Shown here in pieces: positions 1 to 64,000 of a stretch of DNA of 64,000 bases; positions within the stretch are counted from its first letter, which is position 1; every line of letters begins with the position of its first letter. The notes under the pieces were generated by a model, which was given only the letters and a program-made list of their open reading frames with translations, was not told the DNA's origin and searched no databases. The position numbers and the translations under genes are program-made. This DNA is from Pseudomonadota bacterium (GTDB lineage Bacteria > Pseudomonadota > Alphaproteobacteria > Sphingomonadales > CAKZYD01), in contig JBCCAR010000016.1 in the NCBI GenBank assembly GCA_039814715.1, forward strand, positions 12,030 to 76,029, given 5' to 3'.

Positions 1-1
1 T

Positions 2-814
2 CTTTGGCAGTCGATCCGCCGGCTGGAAGGCTTTTCGCCGCGCTTTGTGTCGGTCACTTACGGCGCTGGCGGCACAACGCGTGAGCGCACACACCGTACT
101 GTCACCCGCTTGCTTGAAGAAACGCAGCTCAAGCCCGCAGCTCATTTAACCTGTGTTGGGGCCCCGCGCGCAGATGTTGATGCAGTTGTGGATGCTTATT
201 GGGACGCCGGCGTGCGCCATATCGTGGCCCTGCGCGGCGATCCAGAGGATGCCTCCGCGGGGTTCCAGCCCCATCCTGAAGGGTACGAAAGCTCTGTCGA
301 CCTCATCAAATCCATCACGTCGAAACACCCGTTTGAAATCTCCGTCGGCTGCTATCCCGAGCAGCATCCAGAAGCCAAAAACATGGACGCGGACATTGAA
401 TACCTCAAAGCGAAAATCGACGCTGGCGCCACCCAGGCCATCAGCCAATTCTTTTTTGAGAGCAACACCTTTCTCAGGTTCTTAGACAAAGCCCGCGCGG
501 CTGGGATCACCGTACCCATTCTGCCAGGCCTGTTGCCGGTTACGAATTTTAAGCAGCTGACGAAATTCGCTGCGGGATGCGGGGCTGCTGTTCCGGGCTG
601 GATGGCGCACCTTTTTGAAGGCCTAGATGATGAACCTGCCACCCGCAATCTGGTGGCTGCTGCACTGGCAGCTGAACAGTGCCGCAGGCTCTACCAGGCC
701 GGCATTCGCGATTTTCACTTCTACACGCTGAACCGCGCAGAGCTGACCTATGGCCTTTGCCATATGCTCGGCCTTCGAGCAAAAACGACCATAAGGGAGG
801 CAAACGCAGCATGA
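2..814 (+). CDS. metF: 5,10-methylenetetrahydrofolate reductase (5' end cut by the window edge)
   Basis: The frame is open from nt 2 (LWQSIRRLEGFSPRFVSVTYGAGG...). The 'VSVTYGAGG' and 'HFYTLNRAELT' motifs are typical of MetF. The stop overlaps the next start (ATGA at 811-814). Confidence 0.9.
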   Translation, partial: LWQSIRRLEGFSPRFVSVTYGAGGTTRERTHRTVTRLLEETQLKPAAHLTCVGAPRADVDAVVDAYWDAGVRHIVALRGDPEDASAGFQPHPEGYESSVDLIKSITSKHPFEISVGCYPEQHPEAKNMDADIEYLKAKIDAGATQAISQFFFESNTFLRFLDKARAAGITVPILPGLLPVTNFKQLTKFAAGCGAAVPGWMAHLFEGLDDEPATRNLVAAALAAEQCRRLYQAGIRDFHFYTLNRAELTYGLCHMLGLRAKTTIREANAA

Positions 815-1869
815 CGCAAACCAGAGCAGAGAGAGCAGCTAAATTGCGCGAGATGGCTGCAAAGCGTATCTTGGTAAAAGATGGGCCTTATGGAACTGAA
901 ATTCAGCGCCGCAAGCTCAATGAAGCTGATTTTCGCGGAGAACGCTTTGCTGATCACCCCAGTGACCTCAAAGGCAACAATGACATTCTAAGCCTAACAC
1001 GGCCAGATGTGCTTCGCGATATTGCGCGCGATTACATTGCCGCAGGCGCAGATTTGCTCGCAACGAACACCTTCAACGCCAACTCGATCAGCCAAGCTGA
1101 TTACGGCACTGAAAGTGTGACCTTTGATATTAATAAGGCTGCAGCAAAGCTGCTGCGCCAAGAGTGTGACGCAGCGTCGACCCCGGAAAAGCCGCTCTTC
1201 GTTGCGGGCTCCATCGGCCCAACCAATAAGACCCTATCCGTCTCGCCAAAGGTAAGCGATCCTGGCTACCGCGAAGTGACCTTCGATGAGGTCAAAAATG
1301 TTTACCGCGAACAAGTCGAAGGCCTGTTAGACGGCGGCGCAGATGTGATCTTGGTTGAGACCGTGTTCGATAGTCTCAATGCTAAGGCGGCTTTGTTTGC
1401 CGCTTCAGAGGCTGGGGAAGAGCGGGAGGAAGAAATCCCTGTGATGGTGTCCCTGACGCTCACTGATATGGCAGGGCGCAACCTATCAGGCCAAAGCCCA
1501 GAGGCTTTTTGGTATTCAGTGCGGCATGTTAAGCCGATTTTGTTCGGCCTCAATTGTTCCTTCGGCGCGAAAGACTTGAGGGCTTATGTGGCGAGCTTAT
1601 CAAAGATTACCGATACGCTAATCTGCGTATACCCCAATGCTGGTCTGCCAAATGATCTTGGCGAATATGACGAAGCGCCGAACGAAACAGCGGCGTTGAT
1701 TGAAGAATGGGCGGATAATGGTTTGATTAATATGATCGGCGGATGTTGCGGCACAACGCCGGACCATATCGCTGCCATTGGCCGCGCTGTCGCTGGTCAT
1801 CCCCCGCGCCCGATCCCGCAGCTGGAACCGCGCATGCGGCTCGCCGGCATTGATCCCCATATCTTTTAA
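811..1869 (+). CDS. metH: Methionine synthase, stand-alone homocysteine S-methyltransferase (Hcy-binding) domain protein
   Basis: ATG at 811 gives MTQTRAERAAKLREMAAKRILVKDGPYGTEIQ.... The C-terminal 'GGCCGTTPDHI' zinc/Hcy motif is present. The upstream part of ORF 679..1869 overlaps metF and is not needed. Confidence 0.85.
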   Translation: MTQTRAERAAKLREMAAKRILVKDGPYGTEIQRRKLNEADFRGERFADHPSDLKGNNDILSLTRPDVLRDIARDYIAAGADLLATNTFNANSISQADYGTESVTFDINKAAAKLLRQECDAASTPEKPLFVAGSIGPTNKTLSVSPKVSDPGYREVTFDEVKNVYREQVEGLLDGGADVILVETVFDSLNAKAALFAASEAGEEREEEIPVMVSLTLTDMAGRNLSGQSPEAFWYSVRHVKPILFGLNCSFGAKDLRAYVASLSKITDTLICVYPNAGLPNDLGEYDEAPNETAALIEEWADNGLINMIGGCCGTTPDHIAAIGRAVAGHPPRPIPQLEPRMRLAGIDPHIF

Positions 1870-1885
1870 TTAAAGCGACACTTTC

Positions 1886-4528
1886 ATGACCCAGCAAACC
1901 GCGCAATTCATCAATGTCGGGGAGCGGACCAACGTCACCGGTTCGGCCAAGTTCAAAAAACTGATTTTAAATGATCAGTATGATGAGGCTTTGTCTGTTG
2001 CCCGCCAACAAGTGGAAAACGGCGCGCAGATCATTGATATCAACATGGATGAAGGGCTGCTCGACGCGGAAGCGGCCATGCAAACCTTCCTGCAGCTGAT
2101 TGCCGCTGAGCCGGATATTGCGCGCGTGCCGATCATGATTGATTCGTCCAAATGGACTGTCATTGAAGCTGGCCTGAAGTGCGTGACGGGGAAATCCATC
2201 GTCAACTCGATCTCCTTAAAAGAAGGCGAAGAGGCGTTTATTCAGCACGCTAAGCTATGCCTGCGCTATGGCGCTGCCGTTGTCGTCATGGCGTTTGATG
2301 AAGAAGGCCAAGCTGATACCGTTGAGCGCAAAGTCGACATCTGTGCGCGCGCTTATGACGTGCTGGTCAACACCGTCGGCTTTCCAGCCGAAGACATCAT
2401 TTTCGACCCCAATATCTTCGCCGTCGCAACGGGCATTGCCGAGCATAATCGCTACGGCCTTGATTTCATAGAAGCCACACGCGAGATCAAAGCGCGCTGC
2501 CCGCAGGCAAAAATCTCCGGCGGCGTGTCCAACGTGTCCTTCTCCTTTCGCGGCAACAATCCTGTGCGCGAGGCTATGCACTCGGTCTTCCTTTACCACG
2601 CTATTAAAGCGGGTATGGACATGGGCATCGTGAATGCCGGCCAGCTCACGATTTATGAGGACATCCCAAACGATCTGCGCGAGCGGGTTGAAGACGTCGT
2701 GTTAGCGCGGCGCGAGGATGCAACCGATCGCTTGCTTGAAATCGCGGAGAAATACCGCGGCGAGGGCGGCGCGCAGAAAAAAGTGCCAGACTTGAAATGG
2801 CGCGACGCACCGGTTGAAAAGCGCCTAGCGCACGCGCTGGTTCACGGCATTACCGATTTTGTAATCGATGATACAGAAGACGCCCGCCAAAGCGCGGAGA
2901 AGCCAATCCAAGTGATTGAAGGTCCGTTGATGGATGGCATGAACATCGTGGGTGATTTGTTTGGGTCAGGCAAAATGTTCTTGCCGCAGGTCGTCAAATC
3001 TGCGCGCGTCATGAAGCAATCCGTGGCGCACTTGATCCCCTTCATTGAAGAGGAAAAGCAGGGCGGGGAAAGCCAGGCCAAAGGCAAAATCGTGATGGCG
3101 ACGGTGAAAGGCGATGTGCACGACATCGGTAAAAACATCGTTGGCGTGGTTCTGCAGTGTAACAACTTTGAAGTCATTGACCTTGGCGTCATGGTTCCAG
3201 CGCAGAAAATTCTGGATGTAGCGGAAGAAGAAGGCGCTGACATTATTGGCTTGTCCGGTTTGATCACGCCCAGCCTCGATGAAATGGTGTTCGTGTCTGA
3301 AGAAATGCAGCGCCGCGATTTTAAATGCCCGCTGCTTATTGGCGGCGCAACAACCAGCAAGGTCCACACCGCGCTGCGCATTGAACCTAAATATGACCAC
3401 GCAACTGTGCATGTGCTGGATGCCAGCCGCGCGGTTGGTGTCGCCAGCAACTTGCTCAGCGATGAAGGCGCTGATGAATTCATTGATCAGGTCCGCAATG
3501 ATTATGACCAAATCCGCGCCAAACGCGATGGCGGCAAGGCGATCGTCCTAGCGCCTTATGAAGAAGCAGCTGCCAATGGCGCTGCATTGGATTGGAACGG
3601 CTATCAGCCGCCCCAGCCCAAGACCATAGGTGTGACAGTGATAGAAGACTATCCGCTCGGTAAGTTGGTGGACCGGATCGACTGGACGCCGTTCTTCCAA
3701 ACTTGGGAGCTGGCAGGGCAATACCCAGCCATCTTAGAAGATGATGTGGTCGGCGAAAGCGCGCGCGGCTTGAAGGCCGATGCTGACGCCATGCTGACCC
3801 AGATTGTCGATGAAAAGTGGCTCACGGCCAAAGCTGCCTATGGCTTCTGGCCCGCGAGTGCCCGCGGTGATGATCTGGTCGTGTGGGCTGATGAGAGCCG
3901 CAGCAAAGAGCTTGCTGTTCTGCCCATGCTGCGCCAGCAAATGCAGCGCAGGGCTGGGCGCGCCAACATGTCCCTGGCTGACTTTGTGGCGCCAGAGGAG
4001 AGCGGCGTTGCTGACTATATCGGCGGCTTTGCCGTCACCACGGGACACGGCATTGAAGAGCATATCGCTCGCTTTAAAGCCGCGCATGACGACTACAACG
4101 ACATTCTCCTGAAAGCGCTCTCAGACCGGCTCGCCGAGGCTTTTGCTGAAAAGCTCCATGAAGACGTGCGCAAAACCCATTGGGGCTACGCCGCCAGCGA
4201 AGAGCTCAGCAATGAAGCCCTGATCAAAGAAAAATACCAAGGCATCCGTCCGGCACCGGGCTATCCAGCCTGCCCAGATCATAGCCTGAAGCCAATTCTG
4301 TTCGACTTGCTGGGCGCTACCAAAGCGGCTGGGATTGAACTCACCGAAAGCTTCGCCATGACACCGACCGCTGCCGTCTCGGGCCTTTATTTCAGCCACC
4401 CAGACAGCCGCTATTTCGGTGTCGGCAAAATCGGTCCAGATCAAGTCGAAAGCTACGCCGCCCGCCGCGATGTCGATCTGGCTACGGCCACACGCTGGCT
4501 ACGGCCGAATTTGGGGTATGATGCTTAG
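1886..4528 (+). CDS. metH: Methionine synthase, pterin-binding + B12-binding + AdoMet-activation domains
   Basis: 880 aa. Contains a pterin-binding region ([12 protein letters not shown]...), the B12 motif 'GDVHDIGKN' (DxHxxG) and an AdoMet-activation C-terminus (PGYPACPDH). Confidence 0.9.
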
Positions 4529-4640
4529 GGGTCGCTAAGAGCCCGAAGGAGACTCTGGTCGGCGCCGAATTAGCTACTCGGTTTCGCAGATGCAGCAAGA
4601 ATTTGCAGTTCAAGAAGCACCTCTGGTTGAGCCGCGCAGC

Positions 4641-5525
4641 CTAAAGTTTTGCGACCAAGGCAGAGTAATATTGGTTTCGCGGATCATCCAGTTTTTGTAT
4701 GTTTAGCGTGCTCAACAGCAAATTCATAAACGCTTCGTACACAACCCTTCGAGACAGGTTGATACGCTTTGTGCGATACAAAAACCAATGAAATACAAGC
4801 CTCGAAACGACTTTGCCAAAAAAAGACCGCACGCCACAAAGTGTGTGGTAAGTCGCTGCAGGTAGAATACCGGTTTGGAACGAGCCAATTGCCTTCGCAT
4901 TGGAAAGTAGAGTTTTGGTCCGAACAAAGGGCTCCTGATTTCCAGGTGTTGCAATTATGGACATTGGTTTAAGCCGATCAAATAATTTCTTATCATGCCC
5001 GATATACTTAAAATCTAACGCGCAAATGCGTTTGAGTTTGCGCGATAGTCTATCCCGGAAGGCGTGAAATTCATTCTCGATGACCTTGCGCTTATTCGTT
5101 GTAGCGAATAGAGAAAGCGCGGCTGTGAACTGGAAATCCAGGATAACGTCAGATTCCCAACTATAGCCATAGGTATAGAAAACTCTGGGGTGGTCAATTG
5201 CGAGGCCCCGGATGTCATCATAATCACGGTCCATTGCAACTAAAACATGTGATATGTCTTCTCGGATAATTTTCTCAGCCATAGGTCTAACAACTGATTT
5301 GCCACCGAGGCTTTTGCAGCGAACGGATAATCCACTTTCTGAAAGCACACGTTCCCAAAAGACTTCGTCTAAAGATGAACCTTCCCCGTCTATCTCTTTG
5401 CCCTCGCAATAGACCACAAAGTCTACGTCATAAAAGAGATGCTCGTTCTCGATTCCTTGATTCGACCTAGTGAACATCCGAAATACACTGCTCGATTCGT
5501 ATGACTCGGTCTTGAAAAGCGCCAA
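4641..5525 (-). CDS. DUF4435/Toprim-like putative nuclease (AriB-like partner of the upstream ATPase)
   Basis: 294-aa ORF in low-G+C DNA. It has 'FVVYCEGKE' (Glu41), then 'GGKS', then 'LVAMDRDYDD' (Asp99-x-Asp101), which is the Toprim-type acidic motif order. It overlaps the ATPase gene on the same strand. The start is uncertain (ATG 5525 or ATG 5477). Confidence 0.6.
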   Translation of the reverse strand: MALFKTESYESSSVFRMFTRSNQGIENEHLFYDVDFVVYCEGKEIDGEGSSLDEVFWERVLSESGLSVRCKSLGGKSVVRPMAEKIIREDISHVLVAMDRDYDDIRGLAIDHPRVFYTYGYSWESDVILDFQFTAALSLFATTNKRKVIENEFHAFRDRLSRKLKRICALDFKYIGHDKKLFDRLKPMSIIATPGNQEPFVRTKTLLSNAKAIGSFQTGILPAATYHTLCGVRSFFGKVVSRLVFHWFLYRTKRINLSRRVVYEAFMNLLLSTLNIQKLDDPRNQYYSALVAKL

Positions 5526-6753
5526 CTATATCTGGCGAGTGAGTAGCGGAGATTACCTGGCAGGATCCATTGAGGCTGCGGATGTTCTCAAATAGCGAAC
5601 TTTGCCAGCTTACATGCAGTGACAACTCAGGCTCGTCTGAGATAAAGACCACTGGACGCTCTTCCTGAAGTAACGCTTCACCTAACAGGATGAACAACTG
5701 CTTTTCACCTGAAGAAAACACGTTGATGTCTACTTTTTCGTCTGATGCAAGATGAACCTTTGGATTATTCCTTGCATCGAAATGAAGTTCTTTTCCAGAA
5801 AGGAGTTTGTTGATGATACGCTCGAATTGGATACGAGGTGCAAAGATCGCTTCACGCTTGGACTGAAGATCTCTCCATTCGTTGATCATCTCGCTCACAC
5901 GTCTTGCATCTGAAAGCGTGATCGCATCCTCTAATGTTAAAGACCTATTTTCTTCAAAACCTTTTTTGGCTTCATCAAGCCTAGAAAAGTGAGTGTTCAC
6001 GCTCTTTTTTGCCTTCGTGTTGCTTACGCCTAAGTCTCTGAGAACCCCCACTACCGTGCTTTTGTCTTCAGGTTCCGCTATGACTTGGCTAAGTACATCG
6101 CTACTGCCCCGGTTTTTATCCAAAAGAGAAAGAAAAACATGCTCTTGGAAGTTCTTGCTCTCGTCTTCAGCCTGCGAAGTCAAAAGAGAAAAGTACTGAG
6201 AAAAGGCTTGTGAGAGATGATTTATTTTCTGATCAACTGAAGACTGATATCCCTCTTCTCGACGATTTCGGCGTTCAATCTCCGAACTGGACCGATGAAT
6301 TGAGAGCCAGTTAACTTCGACCAAGTCGGCTAAGATTTTACTTAGCCTTGCACCTTCTTCCATGTATCGGCGAGATCGCGTGTATCTGTAATCTTTGTAT
6401 ATTCTTTCATCATATGGACCTTCAACACCGTAGGTGCGGCCTTTATCGCTAGATTTTTCTTTAACCGTGTATCGCAGTTCGAAACTGCCCATCTTCGTAT
6501 CAACAACTTTGGCTACTTCGATTACCGGTTTTCGGTTAGCGCCAATGGTTTTTAATCGGATCGTAACCTTCTCAAATTGGCCCGAGTAAAGAGCTGGAAT
6601 ATCAGCTCTCAATACTGCGGAGATGAGATTGATGATCGTTGTCTTGCCGCTTCCATTTGGCCCGATGAGGAAGTTCAGATCATCCCGGAGTTCTAAGGAT
6701 ACATTCTTTCGTCCCCAGAAACCCTCGATTTCGACGTGTTCTATGTAATTCAA
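5467..6753 (-). CDS. ABC/SMC-type ATPase with coiled-coil insert (AriA-like, AAA_15/AAA_21 type)
   Basis: 428 aa. Motifs: Walker A 'GPNGSGKTT' (aa 31-39), ABC signature-like 'SSGEKQ' (aa 347-352), Walker B/D-loop 'VVFISDEPELSLH' (aa 368-380) and H-loop 'ATHSPD'. A long charged insert lies between the halves. It uses a TTG start directly after an in-frame stop, and the DNA is low G+C. Confidence 0.75.
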   Translation of the reverse strand: MNYIEHVEIEGFWGRKNVSLELRDDLNFLIGPNGSGKTTIINLISAVLRADIPALYSGQFEKVTIRLKTIGANRKPVIEVAKVVDTKMGSFELRYTVKEKSSDKGRTYGVEGPYDERIYKDYRYTRSRRYMEEGARLSKILADLVEVNWLSIHRSSSEIERRNRREEGYQSSVDQKINHLSQAFSQYFSLLTSQAEDESKNFQEHVFLSLLDKNRGSSDVLSQVIAEPEDKSTVVGVLRDLGVSNTKAKKSVNTHFSRLDEAKKGFEENRSLTLEDAITLSDARRVSEMINEWRDLQSKREAIFAPRIQFERIINKLLSGKELHFDARNNPKVHLASDEKVDINVFSSGEKQLFILLGEALLQEERPVVFISDEPELSLHVSWQSSLFENIRSLNGSCQVISATHSPDIVGAFQDRVIRIEQCISDVH

Positions 6754-6960
6754 CTACTTGCTTTCACTTCAGGACGGCTAAGGATCTGCTCTTCTTTGTT
6801 GATCCTAGACCCGTGCCTGGTCGCTGGGCAACTCAAATCCCGGACGTAAAGCAGATTTGAAAACTCGACTGGCATAATAAAATTTAGCGATGCAAAATCT
6901 TGTGCAACCGCACCCAATGTCCCCAAGGTCCCAACCCCAGACGCTTCAACCAGCGTAGCT

Positions 6961-8739
6961 TTACGGATCATCTTTGACACTAATCGCATCTAGCACATTG
7001 TCAAAGCGGGTGAAGACGATGTCGCGTTTGGCGAAGATGTCGCCGGATCGCTGGGCCATGAGGCGGTCTTGATCGCGGACGCGAAATTCTTGGCCGATGG
7101 ATTCGACAACGTCCTCCTCGGTGTCCAGCAAGCGCAGGCCTTCAAGGCCAAGGCGGACGGAGGATTCAAAGGTTTCGCGAATAACAAAGTCTGCGCCAAG
7201 CTCAAGGAGTTCTAGGGCGTGAATGCGGTCATAGGCGCGCACTAAGATGCGCAGCTTGGGGAAGCTTGCACGCAGCATGGCGACCAATTTCTTGCACACA
7301 GCGCGATTGTTGATGGTGATGAAAATGAGCCCCGCGCTTTCAGCGCCTGCTGCGCGCAGGACATCCATGCGCGTGATATCGCCATAATAGACTTTGTTGC
7401 CAAACTTCTCGGCTGTGCGAATGCGCTCGGGGTCCATGTCAATGGCTGTCACTGCGATGCCGCGCGCCATCATCAGCTGGGTGACGATTTGCCCGATGCG
7501 GCCAAAGCCAGCGACAATCACATCTTTGCTTTCAGCGTGCTCAACGCCTTTCATGTCGTCTGGCACAGCTTCGGTCCGGGGGCGGGCAATAAAACGCTCA
7601 ACCGCCATGCCGATCAGCGGCGTCATCGCCATGGAGAGGGTGACGGAGGCCGTGAGGAGGCTGGCCTGCGCCTGCGACAACAGCATGGCGCCTTGAGCCG
7701 CAGTGAACAAAACGAAGGCGAATTCGCCGCCTTGGGGGAGGAGCCCTGCCACGCGCAGCGCCTCATCGCGCTCTGAGCCGAACACACGTGAAAGAAGATA
7801 CAAAATCAAAAATTTGACGGATAGGAGCGCGGCGACAATGAGCAGCACTTCAATCATCCGGCCAAAGACCAATGGCCAGTTAACAAGCATGCCCACCGAC
7901 ATGAAGAACAAGCTGAGGAGGAGGGCGCGAAAGGGCTCAATATCTGCTTCAATCTGGTGCCGGAATTCAGATTCAGCGAGCAGGACGCCGCCTAAAAAGG
8001 CGCCTAGGGCCATCGATAACCCCACTGCATCCATCAGCAAAGCGGCGCCAACCACCATGAGCAGCGCAGCAGCACCGAATACCTCGCGCGAGCCGGTGTT
8101 GGCCATCAACCGGAAGATAGGTTTAAGAATGAACCGCCCGCCAATAACGAAAGCCACCATGACGAAGATCATCTTGGCGATCTCAAGCCAATCAATCCCG
8201 GCCGTGTCGCTTGTGGGCGTTAAAAAGGCGACGAGGCCCAGCAGGGGGACAATGGCTAAATCTTGGAAGAGAAGGATGGAAAAGGCCCGCCGGCCATAGA
8301 CCGAGCTGCGCGCGCCGCGTTCATCCAGCAATTGGATGCCAAACGCGGTTGAAGATAGGGCGAGCGCGAAGCCAACAATCCAAGCGGTTGCCGAGCTGAG
8401 GCCAAACATCATGGTGATCCCGGCGATGACGAGGCCGGTGAGGACGACTTGGACCAAGCCGAGGCCAAAGATTTCGCTGCGCATGCGCCACAACCGGGCT
8501 GGATTAAGCTCCAGGCCAATGACAAATAGCAGCAACACAACGCCGAACTCGGCAACAGCAAGAATACTCTCGCCATCTGAAATGAGATTGAGCGCATGCG
8601 GCCCGATCAATGTGCCAGCGGCTAGATACCCTAAGATTGTTCCAAGACCGAGACGTTTAAAGATAGGCACAACGGCAACCGTCGCCGCTAGGAACACGCC
8701 AGCCGAGGCAAGTAGGTCTCCACCAGCGGCTGCCATCAA
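6961..8739 (-). CDS. kefB: Glutathione-regulated K+ efflux / CPA2 cation:proton antiporter with TrkA-N domain
   Basis: 592 aa. Multi-pass Na_H-exchanger-like N-terminus, then the Rossmann motif 'VIVAGFGRIGQ' (TrkA-N). The kefB versus kefC call is not resolvable by eye. Confidence 0.8.
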   Translation of the reverse strand: MMAAAGGDLLASAGVFLAATVAVVPIFKRLGLGTILGYLAAGTLIGPHALNLISDGESILAVAEFGVVLLLFVIGLELNPARLWRMRSEIFGLGLVQVVLTGLVIAGITMMFGLSSATAWIVGFALALSSTAFGIQLLDERGARSSVYGRRAFSILLFQDLAIVPLLGLVAFLTPTSDTAGIDWLEIAKMIFVMVAFVIGGRFILKPIFRLMANTGSREVFGAAALLMVVGAALLMDAVGLSMALGAFLGGVLLAESEFRHQIEADIEPFRALLLSLFFMSVGMLVNWPLVFGRMIEVLLIVAALLSVKFLILYLLSRVFGSERDEALRVAGLLPQGGEFAFVLFTAAQGAMLLSQAQASLLTASVTLSMAMTPLIGMAVERFIARPRTEAVPDDMKGVEHAESKDVIVAGFGRIGQIVTQLMMARGIAVTAIDMDPERIRTAEKFGNKVYYGDITRMDVLRAAGAESAGLIFITINNRAVCKKLVAMLRASFPKLRILVRAYDRIHALELLELGADFVIRETFESSVRLGLEGLRLLDTEEDVVESIGQEFRVRDQDRLMAQRSGDIFAKRDIVFTRFDNVLDAISVKDDP

Positions 8740-8797
8740 TTCCTCTCCTGTCGCGTGCGGCGCGTCGTAGCGCCGATGTCGGTATTTTTATAGCGGG

Positions 8798-9169
8798 CTA
8801 ACCAGCAACTGGGCCAGTATAAATGCAGCCTTCTTGGCAAGACCCACGCAAGACCTTCACCTGGCTCAAAAGTGGCAAGCGCGGATGAGTCTTCTGCCAA
8901 ATCCACATACAAATGTGTTCAAGTGTTGGCACGGTTAGGCCGTCAATTTCGTTTAGGTACTGATGATCGAGGGCGCCGCGAATGTCGGCGATGACCACAT
9001 CTATTTCTGCAAAATCGCACACCCAGCCAGTTTGCGCGTCTGGTTCGCCAGAAAACTGCAGTTCCACATCAAAGCTGTGCCCGTGCAGGCGGCTGTACTT
9101 GTGGCTATCGGGCACATTAGCGGCCAGTTGGTGCGCAGCGTCAAACTGAAACTGTTTTATCAGAAGCAT
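8798..9169 (-). CDS. queD: 6-carboxy-5,6,7,8-tetrahydropterin synthase
   Basis: 123 aa. 'FQFDAAHQL...RLHGHSFDVEL' matches the PTPS/QueD His-triad pattern. Confidence 0.8.
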   Translation of the reverse strand: MLLIKQFQFDAAHQLAANVPDSHKYSRLHGHSFDVELQFSGEPDAQTGWVCDFAEIDVVIADIRGALDHQYLNEIDGLTVPTLEHICMWIWQKTHPRLPLLSQVKVLRGSCQEGCIYTGPVAG

Positions 9170-9244
9170 GATGTTTTTACCAGATGCGGGCCAACGTGGC
9201 GTGCCGCGCGGACATGCCTTTCTAAGTCGGGTATTTCAAGTCCT

Positions 9245-9694
9245 TTATGCTGCAGGCGCTGCGGCTGCAGCCTTTTGCGCTATGTCTGTCATCGCCTGGA
9301 AGGGCAGGAGAATGGATGCATGCCGGCTCTTATACGTTTTGGCTGGCGCAAACACATGTGCGGCGCGGAAGGCGCGCGGCGGGTCTTGAACGTCGCCTTT
9401 TAAAAAAGCGGCCATATGCTCTGCTATGCTTGGAAAATCCTCGAGCGGCAGGCCGATCGCTTGCGCGCCCATAATCGAGGCTGCTGCTTGGCCCAGCGCG
9501 CATGCCCTGACGGCTTGGCCGTAGTCGCTGACGATCCCGTCTGTGATCTTGATATCCACATCCACGCGGCTGCCGCAGATGGGGCTGACTTTACGCGCGT
9601 GATAGTCCGGCGCATCAAGCCGGTCCAGGCGCGGCACGTCCGCTGCTAGGCGCAGAATGTCAGTCGTGTATAAGGCGTCAGTCATACCGGTCAA
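9245..9694 (-). CDS. NifU/IscU-like iron-sulfur cluster scaffold family protein
   Basis: 149 aa. 'SPICGSRVDVDI' and 'VRACALGQAAASIM' are Cys motifs resembling SufU/IscU-like scaffolds. Confidence 0.55.
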   Translation of the reverse strand: MTGMTDALYTTDILRLAADVPRLDRLDAPDYHARKVSPICGSRVDVDIKITDGIVSDYGQAVRACALGQAAASIMGAQAIGLPLEDFPSIAEHMAAFLKGDVQDPPRAFRAAHVFAPAKTYKSRHASILLPFQAMTDIAQKAAAAAPAA

Positions 9695-9741
9695 ATGGGG
9701 ACTTAAGAGGCGTTTGTCACCCCTTTATACGGGGCTATGCT

Positions 9742-10641
9742 TCAAAGCGCGCCGCCGGCTTCTGTCAACCCTGCAGCAACGGGGTCTCCAACGCGGCGCG
9801 TTAGGGCATTCTTTAGCTTCGTGAGGGCCTGCGCTTCAATCTGGCGCACACGTTCCTTGGAAATACCAAGTCGTTCGCCAAGCGCAGATAGCGTCACGCT
9901 TTCGTCCGTGAGCTGGCGTTCGGAAATGATGATGACCTCGCGCTCAGTCAAAGCGCCCATCGCTTCTTTGATAAGACTGGAACGCACTTCTGAATCGCGC
10001 TGGTAGCTAACAACTTCTTCTGGCAAGGGCGCTTCGCATGGCAGAAAATCTTGCCACTGGGTGTCGCCTTCTTCGCCGACCATCATGTTAAGCGAGCGAT
10101 CTGATGAGGACAGGCGCGCTTCCATTACTTCCACATCGCGCAAGCGAACACCGAGATGGTCGGCGACATCCTGGCGTGAGCCTAAGCTCATGGGCTTGTC
10201 GTATTCGCCAGCGATTTTAGCGCGCACGCGGCGCAGATTAAAAAACAGGGTCTTATGAGCAGCTGTGGTGCCGGTGCGGACGATGGACCAATTGCGCAAA
10301 ATATAGTCCTGCATGGCCGAGCGGATCCACCAAGTCGCATAAGTCGAAAAACGAATTTCGCGTTCGGGCTCAAAGCGGGCAGCGGCTTCCATTAACCCAA
10401 CCGTACCTTCTTGAATGAGGTCTGACATCGGGAGGCCGTAATTGCGAAACCGGCCTGCTACGGAAATCACGAGGCGCAGATAGGAGTGGGTCAGCTCTGC
10501 AAGGGCGTCCGCATCTTGGTCATCGCGCCAGCGGCGGGCTAGGGATAGCTCATGCTCTTTCTCTAGCATGGGCGCTTTCATGGCAAAGCGCATCAACGAA
10601 CGGCTGGAATCTTGTCCCGACAGTGTTTTGACCTGTGCCAT
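9742..10641 (-). CDS. rpoH: RNA polymerase sigma-32 (heat shock sigma factor)
   Basis: 299 aa. Sigma-70 regions 2-4 are present, the RpoH-box-like 'HKTLFFNLRRVRAKI' is present, and a GAGGGGA RBS lies upstream of the ATG. Confidence 0.85.
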   Translation of the reverse strand: MAQVKTLSGQDSSRSLMRFAMKAPMLEKEHELSLARRWRDDQDADALAELTHSYLRLVISVAGRFRNYGLPMSDLIQEGTVGLMEAAARFEPEREIRFSTYATWWIRSAMQDYILRNWSIVRTGTTAAHKTLFFNLRRVRAKIAGEYDKPMSLGSRQDVADHLGVRLRDVEVMEARLSSSDRSLNMMVGEEGDTQWQDFLPCEAPLPEEVVSYQRDSEVRSSLIKEAMGALTEREVIIISERQLTDESVTLSALGERLGISKERVRQIEAQALTKLKNALTRRVGDPVAAGLTEAGGAL

Positions 10642-10883
10642 AGAAATCCCCTCAACCGTTAAAATGCGTTCAAGCTAGGTATTCGGAGCGAACCAAAAAG
10701 GCGGCGGCGCCAAAGCGCTCAACACTGTTCTGTCACACTCAAATCCCGGAAGCTGAGACCCTCAGCTAACGATCTTCTTACGCCTTACGGCCTAGGACGG
10801 ATCATAAAAAAAGCAATAAAAGCAGAGCCTTGCAGGATTTCATTGTGAGCAGTTTAGCACATAAAGACTAGTCCACTGAAAGG

Positions 10884-10926
10884 ACAAAAAAATAACCCAC
10901 TAGCACAAAGAGCCTAGTGGGTTATT
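10884..10926 (-). terminator. Rho-independent terminator downstream of cdnL
   Basis: Perfect 13-bp stem (aataacccactag / ctagtgggttatt) with a 10-nt loop. On the minus strand it is followed by a T-run (the plus-strand A-run at 10886-10892). Confidence 0.7.
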
Positions 10927-10947
10927 TAGAATTATCTTAACTCAAAG

Positions 10948-11448
10948 TTAAGCGGCGAGGACCTCTGTGAGTCGGTCCATCGCGGATTGTTCATCAATCT
11001 CTTCAACCGCTGCAAGCTCGCGCGCAAGGCGGTCTAAAGCAGCTTCGTAAATCTGGCGTTCTGAGTAGCTTTGCTCAGGTTGATCTTCTTTGCGGTGAAG
11101 ATCGCGCACCACTTCAGCGATGGAAACGATATCACCAGAGTTGATCTTCGCTTCATATTCTTGCGCGCGCCGGCTCCACATTGTGCGTTTCACGCGGGCA
11201 CGACCTTTAAGCGTTGTGAAGGCTTTTTCCACGCGCGTTGCGCTCGACAGTTTGCGCATGCCGGAGCTTTGCGCCTTATTGACGGGGACCCGCAGCGTCA
11301 TACGCTCTTTTTCAAAGCGGATGACATAGAGTTCTAGGTCAAAGCCTGAAATATCTTGGCGTTCGATTTCGGTAATTTGGCCGACCCCATGCTTTGGGTA
11401 GACGACATAATCGTTTACGCTAAAGTCTAATTCCGCCTTTTTCGCCAT
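10948..11448 (-). CDS. cdnL: CarD/CdnL family transcriptional regulator
   Basis: Starting at ATG 11448 gives MAKKAELDFSVNDYVVYPKHGVGQITEIE..., a typical CarD_TRCF N-terminal domain. The longer ORF to 11577 adds a non-conserved extension. Confidence 0.85.
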   Translation of the reverse strand: MAKKAELDFSVNDYVVYPKHGVGQITEIERQDISGFDLELYVIRFEKERMTLRVPVNKAQSSGMRKLSSATRVEKAFTTLKGRARVKRTMWSRRAQEYEAKINSGDIVSIAEVVRDLHRKEDQPEQSYSERQIYEAALDRLARELAAVEEIDEQSAMDRLTEVLAA

Positions 11449-11786
11449 GTGCTTATCTCTCACATTGTTATCGTTCAGACGGTGAAAAAGACAGCGCGGG
11501 AGCTCGCTCGCTCCTACGATAGCCATACATAAATGTCTGCCAAAATGCCCGCTCCTGACAAGAGCGGCTGAGCCCAAATGCGCACGCAGTTCAGTTATAT
11601 GTGTTTCACCGTTGTGTCATATACATAACAGAATTTGCGAAAAAAGCCAGCTTGTTTGCCGCAAGCCGCTCTATTGCCTAGAAAATTCAGGTTTTGCGCA
11701 CTGCAGCAGAGCGGTGTGCTCATTGAACAGTGTTTGACACGATTTATACCAGCCGCATCACCAATTCAGGCGAATCACCTGATATG

Positions 11787-12125
11787 TTAATCGCCTTTGC
11801 CAGGTGCTTCTGAGAAGAATTTTTTGAACTTATCGGCAACGCCATCAAATTCTTCCGCATCCTTTGGCGGCGTCCCTTTGAGCGTGATGTTGGGCCAAAC
11901 CTCAGAATATTTGGTGTTCATCTCAAGCCATTGGCCAGCGGTTTCTTCCGTGTCAGGCAAGATCGCTTCGGCAGGGCATTCCGGTTCGCAGACACCGCAG
12001 TCAATGCACTCGCTGGGGCTAATCACCAGCATATTGTCGCCTTCATAAAAGCAATCAACCGGGCAGACTTCTACGCAGTCCATATATTTGCATTTGATGC
12101 AGGCTTCGGTCACCACATAGGTCAC
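11787..12125 (-). CDS. fdxA: 7Fe ferredoxin
   Basis: 112 aa. '[17 protein letters not shown]' and '[12 protein letters not shown]' are cluster motifs. Confidence 0.9.
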
Positions 12126-12230
12126 GGGGGCTGTCCTTTCTTTCTGGCCTCCGCCGCTGCAGTTTCATCTCTGCGCGGAAGTTCAGCGGTCTTATGCCGC
12201 GTGACTTCAAAAGGCTCAAGCGGTTTTCTC

Positions 12231-12692
12231 TTATGTGTCGTTCAGCCCAAGTGTGGCCATGGCGCGCTTGCGCGCTTTGCCGCTGTCGCGGTCGTCCACA
12301 TAGAGGAGGCCGCTGAGACGGCGCATCAGGTTAGCTTCAAAATCTTCTAGCACGCCGTCCGCGTACGCCACTTCCCACAGCATCTCCATCAGCTCAATGC
12401 GCTCTGCTGGCTCGAAGCGGTTTTTAGCGTCGCGGGTGAAATTACTCATTTCGATTGCTTCGCTTTGGCGGCGCTGCGCTTGGCTGCAAATCGCTGTCAC
12501 ATCGCCTTCGTTTAGGTCAAAGCGCGTGATGAGCAAATGGGAGATTCGCTCCAGCTCACTGGGGGCTAGTGTACCGTCGCTGGCCGCGGCTTCAAAAAAC
12601 AAGGTCGCTGCTGCCAGCGCTTTAGCATGGGCTTCATCAGCAGGGACATCTTGCGCGGTATCGTCAAACACAGATTTTAAGAACTTAAGCAT
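12231..12692 (-). CDS. TerB-family (tellurite-resistance/DjlA N-terminal-like) protein
   Basis: 153 aa, acidic and helical. The repeats 'AASDGTLAPSELERI' and 'VAYADGVLEDFEANLMRR' are typical of the TerB fold. Confidence 0.55.
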   Translation of the reverse strand: MLKFLKSVFDDTAQDVPADEAHAKALAAATLFFEAAASDGTLAPSELERISHLLITRFDLNEGDVTAICSQAQRRQSEAIEMSNFTRDAKNRFEPAERIELMEMLWEVAYADGVLEDFEANLMRRLSGLLYVDDRDSGKARKRAMATLGLNDT

Positions 12693-12745
12693 GGCGCTGA
12701 TGTGGGGCGTGGCTGGCGAACGTCAATTGCATCGTCATCTTTTTT

Positions 12746-13024
12746 TCAGCTTTCATCGAGAATCAAATACAAAGTCTGCGCTTCTGCCGCTGGCCCGCGG
12801 CGCGCGCCTAAGGCCAATAGTTGTGCGACTTTCACATGGCGGCCAATGGTCACCGTTAAGACGTCCCCCACGCGGACGCTGGCGCTCGCGCGGCTTAATT
12901 TCCGCCCATTCACGCGAACGCGCCCAGCGCTCACCGCTTGGGCGGCGATACTCCGGCTCTTAAAAAAGCGCGCATACCATAACCATTTATCGGCCCGCAG
13001 ATATGGCTCTTGGCCGGGGGTCAT
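12746..13024 (-). CDS. S4-domain RNA-binding protein (Hsp15/HslR-like)
   Basis: 92 aa. The 'LRADKWLWYARFFKSRSIAAQAV..GRVRVNG' S4 motif is present. Its start overlaps the helicase stop by 4 nt. Confidence 0.75.
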   Translation of the reverse strand: MTPGQEPYLRADKWLWYARFFKSRSIAAQAVSAGRVRVNGRKLSRASASVRVGDVLTVTIGRHVKVAQLLALGARRGPAAEAQTLYLILDES

Positions 13025-16000
13025 TTCTGCTTGAGTTTTTCCTTAAGCCCGGCAAGCGCCGCAAAGGGGCTGTCTGGATTAATCTCTTTGCCGCGCCCAC
13101 CTTTAGGTTGCCTGGAGAACGATTTTGGGCCTTGGCCCCCTTTGTTGCGCGGCCCTTTGCCTTTATGGCTGCCTTGTTTCACATCGTCGCCAGACTGCTG
13201 ACGCCGGTTCTTGTGGTGTTGTGGCCGCTTTTTGGCGCGCATATCCCACTGGTAGACGGCAATCATCGTGGGCTCAGCATCCTCAGCTTTGTCTGGGATT
13301 TCTTGAGGCGTTTCTGCGGTTGCTTCTGGCGGGTGCTCTTGTGCGTCGGCAACGGCCTCTAAAGGTGCCGGTTCAGTGCTAGGCGCAGGCGCGCTTTCTG
13401 GTTTTTGGTCAGGCTCGTTTGCCAGTGTGTCAGCAGCGACGCTTTGTGCTGCTGGTGCCTCATCGCTGGGCGCTTGCACTGGCTGCGTCTCGGTCTGCGG
13501 CGCTGCCTTGGCCGCTTCTGCCGCTGCTTTTTCAGCAACGTGTGCGTCCCAGGCAGTCTTTTCCATGGCCTCGCTGCGATAGCCCAGTGCGCGCATAACG
13601 CCTTCAAAGTCTGTACCGGAAGCCCCAACATAGCCCATCAAATCCGGCGATACGGTAAAGCGCGCGCTGTTCAAGCCTAAGGGGCGCACTGCATCTGCTA
13701 AGCGCTCAAACATATCAATGCGCACGGCGTGGGCGCCGATGGGGCGAAAGCCAGCGACGCGGTAAAACGCGGTATCAATATCGCGCTCCATGGTGATCCA
13801 GACCAAGCCAGGCGTTGGCCGTGCGACCACGGGGACGGTCTTATCTTGGCCGAGCGCCCACAGCATGAGGCGCAGGTCTGTTGCGGCCGGCTTAAGCAGC
13901 AGCGGGATGAAGACATGTGTTGACCCGAAACGGATTTTAAATTGGCGCAGCCCCCGGCGGGCCACTTGGTCTAGCGCGCGCACTTCCTTATCGACTGCGC
14001 TGCGCGGCATTACGCCCAGATTTTCAACGAGCTGATAGGCCACTGCCCGGGCTTGCCCGCCCATGGCAACGTCCGCACTGTTCTTGGAGGCCGCCTTCAG
14101 CACGTCTCGCAGCTGTACGAGTGGCTGCAGAAGCTCCTCGATTTGCGCCGTGAGATATGTGTTCAGCCGCTCTAAAACGATATCGGCTGCTTGCCCATCA
14201 AGCATCGCACCATTGAGCAGCTTCGCATGCGCGCTCAGCGCTTCGTCAGAGCCTTGAACACTGGCAACGCTGGCGCCGCGCCATTTGATTTGCGGGCTTG
14301 AGAAACCGCGGGAGAAATCCAGCGAGAACTCTCCATCCTTTGCCGCTTTGAGTTCTAGGGCGCGGCGGTCTAACTCCTGGCGCAGCGCTTTATCAGCAGC
14401 AGCGCGCAGCATTTTTTGTTCATCGCGCGGCGCGGCGGCATCCACAGAGAAGTTGAAGCCCTTTAAGGTCCCAATCTGATGGCCTTCCACGACGATCTCG
14501 TCCTGGCCTGGCGCAGCGTTTTCAATATCGACCATCAGGTCACCTTTTTCCTTCAATTGCCGCAGCAAAATACTCGTGCGCTTGTCAACAAAGCGTTGCG
14601 TTAACCGCTCATGTAGCTGATCCGATAGCCTATCTTCAATGGCGCGTGTCATTTCTGACCAGAACAGAGCATTTTCCAACCAGTTTGGACGGTTGGCGAT
14701 GAAGGTCCAAATGCGGATGGCAGAGATGCGCTGGGCCAAGGTATCAATGTCGCCTTGGATATTGTCCAAGCGGTCAATCTGGGCATGTAGCCAGCGGTCC
14801 GGCAGGCGCATATCATTCTTGAGAAGGTGGGTGAAAATCTGCCCCAAAAGCCGCGCATGGACATTGCCTGCCAGTTTGCGAAAGTCCGGCACTTGGCAGA
14901 CATCCCATAACAGCTTCACGCGCTCTGGACTGTCGGCCAAGGCGGCAATGGCGGTGTCTGATGAGAGGGCTTTGAGCATCGCGACATCGCTGGCGAAGCG
15001 GGCGCGCAAAAACACCTCTTTTTCCGGCGGCATTTCCAGGCTGCCGATCAGCGCTTCAAGCGAGCGAAAGTCTGGGTTTGGCGCCCGCCAAAATATCTTT
15101 TTGATGGCCGGGAATTGGTGGCCCTCGACCGCTTCAATCTCGCCTTCAGAAAACCGCGCGCTGCGCTCTTCCATGCGCAGCAGCGAGGTAAAGGCCCCGT
15201 CAGACATATGCCTACCTGCGCGCCCAGCAATTTGGGCGATTTCAGCGTTCGTTAAATCCCGCATTTTGCGGCCATCGAACTTGCGGCGGCTGGCGAACAC
15301 CACGGTATCAATATCCATGTTCAGGCCCATGCCAATGGCATCTGTTGCGACCAGAAAATCCACATCGCCATTTTGGTATAGCTCGACTTGCGCGTTGCGC
15401 GTCCTTGGTGAAAGCGCCCCCATAACAATCGCGCAGCCACCGCGCTGGCGTCGCAGCAATTCGGCATGAGCATAGACATCTTCTATCGAAAACGCGACCA
15501 AAGCCGTTCGCCGGGGCATGCGGCTCAGCTTCTTCGGCGAGACATAGCGCAGTTGGGAAAAGCGTTCTCGGCTGACAATCTCCGCCTTTGGGATGAGCGC
15601 AGAGACCAGCGGCTTCATGGTCCCCGCGCCCATGAGCATCGTCTCTTCCGTGCCGCGCATATGCAGCATCCGGTCGGTAAACACATGGCCGCGCTCGGGG
15701 TCAGCGGCCATCTGAATTTCATCAATCCCGACAAAGGCAAAGTCGCGCCCGCCTAGATTTTTGCCAAGCCCCGCGCTGCGCGGCATGGATTCCGCTGTGC
15801 AAAGAAAATAATCGGCAAAGGGGGGAATAATCTTCTCCTCCCCCGTCATCAGCGCCACGCGCTCAGGCCCTTTCATGGCCACAACCCGGTCATACACCTC
15901 CCGCGCCAGCAATCTCAGCGGAAAGCCCATCACGCCAGACGCATGGCCCAGCATGCGCTCAACCGCTAAATGCGTTTTGCCGGTGTTGGTGGGCCCAAGC

Positions 16001-16044
16001 ACAGCCGTAACCTGGCCGCGGCGGGCCTGCGTGGATATCTGCAT
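13021..16044 (-). CDS. Superfamily-2 ATP-dependent helicase (Suv3-like) with long disordered C-terminal tail
   Basis: 1007 aa. Motifs: P-loop 'GPTNTGKTH', DExx 'GIDEIQ', 'ATDAIGMGLN' and 'QIAGRAGR'. The last ~170 aa are a Pro/Ala/Glu-rich linker followed by a Lys/Arg/Gly-rich tail. Confidence 0.8.
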   Translation of the reverse strand: MQISTQARRGQVTAVLGPTNTGKTHLAVERMLGHASGVMGFPLRLLAREVYDRVVAMKGPERVALMTGEEKIIPPFADYFLCTAESMPRSAGLGKNLGGRDFAFVGIDEIQMAADPERGHVFTDRMLHMRGTEETMLMGAGTMKPLVSALIPKAEIVSRERFSQLRYVSPKKLSRMPRRTALVAFSIEDVYAHAELLRRQRGGCAIVMGALSPRTRNAQVELYQNGDVDFLVATDAIGMGLNMDIDTVVFASRRKFDGRKMRDLTNAEIAQIAGRAGRHMSDGAFTSLLRMEERSARFSEGEIEAVEGHQFPAIKKIFWRAPNPDFRSLEALIGSLEMPPEKEVFLRARFASDVAMLKALSSDTAIAALADSPERVKLLWDVCQVPDFRKLAGNVHARLLGQIFTHLLKNDMRLPDRWLHAQIDRLDNIQGDIDTLAQRISAIRIWTFIANRPNWLENALFWSEMTRAIEDRLSDQLHERLTQRFVDKRTSILLRQLKEKGDLMVDIENAAPGQDEIVVEGHQIGTLKGFNFSVDAAAPRDEQKMLRAAADKALRQELDRRALELKAAKDGEFSLDFSRGFSSPQIKWRGASVASVQGSDEALSAHAKLLNGAMLDGQAADIVLERLNTYLTAQIEELLQPLVQLRDVLKAASKNSADVAMGGQARAVAYQLVENLGVMPRSAVDKEVRALDQVARRGLRQFKIRFGSTHVFIPLLLKPAATDLRLMLWALGQDKTVPVVARPTPGLVWITMERDIDTAFYRVAGFRPIGAHAVRIDMFERLADAVRPLGLNSARFTVSPDLMGYVGASGTDFEGVMRALGYRSEAMEKTAWDAHVAEKAAAEAAKAAPQTETQPVQAPSDEAPAAQSVAADTLANEPDQKPESAPAPSTEPAPLEAVADAQEHPPEATAETPQEIPDKAEDAEPTMIAVYQWDMRAKKRPQHHKNRRQQSGDDVKQGSHKGKGPRNKGGQGPKSFSRQPKGGRGKEINPDSPFAALAGLKEKLKQK

Positions 16045-16132
16045 GGTTGCGCGTTCATATACCTGAATCAGGAACTACGACTGCTATCAGTATTTGCGCC
16101 GAGAGGAAATGCTCTCATGTTCAGTTCAAACT

Positions 16133-17356
16133 TTACGCTTTCATGCCGGTGACATAGCGGCGGTAAAGGGCGGCGAGGGACTGGGTTGAGCGCTCTTCTT
16201 TCATCAGCTGCATATTTCTGCGCCATGCGTTGACTTGGTCTTCGTCTTGCCGCAACGCGAAGTCGCGAACAGCGTCTATCAGCGCATCAAGAGTGTTTGC
16301 CATGAAGCCGATTGGCTGACCGCGCTCAGCCTGCGACTGCATGATCCTGTTTTCAAAGCAGAAGAGGGGCTTTTCATAGGCAACGGCGTCAAGGATCGTG
16401 CCGCTGGAATACTCACCATATGCCGCGCTCAGGGGCTGGACGATACAGTCGACGCTTGCCAGAGCTGCAGCGAATTGTGCTTGCGGAATTTTTGCCGCAG
16501 TGGGTTTGGTCGCTAAGGATGAAAGGTCAAAATCATGGACAGCGTCTAGCAGATGTCCAATGACGTGGAATTCTATGTCAGGCGATGACAAAGCTTCGGC
16601 CATAGCGAGGAATTCCAAAAACCCTTTTTCCGGTCGCGCCTGGCCGACAAAACCGACTTTTACGGGTTTGCTTTTCGGCGCCAATACGATGTCTTCACTG
16701 GCTTTGGCAATCGGGTGCGGAAGGAAAAAGCTGTTGGGTTTTAGGTCTGAGAAATAGGCATCGAAGGAAGATTTGATGTACTCTTCTAGGAGAACGAAGG
16801 AAACCGTATCGCGTTTGCTAAACCGGACTTCATTCCTGAACGAAAAAGCCTTCCAAAGGGGGTTCCGGCGGGTATCTTGTTTGGCTGTTTTCAGTTGATG
16901 AAACACAACATGGTGAACGAGCGTCTCGCGCGGTATTGCGGCCAGCCGCGTCGCTCCGACGATCAAGGGCGGGGGCGCGATCATGACAATTAGGTCTGCG
17001 CGGGTCTTCTTGGCTGCGCGCGAGATAAAGTTCCGTGCGGTCCAAGCCCCTTTAAGGAGGCCAAAAAAGTGCTGCAGGTTGCTGTTATAAAGTGGCCGTG
17101 TGCGCTCTCCTTCATATAGGGCAGGCCTTTCCAGAAACCGCAGGTCCGGTATGTCGCTTGCTTCCGATCTGAGAGCGTCATTATGAGGTGGATGCGCGCA
17201 CACGGTAATTTGCGCGCCCGGAAACGCGCCATGCAATGCCTCTAGATAACTTGCATTAAAGGCAGCGTGCATGGGGCCGCGGCTCGGGAAATCGACGAAC
17301 AAGATATTTGAGATCTGTCGCTCGGAAGGGCCGGCCCTTGTTTCGCGGTTTTGCAA
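16133..17356 (-). CDS. Putative GT-B fold glycosyltransferase (GT1/GT4-like)
   Basis: 407 aa. The C-terminal half, 'VGFVGQARPEKGFLEFL...', with a later 'SSGTILDAVAYEKP', resembles the GT4 donor-binding domain. The N-terminus is not recognisable. Confidence 0.4.
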   Translation of the reverse strand: MQNRETRAGPSERQISNILFVDFPSRGPMHAAFNASYLEALHGAFPGAQITVCAHPPHNDALRSEASDIPDLRFLERPALYEGERTRPLYNSNLQHFFGLLKGAWTARNFISRAAKKTRADLIVMIAPPPLIVGATRLAAIPRETLVHHVVFHQLKTAKQDTRRNPLWKAFSFRNEVRFSKRDTVSFVLLEEYIKSSFDAYFSDLKPNSFFLPHPIAKASEDIVLAPKSKPVKVGFVGQARPEKGFLEFLAMAEALSSPDIEFHVIGHLLDAVHDFDLSSLATKPTAAKIPQAQFAAALASVDCIVQPLSAAYGEYSSGTILDAVAYEKPLFCFENRIMQSQAERGQPIGFMANTLDALIDAVRDFALRQDEDQVNAWRRNMQLMKEERSTQSLAALYRRYVTGMKA

Positions 17357-17514
17357 GTGTCACTCCGGCCTGGCAGATCGTAGCGTGCAATAGCCCTTTG
17401 CCATCGCCTCTCTGTATTACAGACTTACTGTGATGGATGTTCGTTAACAATGAACGATATTTATGGACCAAGATTGTCTCATCGCCGGGCTACGGGGTGT
17501 ATCCTTGCTCTTTT

Positions 17515-18852
17515 CTAATTCACTGCGAATTTCGTTGCTTGCAGAGTCGTCCCACCATCATGGTCATCTGCTTTGACGACGCCGGTGATGGTTGCGCCTT
17601 TGCATTTGCTGGCGATGGTGCATTTGAACATGGCGACTTTGCGCTCTGCTTTTGGCAGTTTCGATGCATCAAAAGACATGAACTGACCGCCGCCTTCCAT
17701 GGTGCAATAATTTTGGACGCAGTAAGCATCAGCCTGAACGGTGACGGTCTTACCGATCATCGATGGACCATCGAGGATTAAGTCCATAAAGCTGTCTGAG
17801 GCGTCACTCGGCGCCATGCCGAGCGCGGCCATGGTGCCGCCGGTGATGGCTTGGCCAAGGCCCATTTGTTCTGCCTGTTTTTGCAAAGCGGCCATGTCCA
17901 TGGCCCCAGGCATCTGCCCGGTCGCATTGCCAAGCGCGAAGGCGGCATTGGGCGGGGCTGGCATATTGGCGGGCATGCCATTGGGCAGCATAGCAAAGGG
18001 GTCAGGCTTTGGCTTGGCTGATTCTGCTTTGGGGCTATCGGGGCCCCAGCCGACCAACCACAGGCGCCCGTCCACAGCTTCCTTCCAGTTAAAGCCTAAG
18101 TGTAACAGCAGGTTGGCAATGCCGACGGTTTCGCGGTTCATACCGCCGCCAAAGGCGCCGCCGATTTTGGGCGCTGTTGGGCTATCTTCAATGGCGCGCT
18201 TGGGCGGCAAGGGGCCAACGGTGCGCTTAGCGCCGCTATTGTCCCAGGTCGAATGGGGGAAGTTGCCCCATAGATTGATGTCCACCAGAGACGCGCCTTC
18301 AAACTGATAAATTTCCGCATTGCAGACGCTGAAGGGCTCTATGTCTTGGCGGCTATTTGCGTCTGTCCAGATAACGGCGGAATACATCCAGCAGCCATCG
18401 GTCGCAAATTGCTGGCTCACATCATAAGAGCGCATGCGCGTTGCTTTGTCGTTTGAATAATAGCTTTTAAAGCTGTCTTCTGTGGCGCGGGAGTACGTGT
18501 TGCCTGTCTCCCATTCCAAAACAGTGATGGCCACGCGCGGGAAGGTATTGGCCTTTTCATAAGGCTTGCCTGCAAAGAAATTCAAAAGCGGTGTTTGGCG
18601 AATGGTGGAGTTATACGTCCCATTCCATTCGCCTTTGTTTCGAACGACGGCTCCAATCGAATCAAAGCTATTGTCAATGCTGCGCTTTTGCATGTTCTGC
18701 AGGTCTTGGCGAATATTGCCAAGGCGGCGCGTTGAATCATTGTCGCGCAGCTCTTGGTCGGTCACGCGTTTATCAATGGCCTGGGCAAGGCTTTGCCCCG
18801 CTGGCAGCGTTGCGGCGATGAATGTGGCAGTCAAAAGTGAAAAACGAAGCAT
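17515..18852 (-). CDS. Secreted hypothetical protein
   Basis: 445 aa. It has a clear signal peptide (MLRFSLLTATFIAATLPAGQSLAQA), a Pro/Ala/Met-rich linker and a Cys-containing C-terminal module. I recognised no family motif. Confidence 0.6.
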   Translation of the reverse strand: MLRFSLLTATFIAATLPAGQSLAQAIDKRVTDQELRDNDSTRRLGNIRQDLQNMQKRSIDNSFDSIGAVVRNKGEWNGTYNSTIRQTPLLNFFAGKPYEKANTFPRVAITVLEWETGNTYSRATEDSFKSYYSNDKATRMRSYDVSQQFATDGCWMYSAVIWTDANSRQDIEPFSVCNAEIYQFEGASLVDINLWGNFPHSTWDNSGAKRTVGPLPPKRAIEDSPTAPKIGGAFGGGMNRETVGIANLLLHLGFNWKEAVDGRLWLVGWGPDSPKAESAKPKPDPFAMLPNGMPANMPAPPNAAFALGNATGQMPGAMDMAALQKQAEQMGLGQAITGGTMAALGMAPSDASDSFMDLILDGPSMIGKTVTVQADAYCVQNYCTMEGGGQFMSFDASKLPKAERKVAMFKCTIASKCKGATITGVVKADDHDGGTTLQATKFAVN

Positions 18853-18959
18853 TAAAATGTCCCCTGCAAATCATGTATGCCAACCGGCAGGATTGGTCTT
18901 TATAGAGTGTTTCGTTAGCACATAATGAGCAAGTCGTTCAGCGAAAATTTATATGGTAA

Positions 18960-20762
18960 TTAACGCCGGGCGGGCTTGCGTTTTTGGCGCTCCTCTTGCG
19001 GCGCTTTTCTGCGTTCAGGCAATTTGCCGCCATTGGCTATGACCCAGCTGCGGATTTGTTCTTCAAGTACATTTAGCGGCAGCGCGCCTTGCTCTAGGAC
19101 CGCGCTGTGGAACTGGCGCAGGTCGAAGCTTTGGCCAAGTGCTTTTTGCGCCATTTCCCGCAGTCGGCTGATTTTCATTTCACCAAGCTTGTAGGCCAGC
19201 GCCTGGCCGGGCCAGGTGATATACCGGTCCACTTCAGAGGCGATATTCGCGTCGCTCAGCGCCGTGTTGTAGGCCATATAGTCAATGGCTTGGTCCCGGC
19301 TCCAGCCTAGGGCGTGAATACCGGTGTCTACAACCAAGCGGCAGGCGCGCCACATTTCATAGCTAAGGCGGCCAAAGTTCGCATAGGGGTCCTTATAAAA
19401 ACCCATTTCAAGCCCCAAGCGTTCAGCATAAAGACCCCAACCCTCGCTAAAGGCTGTATAGCCGCCATAGCGGCGGAAATTTGGAATGTCCGTAAGCTCT
19501 TGTTGCAGGGCGATTTGGAGATGATGGCCGGGCACAGCCTCATGCAAGGTGAGCGCTTCGAGTTCAAATAGCGGCCGTTGGCTCAGAGACGATAGATTGA
19601 TGCGAAATACGCCTGCCCGCGTGCCATCCCCGGCGGGCCGCTCATAATAGGCTGCCGGGCTGCCATCTGCCAGTGCGATGGGGATTGGTTTGACGGTGTA
19701 GGACATGCGCGGCAACACAGCGAAAAGCGTCGGCAAGGCCCCATCGGCCTGTTTCGCGATCAAGGCTGTCTTTTGCAGTAATTCTTTGCCCGTTTTGGCG
19801 TAGAATTGGGGATCGGTCCGCAGGAAGGTGAGAAAATCATCGATCGTGCCAGTGAACTGAACTTCATCCATGACCGCCTGCATTTCCCGGCGGATGCGGC
19901 TGACTTCTGAAAGGCCAATCTGGTGAATTTGCCGCGCTGATAGGGTCAATGTCGTATAGCGCTTTATGCGGTGCCGGTAATAATCTTCGCCGCGATCCAG
20001 ATTTGATGCGCCGACGTTTTGCTGGCAGCTGGGCATGTATTCTCTTTGAAATACATCCGCCCATGTGCGCAGGGCGGGCATCACCCGGTCATTGATGGCC
20101 GTGCGGGCCATGGCTTTCAGCCGTTTCCAACTTTGCCGGTCAATGGTTGCTGGGCGCGCTTTGAAAGGCGCCCAAAAGCTGCTGTCTTCAGCGAGCGCTG
20201 TTATTTGGTTTGTGATGCTCGCATCCAATCCGCTGATCGCATCGCAAGGCTGGGTCATGCCGTTTTGTATGGCCCAGCGCGTTGTTGCCATGCCTTCGCC
20301 ATTCAGGCGCGAGATATCATTCAGCCGGGCAATATAGCTCTCATAGTCTGCCATGGTGAAAAACGGCAGCTGATCGGGCAAATTCGCAATATCGAAATGC
20401 CAGCCTGAAAACCGCGTAAACAACATCGCCCGCTGGGGGTAGGAGAGGGCGGCGATTTGGGTCTGCAAGTCCGTTTCCAGAAGGCTTTTATTCAGCTGGC
20501 TCGCAGCGCTCAGGTCTTCATCGTCTATATCGACCAAGTCTTCCAAAAAGCCCTCAAAACGCGCTTTGCGTTTGTCCATGGATTTCAAGGAGAGGCTCTT
20601 CAGCTTTTCGTCATACGCGCGGGCACCCAAGCTGGTCGCCAGCACGGGGTTTTGTTCCAGAACAAATGCCCAATGGCGATCGATGACCTTTTTTAGGGCC
20701 TTTTCATTGGCATGCGCGCTGCCAGCTGCAAACAGGAAAATGATAAAGACAAAAGCGCGCAT
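18960..20762 (-). CDS. DUF885-family secreted metallopeptidase-like protein
   Basis: ATG at 20762 gives a signal peptide (MRAFVFIIFLFAAGSAHA). The 'HEAVPGHHLQ' motif is typical of DUF885. The upstream extension to 20906 is unlikely to be translated. Confidence 0.7.
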   Translation of the reverse strand: MRAFVFIIFLFAAGSAHANEKALKKVIDRHWAFVLEQNPVLATSLGARAYDEKLKSLSLKSMDKRKARFEGFLEDLVDIDDEDLSAASQLNKSLLETDLQTQIAALSYPQRAMLFTRFSGWHFDIANLPDQLPFFTMADYESYIARLNDISRLNGEGMATTRWAIQNGMTQPCDAISGLDASITNQITALAEDSSFWAPFKARPATIDRQSWKRLKAMARTAINDRVMPALRTWADVFQREYMPSCQQNVGASNLDRGEDYYRHRIKRYTTLTLSARQIHQIGLSEVSRIRREMQAVMDEVQFTGTIDDFLTFLRTDPQFYAKTGKELLQKTALIAKQADGALPTLFAVLPRMSYTVKPIPIALADGSPAAYYERPAGDGTRAGVFRINLSSLSQRPLFELEALTLHEAVPGHHLQIALQQELTDIPNFRRYGGYTAFSEGWGLYAERLGLEMGFYKDPYANFGRLSYEMWRACRLVVDTGIHALGWSRDQAIDYMAYNTALSDANIASEVDRYITWPGQALAYKLGEMKISRLREMAQKALGQSFDLRQFHSAVLEQGALPLNVLEEQIRSWVIANGGKLPERRKAPQEERQKRKPARR

Positions 20763-20990
20763 AAACCTCTCCGCGGACAACCAGCCCCAAGCGGAACCTG
20801 GCACAGCGCTGGTTGCAAGGCAAATGCGGCCAATCGGGGGCGGTGATGGAATAAAAACCGCTATGCTCTGCGCGCGGGGCGGCACCTGCTGCTGTGACAA
20901 CTGCATGGGCGCGGGCTGGTTACTCTCTTTCGCTGCGGCCCTAAAACCGCTATTGTGATCGACTTAAGGTAGTGAGGCGATGGGGAAGTT

Positions 20991-21722
20991 TTGCGCAACA
21001 AGGGGACAAGCGACCGCCGCGCCTTTACCTTGTGCGCGCTGGCTGGCCTGGTGAGCTTTGGCATGGTTGCCGCCCTGCTGGTGATTTACCCCATGCGGCT
21101 ACCATCGGCTGAAACAGCCTTTTTGCCCCCAGCGCTGGCGCTCCAATTTGCAACAAGCCCCGACCAGATAGCGGCCATTTTTGGCCCGGCGGGGACGCCG
21201 ATGCGTTTTAGCACCGTCCAATCCATGCATGATGGCAATATAGCGGACTATGGCTTCATGGTCATCTATTCGCTGTTTTTAGCGTTCTTCTTCCATGGCC
21301 AGCGCTTGAAAACGGGCCTGCGCGCCTGGTGGAGCGTCTTGCCCATGATTTTGGTTGTTCTCACCTTTGACATTATGGAAAACCGGGTGCTCAGCGTTAT
21401 TACCCGCGCGCCCGATAGTCTGAGCTTGCAGCGCTCCATCGGGGCGCTGCAGCTCTATACCTGGGGCAAATGGAGTACGCTCGCGGTGGTTTCTGGTGTG
21501 GCAGCCATGGCCTTTTTCGCGCGGCGCTCCCTTGTGCTGGGCCTGCTGTGTTTGCCGCCATTGCTGCTGGTGTTGCCTGCCTATAAAAGCCCAGGCACTA
21601 GCGCTGTCTATCTTGTCCTCTCCGTTGGGCTGAGTTGGATTGTTATGCTTTCGCATGCCATAAAAAGGTCCATGTTTGGGCAAACCACCGCCAAGAGCGA
21701 GCCTTATAGTTTGGTATCATGA
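20991..21722 (+). CDS. Multi-pass membrane protein, unknown function
   Basis: 243 aa with about 6 hydrophobic segments. The TTG start at 20991 is uncertain (alternative Met at 'MVAALLV'). The stop overlaps the next start (ATGA). Confidence 0.5.
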   Translation: MRNKGTSDRRAFTLCALAGLVSFGMVAALLVIYPMRLPSAETAFLPPALALQFATSPDQIAAIFGPAGTPMRFSTVQSMHDGNIADYGFMVIYSLFLAFFFHGQRLKTGLRAWWSVLPMILVVLTFDIMENRVLSVITRAPDSLSLQRSIGALQLYTWGKWSTLAVVSGVAAMAFFARRSLVLGLLCLPPLLLVLPAYKSPGTSAVYLVLSVGLSWIVMLSHAIKRSMFGQTTAKSEPYSLVS

Positions 21723-22708
21723 CCTGGCTTTTTTCTGTGTTGCTTGCTGCCGATGTCTCCGGCGCCTCTATTGTTGAAGCAGCGCGTGAGCCACTGCGCT
21801 ATGAAACCTTATCTGAACCTGCAGACACGAGCCGCGCGAATGGCGAAGATGCGTTGGCGCAGTATCGCCGCGCGCCGCGCAAAGATGAGGGATTGCTACT
21901 TGCCGTGCGGGCCTTGCTCAATACAGGAGAGATGGATGACGCTTGGGACTTGGTGGAAGATCACCCCGCGCCAAGCACGACGCACGCCTTCTTTAAAGCC
22001 AAACTTGAAGCGATTAACGCAAATCTTGCTATCTCTGGCTCACTGGGAAAGCTGAAATGGGCCAAGCGGCTCAGGTCTCATTGTGCCAATCAGGTATCGA
22101 ATGTGCCAGACGATGAAGACGCGCTGGAGTGCTTGGCCAAATTCCATGCCCGCGCGCCGTCTATCGCTGGCGGCGACAAGGCCGTTTCTCAAACCTCGCT
22201 TGCGGCGCTGGAGAGACTGAACGCTCCTAGGGCGAAGCTGGTTGCTGCTGAGCTCGTTTTTCGCGAAGACCCCGACGCAGCGCGCGCTTTGGTGGATGAC
22301 GCTATGGGGTTTGGTGATGTCTATGATCCTGGTCTCCTGCAAGCAGCGATGGTCTATGGCTATTTCAAAGATTGGGATGAGGCCCAAGCCGTCTTAGCGC
22401 GTATCCCAGAAGGCTCTGAGCTGTCTGGGATGCGGCACTATCAAATGGGAAAATTGGCCGCTGAGCATGGGGAAAAGCTCAGCGAGGGGGAACAAGCCCT
22501 GCTCACCTTTTTAACCAGTCAAACACGCCATCTCGGGGTTGATTTTCGCGGCCCAGCCCACTGGCGCCTTGGCCAAATCTTCGTTCACAAGGAACGATAT
22601 GGGCTCGCCAATCAGGCTTTTAAGGCAGCGCTGCGCTATAATCCAAAGCTCAAGCAAGCCAAGAAGGACCTCAAGAAACTCAGAGCTTTGCGGGATAAAC
22701 AAGGCTGA
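21719..22708 (+). CDS. Helical-repeat (TPR-like) hypothetical protein
   Basis: 329 aa with helical-repeat character (e.g. 'NQAFKAALRYNPKLKQAKKDL'). It is translationally coupled to the upstream membrane protein. Confidence 0.5.
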   Translation: MTWLFSVLLAADVSGASIVEAAREPLRYETLSEPADTSRANGEDALAQYRRAPRKDEGLLLAVRALLNTGEMDDAWDLVEDHPAPSTTHAFFKAKLEAINANLAISGSLGKLKWAKRLRSHCANQVSNVPDDEDALECLAKFHARAPSIAGGDKAVSQTSLAALERLNAPRAKLVAAELVFREDPDAARALVDDAMGFGDVYDPGLLQAAMVYGYFKDWDEAQAVLARIPEGSELSGMRHYQMGKLAAEHGEKLSEGEQALLTFLTSQTRHLGVDFRGPAHWRLGQIFVHKERYGLANQAFKAALRYNPKLKQAKKDLKKLRALRDKQG

Positions 22709-22812
22709 GGTTTTCGCCCTTTTGCCTTTGCAGCGCTGGCAATCGTCATAAATTGACTCTTTAGAGGTTGGCCGTAATAGTCCGCCCCAACTCAAAAAGA
22801 CATGGCAGCGAG

Positions 22813-24957
22813 ATGCAAATGACTGGCAAAACAGTAAGCGATTGGATGGACCTTGCGACCAAGGAGCTGCGGGGTAAACCCTTAGAAAAGCTCACTTGGG
22901 ACACGCCGGAGGGCATTGCCGTTAAGCCGCTGTATACAGCCGAAGACGTGGCAGATGTAGAGCCATCGCTGCCTGGCTTTTTCCCGTTTACGCGCGGCGT
23001 TAAGGCGACGATGTACGCTGGCCGACCTTGGACCATCCGGCAATATGCAGGGTTCTCAACGGCAGAAGAATCTAACGCGTTCTATAAGCGCAATCTTGCC
23101 GCCGGCCAAAAAGGCTTATCGGTCGCCTTCGATCTGGCCACCCACCGCGGCTATGATAGTGACCATGAACGCGTGACGGGCGATGTGGGCAAAGCGGGCG
23201 TCGCGATCGACAGTGTCGAAGATATGAAAATCTTATTCTCCGACATTCCGCTCGATAAAATGTCCGTGTCCATGACCATGAATGGCGCAGTCATTCCGTG
23301 TCTGGCGTTCTATATTGTGGCTGCGGAGGAACAGGGCGTCTCCCCTGATAAACTCGCAGGCACCATCCAGAACGACATCTTAAAGGAGTTCATGGTGCGC
23401 AACACTTATATATACCCGCCTGCGCCCTCGATGCGGATTATTGCCGACATCATTGAATATACTGCCCAGAACATGCCGAAGTTCAATTCCATCTCCATTT
23501 CTGGCTATCACATGCAAGAAGCGGGCAGCACCCTCGCCCAGGAGCTCGCCTTCACGCTGGCTGACGGTATGGAATATGTCCGCGCAGCGATGTCAAAAGG
23601 GCTCGACGTGGATGCCTTTGCGCCGCGGCTGTCCTTCTTCTTCTGCATCGGCATGAACTTCTTCATGGAAGCGGCCAAGTTGCGCGCTGCGCGCACCATG
23701 TGGGCCAAAATCATGAAAGATTTTGGCGCCAAGAGCGAAAAATCCATGATGTTGCGCACTCACTGTCAAACGTCTGGCGTGTCACTGACAGAGAAGGACG
23801 CCTATAACAACGTGATGCGTACCACTTTAGAAGCGCTGGCGGCTGTTCTAGGCGGCACGCAGTCCCTTCACACCAATGCGCTGGATGAAGCCATTGCCCT
23901 GCCAACGGATTTCTCCGCGCGCATTGCCCGCAACACCCAGCTTGTGCTGCAGGAAGAAACCGGCATCACCAACGTTGTCGATCCTTTGGGCGGCTCTTAT
24001 TATGTAGAAAGCTTAACCCGCGATTTAATGGCCGAAGCTCAAAAGCTCATTGATGAAGTTGAAGAGATGGGGGGCATGACGAAGGCGGTGGAAGCGGGCT
24101 TGCCAAAGCTTAAAATTGAAGAAGCAGCTGCAGCGAAACAAGCCCGGGTTGACCGCGGCGAAGAAGTGGTGGTGGGCGTGAATAAATACCCCAACCCCAA
24201 TGAAGCAGACATAGAGCTGCTGGAAGTGGATAATGAAAAAGTCCGCGCGAGCCAGATTAAGCGGCTGAACGAAGTCCGCGCCTCGCGCGATGAAGCCGCC
24301 TGCCATGCAGCGCTTGAAGCGCTCACCGCTATCGCCAAATCTGGCGAAGGCAACCTCTTGGCGGCTTCCGTTGAAGCCGCGCGCGCGCGTGCCAGCTTAG
24401 GGGAGATTTCTATGGCCATGGAAACAGAGTTCGGCCGCCACAAGGCAGAGATCAAATCCGTCTCAGGCGTTTATGGCGGCGCGTATCAAGGCGATGAGGA
24501 TTTTGCAGCGCTTACCCGCGATATTGACGCCTTCCAAGTCAGCGAAGGTCGCCGCCCACGCATGCTGGTGGTCAAAATGGGCCAAGATGGCCATGACCGC
24601 GGCGCAAAAGTCATTGCAACTGCCTTTGCTGATTTAGGCTTTGACGTTGACGTGGGCCCGCTGTTTCAAACACCGGAAGAAGCCGCCCGCCAAGCCATTG
24701 AAGCAGACGTCCACATCATTGGCGTCTCCTCGCTAGCAGCAGGTCATAAAACGCTCGTTCCGCAGCTCATTGATGCGCTCAAAGCGGAAGGTGCGGGCGA
24801 TGTGAAGGTCATTTGCGGCGGCGTCATTCCCCCGGCTGATTATGATTTCCTCAAATCAAAAGGCGTGGCCGCTGTTTTCGGCCCCGGAACGAACATCGTC
24901 ACAGCCGCTGGTGAAGTCCTTGGCCTCCTAGAGCGGCGCCCGCAAGCGGCGGAATAG
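22813..24957 (+). CDS. Methylmalonyl-CoA mutase, large (alpha) subunit
   Basis: '[15 protein letters not shown]' is present, along with the C-terminal B12 domain '[11 protein letters not shown]' (DxHxxG). I prefer ATG 22813 over the TTG at 22768. Confidence 0.9.
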
Positions 24958-25017
24958 GGCTATAAGGCCACACGCCCTCATGTTATAACGGTTGTTCGTA
25001 CATTAAAGGAGCAGCGC

Positions 25018-25263
25018 ATGACCGGTCCGTCGGGCCTTAAAGGCAAAACAAAAATCACGCAAATCGGCAACTCCATGGGTGTTATACTGCCTAAAGAAGT
25101 CCTTGCCGCGCTTAAGGTGGCCAAGGGCGACCAGCTAAGCCTTGTCCAAACCAGAGACGGCATTGAGCTGCGCCCCTATGACGCCGAATTTGAAGAGGAA
25201 ATGGAGCTGGCGCGGCGCATTATGAAGAAATATCGTAATGCTCTAAGCGAGCTAGCGAAATAG
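25018..25263 (+). CDS. AbrB/MazE/SpoVT-family antitoxin
   Basis: 81 aa. The 'TQIGNSMGVILPKEVLAALKV' swapped-hairpin motif is present, AAAGGAG RBS lies upstream, and the stop directly abuts the toxin ATG. Confidence 0.75.
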   Translation: MTGPSGLKGKTKITQIGNSMGVILPKEVLAALKVAKGDQLSLVQTRDGIELRPYDAEFEEEMELARRIMKKYRNALSELAK

Positions 25264-25659
25264 ATGACTCAATGGCGCTGGGTATCTCGCGATACAGTCA
25301 TTGCCCTCCAAGATATGCAAATCAGTCAGTTTGGCGGTCCATATGGCATCCGTGATGAGGGCCTGTTAGGCTCCGCCCTTGCACGGCCTGAAAACCAGGC
25401 GGCGTATAGAGAGCCTGATGTATTTGCGCTTGCTGCTGCCTATGCTTACGGCCTGGTTCGCAACCACCCCTTCGTTGATGGGAACAAACGAATTGGTCTT
25501 GTTGTGGCTGCAGTTTTCTTAGAGAAAAACCAGACTATGCTTGATGCAAAAGAAGCTGACGCGGTCCTCACCATCTTGGCTCTGGCTGCGGGCGAGCTTA
25601 GTGAAGCGGCGCTGGCGGATTGGTTTAGAGCCAATAGCGTCCCGGTGCCTCCAGCCTGA
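25264..25659 (+). CDS. doc: Doc (death-on-curing) family Fic-fold toxin
   Basis: 131 aa. 'HPFVDGNKRIG' is the Doc variant of the Fic motif. Confidence 0.8.
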   Translation: MTQWRWVSRDTVIALQDMQISQFGGPYGIRDEGLLGSALARPENQAAYREPDVFALAAAYAYGLVRNHPFVDGNKRIGLVVAAVFLEKNQTMLDAKEADAVLTILALAAGELSEAALADWFRANSVPVPPA

Positions 25660-25801
25660 TCCGATAGTCTCGGCATACGCCCCTGAGCAAGAATTTAACC
25701 GCAGTCTTATATGCCGCTGAGATACGGCACGTCCCCCTCGAAAACAGATAAAAAATCTGATACTGTCGTGACGGCTTGGGCAATGAGACAGGGGCATTGC
25801 C

Positions 25802-26440
25802 ATGAAACAGTATTTTTTTGCCTGCGCTTGCGGCGCGGCTTTCCTAGCGGCGCCAGCGCACGCGATCACGCAAACGTCTGGTTTTGTGGAAACCAGCGGC
25901 GTCAATTCAACGATTGATTTGTGGTACTTCACGCTTGATTTTGATTTGATCACTGGAGTTCAAGTTGATCCGCGCGCCGGGGTTGACCCGCTGACCACTG
26001 AAAATGTCTCTGTGTTGCTCTACGAAAACGATGGCGTAGGCGGGCTTGGCAGCTTGCTGGCCCAAGCAGGGGCGCCAGCGCCGCTGCCTGGCAATGCGCG
26101 CGTTGAACTCGCGCTCACAGCAGGCGACTATGTGGTCGCGCTGAGCGCATTTGACCTGTTACCTGCAGAAGTGGGCAGTCCATTCCAGAGCGATTCGACC
26201 GTTCCGCTGAGCTTTGAATATGAACTCACGCTGGATCAAGCTGGCGGCAATGATGCGCGCTTTACCTGCAGCGTTGCGGGCAACTTAGATGGCAGTTTCA
26301 CCCGGGCCGATAGCACTTTTGATCAAAGCGCCAACTGCCGTATTCCAGCGGCCCAGATTAACGAAGCACCGTCTTTAGCGTTGTTTGCTGCAATGGGATT
26401 AATCGGCGCGGCGCTGATTGGGCGGCGGGGCGCGCTATAG
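25802..26440 (+). CDS. Secreted protein with PEP-CTERM-like C-terminal sorting tail
   Basis: Signal peptide (MKQYFFACACGAAFLAAPAHA). The C-terminus 'NEAPSLALFAAMGLIGAALIGRRGAL' is a short motif plus TM helix plus Arg cluster, as in PEP-CTERM domains (here EAP rather than PEP). Confidence 0.55.
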   Translation: MKQYFFACACGAAFLAAPAHAITQTSGFVETSGVNSTIDLWYFTLDFDLITGVQVDPRAGVDPLTTENVSVLLYENDGVGGLGSLLAQAGAPAPLPGNARVELALTAGDYVVALSAFDLLPAEVGSPFQSDSTVPLSFEYELTLDQAGGNDARFTCSVAGNLDGSFTRADSTFDQSANCRIPAAQINEAPSLALFAAMGLIGAALIGRRGAL

Positions 26441-26722
26441 GCCCGCTTTTGAGCGCTGCGCCCGCTGGCGCGCAAGGTAGCTGGCGTGAAAGGCGCCGCT
26501 GACAATAATGAGGAGACTGTCAAGCCATTTGGGATTGCCGCTGGCGCCCAGAAGGCTGCGGAACATGAGCAATTCCAAGCTGTGAATGATGAGTAAACCA
26601 AGTCCAAACCAGCGCAGCACCTTATCCCATGGTGCGGGGAATGGCAGAGCAATGTTTATGAGTACGCCAAGCCAAACCAGCCCAGCAATGGCGGTAATAA
26701 TGGTCAACGGTGACTTGCTCAT
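26435..26722 (-). CDS. Small integral membrane protein (3 predicted TM segments)
   Basis: 95 aa and hydrophobic. Its start overlaps the stop of the upstream TetR gene by 4 nt. Confidence 0.5.
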   Translation of the reverse strand: MSKSPLTIITAIAGLVWLGVLINIALPFPAPWDKVLRWFGLGLLIIHSLELLMFRSLLGASGNPKWLDSLLIIVSGAFHASYLARQRAQRSKAGL

Positions 26723-27339
26723 TCAGCAGCAACTGCGCCAGGCTGGCCCTGTTCCAGGCCGACCACAAAACGGTCTACCAAAATCCGTGCGAGCTCGCGC
26801 CGAGCGCGGGGCGGGATGCGGGCTAAGGAATTAGAAGATACGGAACATACACCATGCAGCGAGGCCCAGAGAGTCACAGCCGTTTTGCGCTGCTCTAAGG
26901 CGCCCTTCGCATCAAAATAAATGGAAATTGCTTGTTCGATATAAGCGAGCACCGTGTTCATCTTTTTCACATAGGGCTCGGGCAGAGATTTGCCTTTGGG
27001 CAGCTTGTATTCTGTTACCAAGCGCCATCGATGATAGTGTTTTTGCGTGAAGCGGACATAAAAATCAGCCAGCTCATAAAGGCCTTCGCGTCCCTTCAGG
27101 CCCTTTAATTCGGTGTTAGCGGCAACAATCATTTCATCAATCATGCCTTCGGCTACGGCGATGATGATCTCATAAAAGTCATCAAACACATTATAGAGTG
27201 TGCCAGGCGAATATCCGATGTCGCTTGCGACCTTGCGGATAGACGCTTCTTCAATGCCATTTTCAGCAATCATCGCGCTGGCGGATGCGATGGCGAGAAC
27301 GCCAATCTCTTCACGGCTATGGTCGCTGCGGCGGGCCAT
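26719..27339 (-). CDS. TetR/AcrR family transcriptional regulator
   Basis: ATG 27339 is preceded by AGGAGAG. The HTH is 'ASIRKVASDIGYSPGTLYNVF'. Confidence 0.8.
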   Translation of the reverse strand: MARRSDHSREEIGVLAIASASAMIAENGIEEASIRKVASDIGYSPGTLYNVFDDFYEIIIAVAEGMIDEMIVAANTELKGLKGREGLYELADFYVRFTQKHYHRWRLVTEYKLPKGKSLPEPYVKKMNTVLAYIEQAISIYFDAKGALEQRKTAVTLWASLHGVCSVSSNSLARIPPRARRELARILVDRFVVGLEQGQPGAVAAE

Positions 27340-27476
27340 GGGGCCTCTCTCCTTTAGCGCTGAGGGGACCATCATTCTAAACGCTGTTCAGGCGCTGTCA
27401 AAGCTTCTCTTCATCGCCTATAGACAATGTCAGGTCAGCGCTGCTGAGCAGCCTACACGGGGAGCGTATTTCAATC

Positions 27477-28211
27477 ATGGCAGGATTAGACATGAATTTA
27501 GAGGGCAAAACGGCCCTGGTGACAGGCGCCAGCCGGGGGCTTGGCCGCGCCATAGCCCTTGGGCTTCATAGCGTTGGCGCGCATGTGATCGCTGCCGCGC
27601 GCCCATCAGATGACTTGTCATCTCTCGCAAGTGAGCTTGGCGCTCGCGGCACAATTTGGCCCTGCGATGCAACGGGAGACGAGATTTTAGCGCATATTCA
27701 AGCAATGCCGCGGTTGGATATTCTTATCAATAATGCGGGCACAAACACGCCCCAGCCGTTCGTTGAGGTAGACGATAGCGTCCTAGATCGGATGCTGGAT
27801 CTCAACATACGCTCCGCGTTTCGCATTTCGCGCGAATGCGTGCGCAAAATGTCTGCCGGCAGTGTTATCATCCATATGTCGTCGCAAATGGGCCATGTCG
27901 GCTCTCCGCGGCGCACTGTTTACTGCATGACCAAGCATGCCATTGAGGGGCTCACCAAAGCGATGGCAGTGGAGCTGGCGCCGCAAGGCATTAGAGTGAA
28001 CGCTATTGCGCCGACATTCATTGAAACACCCATGACGCGGCCGATGCTGGCTGATCCCGGCTTTATGGCGTTTGTGAAACAGATGATCCCGATGGGGAAG
28101 GTCGGCCAACCCAGCCACGTCGCCAGCGCGGCCGTGTATTTGTGTTCGCCAGGAGCAGGCATGATCACCGGACATTCCCTACTGGTCGACGGCGGCTGGA
28201 CGGCCCAGTAA
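27477..28211 (+). CDS. Short-chain dehydrogenase/reductase (SDR)
   Basis: 'TGASRGLGRA' is present, followed by the catalytic 'YCMTKHA' (YxxxK). Confidence 0.85.
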   Translation: MAGLDMNLEGKTALVTGASRGLGRAIALGLHSVGAHVIAAARPSDDLSSLASELGARGTIWPCDATGDEILAHIQAMPRLDILINNAGTNTPQPFVEVDDSVLDRMLDLNIRSAFRISRECVRKMSAGSVIIHMSSQMGHVGSPRRTVYCMTKHAIEGLTKAMAVELAPQGIRVNAIAPTFIETPMTRPMLADPGFMAFVKQMIPMGKVGQPSHVASAAVYLCSPGAGMITGHSLLVDGGWTAQ

Positions 28212-28304
28212 CTGGTGTCCTTTGGCCCGAATGTCGGGTTTTTACAATAATTCTCGCCTGTTTGCCTCATTATGTAGATGTGTAGAGCGTTTCGGAGGGA
28301 TGGC

Positions 28305-28424
28305 ATGCGCCTGTTCATAAAAGCGTTTTTGGTAGGGGCACTGTTTGGCGCTGCAAGTGCAATTGCAGCGCCGTTGGCACTCTCAGATGGCAACCATGAC
28401 ATCAAGATTGCTGACCACTTTTAG
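28305..28424 (+). CDS. Possible 39-aa secreted peptide
   Basis: ATG at 28305 lies 5 nt after GGAGGGA. The product is MRLFIKAFLVGALFGAASAIAAPLALSDGNHDIKIADHF. It is too short for the supplied ORF track and I know of no homology. Confidence 0.25.
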   Translation: MRLFIKAFLVGALFGAASAIAAPLALSDGNHDIKIADHF

Positions 28425-28453
28425 GGCGCTTTTGTTCGGTAAGCTGCTGACAG

Positions 28454-29356
28454 CTAGCGCTTCCCGGTCGCCAAAACCAATCCTACAATCCCCGCAGTGA
28501 CGAGGCATACGCCAAGCAGGTCTCTTAAAGTAATGCGCTCTTTGAAGAAGAACACAGAGGCGCCGAGCATGAAAAGTATCTCTACCTGGCCCACGGCGCG
28601 CACATGGGCTGCGTTTTCAAGGGTAAACGCTGCAAACCAAGCAAGCGAACCAATCATGCCTGCGGCCCCGACAAGTGCGCCAGCGCGCCAATGTTTAAAC
28701 AGCAATGTTGTCTGGCCTCGCTCTTTCAGCGTCAGCAAGGCCAAAATGACGAGCGATTGAAACACTGTCACGAAGGCTAACGTAAAACTTGCGCGCAAAA
28801 GGACGTTGCCTTGCTCGAGCGAGAGTGAAGCCCCGCGATAGGCGACGGCAGACAATCCAAAAAATGCCCCTGACGCAATTCCAATCAGCGCGGTTTTGTC
28901 AAACCAGCCGCCACCTTTGAGCCTGTCCTTTGGGAGTGACATCAACACAACACCAATAAGGCTCACGAAAATAGCGATACCGATGTGCAATGACAGCGCA
29001 TCGCCAAGAATGACGATGCCAAAGACTGCCGTTTGGATCGGCTCAGTCTTCGTGAAGACGGTCGCTGCTGTAAAGTTTTGGTAGCTGAAGAGGTGGATCA
29101 ACAAGCCTGTGGCAATGATTTGCGCTAGGCCGCCAACCAGAGCGTATGCTGTGAATGAAAGAGTAACGCCTGGCCGGCCGGCGCCTTGCGCTAAGAGCAC
29201 GATGGCAGCCAGTGCTATCGCCAAGGGCGCTGCGAAAATAAAGCGCGCGCCGGTGGCGCCCCACGTGCTGAGAACGCCTTTTAGGTTTTTCTGAAGGGCT
29301 GAGCGCAGGTTCTGACTAAAGGCTGCGAGTATGGTTATTGCTATCCAAGGTTCCAT
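28454..29356 (-). CDS. EamA/DMT-superfamily transporter
   Basis: 300 aa with about 10 TM segments in two repeated halves. Confidence 0.7.
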   Translation of the reverse strand: MEPWIAITILAAFSQNLRSALQKNLKGVLSTWGATGARFIFAAPLAIALAAIVLLAQGAGRPGVTLSFTAYALVGGLAQIIATGLLIHLFSYQNFTAATVFTKTEPIQTAVFGIVILGDALSLHIGIAIFVSLIGVVLMSLPKDRLKGGGWFDKTALIGIASGAFFGLSAVAYRGASLSLEQGNVLLRASFTLAFVTVFQSLVILALLTLKERGQTTLLFKHWRAGALVGAAGMIGSLAWFAAFTLENAAHVRAVGQVEILFMLGASVFFFKERITLRDLLGVCLVTAGIVGLVLATGKR

Positions 29357-29472
29357 CGGGCCCGCTTACAGCACTTTGCAGCATTTGAGCACCAGCAAAG
29401 TCTGCCGCGCTGCAGCATAAGTAATTGGCGCCAAATGCTTGCCAGCTGCGCAGCCGGTACTAGGTCACTGCC

Positions 29473-30081
29473 ATGAGCGCGCACACAGTTCCGATGTTCT
29501 ACGATGATTTGACAGCCTCTTATGGTGAGGCATGGCGGCTTTTGGTACGCGGCGTCAATGATCGCCGGTCTGCGTTTCACACCCCGGCTGTTGCGACCGT
29601 CGACCCTGCAGGATACCCGAAAGTGCGTACGGTCGTGCTGCGCGGGGCAGACCCATCGGATGGGTCCTTGCGGTTTCACACAGATAAGCGCGCAAGCAAG
29701 GTCACAGACATTGCAGGCCAGCCCAAAGTGTCCCTGCATTTCTATGAGAAGAAGGCAAAGATACAGCTGCGCCTCTCGGGCTTTGCCACCTGCCATGTGG
29801 ATGGGCCGGTGAAAGAAGCGGCCTGGGCCGCCTCGCAGGACATGAGCCGGGAGTGCTACCGCGTTGACCGCGGCCCTGGGTCCATTGTGTCGGCAGCAAA
29901 TGAGTGGTCCATTCCCCACGATGTTGATGACCCGGACATGGGGAAAGATAATTTCGTGGCGGTGTCCATCGCAGTCCAAAGCATCGAATGGCTATATCTT
30001 GCCCGCGGTGGGCATCGCCGGGCGCGCTTTCATGTTGGCCCGCAGGGCACTTTAGCGCAGGGCGAATGGCTTGTGCCTTAA
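29473..30081 (+). CDS. Pyridoxamine 5'-phosphate oxidase-family FMN-binding protein
   Basis: 202 aa. 'PKVRTVVLRG...LRFHTDKRASKV' resembles the PNPOx-like split-barrel. Confidence 0.55.
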   Translation: MSAHTVPMFYDDLTASYGEAWRLLVRGVNDRRSAFHTPAVATVDPAGYPKVRTVVLRGADPSDGSLRFHTDKRASKVTDIAGQPKVSLHFYEKKAKIQLRLSGFATCHVDGPVKEAAWAASQDMSRECYRVDRGPGSIVSAANEWSIPHDVDDPDMGKDNFVAVSIAVQSIEWLYLARGGHRRARFHVGPQGTLAQGEWLVP

Positions 30082-30139
30082 AGCGGCAAGGCTATATCTT
30101 ATAGCCTAACCGCGTTTCACAACCGCAAAGAGCCTCATC

Positions 30140-30679
30140 ATGTCTGACCTGCAAACTGTTATTGTCGCCAGTGGCTGCTTTTGGTGCACGGAGGCTGTCT
30201 TCCTGCCGCTTAAAGGCGTCTCTAGCGTTGAATCGGGCTACATCGGCGGCAGTGTGGATAATCCAAGTTATGACGCTGTGTGCACAGGGCGTACAGGCCA
30301 TGCTGAAGGCGTGCGCATTACCTTTGATCCAGACGTCATTGCGCTCAGCCAGTTGCTGGATATCTTTTTTGCAACACATGACCCAACCCAGCTTAACCGC
30401 CAAGGCAATGATGTGGGCACGCAATATCGCAGCGCCCTCTTCCCGCTTGACGATGCGCAGCGCGATGAAGCCACGGCCGCTATTGCCCGCGCAAATGAAT
30501 TATGGAACGGCAAAGTGGTGACCACCATTGAACCAGCGTCCAGGTTTTACGTCGCCGAAGCCTATCACCAAGACTATTTTGCGCGCAATCCGGGCAACCC
30601 CTATTGCGCTGCTATTGTTGCGCCGAAGGTTTCAAAAGCACGCCAGGCCTATGGCGCCCTTATGAAAGACAGCGCCTGA
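30140..30679 (+). CDS. msrA: Peptide methionine (S)-sulfoxide reductase
   Basis: The active site '[10 protein letters not shown]' is present, plus '[12 protein letters not shown]'. Confidence 0.9.
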
Positions 30680-30686
30680 GGCGCCG

Positions 30687-31514
30687 CTAGTCTTTGGCGG
30701 CAAGCTCACGCAGCCAGATGCGCGGGTCTTTGCCCTGATCGGGTCCAACAACCGTATAGCCGCCATCGACCAGAATTTCTGTTCCCGTCATAAAGCTCGC
30801 ACCGCTTGAGCAGGCGAAGGCAACGGCCTGCGCAACTTCTTCGCCGCGGCCAATGCGCCCGCTTGGGTGAAAGGTTGCGCCGATGCGGTCGGCGGTGTCG
30901 ATGTCGCCTGTTGCTTTTTCAATGGACGGCGACCAAGTCCAGGCCGGAATCACTGCAAGAACGCGGATATTGTCCTTCGCTAAGGTCACGGCTTCATTTT
31001 TTGTGGACACAAGAATGGCGGCTTTGGATGCTGGATAGAGGAGCGAGCCTGCGCGCCCAGATTTCGCAGAGGTGGAAGAGAGATTAATAATAACGCCGCC
31101 GCCAGCCGCCTTAAGGTGCGGGGCGACCTTCGCGACGAAAATGGCGCCGGAAATCAAATTGACATTGACCGAGTTGAGCCAGTCTTCGCGGGTGGCCTCT
31201 AGCCCAGGGTCTGGATAAAAGCATGCATTGTTAATGTGAAAATTGATGTCGCCAAAGGCATCGAGTGCGCGCGCTATGCAAGCGTCAATCTGATCATCCT
31301 GCGTGACATCCAGTTTCTGGAAGATGGCGCGGTCGCCAAGATCATCCGCGATGGCTTGGCCTTCTTGCGCGCTGCGCCCTGTCACCACAACATTAGCGCC
31401 GTAACCATGCAGCACCCGAGCGATGTCTTGGCCAATGCCGCCTGTTGAGCCAGTGACAATGGCTGTTTTTCCGGAAAAGTCGAATTGGATGTCTGGAAAC
31501 TGCATGGATGTCAT
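30687..31514 (-). CDS. Short-chain dehydrogenase/reductase (SDR)
   Basis: ATG 31514 follows GAGGAG. 'TGSTGGIGQ' is present, with 'YPASKAA' (YxxxK). Confidence 0.8.
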   Translation of the reverse strand: MTSMQFPDIQFDFSGKTAIVTGSTGGIGQDIARVLHGYGANVVVTGRSAQEGQAIADDLGDRAIFQKLDVTQDDQIDACIARALDAFGDINFHINNACFYPDPGLEATREDWLNSVNVNLISGAIFVAKVAPHLKAAGGGVIINLSSTSAKSGRAGSLLYPASKAAILVSTKNEAVTLAKDNIRVLAVIPAWTWSPSIEKATGDIDTADRIGATFHPSGRIGRGEEVAQAVAFACSSGASFMTGTEILVDGGYTVVGPDQGKDPRIWLRELAAKD

Positions 31515-31825
31515 GGCGTCACTCCTCTCGCTATTCAAAAAATAGTTTAAGCTTAAAGCATCTTAGCCGCAAGGGGCGCTGTGGTTTTCAGGTAACATTT
31601 CCGCCGCCCAAGTCTATTCGCTGCGCTGTGCTGATAGGGATGCCGCGATAAAATGTGCAATTTAGCCACATGGTTAGAGCGAATATCTGCCGACGTGGCA
31701 CAAGGGGCTTGACGCTGCGACAAAAATTACTTCAAACTTGAACTAATTTGGTTTGGGATGTCCCGGGGAAGGGTGTCAAAGCCGATTTTAATGCAACACT
31801 TGGTCGTTCATTCAGGGGGAACGCT

Positions 31826-34504
31826 ATGCCTAAATTGTCTCTTCACGCCCGTGGTTTTAAAGCCGCTATTTTGTCGAGCGTCGCTGCCACGCTTGCGCTG
31901 CCAGCAAGCACGTCGCTTGCGCAAGATGCAGCCAGCAGCGTCTTTGCAGAAGAAATTATCGTTGAGGCCCGCAAGCGGCCAGAGACTGCCCAGGATGTGC
32001 CAATTGCCATCTCCGCCTTCTCAGCCAAAAGCCTAGATGCGCGCGGGATCGTCCAAACAGATCAAATTGCCAATTTCACGCCCAACCTGACGTTTCAAAA
32101 CAACCCGGGCTTTGGCGGCGGCACCAACGTGTCCGCCATTTATATCCGCGGCGTTGGCCAGTTTGACTTCCTAGGCTCTATCGAGCCAGGTGTTGGCCTC
32201 TATGTGGACGGCGTCTATCTCGCGCGCTCCGTTGGCGGCATCATGGATTTAGTGGATATCGAACAGCTCTCCGTCCTGCGCGGCCCGCAAGGCACTTTGT
32301 TTGGCCGCAACACCATCGGCGGTGCCATTGACATTAAAACGGTTAAGCCGTCCGATGAATTTGGCGGTAATGCTTCCATTCTTTATGGCGATGATGAACG
32401 CATTGAATTCCGCGCGTCTGCCAATGTTCCCGTGACCGATGAATTGTTTGTTCGCATCTCTGGCGCCTATCTGCAACGTGATGGCTATGTGGAGCGCATC
32501 AACGGCAATGGCGACAACGGTACTGACCTTGGCAATAAGGACTCTGTGATTGGCCGCATTCAGGTCCGCTGGGAGCCGACCGAACGGTTCACCGCCGATT
32601 TTTCAATCGATGCGACGCGAGATGAGTCAAATGGTGCTCCTTATGTGATTCGTGGTGCGCGCGATAGCTCGGTCGCCTGGAACCCAAATCGCCGCCCCAT
32701 CGCGCCGCCAGCTGGTGCATCACCTTTTCAGCTTCTCAATGGCGGAACGCCGGTCACCTTTGACCCACTCACCGGTAATCCAACTGGTTTTGATGGGGTC
32801 TTGACGCCAGAATCGCTGGCCTTCGCGCCACCGTTCATCACGGCCGATACGGTGCTACACCAAATCAATCTCAATCAATTCGACGCTCCATTGAACGCCC
32901 CGGTGGATAACTTCAATGTTGTCCATAACTTCTTGGAAGCATATGGCCCGGGTGGAACACCGGGTGTGTGTATGTCAGCGCCGTTCGAGCCTTATTTCGC
33001 AAGTTCAAACAATGCGGCCAATTGCTATGGTTCGCAGTATTTTGAAGGAACGATTGGTGAGAACCGCAATGCCAGCGGCGATCCAAGCGGGTCTGAATCA
33101 ACCATCTGGGGCGCGTCTCTTGATTTGAACTACGACTTTGACAGCTTCTCGGTGCGGTCCATTACGGCTTATCGCAGCATCGATTCAGAGTTCTCTTTGG
33201 ATCAGGACGGGACGCCGCTACCGATTGCATTTTTGGTTGATGACTTCCAGCAAGAGCAGATCAGCCAGGAACTTCAAGTCAAAGGCACCTCCTTTGACGA
33301 TCGCTTCAACTGGATTTTAGGCGGCTTTTACTTCAAGGAAGATGTCGATAACCGCAATGATGTGTTCTTCCGCCCTGCAACGGTGCGCTCAGGCGGCGTC
33401 ATCGAGAACAAGTCACTCGCTTTGTTTGGGCAGGGGACTTTCGATGTGACCGAGAAACTGTCGATCACGGCTGGTATACGCTGGACCAAGGATGACAAGA
33501 CCTTTGACTCCGGCCCTTATCAGTTCATTCTTGAATCCTTCGTAGGGCCTGGATTTGCAGGCGGATTTGACAGCTGCCCGGGCGCGCAAACGGTCGATGA
33601 TTGCCCGACTTTCACACCTCCGCCGGAAGGCGCGCCGCCCATACCCGACGCTAATCCGGCGAATGGTCCGCTGTCGATCTTTGAGACGCGGATTTCAGAG
33701 CAGAACGCGCGCGAAGTGAATTTCTACGCGAACGTAGCTTATGATTTTACGGACGACATTCTCGGCTATTTCACATTTTCTCAGGGCTTTAAGTCAGGTG
33801 GCTTTACCCAGCGGGTCTTCCCTCCGCAGGCGCAAATCCCAAATGTAGATCCTGAGACGGTCGACTCCTTTGAGGTCGGCGCGAAGTCTGTTTTGTTTGA
33901 TGGCCTGTTGCGGCTCAATGTGGCGGCTTTTTATAACAACTACGACAACATTCAAATCCAAGGCTTTACTGTCGCAACAGGTGTTGCTCCGATTTACATT
34001 AACGTCGGATCAGGCGCGACGATCAAGGGCTTTGAAGTTGAGCACGCTTGGTTCTTGCCCGATGGGTGGTTTGTTGAAGGCGGGGTCGGCTATACCGATG
34101 CTTCTTACAAAGAGGATGGTTTCCCATCTCAGGCGCTTGTGGGTATTACGCCCGACAGTGAATTCGAACGTGTGTCCAAATGGGTTGTGAGTGCGGCCAT
34201 TCAGAAATCAATTGATATGGGCAACGCGGGTACGCTGACCCCGCGGGTCGACTGGGCCTATCGCTCTAAATTCTTCAATGATGCCTCAAATGTGGAAGAG
34301 ATTGCGCAGCCCGGCTATTCAATCTTCAACACGACTGTCCAATGGGCAGATGAGAACGATAAATACAGCTTCCTATTCGGCGTGAATAACATCTTTGAAA
34401 AAGAGTATATTCACTCGGCCATCTGGAATAACAGCCAGCCGAGCTTTAACGTGATCCCCAACCGGGGCCGTGAGTGGTATGCTCGCCTTGGCATCAACTT
34501 TTAG
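31826..34504 (+). CDS. TonB-dependent outer-membrane receptor
   Basis: ATG 31826 follows AGGGGGA. It has a signal peptide, a plug region ('IIVEARKRPETAQDVPIAISAF', 'RGPQGTLFGRNTIGG') and a C-terminal 'YARLGINF' ending in Phe. Confidence 0.85.
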   Translation: MPKLSLHARGFKAAILSSVAATLALPASTSLAQDAASSVFAEEIIVEARKRPETAQDVPIAISAFSAKSLDARGIVQTDQIANFTPNLTFQNNPGFGGGTNVSAIYIRGVGQFDFLGSIEPGVGLYVDGVYLARSVGGIMDLVDIEQLSVLRGPQGTLFGRNTIGGAIDIKTVKPSDEFGGNASILYGDDERIEFRASANVPVTDELFVRISGAYLQRDGYVERINGNGDNGTDLGNKDSVIGRIQVRWEPTERFTADFSIDATRDESNGAPYVIRGARDSSVAWNPNRRPIAPPAGASPFQLLNGGTPVTFDPLTGNPTGFDGVLTPESLAFAPPFITADTVLHQINLNQFDAPLNAPVDNFNVVHNFLEAYGPGGTPGVCMSAPFEPYFASSNNAANCYGSQYFEGTIGENRNASGDPSGSESTIWGASLDLNYDFDSFSVRSITAYRSIDSEFSLDQDGTPLPIAFLVDDFQQEQISQELQVKGTSFDDRFNWILGGFYFKEDVDNRNDVFFRPATVRSGGVIENKSLALFGQGTFDVTEKLSITAGIRWTKDDKTFDSGPYQFILESFVGPGFAGGFDSCPGAQTVDDCPTFTPPPEGAPPIPDANPANGPLSIFETRISEQNAREVNFYANVAYDFTDDILGYFTFSQGFKSGGFTQRVFPPQAQIPNVDPETVDSFEVGAKSVLFDGLLRLNVAAFYNNYDNIQIQGFTVATGVAPIYINVGSGATIKGFEVEHAWFLPDGWFVEGGVGYTDASYKEDGFPSQALVGITPDSEFERVSKWVVSAAIQKSIDMGNAGTLTPRVDWAYRSKFFNDASNVEEIAQPGYSIFNTTVQWADENDKYSFLFGVNNIFEKEYIHSAIWNNSQPSFNVIPNRGREWYARLGINF

Positions 34505-34530
34505 AGCGCAAGCCGGACATAGATTTGAAG

Positions 34531-34562
34531 AACCCTGGGCTTAACCGCCCAGGGTTTTTTCG
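34531..34562 (+). terminator. Rho-independent terminator after the TonB-dependent receptor gene
   Basis: aaccctggg / cccagggtt 9-bp stem with an 8-nt loop, followed by TTTTTT. Confidence 0.75.
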
Positions 34563-34597
34563 TTTTCCCGCAGTGTTCTGACGGCCTAGTCTAGCGG

Positions 34598-35827
34598 ATG
34601 GTCAGTTTTCTCGTTGCAAATGCCCGGTGGATTTTAGGCGGATTCGCGCTCACCTATTTTTCTAGCTTTGGGCAGACGTTCTTTATTGCCGGTTCCGCAG
34701 CTGATTGGCAGGTCCAGCTCGGTCTAAGCTATGGCGGGTTCGGCCAGCTCTATATGATCGCCACCTTCGCCAGTGCTTTAAGTTTACCGACCGTTGGAAA
34801 GCTGGTGGACGTGGTCAGCGAGCGCACTGCCATTTTTATCAGTGTGCCCATTTTGGCTGCGGCAATGGTCCTGGTCTCCCAGGCCAACACAGTTTTGCTG
34901 CTCGGCGTTTCCATTTATCTCCTGCGCTTGTTCGGCCAAGGCATGATGACCCATATGGCGCTGACTGCGACAGGGCGCTGGTTTGCAGCTCAGCGCGGAT
35001 GGGCCATGTCCCTGGTTGTGCTGGGCCATCAAGGCGGCGAGGCAAGCCTGCCGCTGCTGGCGGCGCTCATCACCATCGCTTACGGGTTTGAAGCCAGTTG
35101 GCTTTTCGGGGCCGGTGCTTTGATGCTGATTGCTTTGCCCTTGGCTGGCTGGGCTTATGCCAAGCCGCGCGTGCCGCGCCAGGCAGCAAACGCAGTGCGA
35201 GACGCTGCTGACGCCGGTGATGACATGCGCCAGTGGCGCCGCAAAGAGGTGCTGCGCGATCCTGTCTTTTGGCTCTTGCTCACAGGTCTCCTAGCGCCAG
35301 CCTTCATTGGCACGACCATCTTCTTCCACCAAGACTATTTGACCGCGCTGCGCGGCTGGCCGCCCCAGCTTTTTGCCACGTCCATGGGCGTGATGGCCGC
35401 TACGACGATCGCCTGCGCGCTCATTTGCGGGGCGTTGATTGATCGCTTTAGCGCCCGCGCGATTTTGCCTTTTTTTCTCTTTCCCTTGGCGGCCTCGTGC
35501 TTCATTGCAGCCATGCTGGGCGGGTCCGTTTGGCTGTTTGTATTTATGGTTCTGCTGGGTGTTAGCTATGGGTTTTCCTCCACGCTTTTCGGTGCACTCT
35601 GGCCAGAGATTTATGGCACCCGCTATCTTGGCGAAGTGCGCGCAGGCATCGTGTCGGCTATGGTTGTTGCCACAGCGATCGGTCCTGGCCTCACAGGCAC
35701 CTTGATTGATTATGGCATTGCTTTGCCGCAGCAGCTTTTGGGCATGGGCGCCTATTGTGTGGCCGCTGCCGGTCTATTGTGGCTTGCATCGACAAAGCTG
35801 AAAATGCGCGAAGAAACACAAGCTTAA
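34598..35827 (+). CDS. MFS transporter
   Basis: 409 aa with about 12 TM segments and the loop motif 'GKLVDVVSER'. Confidence 0.75.
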   Translation: MVSFLVANARWILGGFALTYFSSFGQTFFIAGSAADWQVQLGLSYGGFGQLYMIATFASALSLPTVGKLVDVVSERTAIFISVPILAAAMVLVSQANTVLLLGVSIYLLRLFGQGMMTHMALTATGRWFAAQRGWAMSLVVLGHQGGEASLPLLAALITIAYGFEASWLFGAGALMLIALPLAGWAYAKPRVPRQAANAVRDAADAGDDMRQWRRKEVLRDPVFWLLLTGLLAPAFIGTTIFFHQDYLTALRGWPPQLFATSMGVMAATTIACALICGALIDRFSARAILPFFLFPLAASCFIAAMLGGSVWLFVFMVLLGVSYGFSSTLFGALWPEIYGTRYLGEVRAGIVSAMVVATAIGPGLTGTLIDYGIALPQQLLGMGAYCVAAAGLLWLASTKLKMREETQA

Positions 35828-35830
35828 GGG

Positions 35831-35880
35831 GTGTTCACGCCGTTATCACAGCGGTTTCACGGTGGCTAAATCGTGTTCAC
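35831..35880. promoter_or_regulatory. Array of direct repeats GTkwTCAC with 11-bp phasing (putative regulator binding array)
   Basis: gtgttcac (35831), gttatcac (35842), ggtttcac (35853) and gtgttcac (35873). The spacings are 11, 11 and 20 nt. The array lies in the MFS/DoxX-like intergenic region. Confidence 0.3.
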
Positions 35881-35996
35881 TGGGCCGTGAGGTGGGCTTG
35901 GCTTCATAGTCTTTCTCGCATAGCTACACCCCCAAGCCGCGCTGCTGGCATGGGGCTAGCCAGTGCATACTGAGAAAAGCCAAAAAGGGGCCTATC

Positions 35997-36464
35997 ATGA
36001 CCAAATCACGAATTCTCGACATTGTCCTCACCGTCTTTGTTTCCTTTGTCTTCATTCAATCCTTGTTTTTTAAGTTCGCTGGCGCGCCTGAGACGGTGCA
36101 CATCTTCTCCACGCTTGATGCTTGGGCCGCGAGTGCGTTTGGCCTTGAAGGCTTGTTCAATCCTGGCGGTATCTTTTCCGCCAAAGTGGTTGGGTCAGCT
36201 GAATTGGTCGCCTCTGCCGCGTTGCTGGCTGGCTTGTTCCTGAAGAAGCAAATTTTGCAGCTTGGCGGTGCGTTGCTTGGCCTGGGCGTAATCTCTGGCG
36301 CCATTATATTCCATCTGTTTACACCGCTTGGTGTGGTGGTTGAAAATGCGGCCCTGGGCGTGGAAAGCGATGGTGGCACTTTGTTTGCCATGGCCGTGGC
36401 CGTCTTCATCAGCTGCGCGGTGATGGCATTTCGCAAAAAATCAGCCTTGCCGTTTGGCGCATAA
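35997..36464 (+). CDS. DoxX-like small membrane protein
   Basis: 155 aa with 4 hydrophobic segments. The family assignment is tentative. Confidence 0.45.
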   Translation: MTKSRILDIVLTVFVSFVFIQSLFFKFAGAPETVHIFSTLDAWAASAFGLEGLFNPGGIFSAKVVGSAELVASAALLAGLFLKKQILQLGGALLGLGVISGAIIFHLFTPLGVVVENAALGVESDGGTLFAMAVAVFISCAVMAFRKKSALPFGA

Positions 36465-36481
36465 GACAATAGCTGAGGGCC

Positions 36482-37456
36482 ATGACAGAGCCCTTAGCCC
36501 TTGTTGACGCGCTTTTATCTGGCCAGCGCCGCGCGCTGGCCAAAGCTATTACACTGGCTGAGAGTGCGCGCAGTGACGACCGGATCGCCGCGCAGGAGCT
36601 GCTCAGCGCCGTCTTGCCGCACACAGGCAATGCCCGCCGCATTGGCTTATCGGGCTCGCCCGGGGTCGGCAAATCCACCTTCATTGAGGCCTTTGGCAGC
36701 TACCTGATTGATCAAGGGCGCAAAGTTGCGGTGCTGGCCGTTGATCCTTCTTCCACACGCACAGGCGGTTCTATTTTAGGCGATAAGACGCGCATGGAGC
36801 GCTTGTCGCGCGATTCCATGGCGTTCGTGCGCCCGTCTCCCTCAGGCGGTTCCCTGGGCGGCGTTGCCCGGCGTACGCGTGAAGCCATGCTGCTGTGCGA
36901 AGCGGCCGGCTATGATGATATCCTCATTGAAACGGTCGGCGTTGGCCAATCTGAAACTGCGGTCGCGGACATGGTCGACATGTTCTGCTTGTTGCTATCG
37001 CCTGCCGGAGGCGATGAACTCCAAGGCATTAAACGCGGCATTATGGAGCTGGCTGATCTGGTGATCGTGAATAAGGCCGATGGCGATATGCACATCGCCG
37101 CCAAGCGCGCGCAGGGGGAATACCGCGCCGCGCTCCATCTCATGCGCGCCAAATTTGAAGGCTGGACGCCGCGCGTCGTGCTGGCCTCGGCCTTGCAACG
37201 TAAAGGCCTGGACGGGTTTGATGGCCAGATCAACGGTTTTTATGAGCATATGAGCGCTATTGGCGGACTTGAAAGCCTGCGCAAAGACCAAGCCGAGGCA
37301 TGGATGTGGTCTGAAATCCATGATTCGCTAACAGACGGGTTTCGTGCCCATGACGATGTCGCGCAGCGTTTGGCGCAGGTGCGAGAACAGGTGCGCAGCG
37401 GCACGCTTCCGGCCGCGCAGGGCGCCCGCCAGCTGCTTGAGGCGTTTGGGCTGTGA
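36482..37456 (+). CDS. meaB: Methylmalonyl-CoA mutase-associated GTPase (ArgK/MeaB)
   Basis: P-loop 'GSPGVGKST', 'ETVGVGQSE' and 'VNKADG' (NKxD) are present. Confidence 0.85.
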   Translation: MTEPLALVDALLSGQRRALAKAITLAESARSDDRIAAQELLSAVLPHTGNARRIGLSGSPGVGKSTFIEAFGSYLIDQGRKVAVLAVDPSSTRTGGSILGDKTRMERLSRDSMAFVRPSPSGGSLGGVARRTREAMLLCEAAGYDDILIETVGVGQSETAVADMVDMFCLLLSPAGGDELQGIKRGIMELADLVIVNKADGDMHIAAKRAQGEYRAALHLMRAKFEGWTPRVVLASALQRKGLDGFDGQINGFYEHMSAIGGLESLRKDQAEAWMWSEIHDSLTDGFRAHDDVAQRLAQVREQVRSGTLPAAQGARQLLEAFGL

Positions 37457-37462
37457 GGTGAC

Positions 37463-37491
37463 TTGACCCGTCCTTGCAATTCGCCTATATG
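37463..37491 (+). promoter_or_regulatory. Sigma-70-like promoter candidate for rpmB
   Basis: TTGACC (37463-37468), a 17-nt spacer, then TATATG (37486-37491), about 90 nt upstream of the rpmB ATG. Confidence 0.35.
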
Positions 37492-37583
37492 CGCGCATTG
37501 CAACTGGGCGCCCCGATTGATGCGTGGACGCAATGGCCTTGCACAGCCTGGGCCACACAAACAAAGAATAAGGACGTAAGACG

Positions 37584-37880
37584 ATGGCACGTGTGTGCGA
37601 ACTCTCTGGCAAGCGCCCCATGGTTGGCAACAATGTAAGCCACGCAAAGAACCGTACGCGCCGCCGCTTTTTGCCGAATTTGGTCAAGGCGAGCTTGATG
37701 AGCGAATCGCTTGGAAAGTCTTTCAAGTTCCGCTTGGCTGCCTCCACATTACGCACGGTTGAGCATCGCGGGGGTTTGGATATGTATTTGGCCAAAGCAA
37801 AGAGCGATGAGCTGTCTATTAAAGCACGCCGCATCAAGCGCGATATTACAAAAGCAAGCGCTTCGAAGGCCGCTGCTTAG
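37584..37880 (+). CDS. rpmB: 50S ribosomal protein L28
   Basis: MARVCELSGKRPMVGNNVSHAKNRTRRRFLPNL is a canonical L28 N-terminus. Confidence 0.95.
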   Translation: MARVCELSGKRPMVGNNVSHAKNRTRRRFLPNLVKASLMSESLGKSFKFRLAASTLRTVEHRGGLDMYLAKAKSDELSIKARRIKRDITKASASKAAA

Positions 37881-37886
37881 ATTGCT

Positions 37887-38924
37887 CTAGGTCTCGCTCT
37901 TTGGCAGCGAGAATTTCAGTAATAATGTGCGTTGCAGCGCATTAAAGTTATCATCCGATATTAGGTACAGGGTCGTTCCCCCTAGCGCGCCTGGCAGGGC
38001 GGTTATGCCCTCCAAATTATCAACGGTCGTTGGCGGCGAAAACCGGGCAAGCTCTTCGCCCTTAATGGCACTGGTTGACGCGCCTAGCGTATTCACTGGA
38101 ACTGATGAGATCAGTCCTGAGACTCCAGATAAAATACTGAAATGACGGTGCAGGATAAACACCGTATCGCCTAGCCGCGCCATGTCCGTTGGCGCAAATG
38201 GCCGCGGGGATTGATAGCCCAAGCGCACGGCTGCGCTATCGGCCAATCCTGCTTCAGGCATACGCCAGCCCAGCCTGCCGCCGCCTGCACGTCCTTGTTC
38301 GCTAAAAAAGACCAAGGTTCCTTCAGGCAAAACAGTGAGCGCTTCAATGCCGCCATTGGCAGGCAGCATTTGTACCCCGCTTGGCACGGTGATCGGTTCT
38401 GGCCTGCTGCTGGCGACGCTGCAGAGGTCTGACGGATCATCAAGCGGGTAGCGCCAAATGCGGTGATTGGCTTCAAAAGATACCAAAATGCTGCGGCCAT
38501 TAGACGAGAGCGTCAGTCCTTCGGCGTCGCCCTTTTTGCGCCCCGTCAGCGGCGCGCCCTTCAGCCCTTTCACTGGCGCCATCCACGCATTTGCTATGCC
38601 TATGAGGCGTCCATCCCTTGTGGTTTGGGGCGTAAAACACAGCCAGTGCCCACGGTCACTCACGGCAATGAGATGGCTTTCATCACGCGCTGCAAGGAGG
38701 CCCGAAAAGCCGCCAAAGTCCTCATAGCTGCTGGCCAGTGCCAGCCCGCCTTGATAGGTCAAAGCGCCCAACTGGGCCTCCCCAGGCGCGTCACTATTGA
38801 GGGGGACAGCCTTGGCAGAAACGGAAATGTCCGTAGCGCCAGGCACTTTGGGGCGTGCTGCTGGGGCCTGCGCGAGGGCTAGTGCTGGCCATAACGCGAT
38901 GAGGAAAGCAGTAAAGCGCCTCAA
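37887..38924 (-). CDS. Secreted 'esterase-like activity of phytase' family protein
   Basis: It has a signal peptide ([18 protein letters not shown]). 'FGGFSGL...AVSDRGHW' is typical of the phytase-like beta-propeller family. Confidence 0.55.
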
Positions 38925-40780
38925 GCCGCACGCCGCCTCGGGCCGTCATCGTCGAATAAGGCGGCCAATTGCTCTGTCATGGCGCCGCCCAGCTGTTCTG
39001 CATCCAAAATCGTGACAGCGCGCCGATAATAGCGGGTGACGTCGTGGCCAATCCCGATGGCGAGCAATTCAACGGGGCTGCGGGTTTCAATCCAGCTAAT
39101 CACTTGGCGCAAATGCCGTTCTAAATAGCTGCCAGAGTTGACCGATAGCGTTGAATCGTCCACCGGCGCACCATCTGAAATGACCATCATGATGCGCCGT
39201 TCTTCGGGCCGATTGACGATGCGGTTGTGCGCCCAAAGCAGGCCTTCCCCATCAATGTTTTCTTTCAAAAGCCCCTCGCGCATCATGAGGCCAAGGTTTT
39301 TGCGGGTCCGCCTCCAGGGTGCATCTGCCGTTTTGTAGATGATGTGGCGTAAGTCATTCAAGCGGCCGGGGTGAGCGGGCTTGCCCGCTTCAATCCAAGC
39401 ATCACGGCTATCACCGCCTTTCCAGGCGCGGGTGGTGAACCCAAGGATTTCGACCTTCACGGCGCAGCGCTCTAATGTGCGCGCAAGAATATCCGCGCAG
39501 ATGGCCGCAATCGAGATCGGCCTGCCGCGCATGGAGCCAGAATTGTCGATGAGCAGCGTAACTACGGTATCGCGAAAATCTGTCTCGCGCTCCATTTTAT
39601 AGCTCAGCGCATGGCGTGGGTCCGTCACCACGCGGGTGAGGCGGGCGGCATCTAGCAGGCCTTCTTCTAAGTCAAATTCCCAGGCGCGGTTCTGCTGCGC
39701 TTGGAGGCGCCGCTGCAGGCGGTTGGCCAGCTTCGTGACTGCGCTTTGCAGGGGCACAAGTTGCTGGTCTAAATAGGCCCTTAGGCGCGCCAGTTCATCT
39801 GCGTCGCAAAGTTCTTCCGCCTTGATCACTTCATCAAACTGCTCGGTGAAAGGCCGATAAGAGAAATCCGGCGGCAGATTCGAAAACGGCGTATTTGGCC
39901 GGTACGGTGTCATCCCCTCATGTTGGTCATCGCCGGACATGTCCTCGTCAGAGGGCTCCATTTCCATGTCGCGGGTTTCAGTTTCTTCGCTATCGCCTTC
40001 CGCTTCGGAGGCGTCGCCGGAGGGTTCAGGCTCGCCTTCGCCCGCCGCGCTTTCCTCATCGCCGCTGTCGTCTTCATTATCTTCTTCGTTTTCGTTTTGC
40101 GCCTGGTCGTCGTCAGCGCTGTCATCTTCGCTTTCCTCATCGCCGCCATCATCTTCGATATTGAGATCGCTGATGATCCGTTTTGCCACTTTGGCAAATG
40201 CACTTTGATCGTCAACGGCATTTAAGAGTTGTGCGATGTCTTGGCCTGCTTCTTTATCAATCCACTCGCGCACTAAATCGACTGAGGCCTGCGCTTCGGA
40301 GGGCACTGGCCGGCCGGTCATTTGTTCACGCGCTATGAGGGAAAGCGCCGCAGCGAGCGGGACATCGCTTTGCGCTTCAATGCCTTCCAGGCCATCGCCT
40401 TTGCAGCGGTTGGAGACAACTTGATCTAAGTTGTCTGCGACACCGTCCATTTGGTTGCAGCCGATTGCCTCAATGCGCGCCTGCTCAAGGGCATCATATA
40501 TCTCTCGTCCCAGGCCCGCTGGCGGTTGCTGGCGCATATGAATGCGCGCATCATGGTGTTTGAGCCGCAGCGCCATAGCGTCAGATAAGCCGCGAATTTG
40601 GCGCACTTGGTCGGGCTTGAGTGTTTTGGCAGGCGTTGGCAGACGGGCCTGTTTGCCAGTGAGGCCTGGTTTGTCCGCGCTGTAGGTGACCTCAAGTTCA
40701 GGCTCGCCCGCCAAGGCGCGCATGGTGGATTTGATCGCGTCCTTTAAAACGTCAGCCTGGTCGTCTTTTGCTTTGGTCAT
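38921..40780 (-). CDS. cobT: Cobaltochelatase CobT-like subunit (vWA domain, acidic linker)
   Basis: 619 aa. It has a central Asp/Glu-rich tract and a C-terminal vWA/MIDAS motif 'LLIDNSGSM'. It is adjacent to cobS. Confidence 0.8.
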
Positions 40781-40789
40781 GGGGGCGCG

Positions 40790-41782
40790 CTAGCTGGCGC
40801 TCATCACGCTTTCAGGCAGCTCTTCGCCAAAACAGCGCTGATAATATTCCGCCACCAAAGGACGTTCGGTTTCATCGCACTTGTTGAGGAAGGAGACCCG
40901 GAAGGCAAAGCCAGAGCTTTTGAAGATATCCGCATTTTGCGCCCAAGTGATGACGGTACGCGGGCTCATCACGGTGCTGAGATCGCCATTCATAAAGCCT
41001 TGGCGCGTCAGCTCCGCGCAGCGCACCATGGAACTTAGGGTCTTTTTACCGCCTTCGGTATCGTAGCTTGGGTTCTTTGCCAACACGATACCCAGCTCCT
41101 GCTCAAAGGGCAGATAGTTCAGGGTCATGACAATCGACCAGCGGTCCATCTGGCCCTGGTTGATTTGCTGGGTGCCGTGGTACAATCCAGTTGTATCGCC
41201 AAGGCCAACCGTATTGGCCGTTGCAAATAAGCGGAAATACGGGTGCGGGCGGATGACGCGGTTTTGGTCGAGCAAGGTCAGCTTACCTTCAATTTCCAAG
41301 ATCCGCTGGATCACAAACATGACGTCTGGCCGGCCAGCATCATATTCGTCAAACACCAGCGCTGTCGGCGTCTGAAGCGCCCATGGAAGAATGCCTTCTT
41401 GAAACTCGGTGACCTGCTTGCCGTCGCGCAGGACGATGGCATCTTTGCCAACCAAATCAATGCGCGAAATATGGCTGTCCAAGTTAATGCGTACACACGG
41501 CCAATTCAGCCGCGCTGCCACTTGTTCAATATGGGTTGATTTTCCAGTGCCATGATAACCTTGGATCATCACGCGGCGATTGTGCGCAAAGCCAGCCAGG
41601 ATCGCGAGCGTTGTCTCCGGATCGAATACATAGGATTCGTCGCGGTCAGGCACGCGGTCATCGGGGTCTGAAAAGGCAGGGACTTCCATGTCCACATCCA
41701 CGCCAAAGACATCGCGAACGGAAACGCTTTGGTCGGGCGCAAGTGCGTGTGCGGCGTCCATTTGGCCTGGGTCTACGGTCAT
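40790..41782 (-). CDS. cobS: Cobaltochelatase CobS-like AAA+ ATPase
   Basis: 330 aa. Walker A 'GYHGTGKST' and Walker B 'LVFDEYD' are present. Confidence 0.8.
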
Positions 41783-41846
41783 AACTGGAGGTACCCTTGT
41801 AACAGTGCGTTATCGCGCCCTCTAGCGGGCGCTTATGTGTTGGTGT

Positions 41847-42461
41847 TTATCTACTGGTCTGCTGACCATCCATCAACTGATGATATGCCGCAATAACCGC
41901 TTGCATCTTTTTCTCGCCCGTTCGGTCGCCGCCATTTGCGTCAGGATGGTATTGCTTTAAGAGCACTTTATAGCGTTTTTTAATGTCCTCTACGCTTGCT
42001 GTTTCTGTCAGGCCCAAGGTCGATAAGGCCCGCGATTGGACGTTTGAAAGCGGCCGGCCCGCGTGGCCCGGTGATTCGGCAAAGCGGTGGAAGCGTCCAT
42101 CGCTTGAAAAGATGCCATGCATGTCTTTCATGCGCAGCGAGGCCAACTCTTCCGGGTTCATGCGAAAGGGGAAGGTTGGCCCATCCCAACTGGGGTGCGC
42201 TTGGCGCGCGCTAGCATGGTCTTCGGGGCTCAGCGCGTCAAAATAGTTCCACGATTCGTTATGCTCGCGTACATGCTCGAGGCAGAACCAGTGCCACTGC
42301 GGCGGTTCATCGCTGCGCCGGGCGGCTTGTTTGGGCGCTTTAAATTCGCCCGCCTCCTTACAGCCTGGCCAATCGCATATGCGCCCATCGCTATGCTCGA
42401 CCCGCCCATGGTAGCGATTACTTGGCCTTTTGCCGTTTTTGCCTGATTGACTTGCGCTCAT
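41847..42461 (-). CDS. J-domain (DnaJ-like) protein
   Basis: The C-terminal J domain 'IKKRYKVLLKQYHPDANGGD' carries the HPD motif. Confidence 0.75.
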   Translation of the reverse strand: MSASQSGKNGKRPSNRYHGRVEHSDGRICDWPGCKEAGEFKAPKQAARRSDEPPQWHWFCLEHVREHNESWNYFDALSPEDHASARQAHPSWDGPTFPFRMNPEELASLRMKDMHGIFSSDGRFHRFAESPGHAGRPLSNVQSRALSTLGLTETASVEDIKKRYKVLLKQYHPDANGGDRTGEKKMQAVIAAYHQLMDGQQTSR

Positions 42462-42519
42462 TCATGATAATGTAGTTGAGATACCCGCAAACGCCAGCGT
42501 CTCGTACGGAAAGCCCTTG

Positions 42520-42816
42520 ATGGATAATTATCACGCCCGCATTGAAGACAAACTTACCGATAAATTTGCGCCCGAAACACTAAAAGTCGTGGACCAAAGC
42601 CACCTCCATGCTGGCCATGCCGGTGCGCGCGAGGGCGGGCAAACGCATTTCATGGTTATGATGGTCTCTGACGCCTTTGAAGGCACAAACCGTGTTGCCC
42701 GCCAGCGCCTGGTTTATACGGCGCTCAAAGAAGAGCTTGAAGAGCGTGTGCACGCCCTTTCTCTCACCTTACGCACGCCCCGTGAAGCATCAGCCTTAGC
42801 GCAAAGTGAGGGCTAA
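42520..42816 (+). CDS. BolA-family protein
   Basis: 'VVDQSHLHAGHAG' and 'RQRLVYTAL' are present. I prefer ATG 42520 over the TTG at 42517. Confidence 0.75.
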   Translation: MDNYHARIEDKLTDKFAPETLKVVDQSHLHAGHAGAREGGQTHFMVMMVSDAFEGTNRVARQRLVYTALKEELEERVHALSLTLRTPREASALAQSEG

Positions 42817-43692
42817 CGTTATGGGTAGGATGCCCATTGCGAGTACCAGGCTGGCGACAATATAGCCCGCCACTGCGGCGTCATCATGCCCCGTTTTGCC
42901 AGCTAAAATATAGTTGAAGACAGCAATCGGCATCATGGAGACTAAGAGGATAATGGGCTTAATCTCAGTTGGGATTGGCAGGATGGTTATGAGGATCAGC
43001 CCAGCAACGAGCCCCAACCCATAGCGAACGCCGGCCCATGCCAGTGCCTGCCACAGTCCTTGCGGCTGCATGCGCGCGATGCCGCCGCCTAAAGCGAGTA
43101 ACATCGCTGGGATTGCAACGCCGCCTGCCAGATCAGCGCTGTCCATCACCCATGGCGGCGGCATGACGTTTCCTGCCCGCAGCAGCGCGGCCAGCAGCAG
43201 CGCCCAGAGCAGCGGAAAGCGCAGCAGGCGGCCAGGGTCCCAAGTGCCGCTGGCAATGCGCCAACCAACCGTGAACTGCAGAAAAATAGACACAGCAAAG
43301 AACGTCGCGGCGATTGTCAAGCCTGTTTGGCCAAAGGCAAACAAACATACCGGCATGCCGATATTGCCCCAATTGCTAAAGCTGAGGCCAGTCAGGCCCG
43401 GCTGCAGCGCTTGCCCGCTCATCTTCAGACATGCCAGCAGACCTAGATGGGTGATCAGGATATAGGCTCCGGCCCCCAGCGCCGCTGTGCCGAGCAGGGC
43501 CGTATCAACAGGCGCGCGCAGCAAGGTGGCAAATAGCAAGGCGGGTACGCCGATGTGCAATGACACATCGCCAATGAACTGACTCTTAAAATTCGGGTCT
43601 GCGCGCGCCCATACAAATCCAGCTAGCGCTATTAGAAATACCGGTAGGAGAATGGCGCCAATTTGCCCGGCCAGGGCAATCATCTCTGTCAC
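42796..43692 (-). CDS. AEC (auxin efflux carrier) family transporter
   Basis: 298 aa and polytopic. The 3' end overlaps the bolA-like 3' end convergently by 21 nt. Confidence 0.6.
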   Translation of the reverse strand: MTEMIALAGQIGAILLPVFLIALAGFVWARADPNFKSQFIGDVSLHIGVPALLFATLLRAPVDTALLGTAALGAGAYILITHLGLLACLKMSGQALQPGLTGLSFSNWGNIGMPVCLFAFGQTGLTIAATFFAVSIFLQFTVGWRIASGTWDPGRLLRFPLLWALLLAALLRAGNVMPPPWVMDSADLAGGVAIPAMLLALGGGIARMQPQGLWQALAWAGVRYGLGLVAGLILITILPIPTEIKPIILLVSMMPIAVFNYILAGKTGHDDAAVAGYIVASLVLAMGILPITLALTLR

Positions 43693-44978
43693 GCTGTTTC
43701 TGGCTGCGCAGGCTCAAGGTTCGTGATCTTTAACAAGGTGATTTGGTTGCGCTGGCGGCGCATGACTTCAAAGCGGCGATCGAAGAATTCAAATACCTGG
43801 CCTTTGACGGGAATGATCCGCGCTTGATTGATGAGAAGCCCAGCCACAGTCGCGGCATCTTCATCCGGCAACGTCCAATCCATCCGGCGGTTGAGGTCAC
43901 GGATAGTCACTGCCCCCTCCACCGTGATCGAGCCATCGCCTTCAAATGTAATGCCGCTGGTTTCGAAAGTGTCATACTCATCGGCAATATCGCCAACAAT
44001 CTCTTCGAGAATGTCTTCCAGCGTCAGCAGCCCAAGAATGACGCCATATTCGTCCACCACCACGGCAAAGTGGCTATTGCGGGCTGTAAAGGCGTCCAGC
44101 TGTTCGCGCAGGGACGTCGTCTCGGGGACAAACCATGGCTTGGACATCAAGCTTTTGATGTTGACGCGGTCGCGCCGCCCGCCCGGCTTCATGAGCGCGC
44201 GCAAAATGTCCTTGGCATGGATAACCCCGATGATGTTGTCTGGATCATCGAGATATAGCGGAATGCGGGTGTAGGGCGCATCAATGACCTGTTGAATGAT
44301 ATCAGAGGGCGGCAGGCTTGCATCAATCATCCGCATGTTGCGCCGATGGACCATCACGTCGGCAATGTTCACGTCATCGAGATCGAGAATGCTGCCCAGC
44401 ATGTCGCGGTGTTCTTTGATGATACCGCCTTCAGAGGCATGCAAATCAATGGTGCCGCGAATTTCTTCGTGGCTTGAAAGGAAGGTATCTTTCTCCGAAA
44501 TATCGATGCCGAACAGCGAGAGCGTGCGCCGCACGATCTCTTGGACGAGGTTGACGACCGGGCCCAAGATGGTCGCAAGCACAGAGATGGGCGGCGTGAC
44601 GGCGAGCGCAACTTTGTCCGCTCGGCTAATCGCCAGTGTTTTAGGCAGCACTTCTGCAAAAATGAGAACAAGCGCTGTCATGGCGAGCGTAGCATAGACT
44701 ACGCCCGCTTCGCCAAACAGCTGCATCATCACGCTGGTGGCCAGCGCAGAGGCGAGAATGTTCACCAGATTGTTGCCAAGCAAAATCGTGCCGATAAAGC
44801 GCTCGGGCAGTTCGACCAAGGCTTCAAACTGGAGCGCGCGCTTATCGCCTTCACTGGCCATGGTGCGCATGCGCGCCCGCGACGCAGCCGTCAGCGCTGT
44901 CTCAGAGCCTGAAAAAAAGCCGGACAAGATCAATAGAAACAAAACGGCGAAGATTGCTACGCCAACATCGCTACTCAT
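43689..44978 (-). CDS. HlyC/CorC (CNNM/DUF21 + CBS pair + CorC_HlyC) family transporter
   Basis: 429 aa with an N-terminal DUF21 membrane domain, CBS region and C-terminal transporter-associated domain. Confidence 0.8.
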   Translation of the reverse strand: MSSDVGVAIFAVLFLLILSGFFSGSETALTAASRARMRTMASEGDKRALQFEALVELPERFIGTILLGNNLVNILASALATSVMMQLFGEAGVVYATLAMTALVLIFAEVLPKTLAISRADKVALAVTPPISVLATILGPVVNLVQEIVRRTLSLFGIDISEKDTFLSSHEEIRGTIDLHASEGGIIKEHRDMLGSILDLDDVNIADVMVHRRNMRMIDASLPPSDIIQQVIDAPYTRIPLYLDDPDNIIGVIHAKDILRALMKPGGRRDRVNIKSLMSKPWFVPETTSLREQLDAFTARNSHFAVVVDEYGVILGLLTLEDILEEIVGDIADEYDTFETSGITFEGDGSITVEGAVTIRDLNRRMDWTLPDEDAATVAGLLINQARIIPVKGQVFEFFDRRFEVMRRQRNQITLLKITNLEPAQPETA

Positions 44979-46114
44979 AGGGGGCCTGCTTGCTCTGCGG
45001 AGAGTATTTTTTCAATCATCGGCTCTAGCACGGCGGCGCCAACATCGCGCGTTAGAAACGCTTGGCCAATGCCGCGGCTCAGAATGAGGGTGATGCGGTC
45101 ATCCATATTCTTTTTGTCCTGCGCCATGTGGCGGATCATTTCGCTGGCCGTTAGACCTTTAAGGCCAAAGCGCTCCACGCGGCGCGGTAAGCCCAGAGCT
45201 TGGAAGGTCTCTAAGACGATGTCGAGGTCTTTGCTTGCCATATGGCCAAGGGAATGGCTGACTTGGTGCGCCATCACCATGCCGATGGAGACGGCTTCAC
45301 CGTGCAAAATGCGTCCATCAAAGCCGCCATGGGCTTCAATCGCGTGGCCAAAGGTGTGGCCCAAATTCAGCAAGGCGCGTTTGCCGGTTTCGCGCTCGTC
45401 AGCGGCGACCACGTCTGCTTTGATTTGGCAGCTGCGCGCAACGCTGTGACGCAGCGCCTCGCTATCGCACGCGAGCACTTTCTTGCCGTTTTGGTTGAGC
45501 CAATTGAAGAATTGTGGATCGCAAATAAGGCCGTATTTGACGATTTCAGCAAAGCCCGCCATGCGCTCACGCTCCGGCAGAGTGCTTAAAGCCTTGGTGT
45601 CGGCCAGCACCAAGCGCGGCTGGTAGAAGGCGCCGATCAAGTTCTTGCCTTGCGCGACGTTAATGGCTGTCTTGCCGCCGACGGAGGAATCTACCTGCGC
45701 TAAAAGTGTTGTTGGCACTTGGATGAAATCAATGCCGCGCCGCGTTATGGCCGCAGCAAAGCCAGTGAGATCCCCGATTACGCCTCCGCCCAGCGCAACA
45801 ATCATATCATTGCGCGTTATCTTTAAATCCAAAATTTGGTGGCAGAGGTTTTCCAGCTGCGCGAAAGACTTGGTGCTCTCGCCTGCTGGTAAGGTGATGG
45901 TGTCCACCCGCGCGCCCAGCTTTTTCAGCATGGCCATAAAGGGCTTTAAGTGCAGCTTGGCAACCGTGTCATCGGTGACCACCGCGCAGCGACGGCCGCC
46001 AACAAGCTGGGTCAGCGGGCGTGACGGTTTGTTTAGCAGGTCTTCCCCCACCAATATGTCATAGCTGCGGCTGCCAAGGCCAACAGAGACCGTCAAATAC
46101 GCATTATGGCTCAT
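44975..46114 (-). CDS. aroB: 3-dehydroquinate synthase
   Basis: 'GGGVIGDLTGFAAA' and 'LNLGHTFGHAIE' are present. Confidence 0.9.
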   Translation of the reverse strand: MSHNAYLTVSVGLGSRSYDILVGEDLLNKPSRPLTQLVGGRRCAVVTDDTVAKLHLKPFMAMLKKLGARVDTITLPAGESTKSFAQLENLCHQILDLKITRNDMIVALGGGVIGDLTGFAAAITRRGIDFIQVPTTLLAQVDSSVGGKTAINVAQGKNLIGAFYQPRLVLADTKALSTLPERERMAGFAEIVKYGLICDPQFFNWLNQNGKKVLACDSEALRHSVARSCQIKADVVAADERETGKRALLNLGHTFGHAIEAHGGFDGRILHGEAVSIGMVMAHQVSHSLGHMASKDLDIVLETFQALGLPRRVERFGLKGLTASEMIRHMAQDKKNMDDRITLILSRGIGQAFLTRDVGAAVLEPMIEKILSAEQAGPL

Positions 46115-46131
46115 AGGGCCCGTTTTATCCT

Positions 46132-46698
46132 TTATTCTATCTCGCTCAGCGACTTTAAAACGTTTTGCACGACGCTTGCCGCTGGGCCGCGGCCGCTTTG
46201 CACGTGAACATCCGCAAGGGCGTAAAACGGTGCACGCTCGCGCGCAAGACGGGAAAGGATTTCTCTTGGGTTGCCCGTTTTTAACAATGGACGCGTATTG
46301 CGCCGGCCAGTGCGTTCAACAAGAATGTCCACGTCCGCGTTCAGCCATACAGAGATCGCTTTTTCTAAAACAGCAGCGCGCACGCTATCATCCACAAATG
46401 CGCCGCCGCCTGTTGCTAAGACGATATTGGGGTCACCTGACAGGATACGCTCTATAACTCGGCGTTCGCCTTCGCGAAAAGACGCTTCACCAAAATCAGC
46501 GAATATATCGCCGACAGGTCGCCCAGCGGCTTTTTCAATCTCCTGGTCAGCGTCTAAAAATGTGCGGCCAAGCCGGTCGGCAAGTTTGCGCCCCACGCTG
46601 GTCTTCCCAACGCCCATGAGGCCAACAAGCACAATAGGGCGGCCGCTCACCCGGTCATGAACATCGCCGCGTGCGCTACCATGTGTAGAGACCGTCAT
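46132..46698 (-). CDS. aroK: Shikimate kinase
   Basis: P-loop 'GLMGVGKTSVG' and 'FREGERRVI' are present. Confidence 0.9.
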   Translation of the reverse strand: MTVSTHGSARGDVHDRVSGRPIVLVGLMGVGKTSVGRKLADRLGRTFLDADQEIEKAAGRPVGDIFADFGEASFREGERRVIERILSGDPNIVLATGGGAFVDDSVRAAVLEKAISVWLNADVDILVERTGRRNTRPLLKTGNPREILSRLARERAPFYALADVHVQSGRGPAASVVQNVLKSLSEIE

Positions 46699-46891
46699 GG
46701 CCTATTCTCGCCCCAAGACTAAAAAACAAAGCGTCATGCCCATCAGATAGCCGGAGTTTCTATGGTTGTGCAATGGCGGTCACACTGCCGCCCTACTTGC
46801 AGCGCAGGCCGACACGGTGTTTAAAGGATAGAAAGGCGCGCGCGCTGCACGTCAACGCATGGCATAGCCATCTTAAAATGGAAATTCAAAT

Positions 46892-47023
46892 ATGATCAGG
46901 ATTGCTTTATTGGGCCTTATCTTGCTCGCTGCTGGCGGATCGCTCTTTTTGTATTTTTGGGACGTCCCGATCGAGCAGGACATGGTCGAAATTGAACTCG
47001 ACCCATCCTTACTGCGCGAGTGA
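46892..47023 (+). CDS. Possible 43-aa single-pass membrane peptide
   Basis: The product is MIRIALLGLILLAAGGSLFLYFWDVPIEQDMVEIELDPSLLRE. Its TGA (47021-47023) overlaps the GTG (47020) of the next ORF. It is too short for the ORF track. Confidence 0.35.
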   Translation: MIRIALLGLILLAAGGSLFLYFWDVPIEQDMVEIELDPSLLRE

Positions 47024-49041
47024 AGATGGCCATGCGCCTGCTTTCTATCAGCCTCGCCGCGATATGCGCGCTGTGGGCCAGCGCAGCGGCGGCGCAGGCG
47101 CCTGTGCCAAGTGAAGTGGGTGAGAGGACTGCGCAAACATCGCCGGATTTAGCGCCGCTACCTGAAATGACGCTAACCCCCGCCGCGCCCGCGAGGCAAG
47201 CAGGCGAGATTTTGCCGTTTGCGCCAAATTTTTCGAAGGCGCCCATTCCAGACCAAAATGCGCCAACGCCGCTTCTTGATCTGACGGCATTGCCTTTGCC
47301 GGAACAGGCGCCAGTTTTCATGCCAGGTGCCGACGAGAAGAACAACGCGGGCATGAATGCGCCGCTGGAGGAGACGGGCGATCAAGGCCTGTTTCAGGCT
47401 GCCCCTCAACCACCCCTTGATTTGGTTCCCCAAACCGTCACCACGTCCCAGCTGAGTGCAAAGGACTTGGCCGGTATTGGGACGCTGAGTTTAGAGCAGG
47501 GCGGTTTTGGCGAGAGTTTATGGGCAGATACCAGCTATTCTGAACTGCTCGAGGCCCTGCAAAGTGCTGACGCCTCCGTCAAATCACCTATCATTCAAAG
47601 GGCCTTGCGCCGCCTTGCCTTATCTATTGCAATAATGCCTGGCGTATCGGAGCGCGGCGCTTGGATGCTGTTAAAGGCCCGGCTTGACTTGCTTGCCCGG
47701 TCAGGGGATTTGGCTGGCCTGCATGCCTTTGCGGCACGCTTGCCCAATGACTTAGCGCCAAAGGATATTCTCAAGCTCAAAGCCAGCGTGGCTTTACGCG
47801 CAGATGATTGGCCTATGGCCTGCGCTGCTGCAACAGAGGGCCTGCGCCGCGCAGCAACGCGGTATTGGGCCGGTGTGCGCCTTGCTTGCCGCGCTGGCCA
47901 GGGCAATCGCAGCGCTGTCGATCTGCTGCTAGATACGACTGACGCGGGGACCATGCCGCCCGCGCAGGTCCGCAGCGCCGTTGATCGCTTGCTTGAAAAG
48001 ACGGCGCCTACGTCTTTCGTTGGCGCGCGCCAAGCAGCACCCCGAGAACGCCGCGCCGCAGCGCCAACCCCATTGCTCGCCGCTATCTCTCGATTGGTTG
48101 ACGGGCCGGGGCAAGCAGATGAGGCGCTCGACCTGTTATCTTTAGAACCTCTCAGCGTCGCTAGCCTCGCTTTTGCCGCCGAGGCGCCCTTAGGAGATCG
48201 CTGGCCAGCGGTGGCAGCACTTGCGTATTGGGGGCATTTTGAGGGCGCTGAGATGCTGAGCTATGCGATCAGTACCCCGGTGAACACCCGCGCGGATGCA
48301 TCGCTTGGCCTGGCGCCAGGTCAGCTGCAACGCGCTTTATCCGCGCCCAATAGCGCTGCCATGGCGGCGCAGCTCTCGGATTTATCAGCGCAAAGTCAGT
48401 TCTCAGGCTTACCCCATATATGGACGGGCGCGATCGGGGAGGCGATGGCACATGTCCAGCCCAGTGAAGGGCTGTGGCCCCAAGCAGGCATGATTGCAGC
48501 ACACTTAGCCTACGCGGGCTATGGGGCTAATGCGGCGCAGTGGTATGATGATTTGCGCGCCCGCGTGACCTCAAGCAATGTGGAGGAGGCGCAATACATC
48601 ATGGAGGTTTGGCCTTGGGCCTTGGCTGCAAATGAGCCAGGCCGCGTCCCGTTTACATCCCGCTTGGCGGAGCTGTGGCTACAAACAAATGGGATGGACG
48701 ACAAAGGCCTGGTTTTGCCAAAAGCGAAAGTGATGTTCGCTGTTTTGGAGGGCCTTGGCTATGATACGGGCGCGGCCCTTCGCGTTGCCGTGGACGACAC
48801 GTTAAGCCCGCTGCCGGCTTCTTTGCCGCAGATGGATCGCGCTGTGTCACTTGGGCAGACAGGCCTTGCTATCCTTGCAGGCTTTGAAGCGCTCGGGCCG
48901 CAAAGCACTCTGCAGCCAGACCCGGTTCGGGTGCGCGCGGTGATTCAGAATTTGCGCGCTATCGATCAAGGCGCGCTGGCGCGGGCCATTGCCGTTGAAG
49001 CGCTCCTGCATGCCGGCGTAGCGCGTAGCAATGGCGCCTAA
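47020..49041 (+). CDS. Secreted Ala-rich hypothetical protein
   Basis: 673 aa with a signal peptide (MRLLSISLAAICALWASAAAAQA). I recognised no family motif. The start could be GTG 47020, ATG 47026 or ATG 47032. Confidence 0.6.
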   Translation: MKMAMRLLSISLAAICALWASAAAAQAPVPSEVGERTAQTSPDLAPLPEMTLTPAAPARQAGEILPFAPNFSKAPIPDQNAPTPLLDLTALPLPEQAPVFMPGADEKNNAGMNAPLEETGDQGLFQAAPQPPLDLVPQTVTTSQLSAKDLAGIGTLSLEQGGFGESLWADTSYSELLEALQSADASVKSPIIQRALRRLALSIAIMPGVSERGAWMLLKARLDLLARSGDLAGLHAFAARLPNDLAPKDILKLKASVALRADDWPMACAAATEGLRRAATRYWAGVRLACRAGQGNRSAVDLLLDTTDAGTMPPAQVRSAVDRLLEKTAPTSFVGARQAAPRERRAAAPTPLLAAISRLVDGPGQADEALDLLSLEPLSVASLAFAAEAPLGDRWPAVAALAYWGHFEGAEMLSYAISTPVNTRADASLGLAPGQLQRALSAPNSAAMAAQLSDLSAQSQFSGLPHIWTGAIGEAMAHVQPSEGLWPQAGMIAAHLAYAGYGANAAQWYDDLRARVTSSNVEEAQYIMEVWPWALAANEPGRVPFTSRLAELWLQTNGMDDKGLVLPKAKVMFAVLEGLGYDTGAALRVAVDDTLSPLPASLPQMDRAVSLGQTGLAILAGFEALGPQSTLQPDPVRVRAVIQNLRAIDQGALARAIAVEALLHAGVARSNGA

Positions 49042-49969
49042 GCCACAGGCCTTATCAGCCGACACGGGCTGGATCGACCGGTTCTGCGATATGCTCGAAG
49101 GCGAGCGCGGCGCATCGCACAACACCGTGAGCGCCTATACTTCCGACCTGCTACAAATGTCGGATTGGCTTGGCGGCAGGCTCGTTGATGCAGATGGGCC
49201 AGCGATTGAAGCGTGTATGGCAAAGCTGGCGAGTGCTGGCCTTGCGCCAAGTACCCGGGCACGCAAACTTTCTGCTGTGCGTCAGTTTCACCGGTTTTTG
49301 GCCAGTGAAGGCGTGCGCGAAGACTTCGCCGCCGCGCGCATTAAAGCGCCGCGCCTTGGCCGCCCGCTTCCTAAAACACTCTCGCCGAGCGATGTGGACG
49401 CCTTGTTTGCCGCATTAGAGGCGCAGGTCGAAGCAGAAAAATCAGGTGCCATGCGATTGAAAACCTTGGTCGAGTTGCTCTATGGCACCGGCCTACGCGT
49501 GAGTGAACTTGTGAGTTTAAAACAAAGCGCGCTTCGCGGCGATCCCTTGCTGCTGCATATCAAGGGCAAGGGCGGGCGCGAACGGATGGTGCCTGTCGGC
49601 AGCGCAGCGCAGCGCGCAGTGCTTGCCTATCTAGAACACGCCGCCGATGCGCTTGAGCGCAGTGAGTATCTTTTCCCATCGCGTGGGCGCGCAGGCCACC
49701 TCAGCCGGGTGAGTGTTTTCTTGCAGCTTAAAGCACTAGCCACTGCGGCGGGACTGCGTGAAGAGCTCGTCTCGCCTCATGTCCTGCGCCATGCCTTTGC
49801 AACGCACCTACTAGAAAATGGCGCAGATTTGCGTACACTGCAGGACCTGCTCGGCCATGCAGACTTGGCCACAACGCAAATTTATACCCATGTTACCACC
49901 CAGCGATTGGCTGAAGTCATGAACACCCATCATCCACTGGCGAAAAAAAGGCTTAATAAGCAAGCCTAG
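49031..49969 (+). CDS. xerD: Site-specific tyrosine recombinase XerD
   Basis: 'GLRVSEL', 'HVLRHAFATHLL' and 'LLGHADLATTQIYTHV' (R-H-R-Y catalytic set) are present. Confidence 0.85.
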   Translation: MAPKPQALSADTGWIDRFCDMLEGERGASHNTVSAYTSDLLQMSDWLGGRLVDADGPAIEACMAKLASAGLAPSTRARKLSAVRQFHRFLASEGVREDFAAARIKAPRLGRPLPKTLSPSDVDALFAALEAQVEAEKSGAMRLKTLVELLYGTGLRVSELVSLKQSALRGDPLLLHIKGKGGRERMVPVGSAAQRAVLAYLEHAADALERSEYLFPSRGRAGHLSRVSVFLQLKALATAAGLREELVSPHVLRHAFATHLLENGADLRTLQDLLGHADLATTQIYTHVTTQRLAEVMNTHHPLAKKRLNKQA

Positions 49970-50011
49970 GGATTGTATGACCTGCCCAGGTGACATGGGA
50001 CGGATGACCGC

Positions 50012-50962
50012 GTGCAGACATTTCTCGAATTTGAAAAGCCAATTGCTGAACTTGAAGATAAGATTTCAGAGCTGCGCGCTTTGTCTGGTAGTCAGTCAGA
50101 CGTCAATCTCGACGATGAAATTGCAACGCTGTCTGACAAAGTCGAACGCACCCTCACAGAGCTCTACAGCAACTTATCGGCTTGGCAGAAGGCGCAGGTT
50201 GCGCGCCATGCAGGCCGGCCGCATTTTTCAGATTATATGACGCGGCTTATGACTGATTTTACGCCCTTAGCCGGCGATCGCAATTTTGCTGATGATGAAG
50301 CTATCATGGGCGGCCTTGCGCGCTTTCGCGGTCAATCCGTGGTCGTTATGGGCCATGAAAAAGGCAAAGATACAAAGTCGCGTTTGCACCATAATTTTGG
50401 AATGGCACGGCCAGAAGGCTACCGCAAAGCCGTACGTTTAATGGATTTGGCGGACCGGTATGATATCCCCGTCGTCAGCTTTGTGGATACATCGGGCGCA
50501 TATCCAGGCGTTGGCGCAGAAGAGCGCGGCCAGGCCGAAGCCATTGCCCGCTCCACAGCCAAGTGTTTGGACATGAAAGTCCCAATGGTGACTGCAATTG
50601 TGGGCGAGGGTGGTTCCGGCGGCGCAGTCGCCATCGCTGTTGGAAACCGTGTCATTATGCTGGAACACAGCATCTATTCTGTCATCTCGCCAGAAGGCTG
50701 CGCGTCCATTTTGTGGCGCTCTGCTGAAAAAGCCTCTGAAGCAGCAAAACAACTGCGCTTTACAGCGCAAGATCTACTGTCTTTCGGCATCATCGATACA
50801 GTCATCTCAGAACCCATCGGCGGCGCACACCGCGATCCAGCTGGCGTTATTGATGCGCTTGGAAACGCGATTGATGGCTATCTTTATGACATGGCGGAGG
50901 TCCCTGCCGATACCCTGCGTGAAGAACGCGAAGAAAAGTTCCTCGCCATGGGCCAGCTTTAA
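50012..50962 (+). CDS. accA: Acetyl-CoA carboxylase carboxyltransferase alpha subunit
   Basis: The GTG start gives [18 protein letters not shown]. '[21 protein letters not shown]' is present. Confidence 0.9.
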
Positions 50963-51054
50963 GACCGCGCGAGCGCCAGCATCACTAGAAACGACGCTCA
51001 TGGGGCGGCCAGGGGATGGCGGAAGCGCTGATCGCAATACAATTATCGCTGCTT

Positions 51055-53730
51055 TTAAAGCGACCCGTGGCAATGTTTGTATTTCTTCCCAGAGCCGCAA
51101 GGGCAAGGCGCATTGCGGCTGACTTTACCATAGGCATCGCCGCCCTGGATGGGGGCGGGGCCCGCGTCTTCCATTTCATTCTCGCCTGTTACGGGGTCCA
51201 TGTGCTCAATGGTGATGCCGGTTGGCGCTTCTGGTAGCGGCGGGGCTTCTTCCATTTGCATGTTAATGCGGGCGAGCGCTTTGGTCACCTGTTGACGTGT
51301 TGTGACCAGCAGGCCTTCAAACATGCCAAAGGCTTCAGATTTATACTCGTTGAGCGGGTTGCGCTGGGCATAGGCGCGCAGGCCGATGACGCTGCGCAGC
51401 GAGTCTAGCGTCGCCAGATGTTCTTTCCAATGATGGTCTATGGTATTGAGCAGCAAGCTTTTTTCTACCTGGCGCCAAACATCAGGACCGGCCGCCGCCA
51501 CGCGCTTGGCAAGATGTGTGTCCGCTTGGGTGTGGAGTTCTTCGCTCAATTCTTGCGGGTCAATCCCATCGCGCGCCACCAGCTCATCCACATTGAATGT
51601 CGTGCCAAAGACGTCTTCCAGGTTTTCTTTTAGGCCGTCCACATCCCACTGTTCAACGAACGCTTTGGCAGGCAAATGCGCGCTAACGATATCGTCAACG
51701 GTTTCTGCGCGCATATCAGCGACCGTTTCGGCCACGTCATCGGCGTCCATGATTTCCTTGCGCTGCTCATAGATGACTTTGCGCTGTTCATTCATGACGT
51801 CATCATATTGCAGCAGGTTTTTGCGGATGTCGTAGTTGCGCGCTTCGACCTTTTGCTGGGCTTTTTCAATCGCCTTGGTCAGCCATGGGTGGGTGATGGC
51901 TTCCCCTTCTTCCAGGCCGAGTTTCACAAGGATAGAATCCATACGCGTCTGCGGGCCAAAAATACGCAGCAAATCGTCTTCTAAGCTGAGATAGAAGCGT
52001 GAGCGGCCCGGATCACCTTGCCGGCCAGAGCGTCCGCGCAGCTGATTGTCAATACGCCGGCTTTCATGGCGCTCGGTGGCAATCACATAAAGCCCGCCAG
52101 CGTCTTTGACTTTGGTTTTATCATCTTCAATTTCCGCCAGAATTTTATCGGCAATTGCGTCGCGTTCTTCGGGCGGTGTGTCTGGACTAATCTCACGCGA
52201 TAGCCGCATTTCTAAGTTGCCGCCGAGCTGAATATCCGTGCCGCGGCCAGCCATATTCGTAGCGATGGTGACCGCGCCAGAGCGGCCAGCGTCTGCAATA
52301 ATATAGGCTTCTTGTTCATGGTAGCGCGCATTGAGCACTTCATGCTGCACGTTCGCTTTTTTGAGGAGCTCAGAGATATATTCAGACTTCTCAATCGAGG
52401 CCGTGCCCACCAGCACCGGCTGTCCGCGCTCTCGTGCATCTTTAATTTCATCGATCAGCGCGACGTATTTCTCTTTCATCGTACGGTAGAATTGGTCGTC
52501 TTCGTCTTTGCGCTCGACATCGCGGTGCGTGGGAATTTCAACCACATTGAGCTGGTAGATGTCGAAGAACTCTTGTGCTTCTGTCGCCGCCGTCCCGGTC
52601 ATCCCGGCGAGTTTGGGGTACATGCGGAAATAATTTTGGAATGTGATTGACGCCAGCGTTTGGTTTTCTGGCTGGATCTCCACTTTTTCTTTTGATTCCA
52701 GCGCCTGGTGCAAGCCATCGGAATAGCGCCGCCCCTCCATCATCCGGCCTGTGAATTCATCAATGATGATCACTTTGCCATCGCGGACGATATAGTCTTT
52801 ATCTTTTACGAACATTTGCTGCGCGCGCAGGGCATTGTTCACATGGTGGACGATAGGCGCGTTTTCAAAATCGTATAGATTGCCAGATTGCAGCAGGCCT
52901 TCTTTGGTCAGGATATCTTCAATTTTTTCCTGGCCTTCTTCCGTGAGCAGGATGGAGCGCGCTTTTTCATCCTTCTCATAGTCTTCGTCGCTCAGCTGGC
53001 TCACATAGCCGTCAACGGTGACATAGAGTTCTGACTTATCTTCTGTAGGGCCAGAAATGATGAGAGGCGTCCGCGCTTCATCGATTAAGATGGAGTCCAC
53101 CTCATCTACGATTGCAAAGTTAAACGGCCGTTGGACCATGTCTTCCAGCCGGAACTTCATGTTATCGCGCAGATAATCAAAGCCTAGCTCGTTGTTGGTC
53201 GCGTAGGTCACATCCGCGCGGTAGGCTTGCCGGCGTTCCTCGTCCGAGCGGCCGGGGATAATGTAATCGGTGGTGAGGCCCAGATATCCGTATACCTGGC
53301 CCATCCATTCTGCGTCGCGTTTGGCCAGATAGTCATTGACGGTGACCACATGGACCCCTTTGCCCGCAAGCGCATTCAGGTAGACGGCAAGCGTGGCGAC
53401 CAGGGTTTTCCCCTCGCCCGTGCGCATTTCCGCAATTTCGCCGCGATGAAGCACAATGCCGCCCACCAGCTGCACATCATAATGGCGCTGGCCTAAGGTG
53501 CGTTTTGCTGCTTCGCGTACGGTTGCAAACGCATGAGGGAGCAGATCATTTAGGCTCTCCCCATCATCATGGCGTTTGCGCAGCCAAGGCGTGCGCGCTT
53601 TGAGGTCCTCATCGCTCAGCGCAGAGACTTCTTCTTCCAGGGCATTGATCGCTTTCACGATTTTGCCCAATGAGCGAACATAGCGGTCGTTAGATGACCC
53701 GAAAATGCGTTTGCCGATGGAGGCGAGCAT
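51055..53730 (-). CDS. secA: Preprotein translocase ATPase SecA
   Basis: 891 aa. 'MRTGEGKTL' is present, along with the C-terminal zinc motif '[14 protein letters not shown]'. Confidence 0.95.
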
Positions 53731-53872
53731 GAAAAGCTTTCTTGTAAATATTTAGACTAGTCTGTGCGCTCAATGGGGCTTTGCAGACATAGGAACCGGC
53801 CCTATAGCTGTCAACATCAGCCTCATGGAGCGACGTGATGGCCGGTTCTACCTCAAGAAAAGTGGAAAGTGT

Positions 53873-55087
53873 GTGAAAAAACTAACCATTTCCCCGCTTG
53901 CCCCTGCAAGCTTTCCCGATATTACGTCAGTTGCCGGCGTCTCCTTGCGTACCGGCCGGGCTGGATATGCTTATGAGGGGCGTGATGATGTGCTGTTTGT
54001 GCAGTTGCCTGCTGGCACTGTAGCCGCTGGCGCACTCACCCAATCAGCCACCCGCTCACCAGAGGTTGATTGGTGCAGGGCAGCTCTCTCAAGCAGCCAA
54101 GAGGCGCGCGCCCTGTGGGTGAACGCTGGCAACTCCAACGCCTTTACCGGTAGCCGCGGCAAAGCGGCGACCGACGGCATCAAGTCCTTGCTGAAAGAAG
54201 GGATCGGCTGCGCTGAAGAAGCGATTTATTTGGCCTCGACGGGCGTAATCGGTGAACCCTTGCCCATTGATAAAGCCCACAGCGCAGTCAAAGCGCTGCT
54301 TACTGATACTGCTCCGGCGGATTGGCACGCTGCCGCGAGTGCGATCATGACAACGGATACATTTGCGAAAGCGGCGGTGCGCACGGTCAAAGGCTCTGGC
54401 CCCGCCGTGACCATCGCAGGCATTGCCAAAGGCAGCGGCATGATCGCGCCTGATATGGCAACCATGTTGTCTTTCATCTTTACAGATGCAGTGATTACAA
54501 AAGCTGAGCTGCAAGCTGCGCTCAGCGCTGCGGTGGGCACCAGTTTCAACGCCATCACGGTCGATAGTGATACGTCGACCTCTGATACCGTTCTCGCCTT
54601 TGCCACGCAGCAAGGCTCGTCTCCTGATGGCCATGCCTTTGCCGCGGCGCTGGCAGAGCTGTGCCAGGATTTGGCATTACAGATCGTGCGTGATGGTGAA
54701 GGCGCGCAAAAACTCATTGAAGTTGCTGTCACGGGGGCTGTGAGTGACGCCTCTGCCAAGCGCATAGCGCTGTCCATTGCCAATTCGCCGCTCGTCAAAA
54801 CAGCGATCGCTGGCGAGGACGCCAATTGGGGCCGCGTGGTCATGGCTGTCGGCAAAGCTGGTGAACCCGCTGATAGGGACCGCTTGTCCGTTTTCTTTGG
54901 TGGAACCGCTGTTGCACGGGACGGTATGCGGGTTGAAGACTATGATGAAGGGCCGGTTGCAGCGCATTTAGAAAGTACGAGAGTAACGCTGGTCGTTGAT
55001 GTAGGCCTGGGCGATGGGTCAGCGACGGTTTGGACCTGTGATTTGACCCATGGCTACATCAGCATCAACGCGGACTATCGCAGTTAG
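53873..55087 (+). CDS. argJ: Bifunctional glutamate N-acetyltransferase / amino-acid acetyltransferase
   Basis: The autoprocessing region 'PDMATMLSFIFTDA' is present. I propose a GTG start at 53873 (MKKLTISPLAP...); the ORF-track ATG at 53825 is an alternative. Confidence 0.85.
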   Translation: MKKLTISPLAPASFPDITSVAGVSLRTGRAGYAYEGRDDVLFVQLPAGTVAAGALTQSATRSPEVDWCRAALSSSQEARALWVNAGNSNAFTGSRGKAATDGIKSLLKEGIGCAEEAIYLASTGVIGEPLPIDKAHSAVKALLTDTAPADWHAAASAIMTTDTFAKAAVRTVKGSGPAVTIAGIAKGSGMIAPDMATMLSFIFTDAVITKAELQAALSAAVGTSFNAITVDSDTSTSDTVLAFATQQGSSPDGHAFAAALAELCQDLALQIVRDGEGAQKLIEVAVTGAVSDASAKRIALSIANSPLVKTAIAGEDANWGRVVMAVGKAGEPADRDRLSVFFGGTAVARDGMRVEDYDEGPVAAHLESTRVTLVVDVGLGDGSATVWTCDLTHGYISINADYRS

Positions 55088-55094
55088 GAAGCAA

Positions 55095-55136
55095 GAAAAA
55101 AGGATGTGCGCCAAGGTAGGCGCACACCCCTTTTTT
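55095..55136. terminator. Bidirectional rho-independent terminator between argJ and the flp pilin gene
   Basis: tgtgcgcc / ggcgcaca 8-bp stem (55105-55112 / 55119-55126), flanked by an A-run upstream and TTTTTT downstream. Confidence 0.7.
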
Positions 55137-55160
55137 AGACGTCAAATAACGTATGGAACG

Positions 55161-55364
55161 TTATTGTTGGTTCGCACCGTCATCTGAGTTGGAGTTACCC
55201 GCACTAATGGCAGCTGACGTCGTTGCAAATGAGTTACGAAGCTCGCCGCCCATGGCGCCCATGGCGCCGATGGCTGCGATCGAAACCAGAGCAGCGATTA
55301 GACCATATTCAATGGCAGTCGCGCCCTTCTCGTCTTTGCGAAGTTTATTAAAGAACTTGAACAT
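55161..55364 (-). CDS. flp: Flp/Fap-family type IVb (Tad) pilin
   Basis: 67 aa. 'EKGATAIEYGLIAALVSIAAI' is the canonical Flp motif (G/xTAIEYGLI). Confidence 0.85.
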   Translation of the reverse strand: MFKFFNKLRKDEKGATAIEYGLIAALVSIAAIGAMGAMGGELRNSFATTSAAISAGNSNSDDGANQQ

Positions 55365-55517
55365 TTTAATCTCCTACTTCCAAGCTTGGTACTGGTACTC
55401 ATAGGAAAGCTTTTTGCCCACCTACACGATCAAATTACGCTCGCAGGCTAAACAATTCGTAAATGGAAGAGTTCAAATTATGAAAATATCAATATCAATA
55501 CTTGAGATTATTTATAG

Positions 55518-55532
55518 TTAATCTGTATTTAC
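55518..55532. promoter_or_regulatory. CtrA-box-like motif TTAA-N7-TTAC upstream of flp
   Basis: ttaatctgtatttac lies in the AT-rich 55365-55647 spacer, about 155 nt upstream of the flp ATG. A weaker TAAA-N7-TAAA is at 55449-55463. Confidence 0.25.
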
Positions 55533-55647
55533 TTTAAAAACCGAGTATTTCTGTGCTTCACGGAGCTGTGAAGTAATGTGTCTGGTACTTTAGGGGGGTA
55601 CGCGTTAGACGCTAGGCGGCCCTGTTATTTTGAAGCGAGATTACCTG

Positions 55648-56217
55648 ATGCGTGCTTTCTCCTGTGTTAATGCCTTTGTTTTTGGTTTTTTTGTCCTGCT
55701 GACGGCGTCAGCCCAGGCGGGGGATGGCCCGCTTGTCCGCGGACCTGCTATCGGCAGTGTTGCCGCCTTTGCGGTTCCGATGGTCAGCAGTGAAGACGCG
55801 CAAGTGACGCTCAAACAGCTTCAAGGGCCAAAGGGAACGGCGTTGTTTTTCAATCGCTCGCTTAATTGGTGCCCATATTGCAAAAATCAAACGCAAGACT
55901 TGATCGACAAGGCTGCACTGCTGAAGGACGCCGGCTACGGCATTGCCGTCATCACCTATGATACGCCGCTGCTGCTTGCGGATTATGCGAAAAAGACGTC
56001 GCCGGGGTTTCCGCTATTATCTGACCCTGAGTCCAAGACCATCATTGCCTGGGGGCTCCTTAACGAAAAATATGAGCCAGGCAGCTTTGCATACGGCATT
56101 CCCCACCCGATGATTGTGGTCGTCGATACTGACAACCGTGTGACAGCCAAGTTTGCAGAAGAAGGCTATAAAGAGCGGCCCGTGCTTGAAGAGGTCGTTG
56201 CGGCTCTGACCAATTAG
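55648..56217 (+). CDS. Secreted thioredoxin-fold redoxin/peroxiredoxin-family protein
   Basis: It has a signal peptide (MRAFSCVNAFVFGFFVLLTASAQA) and a 'WCPYC' redox motif. I prefer ATG 55648 over the TTG at 55630. Confidence 0.65.
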   Translation: MRAFSCVNAFVFGFFVLLTASAQAGDGPLVRGPAIGSVAAFAVPMVSSEDAQVTLKQLQGPKGTALFFNRSLNWCPYCKNQTQDLIDKAALLKDAGYGIAVITYDTPLLLADYAKKTSPGFPLLSDPESKTIIAWGLLNEKYEPGSFAYGIPHPMIVVVDTDNRVTAKFAEEGYKERPVLEEVVAALTN

Positions 56218-57365
56218 GGGCGATTTTCCAGCTTAAACGGCGTAAACTGCGTGAGCGCTTCGATGTTCTGCGCAACAGCGGCGCGCTCGCGCACCAGGTA
56301 GTTCTCGACCGCTGACTGAAACCCTGGGTCTGACAGCCAATGGGCGGAATAGGTTTGGGTGGGGACATAGCCCCGCGCGAGCTTGTGCTCGCCTTGCGCG
56401 CCAGCCTCAACCGTTTTCATGCCCGCGGCGATGGCATAATCAATCGCTTGATAATAGCAGAGCTCAAAATGCAGGCATGGGTGGTGCTCAATTGCGCCCC
56501 AATAGCGGCCAAACAGCGTTGTTTCGCCAATCAAGTTGAGTGCTCCAGCGACATAACGGCCCGCATTGCTGGCTAAAATCAGCAGAACGCGGTCGCCGAG
56601 ATACTGGCTCAGGAGGGAAAAGAATGCTCGGTTCAAGTAGGGCTGACCCCATTTGCGCATGCCGGTATCTTCATAAAATTGATAATACGCGTCCCAATGG
56701 GCTTCTGTAATGTCTTCTCCGGTAAGGTGTTCAACCTTTAGGCCTGCAGACAAGGCTTGTTTGCGCTCCTTGCGAATGTTCTTGCGTTTGCGCGATGAAA
56801 GGGCCGCAAGAAAATCATCAAAATCGCTGTACCCGTCGTTCTTCCAGTGGAACTGTTGATCTGTGCGAATGGCAAATCCGGCGCGTTCGCAGGCTTGTTT
56901 GTCGGCGTCTTCTAAAAATGTCAGATGGAGGCCCGAGATGTCTTTCTGCCGCACAAAGGCTTGGGCCGCTTGCAGTAATGCGCTCTTATGAGCAGGCGTG
57001 CGCGCTAGCAAACGCGGGCCTGTGGCGGGCGTGAAGGGGACGCTTGCTTGCAGCTTTGGATAATAGTCCCCGCCAGCACGGTGATAGGCGTCAGCCCAGC
57101 TGTAATCAAAGACATACTCGCCTTGCGAATGCGTTTTCATATAGCAGGGCATGATGGCATCCGGAGTGCCGGATTGGCTGCGAATAACAATGTGGCAGGC
57201 CATCCAGCCCGTCTCAGCGCATGCTGATCGCGAGTCTTCTAGCGCGCCGAAAAAGCCATGCTGCGTAAAGGGATTATCACTGCCAGCAAGCGCATTCCAG
57301 TCATCCGCATCAATTTCGCGCGCGCTGGGGACGACTTCGGCAACAATGGAAGGTGTTTCGCTCAT
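56214..57365 (-). CDS. DUF482/FemAB-like GNAT-fold acyltransferase family protein
   Basis: 383 aa. 'NPFTQHGFFGALEDS' and 'FELCYYQAIDYAI' are typical of the DUF482 family. Confidence 0.55.
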   Translation of the reverse strand: MSETPSIVAEVVPSAREIDADDWNALAGSDNPFTQHGFFGALEDSRSACAETGWMACHIVIRSQSGTPDAIMPCYMKTHSQGEYVFDYSWADAYHRAGGDYYPKLQASVPFTPATGPRLLARTPAHKSALLQAAQAFVRQKDISGLHLTFLEDADKQACERAGFAIRTDQQFHWKNDGYSDFDDFLAALSSRKRKNIRKERKQALSAGLKVEHLTGEDITEAHWDAYYQFYEDTGMRKWGQPYLNRAFFSLLSQYLGDRVLLILASNAGRYVAGALNLIGETTLFGRYWGAIEHHPCLHFELCYYQAIDYAIAAGMKTVEAGAQGEHKLARGYVPTQTYSAHWLSDPGFQSAVENYLVRERAAVAQNIEALTQFTPFKLENRP

Positions 57366-57409
57366 GACGCGATAGTTATACTTTAGCCGCGCGTGTCAAT
57401 GCGCTGCGG

Positions 57410-58147
57410 CTAATTGGCCTCTAATTCAAAAATGAGGTTGTCTACATTCTCGCGCGCCAAATCCGTCTCTGCTTTTGATCGGACAGTCCAGCTTAGCGTT
57501 CGAATGCCCTTTTTGCGCTGCCCATCGATGAAGCTATTGGGCAAGCAGCGCAGATCATGGGCGACGAACTGCGCTTTGGCTTTGCGCATATTGAGCGCGT
57601 GGCCAAAGTTGCCCCGCCCGAGCAAGCCATAGCGCGGGCCATCATCTGTTGTGACCAAGCCGCGGACGATTTTTGGAGCCGTTTTAGCAAACCAAGCAGG
57701 AATGTCCGGGTTGAAGCTCATGACACCGATCGGCCCGCCATATCCCTCTAGCGCGCGGCGCACGGCAATGCAGAGCCTGAAATTCTGGTCGCTGCAGTCC
57801 TTCATTTCCACCAATATCGGCGCGCGTCCGCGCACCACGGCCAATACCTGTGTCAGCGTTGAAATCGAATCATTGTGCTGTCCGAGCAGCGCTATGTTTG
57901 ACAAGGCATGGGCCGTTTTGCTTGCAACCGGGCCGCTCTCAGCCGTCAGCCGGTCTAGCGCTTCATCGTGGAACACAACAGCCTGGCCATCCGCGCTGAG
58001 CCGCACATCCAGCTCGATGCCGATATTCTGCTTGATCGCGCCGCGGAAGGCAGTCAGCGAGTTTTCCGCGATGCCTTTTCCAGCATGATGTAACCCACGA
58101 TGCGCAAAGGGTTTGGACGTCAGCCAGTCTAAGCTATTCTTCGTCAT
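57410..58147 (-). CDS. Glycerophosphodiester phosphodiesterase family protein
   Basis: The catalytic pattern 'FAHRGLH...ENSLTAF...GIELDVRLSADGQAVVFHD' is present. Confidence 0.75.
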   Translation of the reverse strand: MTKNSLDWLTSKPFAHRGLHHAGKGIAENSLTAFRGAIKQNIGIELDVRLSADGQAVVFHDEALDRLTAESGPVASKTAHALSNIALLGQHNDSISTLTQVLAVVRGRAPILVEMKDCSDQNFRLCIAVRRALEGYGGPIGVMSFNPDIPAWFAKTAPKIVRGLVTTDDGPRYGLLGRGNFGHALNMRKAKAQFVAHDLRCLPNSFIDGQRKKGIRTLSWTVRSKAETDLARENVDNLIFELEAN

Positions 58148-58620
58148 GCTTTGCTTGGTTTGAGCGCCACGACAGCATCGATTTCAACGCAGGTGTTGAG
58201 CGGTAAGACATTGGTCCCAACAGCAAAACGTGCATGTCGGCCAGCTTCGCCAAAGGCGAGCACCATCAGGTCACTCGCGCCGTTCACCACTTGCGGGTGC
58301 GCTGTAAAATCAGGCGCGCTGGCAACAAATGCGCCAAGCTTTAGGACCTGTTTGACCCGGCTAAGATCGCCGCCGCATGCCGCTTTAACTTGCGCTATGA
58401 TGTTCAGGGCGCAGGCCTGTGCGGCTTTTGTTGCCGTTTCAATGTCAACTGATTCGCCTACACGGCCCGTGGCCACCAGGCTCCCATCAATCAGAGGTAA
58501 CTGGCCAGAGACATAAACTGTGTCGCCCTCCAGCACATAGGGCACATAATTGGCCGCTGGCGCCGCCGCAGGGGGCAGAGCAAGCCCTGCGCTTTTAAGC
58601 GCTTGTTCAGTTGCGTTCAT
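58144..58620 (-). CDS. RidA/YjgF-family protein
   Basis: 158 aa with YjgF-like C-terminal 'RFAVGTNVLPLNTCVEID'. It overlaps the GDPD gene start by 4 nt. Confidence 0.65.
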   Translation of the reverse strand: MNATEQALKSAGLALPPAAAPAANYVPYVLEGDTVYVSGQLPLIDGSLVATGRVGESVDIETATKAAQACALNIIAQVKAACGGDLSRVKQVLKLGAFVASAPDFTAHPQVVNGASDLMVLAFGEAGRHARFAVGTNVLPLNTCVEIDAVVALKPSKA

Positions 58621-58690
58621 TCAATCCCCCTCCCAGTCGCCTGCCAGCATGCGCGCATAACAATCAGATTTTGTCCCATCTGGAAAGGGC

Positions 58691-60043
58691 TTATTCGCTG
58701 GCAGGGTCTTCGTCCGGCTTTTGGACGGAAGCCAAGCTTTGGCGGCGGTTTATACCTTTGGCTCTGGCTCTTAATCCGCGGCCTGTTTCGATGCTGGTCT
58801 TGCCAAATTTATCGCGGATGCCGGACATTACAGTTTCAAGCGCATCATCGCTGCGCAGCCCGGTATCGCCGAATAGGTCGGCAGCGACCCTATCGTCTTG
58901 CGCGCAAGGGGATAAACCCGACACGCCAACCCCGAGCAAGCGGAAAGCCTGGCCATTTGCTTCCACGCGCAGCAAGGCATTGGCGGTGTCAAAGATTGTC
59001 CGCGCCGTGCGGACGCGCTGGCCTGGTGTAGCGCTGCGGGTGACGAGGCGAAAATCTGGTGTTTTGAGTTTGAGGTGAACGGTTTTTGCGCTGAGCGCCT
59101 TGCTTCGCAAATTGGCTGCAATCTCTTCGCTGAGGCTCCAGCATAGGTCAGACAGCGTCTCAAACGCGCTGATATCATTGGTGAAGGTGCGCTCGCTGGA
59201 TATGCTCTTGGCTTGCCTAGTTGGTTTAACGGCGCGCGAATCCAGGCCGTTCGCCAGCCGCCAGATATGCTGCCCCATGCTGCCATATTTAGCCAAAAGC
59301 CGGTCTTCTTCCATCGCTTGTATCTGGCCTAAGTGGGTGATGCCGCCACGCGAAAGCTTAGCTGCAAACGCTTTGCCGACCCCCCAAAGCAGCGTGACGG
59401 GTTGCGGCGCTAAAAAGTCCATTGTCTCGGCTTCACCAATGGCGAAAAATCCGCGTGGCTTGCGATAATCTGACGCGATTTTTGCGAGAAATTTGTTATG
59501 GCTGAGGCCAATGGAGACGGTAATGCCAATCTCTGTTTCGATCTGCTCAGCCAGCTTTAACAAGACTGTTGCTGGGCTGGCGCCGTGCAGCCGCTGCGTG
59601 CCTGACAGGTCCAAAAAGGCTTCATCCACAGAAATCGGCTCGATCTGCGGCGTCACGCGCAGCATGAGCGCGCGGATTTGCCGGCTCACAGTCCGGTAGT
59701 GCTCCATGCGGGGTTTGACAATGACTGCGCCTGGGCAGGCCTTGCGCGCTTTAAACATCGGCATCGCGGATTTCACGCCTGACAACCGGGCAATATAGCA
59801 CGCCGTCGTCACCACGCCGCGCGTCCCGCCGCCTACAATCACCGGCGTATCGCGCAGCGCGGGGTTGTCGCGTTTTTCAACGGCAGCATAAAACGCATCG
59901 CAGTCTAAATGCGCCAGGGATAGAGAGTGCAGTTCGCTATGGCTGACCGTACTGCGTCCCCCGCACGCAGGGCAAGGCGCACCCTCCTCAGGAGCGTCAA
60001 ATGCAGTAAAACACGTGCGGCATAACGCAGGAAGCATGACCAA
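58691..60043 (-). CDS. dinB: DNA polymerase IV (Y-family) with N-terminal Cys4 extension
   Basis: 'HLDCDAFYAAVEKRDNP', 'ISVDEAFLDL' and the palm/little-finger order are present. The N-terminal 'CRTC...CPAC' is a zinc-ribbon-like extension. Confidence 0.85.
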   Translation of the reverse strand: MVMLPALCRTCFTAFDAPEEGAPCPACGGRSTVSHSELHSLSLAHLDCDAFYAAVEKRDNPALRDTPVIVGGGTRGVVTTACYIARLSGVKSAMPMFKARKACPGAVIVKPRMEHYRTVSRQIRALMLRVTPQIEPISVDEAFLDLSGTQRLHGASPATVLLKLAEQIETEIGITVSIGLSHNKFLAKIASDYRKPRGFFAIGEAETMDFLAPQPVTLLWGVGKAFAAKLSRGGITHLGQIQAMEEDRLLAKYGSMGQHIWRLANGLDSRAVKPTRQAKSISSERTFTNDISAFETLSDLCWSLSEEIAANLRSKALSAKTVHLKLKTPDFRLVTRSATPGQRVRTARTIFDTANALLRVEANGQAFRLLGVGVSGLSPCAQDDRVAADLFGDTGLRSDDALETVMSGIRDKFGKTSIETGRGLRARAKGINRRQSLASVQKPDEDPASE

Positions 60044-60082
60044 CTTAAGATAGCCGCGTGTCGGTGTCCTTACCAGGCTCTA

Positions 60083-60742
60083 TTAGGCAGTCTTTGACCA
60101 ATGCGCCAAATGGCTATGCAGCGCGTCCCAGTCATGCAGGCGCACATGCGCGCTATCGGGTTTTTCAATAAGCGGCGCTAAGCGTGGGCTGGCCACATAG
60201 TGAATCCGGTGCACATCGGGCGCATGCTGCGCCACCGAATCATGGTTGGGCGGCAAATCGTCAATAAAGGCCGCATCGCGGCGCCAGCTGCCGACAAGCG
60301 CTTCCACAGCGCGGCCCTTGCCGCCGGTATTGCAGATCACGGGGTACGCCATGCCAACCTGCGCAAGAGAGGCGGCGCGTCGCTGTGCCTGCGCGCCAGG
60401 GAGGTTCGTGAGAACGCAAACCGTCATATCGCTTGAGAGCTGCGATAAGGCTTCCGGCGCACCCTCAACCGCGGCAGAGGTGTGAATGTCGCTCTTAAAG
60501 AACTCTTGCATGAGCGCTGAGACGACATCATTGGAGGCAATGGCGCCTGTTTTACGCTCGCGCACATTGCCATGTAGAGCAAAACTCTCGAGCCGAACAT
60601 GATAGCCCTGCCGATCAAGAAACCCTTCGAGCGTCTCAAAGAACTGCAGCAAAACCTCATCGGCGTCGCAAATCAGAAGAGGTCGGTCACGGTCTGCTGT
60701 CTTTAAGAACGCAGCGATCGCGCTCTTGGTATGGTCTTCCAT
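60083..60742 (-). CDS. HAD-superfamily hydrolase-like protein
   Basis: 219 aa. The N-terminal 'LLICDADEVLL' (DxD) and a late 'AAFIDDLPPN' acidic motif are present. Confidence 0.5.
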   Translation of the reverse strand: MEDHTKSAIAAFLKTADRDRPLLICDADEVLLQFFETLEGFLDRQGYHVRLESFALHGNVRERKTGAIASNDVVSALMQEFFKSDIHTSAAVEGAPEALSQLSSDMTVCVLTNLPGAQAQRRAASLAQVGMAYPVICNTGGKGRAVEALVGSWRRDAAFIDDLPPNHDSVAQHAPDVHRIHYVASPRLAPLIEKPDSAHVRLHDWDALHSHLAHWSKTA

Positions 60743-60754
60743 GCGCGCTGGTCC

Positions 60755-61042
60755 CTAGGATTGCATCAAGCGTTCATGGCCTGCTGCCTGCGCCAGCAAA
60801 GCCAATTGTTCGGCAGATAAGTCATGCTGCTGGCAATAGTCGCGGGCCCAGCGTTCATCGCTGAGCAAATATTCGGTAACGTGAAGCGCAAGCCCACTGT
60901 CCTGCGCTGCTAAGGCCTGTTTGAGCCCGTCCGGCTCTAAGCCGGCCAGATCAATTAGGCCATGCAAGCGCGCGTCATCCTGCGCTAAAAACGCAAAAGC
61001 GGTGAGCACAAAGTGCTGTGTTTCAAATGGCAAAGCAGGCAT
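60755..61042 (-). CDS. Small conserved hypothetical protein (DUF3572-like), divergent from divK
   Basis: 95 aa. I recall this position next to divK-pleD from other alphaproteobacteria. The family call is tentative. Confidence 0.4.
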   Translation of the reverse strand: MPALPFETQHFVLTAFAFLAQDDARLHGLIDLAGLEPDGLKQALAAQDSGLALHVTEYLLSDERWARDYCQQHDLSAEQLALLAQAAGHERLMQS

Positions 61043-61129
61043 AGGGGTTCGCGCGGCTGGTCAATCGTGTTTCCCACCTGCTATGACGGGTTGGGAGCCG
61101 ACTTGCAACGGGGGAGCGAGAAAAGCCAA

Positions 61130-61561
61130 ATGACCAGCCAAACGCCGGCGCCGGCAACCAGCGATCAGCCGCCAGAAGAACGCATCAAAGTTCTTGTGGT
61201 TGAAGATAATGATCTCAACATGAAATTGTTCTGTGACTTGCTCGAAGCGCATGACTTTGCAGCTCTGCAAACCAGGGACGGCCTTGCCGCCATTGACATC
61301 GCTAAAGCTGAGCTGCCGCAGCTCATCCTGATGGATATTCAGTTGCCGCAAATTTCTGGTTTGGAAATCACCCGCAGAATTAAGGCTGATGCGTTAACGT
61401 CGCAGATACCAATCGTGGCTATAACGGCATTTGCAATGAAGGGCGATGAGGAAAAAGTCCGATCTGCTGGCTGCGAGGGGTACATCTCCAAGCCAATCAG
61501 CGTGAAAGGCTTTATTCAAACAGTTCGTCAATTTGCGGGGCTGACGGAGATAAATAATTGA
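61130..61561 (+). CDS. divK: Single-domain response regulator DivK
   Basis: ATG 61130 gives the REC domain: 'KVLVVEDNDLNMKL', 'LILMDIQLP' and 'ISKPI'. It lies immediately upstream of pleD. Confidence 0.8.
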   Translation: MTSQTPAPATSDQPPEERIKVLVVEDNDLNMKLFCDLLEAHDFAALQTRDGLAAIDIAKAELPQLILMDIQLPQISGLEITRRIKADALTSQIPIVAITAFAMKGDEEKVRSAGCEGYISKPISVKGFIQTVRQFAGLTEINN

Positions 61562-62955
61562 CTGCGCGCGTGCTCATCGTCGACGACGTGATGCCAAACC
61601 TGAGGTTACTTCAGGCGAAGCTGGACCGCGAGTATTTCGAGGTCATAACGGCGCAATCGGGGCAAGACGCACTGGATCAGATTGAGCGCGAGCATCCGGA
61701 TATTGTATTGCTGGATGTGATGATGCCTGACATGGACGGCCTTGAAGTGTGCCGCCGCATCAAGAAAAATCCTGATACGGCCTATTTGCCCGTTGTTCTC
61801 GTGACAGCTCTGGACCAGCCGCAAGACCGCGTTGCCGGCCTTGAAGCGGGGGCCGATGATTTTTTGACGAAGCCGCTAGATGATGTGTCGCTTTATTCGC
61901 GCGTGCGCTCTCTGGTGCGGCTAAAGCTGACGATTGATGAGCTGCGCAACCGCGATTCGTCCGCTTCTATGTTCGACGATGATGCATCAATGCTGAAAAA
62001 GCCGATTAAAGATGCGCGCCTGTTGATGCTGGATACGACGGGTAGTGATGTAAATGTTGTACGCACCTGCCTTGAGCCCTTTGGCCAAGTTGATGTTGCG
62101 CGCAGCGCTGCTGAAGTTCTGCAAATTGCCCCGCGCGTATCATATGATTGCATCATCCTGCCTGTTATTGATGGGGATGTGGACGGCCTGCGCATTGCTT
62201 CACGTTTGCGCTCAACGCGTGAAACGCGCCAAGTGCCGATTGTCTGTATTGCTGAGATCAGCAACCGAGACCGGTTGGTCAAGGCGATGGATATTGGCGT
62301 GAACGATTATATCGTCCGCCCCATTGATGCGCTTGAGCTTGTCGCGCGGGTGCGCACTCAAATCCGCCGCAAGCGCTTTGCAGATGTGCTGCGCGAAAAT
62401 TTGCACATGTCTATCAAACTCGCCACCACTGATTCGGTGACGGGACTGCACAACCGCCACTACATGACCAGCCAGCTGAAATCCATGTGGGAGCTGGCGC
62501 GCAAAGAGGGCCATCCGCTGTCGCTTGCCATTCTTGATTTGGATAAGTTCAAGCTGGTTAACGACACGCACGGCCATACCGCTGGCGATGAAGTGCTAAC
62601 AGAATTTGCTCGCCGGATCTCACAGTCTGTGCGCGGTATTGATCTCGCCGCCCGCTATGGCGGGGAAGAATTTGTCGTGATTATGCCCGATACGCCCTTG
62701 CAGATCGCTGGCAAAGTTGGTGAGCGGCTGCGCGCACTGACCGCAGATACGCCGTTTCCGGTGTCTGCTGAGGCAGGCGAACTGACCGTTACGGTGAGTA
62801 TCGGTATTGCGCAGCTGACGGCTGAGGATGCAGACCCAACGGCGCTCATGGAGCGCGCAGACGAAGCGCTTTACGACGCCAAGCACGGCGGGCGCAACCA
62901 GGTCTGCCTCGCAGATCCGCCTGAACAAGAAGAGCGCCAAGCCGCTGCTGGCTAG
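61558..62955 (+). CDS. pleD: Response regulator diguanylate cyclase PleD (REC-REC-GGDEF)
   Basis: The TTG start overlaps the divK stop (TTGA). The N-terminus is MTARVLIVDDVMPNLRLLQAKL. The 'RYGGEEFVVIM' active site and 'RxxD'-type region are present. Confidence 0.85.
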   Translation: MTARVLIVDDVMPNLRLLQAKLDREYFEVITAQSGQDALDQIEREHPDIVLLDVMMPDMDGLEVCRRIKKNPDTAYLPVVLVTALDQPQDRVAGLEAGADDFLTKPLDDVSLYSRVRSLVRLKLTIDELRNRDSSASMFDDDASMLKKPIKDARLLMLDTTGSDVNVVRTCLEPFGQVDVARSAAEVLQIAPRVSYDCIILPVIDGDVDGLRIASRLRSTRETRQVPIVCIAEISNRDRLVKAMDIGVNDYIVRPIDALELVARVRTQIRRKRFADVLRENLHMSIKLATTDSVTGLHNRHYMTSQLKSMWELARKEGHPLSLAILDLDKFKLVNDTHGHTAGDEVLTEFARRISQSVRGIDLAARYGGEEFVVIMPDTPLQIAGKVGERLRALTADTPFPVSAEAGELTVTVSIGIAQLTAEDADPTALMERADEALYDAKHGGRNQVCLADPPEQEERQAAAG

Positions 62956-63219
62956 TGGATTGGCTCAGCCAAATGGCACCCATAGGATCCCAAAGTCCGG
63001 GGTCTCGGCAGGAGGCGGTTTGCAGGCGATGCGGTGCATCGTCAAAATTCGTCGACGCACCGAGACGCCGGAGTTTGGGACCCGAAGGGCGCTTTTCCAA
63101 GCTCACCGGCTGCGTTGCCCGCCGCTTGTGATGCACCGCATCACCGCACGCCGCGCGCCTGACCAGATGAACTTGGAAAAGCGTCCTATGGGTACTATTT
63201 GTCTGAGCCAATCCACTAG
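62952..63219. mobile_element. 268-bp MITE-like / nested-palindrome intergenic element
   Basis: The 36-nt terminal inverted repeats (62952-62987 vs 63184-63219) match at 33/36 and both end in CTAG. Internal inverted repeats: 62988-63008/63060-63080 (19/21), 63087-63101/63172-63186 (14/15) and 63028-63040/63130-63142 (13/13). Confidence 0.6.
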
Positions 63220-63242
63220 TGAAGTCATAACAGGGGGCCGCC

Positions 63243-64000
63243 CTGACACTCAATGATTATGACTACAGTCTCAGTGATGAGCGCATTGCGCTCTACCCCG
63301 CTGACCCGCCAGATACCTCGCGCCTGCTCGTTCTTAAGGCAGCTGATGCACCAGTTGACGAGACCTTCTTAAACCTACCGCAGCATTTGCGCGAAGGCGA
63401 TGTCCTCGTCTTCAACGATACGAAAGTGATCCCAGCGCGGCTAAAAGGGCGCCGTGGCGACGCAAAGGTGGAGGTCACTCTGCATCGCCAGCTTGGCCAC
63501 GATGCTGGTCATTGGCTCAGTTTCGTTAAAAACGCGAAGCGGTTGCGCGTCGATGATATCGTCCATTTCAGTGATGATTTTCGGGCCAAGGTGCTTGAAA
63601 AACTGGATGATGGCCAAGTCCTCTTTGACTTTACGGCGTCTGCGGAGAGCTTGTCACAAAAGCTAAGCGACTACGGCCAAATGCCGCTGCCGCCCTATAT
63701 CGCCAGCCGCCGCCCTGTGAATGAACAAGATGCCAATGACTATCAGTCAATTTTTGCGCAAAAACCGGGGGCGGTGGCTGCGCCGACTGCCAGTTTGCAC
63801 TTTACGCAAAGGGTCATAAGCGCGCTTCAGGCAGCCGGGATAACCCAAGACATTGTGACACTCCATGTGGGCGCAGGCACATTTCTGCCGGTTAAAGTCG
63901 ACAACATTGATGAGCATAAAATGCACAGCGAGTACGGCGAGATAACGCATGGCGCTGCTGAGCGCTTAATGGCGGCAAAACAAGAAGGCCGGCGTATCAT
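63243..64000 (+). CDS. queA: S-adenosylmethionine:tRNA ribosyltransferase-isomerase (3' end cut by the window edge)
   Basis: My own translation gives (M)TLNDYDYSLSDERIALYPADPPDTSRLLVL...FNDTKVIPARL...MPLPPYI...GAVAAPTASLHFT...LHVGAGTFLPV...HKMHSE. It is not in the ORF track because there is no ATG/GTG/TTG at the N-terminus and no stop in the window. Confidence 0.85.
   Translation, partial: MTLNDYDYSLSDERIALYPADPPDTSRLLVLKAADAPVDETFLNLPQHLREGDVLVFNDTKVIPARLKGRRGDAKVEVTLHRQLGHDAGHWLSFVKNAKRLRVDDIVHFSDDFRAKVLEKLDDGQVLFDFTASAESLSQKLSDYGQMPLPPYIASRRPVNEQDANDYQSIFAQKPGAVAAPTASLHFTQRVISALQAAGITQDIVTLHVGAGTFLPVKVDNIDEHKMHSEYGEITHGAAERLMAAKQEGRRI

Follow-up and report, generated by a model that had tools for sequence, protein, structure and literature searches.

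The window, which is the whole 64,000-nucleotide stretch of DNA that was analysed, contains two overlapping genes on its minus strand. The upstream gene, ariA (5467..6753), begins with TTG, a start kept in close relatives, and encodes a 428-aa ATPase of the ABC/SMC type (AAA_15/AAA_21). The downstream gene, ariB (4641..5477), encodes a DUF4435 protein of 278 aa, whose Toprim domain is N-terminal and whose C-terminal domain is all-helical. An earlier interpretation made from the letters alone (the sequence-only reading) had described a 428-aa and a 294-aa protein here on one strand, and both ORFs are present on the minus strand, at 5467..6753 (428 aa) and 4641..5525 (294 aa), each beginning with TTG. 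Also present are all of the motifs it had quoted: in AriA, GPNGSGKTT (residues 31-39), SSGEKQ (347-352), VVFISDEPE (368-376), and ATHSPD (403-408), and in AriB, VVYCEGKE, GGK, and VAMDRDYDD. It was also right that the genes overlap, but probably not about the size of the partner. The 294-aa version, starting with the TTG at 5525, is a mechanically longer ORF; the product called in the window and most homologues of AriB have 278 aa and begin MFTRS, and thus, the start of AriB is most likely the ATG at 5477. The end of ariA then overlaps the start of ariB by 11 nt (5467..5477, minus strand, ATGTTCACTAG) rather than by 59 nt, and the residues E41, D99, and D101 of the longer protein become E25, D83, and D85 in the 278-aa numbering. 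The 11-nt overlap suggests translational coupling. In close relatives the ariA ORF also ends 11 nt past the ariB start; in distant relatives the overlap is typically about 4 nt, or the genes simply abut.

Upstream of ariA, positions 6754..6831 (minus strand) make up a leader with a putative promoter. This segment is the sole non-coding DNA that the window has in common with the cassettes of Paracoccus (L002) and Pseudoprimorskyibacter (L001). A simple scan for σ70 promoters and terminators gave nothing useful, and an Rfam scan of the islet yielded a single chance-level match (E 0.69), far below the gathering score. A 79-aa ORF upstream of ariA (6750..6989) was considered and rejected as a part of the system; it matches nothing in Pfam, and relatives lack an equivalent.

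AriA is homologous along its whole length to the AriA protein of the E. coli PARIS system, and its ATPase motifs are intact. It matches Pfam AAA_15 with 89.4 bits (4.9e-25) and AAA_21 with 70 bits (4.9e-19), and its top PADLOC model is AriA (1.1e-42). When searched with phmmer against PDB sequences, the best match is AriA of 8ux9/8v45 (8ux9_B; E 4.6e-21, residues 4-421 against 6-440), followed by 9n69, an "AAA family ATPase" of the retron IA complex (9e-11). BLASTP against E. coli AriA gives 26% identity over the full length (E 3e-24). Structure prediction leads to the same protein: with the AF2 model (pLDDT 83), the best 15 Foldseek matches in the PDB are all AriA (E 2.6e-20 to 1.7e-14, TM-scores mostly 0.6-0.7), and the first match that is not AriA is chain 9n69_C of the retron-IA complex (3e-12). 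The 31 aligned homologues all carry the same residues at positions 31, 33, 34, 36-39, 347-352, 373-376, and 403-408, so that the Walker A lysine (K37), the Walker B glutamate (E374), and the signature and H-loop residues are invariant. K37 and E374 correspond to K39 and E393 of E. coli AriA, where both residues are needed for defence, as seen in the published K39A and E393A phenotypes. AriA also contains a helical coiled-coil insert and arginine-rich loops of low model confidence (about residues 117-135 and 152-167). Within the first of these, R117, K/R120, R126, and R128 are kept among homologues.

AriB is a DUF4435 Toprim protein whose acidic metal-binding set is intact. It matches Pfam DUF4435 with 34.4 bits (E 2.5e-08; curated cutoff 27), a match that spans the Toprim part only (profile positions 10-145 of 238). 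The PADLOC model AriB PDLC02983 matches the protein at 7.6e-11 and is matched by 48 of the 58 members of the AriB family; AriB models are the only PADLOC models that the partner matches. The AF2 model (pLDDT 94) has the beta-alpha topology of a Toprim domain and then the helical domain. The Toprim residues are E25, D83, D85, E108, and D110. Neither family alignment shows any variation at E25, D83, or E108; D85 does not vary in alignment A1 and reaches at least 90% conservation in A4. After a 10-residue insertion there is a further invariant acid, D37, which is probably the counterpart of E. coli D30. AriB belongs to a clade marked by the sequence GYSWE[SN]D, with some 1,100 clusters (50% identity) from Alphaproteobacteria, Bacteroidota, Acidobacteriota, and others.

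The relationship of AriB to the solved E. coli AriB is much more distant. Pairwise comparison of the two proteins gave no similarity. Nor was 8ux9_A retrieved from the PDB sequences by phmmer or by family profiles of 29 or 58 sequences, for the profiles even at E<=10, although it was present among the sequences searched and was found by a control, the Pseudoalteromonas AriB. Foldseek of the pLDDT-94 model against PDB and BFVD returned nothing below E 0.01; the faint matches were to Toprim-type folds, namely the C-terminal region of OLD, the DnaG TOPRIM, and RloB. The type E. coli AriB has no match to DUF4435 of the current Pfam at E<=1, whereas the divergent clade found here does match it. The two meet when profile is compared with profile: hhalign of the AriB family profile against the E. 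coli-type AriB profile gave a probability of 92.5% and E 4.9e-07 over 203 columns, and only E 0.055 with a narrower AriB profile. In this alignment CEG pairs with VEG, DRD with DRE, and GYSWE with GHSLE. E25, D83, D85, and E108 match, in the same order, the published catalytic residues E26, D88, E90, and E122, to which D30 is added in the E. coli metal-binding set. A conserved basic residue after beta2, K60, aligns as well, and the alignment reaches column 242 of 278, so that it includes the C-terminal helical domain that follows the Toprim domain in both proteins. Thus, as judged from sequence, AriB is very divergent and is tied to solved AriB by profile-profile comparison only, and for this reason we infer its trigger and its nuclease target. 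Here, then, the sequence-only reading, which had found similarity to known proteins limited to the motifs, holds insofar as AriB is very divergent, but fails for AriA. In structure, the AriB catalytic site is reported to come closest to that of RNase M5, a Toprim ribonuclease (PMC12409363). This enzyme shares the two-metal Toprim active site but is a monomeric rRNA-maturation enzyme without an ATPase partner, and it was recovered by no search with the proteins of the cassette.

AriA, PtuA, GajA, and AbiLi are members of one AAA_15/21 superfamily, and the ATPase also matches the PADLOC models for PtuA (1.1e-24), mad3, GajA (2.5e-15), and AbiLi (4.9e-13), while PtuA structures are among its PDB matches both by sequence and by Foldseek. 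The pair might on these grounds be placed in another ATPase-nuclease defence family (class 1 OLD, Gabija, AbiL, or Septu/retron PtuAB), an assignment that is very unlikely given that AriA models score at least 18 orders of magnitude better in PADLOC, that the partner matches AriB models but none for AbiLii, PtuB/HNH, GajB/UvrD, or Toprim_OLD, and that ATPase and Toprim protein are encoded by separate genes with no adjoining helicase, no reverse transcriptase ORF, and no ncRNA. In Septu and retron systems (PtuA/PtuB; 9N69, 9KJX, 8EE4), too, a nuclease is paired with an AAA_15/21 ABC ATPase that has a coiled-coil insert and does the sensing or scaffolding. The nuclease is, however, PtuB, an HNH enzyme that may or may not be accompanied by a retron RT and msDNA, rather than a Toprim DUF4435 protein; here PtuA scores far weaker, and Rfam gave no significant match. 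[quoted passage not shown] In OLD and GajA, ATPase and Toprim are fused, unlike the separate genes found here. Class 1 OLD is further disfavoured by the lack of a PF20469 match and by the OLD structure 6p74, which matches AriA in the P-loop region only (E 9e-05, PDB sequence search). For Gabija, GajA requires the GajB helicase, and GajA scores 2.5e-15 against 1.1e-42 for AriA; for AbiL, AbiLi is far weaker than AriA. On the HMM ranking and the identity of the partner, OLD, Gabija, AbiL, and Septu were rejected in favour of AriA/AriB; the sequence-only reading had kept the first three as alternatives.

The cassette extends over 4645..6831, and it was acquired by horizontal transfer. Its composition is foreign to the host (44.7% GC versus 55.6 +/- 1.7% elsewhere in the window, z = -6.3). 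It is flanked by the 3' ends of two convergent genes, metH (stop at 4528) and the gene for a CPA2 cation/proton antiporter (stop at 6961). No tRNA and no integrase were found at the islet, and no convincing flanking repeat; only short repeats were seen, including a weak 16-nt inverted repeat at 4615-4630/6946-6961 (81% complementarity), and these are probably due to chance. Within the window the cassette has no defence-island or mobile-element neighbours. The description of the locus as a bare islet is therefore borne out, in that the DNA common to the window and its relatives is limited to 4645-6831.

The gene order is constant among relatives: in all 70 loci that could be tested (56/56 genome loci and 14/14 viral contigs), ariB directly follows ariA. 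These loci often adjoin integrases, type I restriction-modification systems, or other defence genes. They include integrase/resolvase islands, one P4-like int-AlpA-AAA_25 element, and one locus directly 3' of a type I R-M system that is accompanied by Fic and AbiTii. In 150 neighbouring ORFs, Phage_integrase is the commonest family, and PD-Lambda-1, AbiEi, SduA, and mad2 also occur. A nucleotide search against plasmids and a protein search against cultured phages gave no match to the cassette or its proteins. Exact-protein look-ups with MetH and the TTG-start antiporter found nothing, but the ATG-start antiporter led to an identical arrangement in metagenome SRR22824269 (L065). In a 75%-identical relative (L080), hisI-fur-cysS follows the antiporter gene; that locus is heavily rearranged and offers no clean empty site.

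Two other roles for the pair were considered. AriA has weak matches to SMC_N, RecF, and Rad50 in its P-loop region, which could point to a housekeeping function in DNA repair or chromosome maintenance, with a RecF/RecN/SMC-like ATPase and a Toprim partner. Such a function is scarcely credible, since these matches are restricted to about 45-65 N-terminal residues, the pair is spread sporadically across phyla with unrelated neighbours, the cassette is AT-richer than its own flanks in 53 of 54 loci, and a relative whose antiporter (KefB-like, CPA2) is at least 90% identical has no ariA/ariB beside the antiporter gene. Alternatively, the pair could be an addiction module akin to a toxin-antitoxin pair, selfishly maintaining itself or its mobile element without sensing phage. 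AriA is deposited as "AriA antitoxin" in PDB 8v45-49, the L002 cassette adjoins a ParDE pair, the mobile unit is minimal at 2.2 kb, and ORFs are split in 5 of the 56 genome loci, suggesting frequent decay. A purely addictive role is nevertheless improbable. Relatives occur in viral contigs and next to defence genes, R-M among them, and the homologue that has been characterised is a genuine defence system (PMC9122126, PMC11464382); defence and addiction, moreover, are not mutually exclusive.

PARIS is reported from 5.2% of prokaryotic genomes (PMC9122126) and has been divided into 11 clades (PMC11464382). The published detection rule (Rousset 2022; PMC9122126) asks for an adjacent AAA_15 (>=32 bits) or AAA_21 (>=27 bits) protein and a DUF4435 protein (>=27 bits). 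Here the genes are adjacent and co-oriented with the ATPase upstream, and the scores are 89.4, 70, and 34.4 bits, respectively. Since the pair satisfies this operational definition, and since AriA leads PtuA, GajA, AbiLi, and OLD by many orders of magnitude in PADLOC, PDB-sequence, and Foldseek searches alike, ariA/ariB is read as a horizontally acquired, PARIS-family abortive-infection anti-phage cassette, with a probability of about 0.8. The PARIS-type AriA/AriB architecture proposed in the sequence-only reading is thereby upheld, as are the Pfam and PADLOC matches it had looked to. The cassette resembles PARIS of E. coli B185 (8UX9, 8V45-8V49) in having two co-oriented, overlapping genes with the ATPase first, a second gene for a DUF4435 Toprim protein of roughly 280-310 aa, and the character of a mobile system with relatives in defence settings. 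It differs in location, standing alone between housekeeping genes in a marine alphaproteobacterium-like host rather than in a P4-like satellite at a hotspot. AriA is 36 aa shorter than its E. coli counterpart. The pore arginines R116 and R119 are not kept in position; conservation falls instead on another arginine-rich loop (117-129). AriB has the 10-residue insertion after the catalytic glutamate, and DRD(Y)D and GYSWESD in place of DRE and GHSLEN.

In PARIS as characterised, an AriA hexamer holds three AriB until a phage trigger such as Ocr sets AriB free. By analogy with E. coli B185 PARIS (PMC11464382, PMC12409363), an AriA oligomer would serve as a scaffold that keeps AriB inactive. ATP-dependent binding of a phage protein to basic loops of AriA would free AriB; given the conserved arginine-rich loop at 117-129, this trigger is probably acidic or a DNA mimic. 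Freed AriB would then dimerise through its helical domain and cut host RNA, most likely specific tRNAs, which would stop translation and abort the infection.

The chemistry could also differ within the same architecture, with AriA still sequestering and releasing AriB but AriB cutting DNA, or RNA other than tRNA-Lys/Thr/Asn, in response to a trigger that is not an anti-restriction protein of the Ocr type. OLD and Gabija, whose nucleases are fellow Toprim defence enzymes, act on DNA. AriB is related to E. coli AriB at the profile-profile level only, and Foldseek gives no link to 8ux9_A. The E. coli tRNA contacts K60, K64, R28, and R236 (PMC12409363) have no secure one-to-one counterparts, and the trigger-binding pore residues differ among PARIS clades (PMC11464382). 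Set against this are the aligned Toprim acids, the basic K60 after beta2, the aligned helical domain, and an arginine-rich AriA loop that would suit an acidic, Ocr-like trigger. A change of chemistry is a minority prospect. A little likelier, though still tentative, is the idea that the GYSWE[SN]D clade forms a functionally distinct branch of PARIS, in which AriB may cut something other than the tRNAs cut in E. coli and AriA may sense a different class of phage protein through its conserved arginine-rich loop. Room for such a branch is left by the profile-profile tie and by the failure of a confident model to find the solved AriB.

These findings, which would not surprise specialists, place a PARIS cassette with a secure annotation on a marine alphaproteobacterial chromosome. 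They indicate that PARIS is able to move as a bare 2.2-kb, two-gene unit without an integrase, tRNA site, or repeats, and that it landed here between convergent housekeeping genes. For annotators, the failure of E. coli AriB to match Pfam DUF4435 means that sequence searches starting from the solved protein overlook the large branch represented here. If put to the test, the cassette would be a natural system for studies of roseophage-host interactions, and its clade would reveal whether tRNA targeting and the sensing of anti-restriction proteins hold across PARIS.

The ORF for AriA, an ABC ATPase of 428 aa (5467..6753, minus strand), overlaps that for its DUF4435 Toprim partner, AriB, and the sequence contains both minus-strand ORFs together with all of the motifs that the sequence-only reading had quoted from them. 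That reading also assigned to AriB a 294-aa product, the length given by a TTG start (4641..5525, minus strand). The ORF and its overlap with ariA hold, but this product very probably does not: in the window's own called product, as in most homologues, AriB has 278 aa and begins MFTRS..., and thus, the true ariB start is almost certainly the ATG at 5477. From this ATG the ariA/ariB overlap is 11 nt (ATGTTCACTAG), versus 59 nt from the TTG.

Pfam and PADLOC searches, which had been proposed as a check, match AriA to AAA_15 (4.9e-25, 89.4 bits) and AAA_21 (4.9e-19, 70 bits), and the top PADLOC model is AriA itself (PDLC04164, 1.1e-42); PtuA, mad3, GajA, and AbiLi come next, at 1e-24 at best. Among all PDB sequences, E. 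coli AriA ranks first (8ux9_B, 8v45, 8v46; about 5e-21, residues 4-421 on 6-440), followed by a chain named "AAA family ATPase" from a retron IA complex (9n69, 9e-11). By BLASTP, the two AriA proteins share 26% identity over their full length (E 3e-24). The AlphaFold2 model (pLDDT 83) has a split ABC head and a long helical insert, and its best 15 Foldseek matches in the PDB are AriA chains only (E 2.6e-20 to 1.7e-14, TM-scores mostly 0.6-0.7), with retron-IA complex chains next (3e-12). Residues 31, 33, 34, 36-39, 347-352, 373-376, and 403-408, which belong to the Walker A, signature, Walker B, and H-loop motifs, do not vary across 31 aligned homologues of 38-86% identity.

AriB matches Pfam DUF4435, the domain predicted for it, at 2.5e-08 (34.4 bits, above the curated cutoff of 27). 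Within the family alignment, E25 (of CEG), D37, G58, D83 and D85 (of DRD), D155, and R168 are invariant, as are G104-Y105, E108, and D110 of GYSWESD, while S106, W107, and K60 (at least 90%) are nearly so. AlphaFold2 models AriB with very high confidence (pLDDT 94.3): a Toprim beta-alpha-beta-alpha-beta-alpha-beta fold, in which E25 follows strand 1 and DRD follows strand 3, leads into an all-helical domain. The catalytic residues of both the ATPase and the Toprim protein are intact.

At the sequence level, the link to characterised AriB is weak. AriB has no pairwise similarity to E. coli AriB; neither the protein nor profiles of 29 or 58 homologues match any PDB sequence, although that library includes AriB (8ux9_A), and Foldseek finds no significant match for the model in the PDB or BFVD. 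Profile-profile comparison of the close family with an E. coli-type AriB alignment gives E 0.055, with all three motifs in register. An exhaustive HMM search yielded 1,133 clusters at E<=1e-3 (421 at E<=1e-30), and a profile widened with its distant members matches E. coli-type AriB at E 4.9e-07 (probability 92.5%), with 203 aligned columns that take in the Toprim domain and the greater part of the helical one. Acidic residues of the window protein align with E26, D88, E90, and E122, the published catalytic set of E. coli AriB (PMC11464382, PMC12409363). PADLOC AriB models PDLC02983 and PDLC04165 are matched by 48 and 29 of 58 family members, respectively. In this Pfam copy, type E. coli AriB (P0204) and its Pseudoalteromonas homologue (P0227) have no match to DUF4435 (PF14491) at E<=1; the window AriB does, so it sits, if anything, closer to the centre of that family. 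P0204 at NCBI and P0227 at UniRef are nevertheless both labelled "DUF4435 domain protein".

PARIS is defined and counted as adjacent AAA_15 or AAA_21 plus DUF4435 (PMC9122126). The window pair has this composition and would be labelled PARIS by current tools; together with the top rank of AriA in PADLOC, the PDB, and Foldseek, this supports the interpretation originally offered. The alternatives then left open (a relative of OLD, AbiL, or Gabija), and Septu as well, are rejected by the ranking of Pfam and PADLOC scores and by the identity of the partner protein.

A genome scan found 59 loci in Alpha- and Gammaproteobacteria, Bacteroidota, Acidobacteriota, and others. Pairing is obligate, with overlapping ORFs: an AriA homologue lies immediately upstream of ariB on the same strand at all 56 loci having upstream sequence, and likewise in 14/14 IMG/VR viral contigs. 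The ariA ORF of close relatives, like that of the window, extends 11 nt past the start of ariB; in more distant ones the overlap is typically about 4 nt, or the ORFs abut. Five of the 56 genome loci (L016, L026, L037, L049, L062) have ariA or ariB broken into two ORFs, which could be decay or MAG assembly errors.

The pair is mobile, and its relatives lie in defence or mobile-element contexts with differing neighbours. Both proteins have PHROG families. Gene order is integrase-ariAB-resolvase-ParB_N in Pseudoprimorskyibacter (L001) and integrase/resolvase-ariAB-ParDE in Paracoccus (L002), and Thalassobius sp. Cn5-15 (L003 = L007, 2718-10837) carries a P4-like integrative element with integrase, AlpA, an AAA_25 protein, and ariAB. 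A putative regulator there is an 80-aa HTH_3 gene that shares 4 nt with the start of ariA and was seen at no other locus examined. In a gammaproteobacterial MAG (L004 = L011, 1-10837; AbiTii-hsdM-Fic-hsdS-hsdR-ariAB), ariAB comes right after a type I R-M operon with an embedded Fic gene, itself preceded by AbiTii, a suggestive partnership if the pair is an "anti-anti-restriction" system. The 150 ORFs that flank the pair at 27 loci include 6 of the Pfam family Phage_integrase, more than of any other family, and PADLOC neighbours are type I R-M, PD-Lambda-1, AbiEi, SduA, and mad2.

The flanks in the window are housekeeping genes: metF, split metH, a CPA2 antiporter, PTPS, NifU-like, an RpoH-like sigma factor, CarD, and a Suv3-like helicase. 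Methionine synthase occupies two adjacent plus-strand ORFs just downstream of metF (47-814), encoding a homocysteine S-methyltransferase domain protein (679-1869, 396 aa) and a protein with pterin-binding, B12-binding, and activation domains (1886-4528, 880 aa). The DEXQ-box helicase (13021-16044, minus strand, 1007 aa) has a long low-complexity C-terminal tail, acidic and Ala/Pro/Glu-rich, then basic and Lys/Gly/Gln-rich at its end.

Nucleotide homology with the Paracoccus and Pseudoprimorskyibacter cassettes is confined to 4645-6831, that is, ariA, ariB, and a leader of about 80 nt, with the TTG start conserved. This segment is the sole GC trough of the 64-kb window (44.7% versus 55.6 +/- 1.7% in all other equal-length windows; z = -6.3), and at 53/54 loci the AT content of the cassette exceeds that of its flanks, by a mean of 12 points. 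Searches of the islet found no tRNA, integrase, or convincing repeat, and Rfam gave one chance-level match (E 0.69). A weak 16-nt inverted repeat (4615-4630/6946-6961, 81% complementary) brackets the islet, with one arm just beyond the ariB stop and the other on that of the antiporter, and is probably chance.

The same gene arrangement occurs in metagenome SRR22824269 (L065). A second contig of that metagenome (L081, 81% identical) breaks off right at the stop codon of the antiporter, window position 6960, and in a MAG (L080 6926-9263, 75% identical) with an antiporter at least 90% identical, homology ends at the same codon and hisI-fur-cysS follows. Thus, synteny seems to break at the 3' end of the antiporter gene, and since hisI-fur-cysS stands there instead, ariAB is not ancestral at this site. 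A clean empty site was not found. An upstream ORF (6750-6989, minus strand, 79 aa) shares TTGA at its end with the start of ariA and also overlaps the antiporter 3' end; lacking a Pfam match and any counterpart upstream of ariA in relatives, it is probably spurious. It is annotated as a 73-aa gene in L065.

Homology of AriA to the solved sensor ATPase is observed; the mechanism is drawn from E. coli PARIS (PMC11464382, PMC12409363). By this analogy, an AriA oligomer would sequester AriB until ATP-dependent binding of a phage protein to AriA frees it; AriB would then dimerise and cleave tRNA, halting translation. E. coli AriA binds its acidic trigger, Ocr, through R116 and R119 of the pore (PMC11464382, PMC12409363). 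Two low-confidence loops of the window AriA model, at about 120-135 and 152-167, are arginine-rich and adjoin these residues in the HMMER alignment, in which the pore arginines themselves have no positional conservation; such a shift fits the published variation of pore residues from clade to clade (PMC11464382). Of the 31 sequences, 21-27 have a basic residue at each of R117, K/R120, R126, and R128, and every one does at R154. This conserved arginine-rich loop suggests an acidic trigger. The chief uncertainty concerns tRNA cleavage: so divergent an AriB may or may not act on the target of its E. coli counterpart. PARIS, present in 5.2% of genomes (PMC9122126) and spanning 11 clades (PMC11464382), is already known as widespread and diverse, and the window pair is an uncharacterised addition to it.
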